NCBI GenBank assembly: GCA_951406725.2
Contig: OX597815.1
Location: forward strand, 164,982,001-165,046,000
Origin: Octopus vulgaris
Lineage: Eukaryota
Length of the DNA: 64,000 bases
Direction of reading: 5' to 3'
In this document: positions 1 to 64,000 of the stretch, one piece after another
How positions within the stretch are numbered: position 1 is the stretch's first letter
Layout: each line of letters starts with the position of its first letter
The notes under the pieces: generated by a model
What the model saw: only the letters and a program-made list of their open reading frames with translations
What the model was told of the DNA's origin: nothing
Databases searched by the model: none
Position numbers and translations under genes: made by a program

Positions 1-27753: not shown

Positions 27754-28335
27754 TATGCACATACACGTGCATGTGTATACACTCATATATGTATATATAG
27801 TTTTCCTTTATTTTACTTTATCCCTAATTATATTGTAGTCAATCTGTAAACCCTTCACCTGAGCATATCATAATACAAATTATAAACCCTAATATTTAGT
27901 CTGCTGATATGAACTGATAGGTCGGGATGTAACATCTCGAGGTATAACTCTTTCTCTGATGAAATTATGCTCATGTCAGATAAATGCAAATTTAATGCAC
28001 AAATTTGTAATTAAATTATTAAGTATTAATTGAAACGGCTGTAAGAAGTAAAGATGACCAATTTGTTAATAATAAATAATCATTAACTTCTTACTCTCTA
28101 TTTTCTTTTCTTCATTTAACTGGATATAAACTGTATGCTTTAAGGGAATTTCATCCCCCAGTAATACTAGGTACTGAACCAGTATTTCCTTGGATGTAAC
28201 TATACCTTTACGAGGTTAACATATCCTCTAATTATATATATGTACACACACACACACACACACATACAACACACATACATACATACATACATACATACAT
28301 ACATACATACATACATACATACATACATACATACA

Positions 28336-28406
<71 letters not shown>

Positions 28407-28514
28407 CAAAATATAATATATAACCAATGAAAATAACAGGCAATATGTAAAAGTGGTACAAATGGAAAAAAATAATAGAAGTGATATAATGATATCTTGC
28501 CAAAATAGCCAATT

Positions 28515-31500
28515 ATCAACATGAAGATGTGATGCTGTGCAGCTGTAATAAGGTCGGGTCGTCGGCGACTAAACTGGCAACTCTACTAGGCTTGGTTGGT
28601 GAGGGAGGGTGAAATAGTGATTTTTGGACACTCTGCGGGATGAAAAAGAAAACCCGGGAAAGGGCGGAGGAACTCAGAAAAGTCAATGGCCATCCAAAAA
28701 CGGGTGGACAGAACTCGTTAACCTTGTTCAGCAATCTGTCTCGGAGAAGGAACACTTTGATTCAAAAACTGGGGTAGATAGCGCTCCTTAGTCACCTGGT
28801 GATAACCTGTTAGTGTCTATGCATTTAGATGGTTTTTCTTCCAAGTAGCATCAATATGCACTGGTGTCTAGGCTAAATGGACGCGAGAGTGTTATGAGTG
28901 GCATAAGCCAGTTCCACTTAAAACAAATTCATTGTGGAAGAAGTTTGAAGGTGATTTGAAAGTTCTAAGACGACGGGATATGGCAACAGGAACAGGGAAA
29001 GGAAGTTCCTAGCCAGAGTTCCACGCGTAGGTGGTACAGATGGGTGATGGCCGCCTCTCTGCTGAATCTGAAGGCATCTGCAAGATACGTGTCCTTCTTT
29101 ATGTGGCAAGCAGTCCTAACTAGGTGTAACACTGCTTTTCCGATATCGGAGGCAGGATGAAAAAAGGAACCCTAAAAAAAGTGTTGCCTTCAGTAAGCTT
29201 GGCATTAACTGTAGATGTCTAGCCATCCATTCTATTGGATGAATAAAGAGAAGATGAATAAAAGAAGCATCCTAGTCTATGGCTTTTGGAATATAAGAAC
29301 TTTACATGACAGCAAAGACAGCCTAGAACGAAAAAACAGCACTAATTGCAAAGGTAATCGGCTCCTGTAACATCGATATTGCTGCCCTAAGTGAAACCAG
29401 GCTTGCGGACACTGGTGAACTTGAGGAAGCTGGAAGTGGCCACACTTTTTTTTGGGGTGCATAGTCGGTAGATGAACCAAGAATTCACGGTATTGGGTTC
29501 GCCATTAAAACGATTCTACTTCGCAAATTGCCATACACTCATCAAGCTGTTGATGAGCGTCTCATGACATTCCGTATCCCGATAGGTAAATTTTCGTTTA
29601 TGCTCATTATCAGTGCACATGCACTTACCTTATCGGCATGAGAACAGGAACACAACATCTACTGCAAACTGCGGACAGTAGTCAGTAAAATTCCATACAA
29701 TGACAAAATCATACTGTTGGACAATTCTAATGCCAAAATAGGCAACAAACACAGTGAGGTCAAGAGTAATAGGAAAGCATTGGACAGGAACGATGAATGA
29801 AAACGCTTTGTGACTGCTGTCCTTTTGTCAACAATCACAAATAGTGTTGCAGCAGGCTGACAAATACAAAAACACCTGGAGGCATCCTCGATCTGGTCAT
29901 TGGCACGAACTGGGCTATGTTATAATTAAGAACAAGAATGACAGATTAACCAGAACTCACAAAATTCCAGAGTGTTACTCGGATCACAGATTGGCTCACA
30001 GCAAGGTATTTGTTAAACCGTATACAACGAGGCCACTGAGATCCAGTATACATCCGAGAATAAACGCAGCTTCTTTAAAAAATCCAGAAACAACTAAAAG
30101 TTTTGAAATGCATTTAAACTCAAAGCTTGCGGAAATAGAAGAATGCAACGACTGAAGTGTTGTGGAACAATATTCGTGACAACATCAAATCATCTGATGA
30201 AGTAACTGAAGGATTTGTGAAACGCAAGCACCAAGATTTTTCGACGAGAACGACTCTTAAATTAAACCTCTCCTAGAAACTTCGCACAAAATACACAAGA
30301 CATGGATTTCAAGCAAAAACTTACCAGCACTCAGATCCCTATGTATCTCCCCTAGAAAAACTTCACAGAAAAAACTGCATGAGATGAAAATTTCTTAATG
30401 GGCAAAAAAAAAAAAAAAAGGCCCAAGAATTGAAACATGCTGCTAACTCTCACAACTGGAGAGCGCTGTATGACAATCTGAAAGGTGTATTTGGTCCAAA
30501 AATGGGTGGCACAGAATCTATTCTTTCTAACGACGGAACAAAACTTTTAAATAGCAAAGATGAAATTCTGTAAAAGATGGGCTGAACACTTTAAATCTGT
30601 ATTAAATCAAGAATCCTCTATCAATCCTGAAGTAATCAACGAAATCTCCCAGTGGCCTATAATTAAAGAACTAGCGAAAAATCCTTTTTTGGAAGAGATA
30701 AGTACTGCTGTCAAAAAAACTTTCCAGGGGTGAAGCTCGTCTACAAGAAGGTATTCCCTTAGAGGTGTACAAACATGGTAGCAGACAACTTGTAAGTAAG
30801 CTGCGCAAATTGACCTATCTGATCTGGGAAATTGGATCAGTTCCTCAACAGTTCAAGGATGAATCTATAACGCACTTGTACAAAAACAAGGTTGAAGAAG
30901 AGTGTATGTGATAATCACTGGGGAATAAACTTGTGCATAACTGGAAAAATTCTTGTGAGGGTGAACCTTAACCGCATCAATAAACATGTAATGAACAGCA
31001 TATATCCTGAGTCCCAATGTGGATTTCGGGCTGGGAGATGCACAGTTGACGTGATATTTGCCCCCCGACAAGTTCAAGGGAAAGCAGGTGAAAACAATAC
31101 TGACTTGTTCATGATATTTGTCGACTTAACCAAGGCCTTTGATACAGTGAATCGTGATGCGCTCTGAGAAATTTAGTCAAAAGCTGGACTTCCTCATAAA
31201 ATGATGAGGGTAATAGTATCCCTGCATAAAGGAATAATGGCGACAGTGATATCTTGTAGTCAATACTTAGAGGCATTTTCTGTTGCCATTGGAACCAAAC
31301 AGGGATGTGTTTTAGCCGTTGTACTTTTTTCTATATTATTTTCAATGATGCTCCAACATGCTTCCGAGGGTTACCATGAAGGCGTTAAATTTCAGTTTCG
31401 TGCAGAAGGAGGTTTATTAAACCTGAAACAGCAAATTTTCAAATCAAAGAAAAAGACCAGGGTAGAGATCCTTCGTGACTTTCTGTTTGCCCAAAGATAT

Positions 31501-32378
31501 TCACTATCAAAACCTTATGAAAATGTGATATCTCCAGTATCCAAAGCATGCTGATGAGAATTCAGTGCAGATGGGTAGGACATGTTCAAATGAAAAATGA
31601 CCGCATTCCAAAAATTCTTCTGTATGACCAACAAATAGTAGAGGCGCAACGGCCCAGTGGTTAGGGCAGCGGACTCGCGGTCGGAGGATCGCGGTTTCGA
31701 TTCCCAGACCGGGCGTTGTGTGTGTTTATTGAGCGAAAACACATGAAAGCTCCACGAGGCTCCGGCAGGGGGTGGCGGCGACCCCTGTTGTACTCTTTCG
31801 CCACAACTTTCTCTCACTCTCTCTTCCTGTTTCTTGAGTAACGCTGCGATGGACTGGCGTCCCGTTTAGCTGGGGGGGGGGGGGCACATACGCCACAGAA
31901 ACCGGGAAACCGGACCCATGAGCCTGGCTAGGCTTGAAAAGGGCGACGTTTATCGTTTTTTATGAGGGATTTCACGGCAAAAGAAGACTTGTCTTTAGGT
32001 ATAAGGATAAGTTGACGCAATCACTAAAATCTCTACAGCTAAACTTGACATCTTGGGAAAGTCATTGCCTAAATCGATCTGTATGGTGTAAAATATATCA
32101 TGAACGTCCAAACAATTTGAGTTGAAGAAAATGGTCGATAGAAAAACTATATCCTGCAACTAACAGATGCATTTGCTCAATTCCAGGCAAAATCAAAATC
32201 ACTAATGTCTCCATTGCAACTTCATAGCAAAATCAGTACCTGGACTCAAATTACATTCACCACGTATCCATCACAAATAGATGTAGCTTCTTAATGTTTT
32301 TTTTTCTATTACTGTCTTTTACTTTAAGTCCTCTCCTTCAAGCACTCATAGGGCGAAAGCGATGGGAGTAACCATCAT
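28515..32378 (+). mobile_element. Near-full-length decayed RTE-clade LINE
   Basis: APE endonuclease (GFWNIRTL, DIAALSETRL, YSDHRL; about 29270-30000) and RT (PESQCGFRAGR, FVDLTKAFDTVNR, GTKQGCVLA; about 30730-31490). A C-terminal C2H2 (CLHC..GLKLH...H) lies at about 32205-32280, followed by a cat tail. Many stops and frameshifts, plus an internal deletion. Confidence 0.92.
31639..31950 (+). mobile_element. SINE (head 1 + V-domain-like body) inserted in the RTE
   Basis: Same head as 959-1345 but with the body ctgcgatggactggcgtcccg...gaaaccgggaaaccgg. Confidence 0.85.
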
Positions 32379-32389
32379 ATATATATATA

Positions 32390-32685
32390 CTAGCAGTATC
32401 GCCCGGCGTTGCTCGGGTTTGTAAGGGAAATAATTATATAAGCATTTTTAGAGAGTTATAGCAAAAAAATAGCAAAAAAATGCATTAAAAATGGAAAAAA
32501 ATGATGGTAAATTTTTTTTTAAATCGTAGACTCATCGTAGACGCGCGCTAATACCCAGAAGGGCTCGATATGAATCACGACTATAAGATACCCGCTTTTG
32601 GTTAAACTGCACCGCAAAATGTGGGAGTAGTTAGGAATCTAAATCGTAGGAGACAGACACACAACTTGACTTTTATATATAAAGA
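32390..32685 (-). mobile_element. Complete non-autonomous Helitron
   Basis: The minus strand starts TC and ends with the hairpin cccgagcaacgccggg plus CTAG. It is inserted A|T in (TA)n with no TSD. Confidence 0.88.
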
Positions 32686-33307
32686 TATATATATATATAT
32701 ATATATAAAACAAGCTTGAAAGCAGTTTCTGTCCCGTCAACCAAATTCACTCATATGTTGGGCCGGGGTTACAGTAGAAGACAGTTAGCCAAGATGCCAT
32801 GCAGTGAGACTGAACCCAAAACCGCGAGCTTCTTAACCATAAAGCCACGCCTGCGCCTGTGAGATTTTACTTCTTTCTTTTTTTTTTTTAATCAGGTTAT
32901 GATTAACGTAGTGGAGGATGCTGACCTGGGAAGATGGCCTGGAAGAAAACAGAGTTTTTTAAATCAGTTATTTTGCATTCTGCACTTTTATTTTAATATC
33001 ATGTAAGTTAGATTATGGAAGGTTTGAGCGGTTATTGTTGTCGGGTTGTGCTAAGGGCATCAGTTGGCCTTAATCCGGCCAAGCATGTAAGTATGCATGT
33101 ATGTATGCATGTATGTATGTATGTATGTATGTATGTATGTATGTATGTATGTATGTATGTATGTATGTATGTATGTATGTGTGTATGTATGTGTGAATCT
33201 ATGTATGTATGTATATATGTATGTATGTATGTATAAACATGTAAATATATATGTATACAGACTATACATTTTGGGAATGTATGGGTGGTTATATACATGC
33301 ATACATG

Positions 33308-33357
<50 letters not shown>

Positions 33358-33389
33358 GAGAGAGAGACACAAACACATACACACTAATG

Positions 33390-33756
33390 CAGCGTTTTTC
33401 AAACTTTTTTCGTTTACTGCAACCTACAGCACGAAGCACATTTTGCATTGCGACCCATGCCTTGGACAAAACCTTGAAGTTATTTTGACTGTGATAACAT
33501 CCTTTTTGTATATGTATAATAAATTCATAATGATGTGTATTATTATGTTTTGATTGGTAAAGCCTGCCTTATCATCGTAGAAATCGGTAAAACTGGCGAT
33601 GATTTATGCGTGTTGTGCAATATTTAGAGTTGTTTATATTCTGTCCTTTACACCCACTTGCATTTTTTACTTTCCTTCTTTTTATTATCGTCGCGACTCA
33701 TTTTATTTATCTCGTAACCCATTGAAGGATCGGGACCCAAAGTCTGAAAAACGCTG
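33390..33756. mobile_element. hAT MITE
   Basis: TIRs cagcgtttttcaaacttt / aaagtctgaaaaacgctg and an 8-bp TSD cactaatg / cactagtg. Confidence 0.85.
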
Positions 33757-33775
33757 CACTAGTGTATACATGAAT

Positions 33776-33954
33776 AGGCGTAGGAATGGCTGTGTGGTAA
33801 GTAGTTTGCTTACGAACCACATGGTTCCGGGTTCAGCCCCATTGCGTGGCACCTTGGGCAAGTGTCTTCTACTTTGGCCTCAGCCGACCAAAGCCTTGTG
33901 AGTGGATTTGGTAGACGGAAACTGAAAGAATCCCGTCGTATATGTGTATATATT

Positions 33955-34040
<86 letters not shown>

Positions 34041-34225
34041 TCCCCCAATATCGATTGACAACCGATGCAGGTGTGTTTACGTCCCCATAGCTTAGCGGTT
34101 CGGCAAAAGACCGATAGAATAAGTACTGGGCTAACAAAGAATATGTCCTGGGGTCGATTTGATCGACTAAAGGCGGTGCTCCAGCATGACCATAGTCAAA
34201 TGATTGAAACAAGTAAAGGAGTAAA
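33776..34225 (+). mobile_element. Full-length CORE-type tRNA SINE with internal (TA)n(TG)n
   Basis: Head ggcgtaggaatggctgtgtggtaag, CORE-like accttgggcaagt, tail gaaacaagtaaa. Confidence 0.9.
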
Positions 34226-34765
34226 AAAAGTACATATATATACAGATGCATATGTGTGCGTGTATTTGTGCACGTGCGCTTGCGTGCGTATATACGTATA
34301 CACACACATACACACACATATATATATACACACACATGTATGTGCATGTATAGATGCATATATATAATGCTCATATCATCATCATCATCATCAATTATTT
34401 CGGGTTTTTGCCATTTATTCTGTCTGAACCAACGTCCCGAGATCCGTCACTCCACTAACTCAGACATCTCTCCTGCATACATAATCAGTTGTTGTTTTTT
34501 TTATGCCCAGTTAACTCTCACAGTTCAGGATCACTAAGCTCTATCAAGAGAGTAACTGGAACACGTTCATAGGGGTGATGTCCATGGTTTGTGTAAGCAG
34601 AAAGACAGAGAAAAAAAAAAGCTCTCATATTTTCTTATCTTTTAATCACAAGAGAAGGTAGTAACCATCAGAAGCGTTGCAAGATTGTGTGCCGCCAGGG
34701 TACGCAAGTCTCAGAGCGCTTGCAAAGGACATGGCCGATGTACCTTCTTCCAGACTCAAAAAGTA

Positions 34766-35201
34766 GGATCTTTTCGGTTTGAACGGCAGTTTTTAACATA
34801 ATTTCTAGATAACTAAAAAATTTCAAACTTCGTATACTGGTAGAATGTGTTTACAAAACATCTTTTTCTCTTGGCTTTATTGAGAAAATTCTATTGTTTG
34901 TAAGATATTTGTTGTTTTTTCTTCAATTTCTGCAATTTCAACCAATCACTGACGTCTATTGAGTTAAAAAGCATTCTGTGCCGTATGAATATGTCCCTCG
35001 TTTAAGAAACAGATTGGGTTTATTTACATTTGTGAAGAAAAAAAGATACCCTTCCCCCACCCCTTATCCTAACCCTAACCCTAACTAACCCTAACCCTAA
35101 AACAGATTGAAATGCAATAGATCGATTCTAGGGTCATAATTATGGGTGACAATTTCATATGACACCGCTAGAAAAAACTGCCGTTCAAACCGAAAAGATC
35201 C
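34766..35201. mobile_element. Non-autonomous TIR element with internal (CCCTAA)n
   Basis: Perfect 29-bp TIR ggatcttttcggtttgaacggcagttttt. Flanked by direct repeats at 34654-34765 and 35202-35288. Confidence 0.92.
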
Positions 35202-35561
35202 GAAGGCAGCAACCATCAGAAGCGTTGCAAGAGTGTGAGCCGCCAGGGTACACAAGTCTCAGAGCGCTTCCTCCAGACTCAACAAGTAAAAATAAAAGTC
35301 ATCATAGTTTTGCATCAAACAGCAAAGCTTAGATAGCAACTAGCACGTCTTTGCTTCACCGTATTTCTCGTTTAACTTTTGATACACACTGCATTGAATG
35401 CATTAATACTAACTTAACTATTGTCTTTCATATGGATGGCGTCACTGAGTAATTAACTTTAGTGAGTTATTTTTGTTTTTAAAAATGCTCATGTTTTCAC
35501 GTCTATTTGTGTACAATATTTGTACAGCTCAATGATTCTCCCATTACCGTGGAGAGTAAAG

Positions 35562-35976
35562 GGATCTTTTCGGTTTGAACGGCAGTTTTTTCTAGCGGTG
35601 TCATATGAAATCGTTACCCATAATTATGACCCTAGTATCGATCTATTGCATTTCAATCTGTTTTAGGGTTAGGGGTGGGGGAAGGATATCTTTTTTTCTT
35701 CACAAATGTAAATAAACCCAATCTGTTTCTTAAATGAGGGACGTATTCATACGGCACAGAATGTTTTTTTTTTACCTCAATGGACGTCATTGATTGGTTG
35801 AAATTGCAGAAATTGAAGAAAAAAAACAACAAATATCTTACAAACAATAGAATTTTCTCAATAAAGCCAAGAGAAAAAGATGTTTTATAAACACATTCTA
35901 CCAGTATACGAAATTTAAAAGTGTTTAGTTACGTGGAAATTATTTTAAAAAACTGCCGTTCAAACCGAAAAGATCC
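35562..35976. mobile_element. Second copy of the same TIR element, in inverted orientation
   Basis: Same 29-bp TIR. Flanked by direct repeats at 35498-35561 and 35977-36042. Confidence 0.92.
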
Positions 35977-36665
35977 CACGTCTATTTGTGTACAATATTG
36001 TATATCTACTCAATAATTCTCCCATTACTGTAGAGAGTACAGTGCCGTCTAAGCTTCAATGAGGACATTACTAAAACTGAATCACGTTCGTAGTTGTCTC
36101 CCGTATTTGCGGAAATGATTAAGATGGCAATAATAGGCATTGAGCTAAAATTGTCTTTCCCCTCATTGCATTGGTATTTTTAATTAGACTTTTGATACTC
36201 ACTATACATATGCAAATATATTAACATAAAGTTTACTGACGTTTTTCATGCTGTTGGCATCGCTTAGTACGTAAACCTATTTGTTGTTGTTGTTATTATT
36301 TGTAATATGAGATACATACCCTTTTGCTTTCAGCATATCAACACCTCATCACTTTTGATGAACCTAATGCCTTCTTTGCCCTCAATTTGGTAATAGCCCA
36401 ACTAAGCATACTGAAAATAGACTGTCACTGCGATAATTAGCTTCTCTGTTGGTTCCATTTGGAGATGTTCCTCGCATTCCTATTCAAATTCTTCTTTCAG
36501 CAACCCGAACGGTAGTACTTCAATGCCTTTTTTGTTTCATTATTACCAAAAGTAAGTTCACAAACATAGTTTTAGATACAATTCTCCACAGCGGCATCTT
36601 GATTCAAACAAATGTACTATCTTGTAATTAAGATGACTTCAAGATTTTCATCTTTATATCATAGA

Positions 36666-36965
36666 CTAGCTTAAGGTGACCCGCTCTACGCGCAGGTGAG
36701 GGTGTGGTTGTTACTTTCTGTTACTTCCTTTCTGTTTCTTATAACCACATTCTCCCTCTTTGTTTCTCTCTCCTTTCTTTCTCACTTTCCCACTCTCTTA
36801 CTCTTCCTTCTCTCGGACTATCCCTCGATTTCTCTTACTCTCTATATTTCGCTAAATATCTCTCTCCCATTTATAAAAAATTAGATTTCAGCGCTTAAAC
36901 TACTTATCCACTTCCACTTTACCATGTTGAAAGTTACATTGAAATCGGACAAAATGTGTCCAATC
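36666..36965 (-). mobile_element. Probable non-autonomous Helitron 3' part
   Basis: CTAG at 36666-36669 plus the imperfect hairpin acccgctctacgcgcaggt and a CT-rich interior. Confidence 0.5.
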
Positions 36966-36967
36966 TT

Positions 36968-37292
36968 AAAATAACTTAGCGGTTCACCAATGTAGAACAA
37001 TAAAATGACTTAGCGGTTCGCCAATCGAGATCGATCAAATAAATTAGCGGTTCGCCAAAGGTCAATAAAATGACCTAGCGGTTCGCCAAATGTGATCGAT
37101 AAAATGACCTAGCGGTTCGCCAAACGAGATCGATAAAATGACTTAGCGGTTCGCCAAACGAGTTCGATAAAATGACTTAGCGGTTCGCCAAACGGGATCG
37201 ACAAAATGACTTAGCGGTTCGACAAACGGGATCGATAAAATGATTTAGGTGTTCGCCAAAGGAGAACGATAAAATGACTTAGCGGTTCGCCA
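36968..37292 (+). repeat. 34-bp minisatellite, about 9.6 copies
   Basis: Unit aaaatgacttagcggttcgccaaacgagatcgat, starting at 37067, 37101, 37135, 37169 and so on. Confidence 0.95.
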
Positions 37293-37934
37293 GTTACAGT
37301 ACTCGATCTCTTCCTTCTTATTGCAATACACGTCTCTCTTCATTTGCGGCCTCCGTCTGCCATTAATGACCACGGACGAGGACCCTAGTTGTCCGCCCTA
37401 CTTCAACGGCATTATCTGTGGCTAAACAGTCCGATGCCTAATAGCAATATCTGTTACACAAGCAGCACTTCTGGGCTTTCCCATCGCTGTTTTAGTTATA
37501 CCGATGATTTATAACCGGTAATTGTTGCTCCCTGCATTGTGTCAAGACCGAAGGCAAAATAGGGGGGGGTGTATTGTCCGTTTCTATCTTTCCAGTATAG
37601 GGTGTTTAATGGGATCCAAGCCTAATGTTACTAGAGAGCTTGTCCTAACTGAATGATCTTTCAGCTTTTATAAATTCCTTCTTCTGCTTATTTTCAATAT
37701 CCTCAATCCAAAGTCACAAAGTAAAGTCATAGAATAGTCCAATCTGTTTAATTCCCACGAAGAGTTAATGAGCTGACGTTTCAAGCTATGCTTTTCGACT
37801 GAGAGCTGAGAAGAGGAAAGCGGAGAGAGGGGAGGAGAGGGGGAAGGAGTAGAATTGTATGGTTATCAAATAGAGTATACATTGCATTTCAAAAATGAAA
37901 AATGAAAAAGTTAATCTCACTATTAATCAAATAA

Positions 37935-38024
<90 letters not shown>

Positions 38025-38058
38025 TAACTCACTCTTAAACATACACATATGTATATAT

Positions 38059-38104
<46 letters not shown>

Positions 38105-38252
38105 GACATATATACATATATGATATGTATTATTTATACATACACATATAATGTACATACATATATGTGTGTCTGTGTGTGTGTGTATGTATACAGCTTA
38201 GCTCTAAGTTACTATGGACTAAAATTACTTACAACCTACTAATTGCCCAAGA

Positions 38253-38305
<53 letters not shown>

Positions 38306-38517
38306 TTGTCAAAGCCAGACACCAAACAGATTGATATCATTTTTTGTGTCTAGGGTGACATATTTCCTCTGGTAAACCCACTTCATTTCCTTTACATAGC
38401 GAAGCTGAATCGTGGTTTTATTAAAAACTAATAACTCACATTTACAATAATTCCAAAACTGTGTTGTATACAACATCTGTGTGCGTGTGTGTGTGTGAGT
38501 GCACGCGCACGTGAATA

Positions 38518-38599
<82 letters not shown>

Positions 38600-38786
38600 T
38601 AGTTGAATGAATTATCTTAGTATGGATAATTCGGTTAACCGATACCTGGGTAGCAAATTCACGTCAGAAAAACACGGTTGAAGCTACATGCCAAGGGCAG
38701 AGATCACGTGCTTTCGTGTGGAAATTTGTGTATTTTTTTTAATACAAATAAATGAAAGAATGGAGTTGAACGACGATTTAACAAAA

Positions 38787-38885
38787 TTCCTTTATTCTCG
38801 ACATATGTTTCGAAGGCTGCATATTCCTAATTTCGAAGGAATAAGGGGTGCATCATGCCGCCTTCTCATCAGGAAAGACAAGGAA
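38787..38885 (-). ncRNA. Type I hammerhead ribozyme (mirror copy)
   Basis: Reverse complement of the 38978-39077 motif with an intact core. Confidence 0.85.
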
Positions 38886-38977
38886 CTTATGTCAGCATCA
38901 AGATGAACAAAAACTCTTAGATGTCTCCGTGTGGGCAGTCATCTAAGAGTTTTTGTTCATCTTGGTGCTGACATAAG

Positions 38978-39077
38978 TTCCTTGTCTTTCCTGATGAGAA
39001 GGCGGCATAATGCACCCCTTATTCCTTCGAAATTAGGAATATGCAGCCTTCGAAACATATGTCGAGAATAAAGGAAT
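38978..39077 (+). ncRNA. Type I hammerhead ribozyme
   Basis: tttc-CTGATGA(38991-38997)-gaaggc...gccttc-GAAA(39052-39055)-catatg-TC (GUC 39061-39063)-gaga, with the distal stem I ttcctt/aaggaa. Confidence 0.85.
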
Positions 39078-39116
39078 TTTGTTAAATCGTCGTTCAACTC
39101 CATTCTTTCATTTATT

Positions 39117-39167
<51 letters not shown>

Positions 39168-39184
39168 TATACATACATATACAC

Positions 39185-39361
39185 ATATGCCATGATTGAC
39201 CGCTAGCCCATAAAACTTTTTTTTATTCTCTCTCTGTTTATTTCATTTAGTTCCTTTCTGTTGAAGAGCGTAGGCTCGAAACGTAAAAGACTTTCTCACC
39301 TTCCCTGAGCGTTAAACTAATACACATGTCTTCGTCTTCTGTTTTTCTGTAAATTCCAACT
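39185..39361 (+). mobile_element. Short Penelope-like repeat with a minimal hammerhead carrying a core substitution
   Basis: cttt-CTGTTGA-a-gagc gtag gctc-GAAA-cg-TA-aaag at 39254-39289, flanked by TA-rich repeats. Confidence 0.6.
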
Positions 39362-39988
39362 ATATATATATGTGTGTCTGTTTAAATACCTTATGTTTTC
39401 AATTCTTTCTGCTTTATGAACAAGGACTGAAAGTTGGGGATGCGGGAGCTATCTCATTTGTTCAACTGGTACTTGATTTATCGACACCGAAAGGCTGAAA
39501 ATCCAATTCAAACTTGGCAGTATTTGAACTCAGAACGTAATAGCTAACAAAACACCTTATGCCGTTTTCTCTACTGTTTCCGGGTTTAAATATTAATAAT
39601 AATTTAATTCTTGTCGTTTTAGCTGTAATATAAATGGAAAGATAATTACATCCAAAAAATGAGATCAAGTATAATTTTAATTGCTGCGTAAAAATTTAAT
39701 TTAATAATTACTTACTTGAACTTAGGATTTTCCTAACAGTAACAATTAAGTTTGATCTTTCTAACTCATGATATTTGGTTTCAGATGAATCTTTTAGAGA
39801 ATTACTGAATAGAAGAATAAAAAAATATTCCTTCGGATTCAAATAGAATTTAAATTTTCGCTTTATTACTACTGATAAAGTTAAACTTGTGCCTGTATGT
39901 GACACTGACATGAATAACCAAAACACAAAACAGACCCTTTGTTAATCATTTATATAGAAAGTTGTTTTCATTGACATCTGTGATATGT

Positions 39989-40756
39989 TATCGTTGTTGG
40001 TTGCTGTTGCTGTTGATCGAACGGTCTTCGTCCCAGAGCTCGCAAGATGAGAGAAGTCCGAAACGTGTTCCTTTGCTATTCGTAAGACCCGCAGAAGAGA
40101 AAGCAGATCAACCCCCGACACCGAGAGCATCGACGGATGGATGAATGCGCATCCAGGCTCAGTGGTTGCGTAGGAAGTCGGGGACAAGAAACAAGAAGAA
40201 AGAGTGAGAGAAAAGTTGGAGCGAAAGAGTACAACAGGGGTCGCCACCACCCCCTGCCGGAGCCTCGTGGACCTTTTAGATGTTTTCGCTCAATAAGCAC
40301 ACACAACGCCCGGTCTGGGAATCGAAACCACGATCCTCCGACCGCGAGTCCGCTGCCCTAACCATTGGGCCATTGCGCCTCCACGTTGTTGTTGGCATTC
40401 CACCGCTTGCAACGACAAGGGTTCCAGTTGATCCGATCGACAGAACAGCCTGCTCGTGAAATTAACGTGCAAGTGGCTAAGCACTCCACAGACACGTGTA
40501 CCCTTAAGGTAGTTCTCGGGGATATTCAGCATGACACAGAGTGTGACAAGACTGGCCCTTTGAATTACAAGCACAACAGAAACAGGAAGTAAGAGTGAGA
40601 GAAAGTTGTAGTGAAAGAGTACAGCAGGGTTCGCCTTGTGGAACTTTAGGTGTTTTCGCTCAATAAACACTCACAACGCCCGGTCTGGGAATCGAAACTG
40701 CGATCCTATGACCGCGAGTCCGCTGCCCTAACCACTGAGCCATTGCGCCTCCACTG
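39989..40756 (-). mobile_element. Tandem pair of head-1 SINEs (body a, then body c)
   Basis: Heads end at about 40753 and 40383. The 10-bp repeat tgtgatatgt at 39979-39988 and 40757-40766 encloses both. Confidence 0.85.
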
Positions 40757-40777
40757 TGTGATATGTATATTAGACAA

Positions 40778-41090
40778 AAAGGAAAACTGGCATTCCGTCG
40801 GTTACGAGCGATGAAGGTTCCAATTTAACCGATCATCGGAACAGCCAGCTCGTGAAATTAACGTGCAAGTGTCTGAGCACTCCACAGACACGCGTACCCT
40901 TACGTAATTCCCTGGGAGATTCAGCGTGACACAGAATGTGACAAGGCTATTATTCATTTCTGCTAGCCGAGTGGACTGGTGCCACATGAAGTAAAGTATC
41001 TCGCTCAAGGACACAATGCGCTACCGGAAATCGACCTTACAACCTTACGATCGTGAACCTAATACCCTAACCACTAAGCCGCGCGCCTTC
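40778..41090 (-). mobile_element. SINE (head 2 + body a)
   Basis: Head as at 1-91, body as in 959-1345. TSD atgtatattagacaa / atgtaaattagacaa (40763-40777, 41091-41105). Confidence 0.85.
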
Positions 41091-41122
41091 ATGTAAATTA
41101 GACAACTCAGTGATACCCCCAC

Positions 41123-41182
<60 letters not shown>

Positions 41183-41462
41183 TGTATACGATTATACCTA
41201 CCAGTTATATGCAAAATTGTGTTTTCTGTAATTCCTTATTTTGTTTTAAATGTTGAAAGCCCCCCAGGTTAATACCACGGTTAATATCCTTCTTAATCGG
41301 CGTTGGTATTCTGGTATTTGATGTGTTTTAGATACACAGTGTGTTCGCGCTAGATTTGACAATACTTTGTTTCCTTTTTCTCAGGACCAACTTGATGTGC
41401 TGATTAACAGTCAACGGCGTTGGAGAGCTTAAAGATTAAAGTTGTAGCTGAGAAAAATTTAA

Positions 41463-41979
41463 GGATCATTATCTTTTGACCGACAGATTTAAAAAATAAT
41501 TTTTTGTAACTAAACACTTTCAAACTTCGGACACTGGTAGAACGTGTCATATGAAACATCTTTGCATTTTTGAGAAAAACTTATGTTTACGAAGTAATTT
41601 CACGTCACGGTAATTTCAACCAATCAATGACATGTATTCAGCTGAATAAAATCACTGCCGCTGTTTATCAACAACAACTATCGGCGGTGTATTTTTCGTT
41701 TGTCACTGTTATTTATGACATCGTTCGTGCGTTTGTACTGGCTTTAGCTTTAAGGTTTTAGGATTAGGGTTTTAGGGTTAGGGCTAGGGTTAAGGTTTTA
41801 GGGTTAGGGCTAGGGTTAAGGTTTTAGGGTTAGGGTTGTCATAAATAACAGTGACAAACGAAAAATACACCGCCGGAAGTTCTTGTTGACAAACAACGGT
41901 AATAATTTTTTTCAGCTGAATACACGTCATTGATTGGTTGAAATTACCGAAATAGGACTACTTTGTCGCGGAAATTTCC
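41463..41979. mobile_element. GGA...TCC element with ~100-bp internal inverted arms around a TTAGGG-variant array
   Basis: Arms at about 41608-41720 and 41837-41949, with ttagggttagggctagggttaagg repeats at about 41755-41837. The left part is homologous to the 34766 element (aaacttcg..actggtagaa; atttcaaccaatca). Confidence 0.75.
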
Positions 41980-42062
41980 TTGTTTTTGTCACGCCCTTCT
42001 TCGCGCCCCCTAATACATGGCGCCCCTGGCGATTGCCCGAGTTGCCGGTACTTTGAGCCAGC

Positions 42063-42132
<70 letters not shown>

Positions 42133-42283
42133 CGCGTGTGTATGTGTGTGTGTGTGTGTTCATTCGAAGCTGATGATTTCCGCTACGCTACTCCGAAGTT
42201 TGTCGCTTGCATACGTTCGTTCTGGCTAGAAAGAAAATAACGCTTACAAGCCAGAATTTCCAAACAGTGAATTTTCAACTTCG

Positions 42284-42349
<66 letters not shown>

Positions 42350-42768
42350 GTTAACGTCATATGAAATTCAAAGGATACCTTTAGTCAACTGTAGGACTTT
42401 TGTCATGTTTATAGAAGATACGAGTTCGTGTCCCACGGGCAGTTTCCGAATTTTCTATCTAAAAGGGTTTTTTTTTTATTCAATATTTATACGCTATTAT
42501 TTATAGCTTTATCTGCTTCTGGTTTCACCGTTGCAAGAGAGAACTAAACACACATACACACACATACATATATGCATATGCATACATACACACTTTCATA
42601 ATTATTTGCATGATTCAACAGAATCGAGGCAAGGACACTAGGGTAGAGCCAAGGATAGCATACCCGTGTATTAACAGTGTGTACGGACATTCACGTACTT
42701 ACTAATGTATATACGGATTTGTTCTTTCAGTTACGCATGTATGTATGTATGTACATCTTGATGCTGAC

Positions 42769-42799
<31 letters not shown>

Positions 42800-43500
42800 T
42801 GTATGTATGTATGTATGTATGTATGTACTGATTTAGAAATATACTGAAATTCGTGGACAGAAAGGCAACTATTAGTTTTGTATTTCGAATCCAAAAGTAG
42901 AAAATATTTTTGATCTGTAACAAGTTACAAGATCTGTTCATGTTCAAGCTGGAGCAGGATTTTTCAGTAACAGCTGCTATGGCACTCCGCTACTTGTGCC
43001 CCAACTCCTTTCAGAGAATGCGTGCAGAAAATCTGAAGATGGAAATATAAATTAACTGCTTTTTTTTTTAGTATGTTGTACGAAAAGAAAACTCGTATAT
43101 AGTAATGGAATGAACATAGTATGTTAACGAAATTTGCATAGCAATTATATAATTGCTGGAGCAGATTGAAGAATCTTTCAGTAACAAAACACGGTTAAGA
43201 TAAGCAAGAGAGGGTGTCGTTGTTAATTTTACCACAGAGAATATACAAATTTAGGGAGGTTCTATCGCCTGCTCAAAATGAACCCCGAGCGTGTATAGGC
43301 ATACATGTTATGTAAAACACCAGTACAAGGAGAACTTTAAAGGTCAGGGCTATTATTCACTACATGAAAACACTTTTAAGTGAAATTATGTGTTATGGAA
43401 ATGTAATTTCAGATGTAATACAACCTGTTTGTTTCGAATGAGCCCTTTTGATGTAGCCTAGAAACCTGGTGTCTTTAAAATGTCAACTCTAAAATATAAC

Positions 43501-43596
<96 letters not shown>

Positions 43597-43749
43597 GTCT
43601 GTCTGTCTGATTATATATGTAGGTCTTTGTGCACCTATGAATGTATGTGTACAAATATATACATGTATTTATACATACACACACATATATATACATACGC
43701 TTATATATACTCATATTCATTTGTATAATTGCACATTTATATGTATATA

Positions 43750-43806
<57 letters not shown>

Positions 43807-44187
43807 GTATATGTGTATGTGTATGAATGTGTATATGTATATGCATGTCTGTATATATAAGTACAAATGTATATGTATGTGCCTGTGAAATGTGAGGACA
43901 TAAAAGTGCGAGGACTTGCATATATTAGTCTATATAAAATTTTTTATATATGAATATGCACGTACATGGTATTTGAATGCTTACAAATGTTTAAGAGTAG
44001 GTCTGCAAAAGTATCATTCATAGACTGTGTTTATTTACGAACTTTAGCGAAGTATTATAACTTATTATTGATTTCATTCAGTATCTTTTTATTGCAAATT
44101 ATTTATTGAGTTATATATCTGTTTATCTCTAGAGCCTAGTGGTACATTATTAAGATGTGGGGATTCTAATAGCAATGAAGTCATATA

Positions 44188-44553
44188 CAGTAATCCCTCG
44201 ACTAACGCTGGTGTTACGTTCCAAAACCTCCCGCGATAGGTGAAAATTCGCGAAGTAGAAACAGTACTATACTCACTAGCGTAGCTAGAGTGTGTGCCGC
44301 ACGGGGCGGCCCTTCCGTTCGCCGCCCTGGGCCCCACAAAGAAACACATATTGCTTATGGCAGACCCAAAAGTGCCGCCTGTGGTGCCCCCACCCCAGCT
44401 ACGCTAGTGACTGCACTGTATATTTTTAAAATCCTTTTTATAATTTTTATATATTTATTTTATTATAAATGCAAAACAACACCACAGAGGAATCGACGAG
44501 GGCTTAAATAATAAACCGCGATAGGTGAACCGCGATATGGCGAGGGATTGCTG
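44188..44553. mobile_element. Tc1/pogo(Tigger)-type MITE
   Basis: TA-flanked TIRs cagtaatccctcg / cgagggattgctg. Confidence 0.85.
44274..44409. mobile_element. Nested 136-bp MITE with CACTA...TAGTG ends
   Basis: Perfect 13-bp TIR cactagcgtagct and a 3-bp TSD act. Confidence 0.75.
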
Positions 44554-44691
44554 TACTGACCTGATTTTAATCCATGCAGTACAATTTTATTAATTAAAAT
44601 TTCCCTCGGTGTACCCTCATGAAAATGAAAAATATGAATACTCCTGCATTCATAAAAATGCACAGGACTCTTATGAAATCTCTTATGAAAA

Positions 44692-44850
44692 GGCGCGGGA
44701 GTGGCTGTGTGGTAAGTAGCTTGCTTACCAATCACATGGTTCCGGGTACAGTCCCACTGCGTAGCATCTTGGGCAAGTGTCATCTACTATGGCCTCGGGC
44801 CGACCAAGGCCTTGTGGATTTGGTAGACGGAAACTGAAAGAAGCCTGTCG

Positions 44851-44900
<50 letters not shown>

Positions 44901-45095
44901 TGCCTGTGTTTGTCCCCCAAAATCGCTTGACAACCGATGGTGGTGTGTTTACCTCCCCGTAATCTAGCGGTTCGGCAAAAGAGACCGATAGAATAAGCAC
45001 TAGACTTCCAAAGAATAAGTCCTGGGGTCGATTTGCTCGACTAAAGGCGGTGCTCCAGCATGGCCGCAGTAAAATCACTGAAACAAGTAAAAGAG
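44692..45095 (+). mobile_element. Full-length CORE-type SINE
   Basis: Same family as 33776-34225. Confidence 0.9.
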
Positions 45096-45374
45096 AAAAA
45101 AATATATAAATTTTGTGAGTTCAGGGGAGTTTCATAAACTATCATTTTTTTACACTGGACTCAGTATCACTGCCTCGCACCCGCAAGCCAGCTTACTACT
45201 GATGGGTCTCCAGTAAGGTGGAGAATAATTTTAACTCCAAGAGCCGGGACAGATACCACAAAATGACTCATAATATCTCTGACAATTCTATCAATTAGTT
45301 TTTTTTTTTTTAAAATAATTTCGAAGTCTTATACATAGTTTTCAGCCACGTTTGAGTACATATCTTTAATAATT

Positions 45375-46460
45375 ATTTCAAATTTTTTGCTACAAGGGCA
45401 GCTTGGGAGAAATGGGGATGTGTCAATTACATCGACCTCGGTGTTCAAATGGTACTTATTTTATCGACCCCGAAAGGATGAAAGGCAAAGTCGACTTCAG
45501 CGGAATTTGAACTCAGAACGTATCGATAGGTGAAATACCTATTTCTTTACTACCCACAAGGAGCTGAACACATAGAGGGAAAAAACAAGGACAGACAAAC
45601 GGATTAAGTCGATTACATCGACTCCAGTGCGTAACTGGTACTTAATTTATCGACCCCGAAAGGATGAAAGGCAAAGTCGACCTCGGCGGAATTTGAACTC
45701 AGAACGTAACGGCAGACAAAAATACGGCTACGCATTTCGTCCGGTGTGCTAACGTTTCTGCCAGCTCGCAGCCTTAATACATAATATATGCACATGTTTT
45801 TAATAATAATCGTTCATATAATGGCCAGCCAGCTAGGTACATAAATTTCGCTATTTGTAGTTTTCTTTCAATATATCTCTTGCTCACAATGATGTCTACA
45901 TTTTGGACTAATATTCAACTATTTGGGTTCCTTCTCTTGTCCATTTCTCAAGTTAGAAGGCTTAAAATTTCAGGGGGAAACCCTTTTTCTACAGAGATGG
46001 TGTGTTCTCATTTTCCGATACGCAACATATAAATAATCCTTTTTTTATTTTGGCGCGTGGCCAGCAAATTTGACATCGACCGCAGTGCCTACTAGTACTT
46101 ATTTTATCGACCCTAGAAAAGATCAAAGCAAAATCGATCTCGGCGGAATTTGAACTCAGAACGTGAAGTCGGAAGAAATGCCGCTGAGCATCTTGTCCAG
46201 TACGGATACGGTTTCGCCAGTTCGCCGTCTTAGACAAACATATAATTAAAATTGGTTTCAAATTTTAGCACAAGGCTAGCAAATTCGAGTGAAGGGAAAA
46301 TCGATTACTTCCACCCTAGTGTTCAACTGGTTCTTATTTTATCGACCCCCGAAAGGTTGAAAAAGCAAAATCGACCTCGACAAAAATTTGAACTCAGAGC
46401 ATAAAGACATGAAATGCCGCTAAGCATTTTGCCAGGCGTGCTAACGATTCTGCTTGCTTT
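45375..46460 (-). mobile_element. Meta-like SINE dimer (45375-45776) and two further copies (46040-46460)
   Basis: The family core is repeated four times. Junction gaaatacctatttctttactaccc at about 45533. Confidence 0.85.
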
Positions 46461-46509
46461 TTACCTTAAAAAACATAAAGCATAAAACAAAAGCAAACAA
46501 AAAATCAAC

Positions 46510-46682
46510 AGGAGTGGCTGTGTGATAAATAGCTTGCTTACCAACCACATGGTTCCGGGTTCAGCCCCACTAGTAGAAGACACTTGCCCTAGGCATCTAG
46601 GGCAAGTGTCTTCTACTACAGCCTCAGGCCGACCAAAGCCTTGTGAGTGGATTTGGTAGACGGAAATTGAAAGAAGACCGTC

Positions 46683-46742
<60 letters not shown>

Positions 46743-46915
46743 GTGTATGTGTGTATTGGTGTGTTTACGTCCCCGTAACTTAGCGGTTCGGCAAAAGAGG
46801 CCCACAGAACTCACAACGGACTTCATTCAGCTTCCATCTATCAAGTCTACTCACAAGGCTTTAGTCGACCCAAAGCTAGTGTAGAAGACAGCGGCCCAAG
46901 GTGCCACGCAGTGGG
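46510..46915. mobile_element. Rearranged CORE-type SINE followed by an inverted fragment
   Basis: Plus copy at 46510-46799 with an internal hairpin, and a minus fragment at about 46815-46915. Confidence 0.8.
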
Positions 46916-48192
46916 ATATCTTATGAATGAATGTGAAATAAAACTTATGGCAAAGTTGTGATTTCTTTTTATTTTCACACAATTTCATAACCGGAAAAAT
47001 GTCCTAATTAGACAATCAATTAATTTTTTTTTTTTTTGATTGTCCAGTTTTCACGATTTCAATGATCTTGATTGTTTGGTCATTCCCCTATGCCATTAAA
47101 GTCACCTGGATCTGGGTCACCTGGATCGGCCAGGCTGTCTTGTGCCAAGTCGGCTCCGCTGGCCACGGTATTTGCTCCATTCCTCTCGTGTATTCGCCAT
47201 TCTCCTCCACCTTGTTCCAAATATCTTTCTTAAATCGTCTTCCCACCTGATTAGTAGTCTTCTGAGTGGTCCCTTCCGTTCATTAAAGTACTTTTTTCTT
47301 TTTACTTCTTATTTCATTTCTGGCTTTTACTATATGCCTTCTGCCACGTTAGTATTACCTGTCCCTGCATTTTCAGCTTCAGTCTTTATTGTACTACCAG
47401 GAACATCAAAATATTCTGTCAACTCACATAATTTTGATATCACATGGATGTATTTCTTTCTTTGTCTTCCTTTTGCTCACGTTTTGTGCTTCCCGAAGTA
47501 TCATGATGTCCAATATCTCTGACTCTACTATTCATCGCTATCTGTAATAGGAAAAAAATAGGAATAAAAATATGAATAAAAAATGTATTTAAAAACATGT
47601 TTTGTATATCATAAATTAACATGTAAACTACTTCAGTAAATCAAGGCTGTGGGTTATTACGTACCATTTGCAAAACGAAGCCTCTTCTGAACTAGCAGCT
47701 TCAGATCGAACATTATAGTAAGGCTTGTGGAAAATAAAGTTTGGTTTGATGTTAGTACAAAAATGAAGTGTTTTAAAGAGACAATTATAAAAAGTAAGTG
47801 ACAGTGAGAGAACAGATAAATAAACTGATCCAACAACTGGCAAAACAAAGTTTGTAATTGCTGCTCATACAAAGTCTTTATACTAGTTCATGGTCTGAAA
47901 TTTAAAGTCTTTGAATTAAGAAAAAAATGGAAAATGCTATTTGATTATCTCCTATCATGTACCTGCTTCAGTCATTGGGCTGAGGTCGCTTGGGCACCGC
48001 CTTAAAAGGTTTATTTAGTCGAACAAATCAACCTCAGTACTTATTTTTAATATCTCGGATGGAACCTTTCGTACTGAGAAATCTCACAAGTCACAATGAA
48101 GTGTTTTAAGGATGATACAACAGTATAAAGCTAAGATTCAATTCATCTAAAATCTGAACCGAAATAATTATTTTTATGGATCTATCTGCATA

Positions 48193-48357
48193 GGCGCAGG
48201 AGTGGCTGTGTGGTAAGTAGCTTGTTTACCAACCACATGGTTCCGGGTTCAGTCCCACTGCGTGGCACCTTGGGCAAGTGTCTTCTACTATAGCCTCGGG
48301 CCGACCAAAGCCTTGTGAGTGGATTTGGTAGACGGAAACTGAAAGAAGCCCGTCGTA

Positions 48358-48449
<92 letters not shown>

Positions 48450-48658
48450 GTGTGTCTGTGTTTGTCCCCCTAGCATTGCTTGACAACCGATGCTGGTGTG
48501 TTTATGTCCCCGTTACTTAGCGGTTCGGCAAAAGAGACCGATAGAATAAGTACTGGGCTTACAAAAGAATAAGTCCCGGGGCCGAGTTGCTCGATTAAAG
48601 GCAGTGCTCCAGCATGGCCGCAGTCAAAATGACTGAAACAAGTAAAAGAGTAAAAGAG
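48193..48658 (+). mobile_element. Full-length young CORE-type SINE
   Basis: ggcgcaggagtggctgtgtgg...gggttcagtccc, internal (TA)n(TG)n, tail gtaaaagagtaaaagag. Confidence 0.92.
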
Positions 48659-48725
48659 ATACCTGAAGGATTAATGTTTAAAAGTCAAGTAGCACGGATC
48701 ATATACGAAATATATACTAAAATTC

Positions 48726-48726
<1 letters not shown>

Positions 48727-48783
<57 letters not shown>

Positions 48784-50005
48784 GTCTTTGCACAGCTTCT
48801 AACGCTGGCGATGTACTACGGAATCAGCTGTTCACTACCAGTGAACTAAGGTAACACCTCTTATTTTTCGAGCACCTTCCGGAGTATTCGAGCGGTTCCA
48901 AGCAGCGCTGTTTTCTGCAAATGCTTCACCCTTATTTCAGTCCCTATTTGTTCCACGTACTTCTCGAGATTTTTGTTCACTGTTCCCAGGGCTCCGACAA
49001 TTATTGGTACTACTGCTACCTTTTTCATCGACAACAACTGCTTAGCTTCCCGAGCTAACTTGTCATATCTCTCGACTTTTCTTTCTTCCTTGTCGCATAC
49101 CTTGTTGTCAGCTGGGCATGCTATATCTATGATCCAGCATAGTTTGTGGTCGTACCAATCTTTTGCTCTGTCAAGTCCATACTTGTTGCAAAGTGTCCAA
49201 TGGATAAGCCTGGCTATATTGTCGTGGCGTCTCTTATATTCCTTCTGGGCTAGTGGCGTACATTGTCTGGTAATATGTCATACGGTTTCCTCGTTTTGTC
49301 CACAGATTCTGCACTTATCACTTTCTATTGTGTTGTATATTCTGTATTTTATGTAGTTTGTTCTTAGTGCTTGCTCTTGGGCAGCACAGATTAGAGCCTC
49401 CGTTTCCGGTTTTAAATTACATTTAGTCATCCACAGCCATCTTTTTCCTCTGTCTGTCTTATCTTCAACATCTCTATGAAATTGACCACGCATCTTTTCT
49501 TTACCCACGTATTTTCAGTTTCATTCGTGTTCAATTTCTTGTATAGTGCTTTATCTTTGCAATCTTTCACCATACACAAGCGTGATCTTCTTACTTCTAA
49601 TAATAGCGGTTCTGTGGCATTTTTTACATACCATGCTGTGTTGTTTTCTGCTCTAATGCTGTGTTCGCATCCACCCTCTTTTTCTTGGTACATACAGTCT
49701 GTCTGTGTCACTTTTTGGGTGGAGTGACCTATATCTAGTTAGCAACTTCCTTGTCTTTCTGTCTAAGCTGTTTAGTTCGTCTACTGTCCATGCGATTACC
49801 CTTTCTCCATATCTAAGGAGTGAAACCGCCCAGGTGTTGATAGCTTCAATCTTATTCCGTCTGTTTAACTTCGACTTAAGGATCAGTCTCAGTCTGCGCG
49901 AGTCCTCCACATTAAATTTTTCTGTAATTTCATCCATTTCCAATATCCCCAAGTACTTATAGCCCGTCTCTTCTTTCTGCTTCCTAAACTTCCCCGACGG
50001 TATTT
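48727..50005 (-). mobile_element. 5'-truncated R4/Dong-clade LINE with restriction-like endonuclease region and (TAA)n tail
   Basis: KIEAINTWAVSLLRY, LHPKSDTDRLYVPRK.GG, ETEALICAAQEQAL, CRICGQNEETV*H (CCHC), IIDIACP and PIIVGALG. (TAA)n at 48727-48783. Confidence 0.9.
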
Positions 50006-50174
50006 CTAGAACAAAAGGGAAAGTATAGTCGGTTATGTAGACACCAATACATTACTGGTTCTTTATTGAACTTTGGAAGGATTAAATGTAATCTTGATCT
50101 TAATGGTATTTGCACTCTGATTGTCAGGAGACATAAATGAAAACAGCAAGATACCCTAACGTTTCAGCCAATCC

Positions 50175-50390
50175 ACCCCGCGCTTCCATACTTCCATGCT
50201 TCCTGAGATTCGCCAACACTACACTTGATTTTCTCCCCTCCATACACACACAAGCATGTATCTGACTCATACATTGTTCGCTTTCCAGACATTTCTACAT
50301 TACTGCATGTACTTTATATGCACTTTCTGACAAGTTGTGGTGCACCTGAGCACTGTATACAATAATTTCATTATTATTATTATTATATTA
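50175..50390 (+). mobile_element. Probable LINE 3' tail fragment ending in (ATT)n
   Basis: Ends gtggtgcacctgagcactgtatacaataatttcattattatt. No ORF. Confidence 0.35.
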
Positions 50391-50404
50391 TAAAGTTATC
50401 TATA

Positions 50405-50616
50405 CGAAGGTGTGCTGAAAAGTTCCTGGCATTAAGGGAATTACGAAAGGCCTGGTTCGAAGCCCAACCTTCCAAGTTAATCTACAGGGTTTAGAAAAAC
50501 TGAACGACTGCTGCAATAAGTGTGTGAACCTGAGAGGGGAATATGTTGTACAAAATCATAACAGATCCTCCTGTATTTTCCTTTACCCAAAGCCAGGAAC
50601 TTTTCACACTCGCTCG
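50405..50616. mobile_element. Mariner-derived MITE
   Basis: TA-flanked TIRs cgaaggtgtgctgaaaagttcctggc / gccaggaacttttcacactcgctcg. Confidence 0.8.
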
Positions 50617-51432
50617 TATTATATGTTAGTAATCATCTGATTCATTCAAATGATTTATGAAAAATAAAGGCAGCGAGCTAGCAGAATCATTAAGGCATCA
50701 GGAAAAAAAAAATCTTTTGCGATATTTGTCCCGGATCTTTATGTTCTGAGTTCAAATGGGACCCGAAGTCAACTTTATTCTTCATCTCTTCGAGAGTTGA
50801 CAGAATAAGGTATCAGTCAAATACTTGGATCGACGATACAGACCAACCCACTCCCATCAAAACTGCGGTTCTTGAGTGTAAATTAGAGGCCACTTATGAG
50901 AAAAACAATAGTTAAACTCAGTTATTGTGTGGTGAAATATGCTTCGAAATAGGGAAATAGAGAAAAGTATAGTTACAAGAGTTGGGTCTAAGGGTACGAC
51001 CCTGAGACGAAGCAGCACAGAACCGCAGCTCAATCAAGAGCATGCACATGGTTTATTTTTGACATCCGGCATATGTCGAAAATTCCATTAAAAAATATCC
51101 ATTTTTCTGAAAGTTATGAGGAAACAAATTCGGGACAGCAGTGTGTGTGTGTGTGTGGAGAGATTCGTGTCGGTATGCAAAATTCTTGACATACAACTTT
51201 CGGAATTTTTTGAGGTACCAGACAGAACATTCAATCAATGAATTTAATTATTTAGTAATTGGATGTCTAGGAACACGGAAACATTTACCAATCTAAATGT
51301 TTCTTTCACAGAAATGGGAAACGTCCAGTTCTAGAACATAACATAAAAGCAGCTGAATATGCAAAGGGAAGTAACTCTTATTAGCTTATCTAGTTATTTC
51401 CCTTACATTATATATTGTTGTGGTTGTTGTCG

Positions 51433-51540
<108 letters not shown>

Positions 51541-52033
51541 CTTCTTTCTTCAAATTTTCTTCCGTTTCTCGCCGAGTGTTTTCCGTGCAGAGAAGCTCAT
51601 TGTATACATTCCCAGATTACACACACATGTAAAATACGTATCTAAAGAAATTTATAAATAGTTATGGGGACGTAAACACACCAGCATCGGTTGTCAAGCG
51701 ATGTGGGGGCGGGAGGTGGGGGGACAAACACAGACACACATACATACCCGGAACCATGTGGTTCGTAAGCAATTGTTGATAATATTTAGATACAGTGTTA
51801 CTTTTTTCTAGTGCCTCTTTTTCTAGATAAAATTGCGACTTTTATTCAATGGTTCCCTCGCTCCCTGGATACCAAGAGCTAAGTCACACATTTTTCATTG
51901 ATTGGAGATGCTACCAGCAACAACAGATGTTAGAATATAAATATATATATGGATCATCAGTGGATCATATATCCGAAAAAGAAGCTCATTCAAAACGTTA
52001 GGGCAGTAATATATTTATAGGAAGTTAATTACA

Positions 52034-52431
52034 TGGCTGGTCATAGAGTGACCTGTGGTTTCGCATCCATAAAGCGCTAAGCCTTATAGACGTCTCGTCA
52101 GACTCCAATGGCTGCCGACAGATAACTTTCTTTCAAACTGGAGATAGAAAACCGTTATTGTCGGTTAATTTTGTAAACAAAAAAATATATTGTCCGAGCC
52201 TTAAGTGGAACGGGTTATTGCCCTTAGATTAGTCCGGTCAGCAAATTTTTACGGTCCTAATCGACGAACTGCGAGTCCCGCCCTTAGATTGGTTCCAGGC
52301 CACAAATAATTTTTATGTTCCTAATCAACGAACGGGAAATCCCACGCTTGCTGTAGGAGCATTTGGAGTCTAGTGAGTTGTTTATAAGGCAAAGCGCTTT
52401 ATGGATGTGAAACCATTGGTCACTCTATGAC

Positions 52432-52437
<6 letters not shown>
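52034..52437. mobile_element. MITE with ~85-bp imperfect TIRs and an internal ~60-bp tandem duplication
   Basis: tggctggtcatagagtgacc...catccataaagcgct / agcgctttatggatg...ggtcactctatgaccagtca. Confidence 0.75.
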
Positions 52438-53005
<568 letters not shown>

Positions 53006-53019
53006 CACACATACATACA

Positions 53020-53445
53020 TTGAGGAATCTACACCTACCCTATCCAGATTACAAATTCAGTTCATACCTGTAATTATTGGGGTCCTGGGATATGTAACAT
53101 ACTGCCTAAATACCAATCTTGAGAAATTAGGCTTCTGAAAGCCAGAAAGAAGAAAGCTGATTCGAAGAGTACAGATCCAAGCCATCACCGGAACTGTAAA
53201 AAACCTGTAAAAATTTCCAGAAGTTTATCATTTAAGTATATATGAGCATGTCTAGACATGCAACTATATTGCATGAGAATAGATACATAAAACAAAACAT
53301 ACAAATCTGCATGTATACATACATGCATACATAAATACCCTGTTGATGTTGAAATTCCAATGAAGGAGCCTTGGATCTAGGTTAGAAACTCCCTCTTTTG
53401 TCTATTGGCAAGAAATCTTGTTATAAAACTGAATAATGACATCCG
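53020..53445 (+). mobile_element. R4/Dong-clade LINE 3' end
   Basis: [12 protein letters not shown]...LEKLGF...QIQAITGTVK. The 3' UTR ends aaaactgaataatgacat before CATC repeats, and the same tail occurs at 58478-58567. Confidence 0.75.
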
Positions 53446-53468
53446 TCCATCCATCCATCCATCCATCC

Positions 53469-53666
<198 letters not shown>

Positions 53667-54503
53667 ACCTTCAGTTTGACATTGAGAGCAATGGACAGAA
53701 ATCACTCCGCGTCTGTGCGGCTCCGGCCGGCTACGCGATACTCTGTTTTAATTTGACAGTCAGATTCCCCCGGTCCGTACCAGTATCGAGTCGGCCGGGC
53801 ATAACTATATTGCTGACGAACCTTCTGATGAAACAGATGTCACTCTTTGTCAATATATTTATTTAACAGTATCTAAACCTATTCTTTATCTATTACTTGT
53901 TTCAGTCATTGGACAGTGGCCATGCTGGGGCACGACCTTGAGGGCTTTAGCCGAACAACAGGACTCTACTACCTATGTTTTATAGCGATGATGGTGAGCC
54001 ATGTTTCATGCGGTCCGGTTCTCGGGAAAGATTGCTCATGACCACAAAATATTGCTCTTTCTGCTAGAAATGGTAGCCGAGTCTCTCTTTATAATAATTT
54101 TTCAAAAGTTAAAAAGATAAAAAAAAAAAAAAATAAATAAAGTACGCATTAGATAATAACTAGAGGTGTTATATCTGAAAAACTCAACATGAGATGGTCA
54201 CGGCTGGAATGCCCGTGATCAGCAGTTTGCTTGATCAAGAGTAATTTGGGGCTAAAACAACAACAACGAAGAAACAAATGTTAAAACAATGATGATGATG
54301 AGGAGGAGGAGGTGAAAGAGGAAGAGGAGGAGTGGTGGAGGAAGAGGTGGAGGAAGAGGAGGAGAAGGATGAGGGTGGTGGTTATGACGACGACGGTGTT
54401 GACAATATTGAGGAAGGCGATGAGGATAATGTTTGTTATAATTGTAAATCTTCAAGTCTGATGTTCCCCTGCCTAAATAAATCGACAATATTAAAATATG
54501 ATG

Positions 54504-54572
<69 letters not shown>

Positions 54573-55054
54573 CAATAACACCAGAATTGATTAGGAAATA
54601 ATTCGGAAATCGTTTATTGACAAAAAAATAAAGTTGATTGAATCGACTTCAGAATATTCTCGGTTATTTTTTACTAAACCTATCGAAGTTAATAAAAAAT
54701 CGAAGTCTTCTTTTGTCATCATGGCAACCGACGAGGAGATATTGCCATGGCAAATTATAAAAGCGGGCTATGAGAAAGAAGACAGGCGTGAAAAACAACA
54801 ATACATAAAGAAATGATATGAAACGTCCTTTTAGAGGAACAGCCACTTGGAGGATAATCAGGGAACCCTACAGATTCTGGATACTCGTGTTGCTAAGGTG
54901 ATGTGTACACATTCAGCTAAGTTCACCGGCCTACACAGCAAGCAGATACTTAGAGTAGGCCTAATCGTTCGGGCAGCATCCCACTCCCCTCATTACGTAT
55001 GTTACTTGAAGAAGTTGAGGAAAGCTTGGTTCAAGTGGAAATTGCCTTCTTATA

Positions 55055-55534
55055 CCGTAAATCCTCGAGTATAATCCGCATTTCCCCCCAAAATTTAAAG
55101 GTCAAAATCCCTAGTGCGTACTATATGAAAAATATTTTCTAAGCAATGTCCGAGTCTCTATTTGTTGTCCGGCAATGTTTATTCAGACGCATTTTGTGAT
55201 GTCGGGCGCGAAAACGCCTTAAGCTAAGCCTGAAAACAATGAAGTCATAAAAGGATCATCCATAACTTGCAGTAAGCAACATTTATTAAACGTTATTACT
55301 GTTATTTCTTTATTTTCTGCAAAAATGCACAAAAAAGCTACACGTTTGCATTATGTTATATATACAATAATAATAAAGGACATTACCGTGTACATTTTTA
55401 CAAACCAAGGACGTTATATAGACCTCCTTGACTCAAGTTAGAGAAGGGGTGCGTATTATACACAAGGTTTAGGTTTTTCAAAGGTACAGTCCCCTAAAAA
55501 TCCTCAAGGACGGACTATACTCGAGGATTTACGG
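55055..55534. mobile_element. Tc1/pogo-type MITE
   Basis: TA-flanked TIRs ccgtaaatcctcgagtata / tatactcgaggatttacgg. Confidence 0.88.
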
Positions 55535-56339
55535 TAGTTCTTTTACTCTTGTCTATCATACAACCTTTTTCACTACAGCAGACAGAGAAACAGCTTAGCA
55601 TTAACAAGCACAGGAAGATAGCAGATCTTCACAATGGATTCTGATGATTACAGGACTTATTCTATTTGCGTCAATTGCTGGTCGACATGACTTTAAAAGT
55701 CAACCATGTTCGGATATTGAACATTTGTATGTGTTGAACGGTTTCATTTTACTGCTGACGACACTTCCGTACATACAGACCACCAAATGCACCCCTTCCC
55801 GCGATCACTAAGAGGCGAAGTATGCTATGAAATTGTCCATTGACCTTGGGCGGAATATCCTCCTGAATAGACAACTAATCAGGTGTTTGTCCACACCGAG
55901 AGTATCTTTAAGACTTTTCACAATGACAACATTTCATGACTGGAAGAGGACTGAAAGCACCTAACAACATTCCAGTTATCTGGCGCTCAATCTTGGTCTT
56001 CACTTGACACATGATTACAATTTCAGTATGCTCTCTCTATATGGTAGTCTATCAAATACTTTATTGAAAACGATACGATTTGTCTAAGTCCACTTTGGCA
56101 CTTTCGACAAACTCATTTAATATCTATTGGACCATTGGTTCTCAACCAGGGACCACATGGCCCCTGAGGGTCCACATAATATTTTTGGGGTTCCACGAAG
56201 AAAATTGTAAATTGGGGATCCAAATACTATTTTAAGGGCTCCTGAAAAAAATTTTGCTTTTGATATATATATTGGTATGCATTGCAAAAAACAGCTTGGT
56301 TTCTTTCTCTAAAATTTTTCTCTAACATTTAAGGACCCC

Positions 56340-57600
56340 TGTGTTAGATTGTTAGAATTACCTCAACAGGTTTACACTCATTCCTATCATTTACTCCCGC
56401 ATAATCCTGGCCCGAGATCAAGGTGTGATTCCAGTAGCCCATAAGCATTAATATGTGAGATATTCCCATGAATATCATTTACATTTTTGGAAAGGTCGAA
56501 CCACCTCCCACAGTCACTCATTGAAAGGCATTGTCTTCGCTATTCTTCATGTTTAGGATCACCAACTCACTGTATAAATTTATGAAGATTTTTCGTATTT
56601 CGAAATCCAGGCCTTTCCTGAACAGCACTGATATTCGCTCGATCCCAACCGACTGAAGATGCGTTATACTCCTTGAAGAGCTTGAGTGCATGCATCCCAG
56701 AAACCCTGATAGCTACAACATCTACATCTACTAACCTGAGATCCTTAAGAAAATAACTTCGCTTTCAAATCGAGTTTAGTCTAGGCTTCGTGCAAGTGCG
56801 AAACCGACTCTTTATACCGATATACTGACTTGAGAATAAGGGTAACTAGTAATTTATCTTTCAATCGAGACAATCGAACAATCCTGTTTTCGAAGCAAAT
56901 TCACTAAAACAATGAGAAGAGCTAACCTCGCCAGACAGATCGCGCGATACGAAACTGCTCCACTGGTTGATCATTTTCTGCTATCATCAACTAGCTGCCG
57001 CTGGATATTGTATCAATATATCCCCTCAACATTGAACCCAAATTGTAGCACCCATCTGGTCCTGACTGTCAGCTTTATAAAACGCTTTAGACTGATCAAA
57101 ACTGATCAGCGCTCTATCAAAGTCAGATCTTAACACAATTTTCTTTGTGATTTGTCATGGATAGATCTGTTCGAGACAGCACAGGTTTGTGCAAACCAGT
57201 CGAAACTATCTACCAATCTCTTTGTGAGCACTTTCGTCAGAAACTTTAATTCTGAGTTAAAAATTGTTATGATGTTCTCTTGTTCAAGTCATTCCTCATC
57301 AATGTCACCGATCCAGATATTACACTTCAGTCTTACATCTGCTAAGAGACTATAAATTTTTTAGGGAAGACCATATAGTCCAAGCGACTTCCTATACATT
57401 CATAATGTTCAACCTTTCAGAACTTGAAACCTGCTTTTCATATCACCAATTTTTTCTGGCGAGATTAGCAGCAGACTGTCTAGGTAGATATTTAAGCCAG
57501 TCGCTCCTCCGAAACAATTCAGCAGAGCACCGTTGAAAGGAATGCACACATAAGCTTGAAATCCGATATCCTATGACTTGCAAGTTTGTAAAAGACTGCT
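56340..57600 (-). pseudogene. Old Tx1/L1-type LINE reverse transcriptase remnant
   Basis: Minus-strand translation ITIFNSELKFLTKVLTKRL, AQTCAVSNRSIHD, ALISFDQSKAF, FRIARSVWRG. Unique sequence down to about 54850 may belong to the same element. Confidence 0.75.
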
Positions 57601-57933
57601 TCGTGTCCCGGTTTCACAACGCGCATTAGATGAAGAAATATGTCTAAAGTAAGGGACGCAACTCTATATAACTAAACTGAATATTTCACAAAGTATTATT
57701 TAGAAATCATTAAAGCGACTAAATGGCAGAATTATGGGTTACATTAATATCTCCAGGAGTTACATGAAGCCATTTAATTTTTGTAGTAGGAATAAAAATG
57801 GGTTTAATACCAAAATAAACAGAATGAAAGAAAAAACTATCTCTTTGGCATATTTCCCTTGAAAGATAGAAGACAATCGTTCAGCTCTCAGTTCTAGGTA
57901 TAAGAATTGTTATCCAAATCTTTGTGAGCCACT

Positions 57934-58290
57934 CAGCACGCCGAGAAAAGTGCTTAGCGGTATTTCGTCAGCCGCTACGTTCTGAGTTCAAATTCCGCCG
58001 AGGTCGACTTTTCCTTTCATCCTTTCGGGGTCGATTAAATAAGTACCAGTTACGCACTGGGGTCGATATAATCGACTTAATCCGTTTGTCTGTCCTTGTT
58101 TATCCTCTCTGTGTTTAGCCCCTTGTGGGCAGTAAAGAAATAGGTAAAAGAAATAGGTATTTCGACCGTCTTCACATTCCAAGTTCAAATTCTACCGAGT
58201 TTGATTCTGCCTTTCATCTTTTAGGAGTCAATGTGATCGACTTACCCACCCCGATCATCCTGGTCTTGTGCCAAAATTTGAAACTAATAT
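57934..58290 (+). mobile_element. Meta-like SINE dimer
   Basis: Family core, then aaagaaataggtaaaagaaataggtatttcg, then a second degenerate body. Confidence 0.85.
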
Positions 58291-58448
58291 TTAGAAATCA
58301 TAAGCAATGTTAATAGGGAATATTTTAGAATACAAATATGCTAGTGAAATACAGGTTTATATTTAAATTTTCAGCAATTGCACACATACACACACACGCA
58401 CGCACGCACACATTCATGCATACATACATACATACATACATACATACA

Positions 58449-58479
<31 letters not shown>

Positions 58480-58569
58480 CCTGTTGAAGTTGTTGACATT
58501 CCAATGAAAGAGCTTCTCTATGGGAAAAAAAATCTTGAAATAAAACTGAATAACGACATACATACAGTG

Positions 58570-60130
58570 TGACTGATGAGCTGGCAAGAAGAAAGAAGAC
58601 AGTGTGGGGATGTAGTGATGTAGCTTTTGGTAAACGATGCTATAATGTCTGAAGTGAAAAAACACTGTAGGAGCATTGCAACAGTATGGCTTGATTATAG
58701 GAAGGCATTGGACTCTCTTCCCCACTTATGGCTGCTGAAGAGTCTACATTTACCAAAAGTGCCTGCTGCCTCAATTGCTTTCATTGACTGGCTCACAAAG
58801 ATTTGGGCAACAATTCTTACACTTAGGACTGAGATCTGAACGATTGTCTCCAATGTTATGTTTCAAGGGAAATATTCCAAGGAGATAGTTTTTCTTTAAT
58901 TCTGTTTATTTTGGCATTAAACCCATCCATTTTCATTTCTGCTACAAAAACCAAATGGCTACATGCTAAGGTCTGTAACTTCTAGAGATATTAAAGTAAC
59001 CCATAATTTCTTTGTGGATGACCTTAAGATTTATGCTAAAAATGTTAACAATGCCAAAAAACAGCTGGAATTAATAACAACGTTTTCAACTGACTTAGGA
59101 ATGGAATTTGGCCTAAAGAGACGTTCATATTTGATTATTGAATGAGAAAAATCAGTTTCCCAGACTCCCAAACCTATGCATCAATAGTCTCGCTATCTCT
59201 CCTGTCTCACACAAAGAATGCTACAAGTCCCTAGGTATTGATAAACAAGATATCATATGAAAATATGATGTGTTTTCATACTTTCATGTGTGAATAAAGA
59301 TAGAATGACCTGAGAATATTATGCATGACTTAGAGAAATATGGCAAATGGAACTTTCTTTTCACAACATGACAATATCTCACAATGTATTTGCAGTACCA
59401 GTACTGATTCAACCATTTGTAATACTTGACTTGTCTGTAGAGGAAATCCACTCCATAGAAGTTGAAATCTGTAAGATACTGACATCAACTAGAAATTTTC
59501 ACAGAAATACTGATATTGACAGACTCTACCTAAGAAGGAATAAAGTAGGTAGAGACTTAAGATCAGTGCAGACAGCCTTTGAATGCTGCATAATCTCTCT
59601 CAGGCAGCACTTCTTAAACAACAGCAGCAAAGATAAATACATTACATTTGTGCTGAAAAGTGAAAAGAACAATATCCTATGTGTTGGCAGCGAGCAACTC
59701 ATGAAGCACTGATGAACCTCCATGCAATCCTCAAACAGCTGGGCTAACACACCTCAAAGAAGACCTGGATGTGAAACACTCCACATATCAAAATAAAAAA
59801 AAAAAAGGTCTGTTTCCTGAAGAAGACAGTAATATTCTTTTCTACTCTAGGCACAAGGCCTGAAATTTTGGGGATGGGGAGCCAGCCAATTAGATCGACT
59901 CCCAGTATGCAACTGGTACCTAATTTATCGATCCCAAAAGGATGAAAGGCAAAGTCGACCTTGGCAGAGTTTGAACTCAGAACATAAAGGTAGACAATAT
60001 ACCGCTAAGCATTTTGCTTGGTGTGCTAATGTTTCTGCCAGCTTGCCACCTTAAGAAGACAGTAATATTGACATATAGTAAGGCCTTTCTTGGACTTGTG
60101 CCCTCTACATCACATCTCACTTTGAAAGCT
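58570..60130 (+). pseudogene. R4/Dong-clade LINE reverse transcriptase remnant
   Basis: WLDYRKALDSLPH, IFQGDSFSLILFILALNP, HNFFVDDLKIY, LGMEFGL, FHRNTDIDRLYLRR. Contains stops and frameshifts. Confidence 0.88.
59837..60052 (-). mobile_element. Meta-like SINE inserted in the LINE
   Basis: 17-bp TSD aagaagacagtaatatt (59820-59836, 60053-60069). Confidence 0.92.
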
Positions 60131-60583
60131 TTCACTTTTTGAATTCGGGGAAACATTCAAATTGTGTGAAATTTTAGAATGATTCTTCTTTCGTCTATGC
60201 AAAGTTTGCAATGTCCCCTTCCATTCAGATAAGGTCCAGGTTGTACCAGTAATTTCCTTTTTATTTTGTTAGGCATTGCCTTCTAAAATAGAATCTGTGA
60301 TTATTCAGCTGAACTTTAAAGGGGTTCTCTGATGCTATTGCTCTGACATATTTCTATATGAGTGTGGCCTTGTTGTCACTGGATAACATCACTTTTGCTT
60401 AGTTGATCAAGGCTTACACTGACCATTCACAGGGTACTCACTTTATGCTCTGCATGAGCATCCTTAATATTCATTAATATTCTTTTGACACTGGGCGTAT
60501 AGCAGAATAAGACCCTCAAGTTATGTGTATTGAATATTATCCTGTAAATAAGATCCTGAGTAAAATGCATATTTAAAGTATGT

Positions 60584-60876
60584 GTTGTTGTTTGTTCCTT
60601 CTTGAGCCATACCTGGCTCATAAGGGCTGGTTTCCCAGTTTCATTGGTGTATAGGTTCCCCACCTGGACAGGACGCTGGTCCGTTGCAGGTGAGCTGCTA
60701 GATGCTGGAGGAAAGAGTGAAAAAAAGTCATGGCGAAAGAGTCAGCAGAAGTTTGCCATTACTGAAACCATGTGAAGCTTAGGTGTTTCACTTATAAACA
60801 CACACCTGGTCTGAGATTCGAACCCACAATCCCTTGACTGAGTCCACTGCTCTAACCACTAGGCCATGTGCCTCCA
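60584..60876 (-). mobile_element. Older head-1-like SINE with V-like body
   Basis: 16-bp TSD catatttaaagtatgt (60568-60583, 60877-60892), A/B boxes and a (CAA) tail. Confidence 0.9.
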
Positions 60877-61044
60877 CATATTTAAAGTATGTAGTTAATA
60901 AGAATACCAAATACATTATCATAATTAATAAATCTTGATACCACTCCAGTTCTGCTTGTGCTTCTGTGTTACAAAACCTTTTCTTTTAAATATTAACTAG
61001 GCTTCTCTAAAATGCCATAAGGTAACATTGAAACCTGGACTATG

Positions 61045-61297
61045 TAGTTATGAATTGAACATATTAATTACGCAAAGATGCTTGGAAATGTTGTAGTTTG
61101 GTCGAACACTGAGTCATGATGTCTATCAAAGTAATATTAATTGTCTTTAATTTCTGGAGAAAAGAAAGGTAAAGTTGACCTTGGTAGAATTTAAACATTT
61201 GTCCTCATCTTGTTTGTTGTTAACACGTTTCAGCTGATATACCCTCCAGCCTTCTTCAGGTGTCTTGGGGAAATTTCGAACCTAAGGTATTTTTCGA

Positions 61298-61337
<40 letters not shown>

Positions 61338-62040
61338 GTTGTTAGTGTTCAGGTCACTGCTTGGAATTGAACTCGGAATCTTGGGGTTAGTAGCCCACGC
61401 TCTTAACCACGCTCTTAACCCACGCTCTTAATATCTGTCGAATGTAAATAATGTAAATAATGTACATAGTTCCTCATCTCTTAAATATAGAACTGTGGTA
61501 CTTGTTTTATCAATCCTGAGAGGATGAAAAGCAAAGTTGAAGTTGGTGGGATTTGAACTCAGTTTGTAAAGAACCAGAATGAATATCATTAACTTTGGCA
61601 GAAGTTAAACTCAGATCCTAAAATATTTAGAACAACGATTTCTTTCCAAAAAATCACAAATCTATTGTCTTTTAAAATTGTTTCCCACATTTCATTTTCC
61701 CTTCAGATATTTCAAAATGTGGTCTTTTAAATTTTCAGCTCACTGACTATTAAGTCATATTTGAATTGAATATCCTTATGTTTGGCTTTTTTTTAACATT
61801 TAGTTTTATGGTTAGTGCCTGAATTAAACTGACATATCAAAGTAATTTACGATTTATGAATTGAACATATTAATCATGTGGTTTATGAACTGAACATATT
61901 AATTACACGAAAATGCTTGTGCTCATCGGGGAAATATTGTTGTTTGGTCAACCATCGAGTCACAATGGCTATCAAAATAAAAATAATTGTCTTTAATTCC
62001 TGGGAAAAAGAAAAGTAAAATTGACCTCAGCAGAACCTAA
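61045..62040 (+). repeat. Old ~150-bp direct duplication (about 61045-61195 vs 61882-62040)
   Basis: Both copies share ttatgaa.tgaacatattaattac...aattgtctttaatt.ctgg.gaaaagaaa.gtaaa.ttgacct. Confidence 0.75.
61197..61497 (-). mobile_element. Composite element: tRNA-like head + (AAT)n + hammerhead-like module
   Basis: Minus strand gtggttaagagcgtgggctactaacccc..gagttcaattcc, then gacac-CTGAAGA-a-ggctg..cagct-GAAA-cgtgtt. Confidence 0.7.
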
Positions 62041-62364
62041 AAGTATATAACTAAATACTCAGGATTTATATAAATAAGTGCCTGAGTATTTATATAAACT
62101 AGCTGGACCCATGAAAAATTCACGGAAAACATAAAAAATGTAAGCATCTGTAAATTACGTGCGGGTGCCATGAGAAATATTTCTATATTGTGACAGTTAC
62201 AGAATATAGAAAAAAGTGTAAAACTGATAACTATATAATCCAACCAAAATATCTCAGTTACGCAAAGGTAAACAGAATTACTATTTAGCCTTAAAATACA
62301 TCGTACATATTCAAAGAATCTTCTTGGTTTAGTGGTATGGAACGTTCTTCTGGTATTCTTTTAT

Positions 62365-62680
62365 TCTTTTACTTGTTTCAGTCATTTTACAGTAGCCATA
62401 CTGGAGCGTCACCCTCTAATTGAAGAAATTGACCCCTGGACTTATTCCCTGTAAGCCTGGTGCTTATTCTATCAACCTCTTCTGCTGAATAGCTAAGTTA
62501 CGGAGATGCAAACACACCACCATTGGTTGTCAAGCAATGGTGGTGGTGGTGGTGATGGTGGTGGGGACAAACACAGACACAGACACACACACACACACAC
62601 ATATGATGGGCTTCTTTCAGTTTCCATCTACCAAATTCACTCATGTAGCTTTGACTGGCCCAAGGCTATGGTAGAAGATG
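62365..62680 (-). mobile_element. Degenerate CORE-type SINE
   Basis: Tail cttttacttgtttcagtcatt and family core on the minus strand. Confidence 0.8.
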
Positions 62681-63199
62681 CTCTTTAAAGTAGAGTTGAA
62701 TTTTATGTAGCCACCCATTGGCAACTTTTCTTCCCCACCCATTTTATAGGGGGGTATTACCCATTTTTCTGGGCTCTTTTCACAGTTATACCCCGTTCGA
62801 AATCTACATTAGTTTTTGCATGAAAAAAAAGGAAGGGTGGTGGGCTTGTTTGTAGCTTGTAGGGAAAATGTTAAATGTGCCTGCAAAAAAAAAACATGGT
62901 CTTTCCCCACAACTAAAAGACATGAAGAACTATGAAAAAAGGCGAATAAGTACTGGAGGTGGGGGGAAAGAAGAGAGAGCTAACACTCAGTCATTCTAGA
63001 ACTCCCAAAATAAAAACATAAACAGCTGAAAGACTTTCCCTCTGTTCATTACTAAATGTCTTTCCCTCCTCCTCATTGTTAAAAGTAAAGAATCTAGAAA
63101 AGATCAATCGTATTTCAGTCAAGTTGACATTGTAAATGACTGATGCTTTCCTTTCTCTGTCTCTACCACTTCACTCCTTTTTTCTACGGTTAAGAGAGT

Positions 63200-63990
63200 G
63201 AAGGTGTGTGGCTCAGTGGTTAGGGGTATTCGGCCCACGATTGTAAAGTCATGAGTACAATTCCCTGCAGCATGCTGTGTTCTTGAGCAAGGTACTCTAC
63301 TTCCTCTGGCTGTAGTCTACTCAGCTGGCAAAAACTAGTTGTAGCTGTAATTCAAAGGGGCTAGCCTTGTCACGTTCTGTGTGAGGCTGAATCTCCCAGA
63401 GAGCTAGCTTATGGTATGCATGTCTGTGGAGTACTCAGCTACTTGTGTGTTAATTTTATGAGCAGACTGTTCCATTGATCAGATAAACAGGAACCTTGTT
63501 ATCATAACCAACAGAGTGCCATTTTTTAAAAAGAGTGAAAGGAAAGGAAATGTTCTATATCGCAAGGCAAAGCTGTTATGTGTTTAGTATAAGCAGCAAA
63601 AGCAAAGATGAAATAATTGCTATTCCATCGTGTGTTCACCCTTGACTCATGCTCAGTTTCATAACAATAGCCTGCTCATTGGTGTTTATCTGGAGGCTTG
63701 GCATCGAGATCTGTGAGAGCCACAAATACTGCTGTTAGGACCAGATTAACACCCATAGGGACCCTAACGACTAAAAAGATTTTCCTGCTCCTATATAAGA
63801 TCTTTTTTCATTTTCTTCCAACCACTTGATAGTTTATCTTACGCCATTCCACTCAGCTGGCCAAAATGAGTTGTAGCTGCAATTCAAAGGGGCCCACCTT
63901 GTCAAATTCTGTGTGAGGCTGAATCTCCCTGAGAACTACATTAATGGCTTGCATGTCTGTGGAGTACTCAGCCATTTGCAAGTTAATTTT
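63200..63990 (+). mobile_element. Older head-2 + body-a SINE (63200-63520) and a second body fragment (63850-63990)
   Basis: Homology to 40778-41090 and 959-1345, with CpG depletion. Confidence 0.8.
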
Positions 63991-64000
63991 ATCCTCGTGT

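Follow-up and report, generated by a model that had tools for sequence, protein, structure and literature searches.

Two neighbouring MITE copies exactly bounded by long direct repeats: a possible case of secondary duplication by alternative transposition

What places a direct repeat of 112 or 64 bp on either side of a short transposon of a kind that normally duplicates only a few base pairs of its target? This question is raised by two neighbouring copies of a terminal inverted repeat (TIR) element in the window, by which we mean the whole 64-kb stretch of DNA analysed here, repeat-rich animal DNA with 37% GC and many SINE-like and simple repeats. A preliminary description held that DDE transposases make target site duplications (TSDs) of about 2-11 bp, and that the long repeats therefore point to an unusual integration route and perhaps to an unclassified transposon group. 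The range given is no hard limit, considering that IS481EU leaves TSDs of about 15 or 25 bp (PMC10045372) and HERV-K rarely 61-450 bp (PMC5488345).

The two inverted copies of 436 and 415 bp, with their perfect TIR of about 29 bp and telomere-like repeats, were confirmed by alignment and by a count of the TIR (Table 1). The copies, E1 and E2, share 389 of 408 aligned bases (19 differences), the telomere-like tract is 28 bp shorter in E2, and all four element ends read GGATC. The 29-mer occurs four times in the window with 0 mismatches, a number that none of 100 shuffles equalled. The longest frame of this short TIR-bounded element encodes 91 aa and lacks a Pfam match, and both copies are MITEs by structure, being short, non-coding, TIR-bounded and of high copy number. 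A DDE_Tnp_IS1595 domain was found in none of the 113 window frames (11 + 102) scanned with Pfam, and no autonomous partner or transposase linked to the TIR was found in these frames or in the viral, metagenome and prokaryote collections. The exact TIR pattern had no match in those three collections; a looser pattern had none in viral contigs and two in metagenome contigs, both rejected as chance matches to GC-rich contigs with no TIR pair at the match. An Rfam scan of the window gave 0 matches.

Table 1. Coordinates of the elements, their flanking repeats and the candidate 8-bp target sites in the window.
Feature	Position	Strand	Remarks
DR1a, left copy of repeat 1	34654..34765	+	112 bp; 50% GC; ends at E1 TIR
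E1, non-autonomous TIR element (MITE)	34766..35201	+	436 bp; perfect 29-bp TIRs 34766-34794 and 35173-35201
Self-insertion 8-bp site in element, GATATTTG	34904..34911	+	= 35830-35837 in E2; used in relatives
Telomere-like (CCTAAC)n tract inside E1	35068..35100	+	
DR1b, right copy of repeat 1	35202..35288	+	87 bp; without 25 bp; starts at TIR
Spacer between the two insertions	35289..35497	no strand	209 bp
DR2a, left copy of repeat 2	35498..35561	+	64 bp; last 8 bp 35554-35561 = candidate original TSD
E2, second MITE copy, inverted	35562..35976	-	415 bp; perfect 30-bp TIRs
DR2b, right copy of repeat 2	35977..36042	+	66 bp
Last 8 bp of DR2b	36035..36042	+	7/8 identical to 35554-35561

Each copy is also, as first described, exactly adjoined by an unrelated long direct repeat (DR1, 112/87 bp; DR2, 64/66 bp), with all four TIR-side repeat ends meeting the TIR at zero offset and similarity ceasing at the far ends. 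The two copies of DR1 align with 80 identities, 7 mismatches and one 25-bp gap and those of DR2 with 57 identities, 6 mismatches and 4 gap bases, the copies within each repeat thus being about 91% identical. Between DR1 and DR2 there is no relationship (local score 11-12), and neither has a further good copy elsewhere in the window. Among 44 non-low-complexity direct-repeat pairs in the window lying no more than 3.5 kb apart, DR2 is the only one with a TIR pair enclosed at its alignment edges (a match of 30/30, against 3-12/30 for all others), the DR1 alignment ending at its gap. A sliding null, of limited use, gave 56 strong flank matches at 1254 positions, 15 of which began at the right edge, all in simple-repeat arrays. 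No TSD of 2-12 bp was found directly at the ends of E1 or E2, and no excision footprint is visible at either.

Public sequencing runs allow the locus to be followed in relatives. Part of the region is held by 20 of the 24 runs listed, which bear the organism labels A-D, and four of the 24 were aligned to it: X4 (B), X18 (C), X19 (D) and X21 (A label, raw reads). The evidence is drawn from those entries that were listed, namely 15 of 114 joints, 18 of 1473 loose-end rows, 40 of 65 letter rows and 24 of 85789 pieces. In total, 43134 contigs of X4, 17908 of X18 and 23964 of X19 aligned to the region, most of the depth falling on the elements. Summed depth in X4 is about 1-5 million on the elements against 35-54 on single-copy junction contigs, which is not a copy number, and we read it only as a family of tens of thousands of copies, an estimate from depth and not a copy count. 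Loose ends pile up exactly before 34766 (164, 125 and 155 contigs in B, C and D) and behind 35976 (137, 109 and 108 contigs), which fixes the family boundary. Contigs of B span 34529-34788 and 35180-35380, thereby covering both E1 junctions and both DR1 copies, a D contig spans 35202-35447 (DR1b), and C contigs spanning 35348-35561 and 35968-36092 hold both DR2 copies, including the junction of TIR and DR2b. The structure is therefore no assembly artefact. DR1 is older than the split of A, B and D while DR2 is seen only in A and C, and the two probably arose at different times. No empty-site joint occurs among the 15 of 114 joints listed, which carries no weight. In run X21 just 11 reads aligned, none more than 95% alike, despite the abundance of the family in the relatives' contigs; this shortfall suggests a filter or label issue, and the run is uninformative and was left unused.

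Could the elements by chance have hit the junctions of tandem duplications that were already there, or be misassembled? The window does hold one insert-free tandem duplication, a head-to-tail repeat of about 146 bp that is 84% identical (27150-27437), so such junctions exist at about one per 64 kb; however, an insertion at the precise base of such a junction would be needed twice, the junctions show no short TSD, and an artefact is at odds with repeat copies that are about 9% different and with the junction contigs in the B, C and D runs. This explanation is very improbable. Judged from the substitutions, DR1 appears about equal in age to the element (19/408 between copies): between its two copies, 7 of the 87 sites are mismatched in A, as are 10 in B and 5 in the inferred ancestor, with one listed difference in each B contig lacking its letter. 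Considering the exact abutment, the absence of an inner short TSD and the age of DR1, the evidence supports long repeats that are tied to the element rather than pre-existing tandem duplications.

It does not follow that the long repeats stand in place of a short TSD, and several lines of evidence suggest that the family inserts with an ordinary 8-bp stagger. Six loose-end consensus strings (34766 and 35976 in three runs, 108-164 contigs each) describe the flank of one element end, the two sites being equivalent because E2 is inverted. Across the six strings the flank directly before GG reads S-A-A-W-W-T-T-S. C or G is the plurality letter at position -8 in 3/6 strings and at -1 in 4/6, as opposed to 0/132 at -9 to -30, with a chance of such a plurality of 0.2-1.5% per column. 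The palindrome score of the flank peaks at 8 bp (0.78), with 0.61 at 7 bp, 0.64 at 9 bp and 0.03 at 4 bp. Agreement within the strings is weak (0.37-0.39). Nor are they independent, as orthologous copies recur from run to run and the window's own letter is left out of the -1 column. The four junction 8-mers of the long repeats sum to 18-19/32 on this consensus (P about 0.02-0.05 relative to the window), which is what transposase target sites at the two ends of each repeat would predict.

The element has also been its own target in relatives. One self-insertion junction occurs with three variants of the TIR end and begins exactly at 35830, which is one of 4 among 407 E2 sites scoring at least 7/8 on the flank consensus, and a partner joint lies in register 8 bp away in one variant contig, with a one-base slip relative to the host site. 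However, 8 of the 9 listed self-insertion sites, including 35833 only 3 bp away, score 3-5/8, several of the positions being uncertain. Nested self-insertions at element coordinates 35830-35848 appear amplified as composites, the joint 35201->35833 having a depth of 3025 in B and occurring also in C and D.

A third indication comes from E2 itself. To the right of E2, the alignment of single-copy contigs in B and in D starts in both cases precisely at 36035, where the last 8 bp of DR2b begin, with 21 unaligned letters leftward of it; the overhang of TIR-ending contigs is 22-23 letters, and a simulation gave a median of 22-23. These 21 letters may thus be the TIR, the alternative being an indel near 36034. 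If so, B and D would carry E2 with a plain 8-bp TSD and A and C with the long duplication, B being read right of E2 only. Most copies of the family probably carry a fixed short TSD, which is a judgement and not a count. Of the unusual integration route proposed earlier, the tie between repeats and element therefore stands, but long repeats in place of a short TSD are doubtful given the 8-bp consensus, the self-insertion and the boundary at 36035.

At a probability of about 0.5, our reading is that this is an abundant MITE, likely of Merlin type, that inserted with 8 bp duplicated and whose long repeats were added later by transposase acting on a resident copy. On this view, the first insertion of each element would have duplicated 8 bp of target in the usual manner. 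Once the locus had been replicated, a left end from one sister and a right end from its counterpart would be excised jointly, in what is termed hybrid-element or sister-chromatid transposition, and the excised ends joined to a second target site 56-104 bp off on the sister or homologue. The DNA from the old site to the new would thereby come to lie on both sides of the element, bounded exactly by the TIRs, and the old 8-bp repeat would be repaired across such that no footprint remains. E1 and E2 would have undergone this independently, and probably not at the same time. Renewed transposase action on an element already in place best explains the putative 8-bp stagger, a plausible target site at each repeat end and the apparent 8-bp allele together. 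The absence of a footprint is explicable as well, as Muta1 sites are commonly repaired precisely across their 8-bp TSDs (PMC5225508).

An account that explains two of two more simply is that the long repeats arose in one step, with the transposase joining the ends to opposite-strand sites 60-110 bp apart and the interval being copied by replication or gap repair. Nearest to the idea of the preliminary description, it would make the family the animal equivalent of IS1549/IS1634, whether or not some of its insertions duplicate 8 bp. Both full-length copies in the window have exact-ended long repeats with no inner short TSD and no footprint, and DR1 is about as old as the element. Precedents include IS1549/IS1634 at 8-514 bp (PMC2266710) and IS481EU, in which TSDs of about 4, 15 or 25 bp are mixed within one family (PMC10045372). 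Nonetheless, the flank consensus and self-insertion indicate an 8-bp stagger, and B and D seem to carry E2 with just 8 bp repeated, which would need a later deletion halting exactly 8 bp from the repeat end. We consider a one-step origin unlikely, though the strongest of the rivals.

Unequal crossing-over between same-orientation copies 56-104 bp apart on different haplotypes, themselves products of local hopping, would also leave a chimeric element flanked by the interval. It is compatible with an 8-bp allele in B and D, and close family neighbours do exist, as seen from end-to-start joints in 7, 2 and 3 contigs (B, C and D; among the joints listed). The repeats are slightly more diverged than the elements (13/150 and 19/408); however, the excess is not significant (P 0.10), was rejected as proof of a two-haplotype origin, and can be explained by local mutation rate, as DR1 also differs more between A and B (7/199) than do its surroundings (11/709, P 0.09). 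Crossing-over further requires that four insertions fell within 1.4 kb and that two crossovers took place within elements of 430 bp, and we consider it improbable. Concerning the timing of DR2, the approximately 4 differences in 56 bp exceed what an origin after the A/B split predicts at 2% divergence (P 0.03; 0.14 at 3.5%), a point against secondary duplication. Routes other than those considered here share a slight probability.

Secondary duplication by alternative transposition has known parallels, in that P hybrid element insertion and Ac/Ds sister-chromatid or reversed-ends events yield variable direct duplications that end exactly at transposon termini (PMC3744419). The Ac cases described in the same source extend from 8 kb to 5.3 Mb and need two elements, whereas here the distances are 56-104 bp, the elements are single MITEs and two of two neighbours are affected. 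In maize, only 3 of 7611 hAT insertions (0.04%) have a transposon-bounded duplication (PMC3744419), and two of two neighbours therefore needs a much higher family or local rate. For HERV-K (HML-2), 8 of 451 TSDs exceed 10 bp (about 2%), six of these being 61-450 bp (PMC5488345), a rate at which two neighbours are expected at 3e-4, a point that also favours one-step origin; across the known background rates, of HERV-K and maize hAT, the expectation is 3e-4 or less. The window was chosen for this pattern, and such selection tempers the rate argument, but a high family or local rate of long duplications still stands at about even odds. Somewhat short of even, we place the broader proposition that a Merlin-like MITE of tens of thousands of copies leaves 60-110-bp duplications at no fewer than 10% of its insertions (at least 10%), be it in one step or by repeated action.

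Other systems share single traits with the locus. IS1549/IS1634 are likewise elements of the TIR/DDE type with long repeats that differ per copy in a group where the norm is short, but they have prokaryotic IS4-like transposases and ends that start in C (PMC2266710). HERV-K and IS481EU demonstrate that eukaryotic DDE enzymes are able to leave repeats of more than 11 bp (PMC5488345; PMC10045372); HERV-K, however, is an LTR element in which such events are rare (PMC5488345), and the TSDs of IS481EU are discrete and reach about 25 bp at most, compared with 112 and 64 bp here and a putative 8 bp (PMC10045372). The non-LTR elements Dualen and R9 also have long TSDs (10.1101/2022.05.23.493040). Long variable direct repeats are seen in both window copies, and no further copy was readable on both sides. 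Among the matches listed from the open-licence PMC and bioRxiv literature, we found no animal TIR family that routinely makes duplications of more than 50 bp.

With regard to classification, an unclassified group, as had been suggested, is doubtful, for the ends fit Merlin. The element probably works like Merlin, in the sense of analogy and not of membership; on the same understanding, likeness to a MULE is unlikely and any other kind a little less likely again. Some MULEs have short TIRs. MULE/Mutator elements make TSDs of 8-10 bp, comparable with the 8 bp suggested here, but their TIRs typically exceed 100 bp, as against 29-30 bp, and Muta1 has little target preference (PMC5225508). Merlin, which is related to IS1016/IS1595, has GG ends, TIRs of 24-462 bp, TSDs of 8 or 9 bp and often internal tandem repeats (PMC8101967), which resembles the GG...CC ends, 29-30-bp TIR, putative 8-bp stagger and internal tandem repeats of this family. 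A TSD of 8 or 9 bp is absent directly at E1 and E2, the 8 bp for the family being deduced from the flank and self-insertion evidence and the 36035 boundary in B and D, and flanking duplications of 60-110 bp are unreported for Merlin in the available passages of PMC8101967. In the supplement of that paper, Octopus is named 443 times among Merlin-related proteins, and Ptychodera flava contigs with DDE_Tnp_IS1595 ORFs contain the same telomere-like TTAGGG/TTAG tract and a recurring start, GGCATCATTTT, a weak, low-complexity likeness (PMC8101967). A 12-base word common to the element and the P. flava Merlin contigs was set aside as probable chance, not being colinear with the telomere-like tract. 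A 2026 repeat paper on Octopus vulgaris lists Merlin, MITE and unclassified TIR families, and the term "TSD" is absent from the portions of its text and supplement that were available (PMC13282606). The family may already be named, for example in Repbase or Dfam. Overall, the observation is real, element-linked and unusual, and it probably reflects no new superfamily but a side effect of a MITE of known kind.

TSD length is a main criterion in DNA transposon classification, and the family-wide rate of long duplications is what separates a curiosity from a notable variant. If rare, the locus would be a neat natural case of alternative transposition only. If common, they would make the MITE a little-studied but measurable origin of short tandem duplications and deletions in its hosts, and annotation tools that rely on TSDs would overlook such copies or assign them wrongly. 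It would then be the first animal TIR transposon family that generates short tandem duplications as a matter of routine across the genome, a eukaryotic parallel to IS1549/IS1634, for whose kind of long variable duplication the available passages of the IS papers offer no mechanistic model (PMC2266710; PMC10045372). Tens of thousands of dated copies in several sequenced relatives would make the question directly testable. Insert-free tandem duplications might in that case be excision scars of such elements, the repeat at 27150-27437 being a candidate.

Further features of the window touch on the family and its surroundings. An older relative of the element at 41463-41950 is 70-80% identical to its left part, starts with GGATCATTAT and contains TTAGGG-like repeats of 26 bp enclosed by an internal inverted repeat of 113 bp (41608-41720 / 41837-41949); its right TIR was not found. 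The TTAA beside this relative at 41463 had raised the reading of a Kolobok, whose RR...YY ends are matched by GG...CC (PMC9587614), but the flank consensus led us to reject it: Kolobok is TTAA-specific with a 4-bp TSD (PMC9587614), and none of the six consensus strings ends in TTAA. Another GG...CC TIR element with a TTAGGG-like middle, at 21508-22079, has TTAG or TA as its TSD according to the boundary chosen and sits in a mariner remnant (PF01359, 21069-21428; 3 homologues). Besides this remnant, the Pfam scan of the 11 + 102 frames returned only a reverse-transcriptase remnant and three weak sub-threshold matches.

DR1 (34654-34765) is exon-like in its 50% GC, two open frames and a preceding pyrimidine tract plus AG, and a protein search of one frame, a weak test, gave no support for DR1a as an exon. 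An older pair at 35326-35481 and 36143-36298, about 67% identical, brackets E2 with low-copy repeat depth in relatives and may be two remnants of an old repeat. A direct pair at 61048-61195 and 61883-62041 is 77% identical, its members standing 687 bp apart with SINE-like pieces and no TIR pair between. Finally, 36967-37292 is a 34-bp minisatellite of 9.7 copies, the core of which occurs once more at 34091-34110 within a dispersed repeat.
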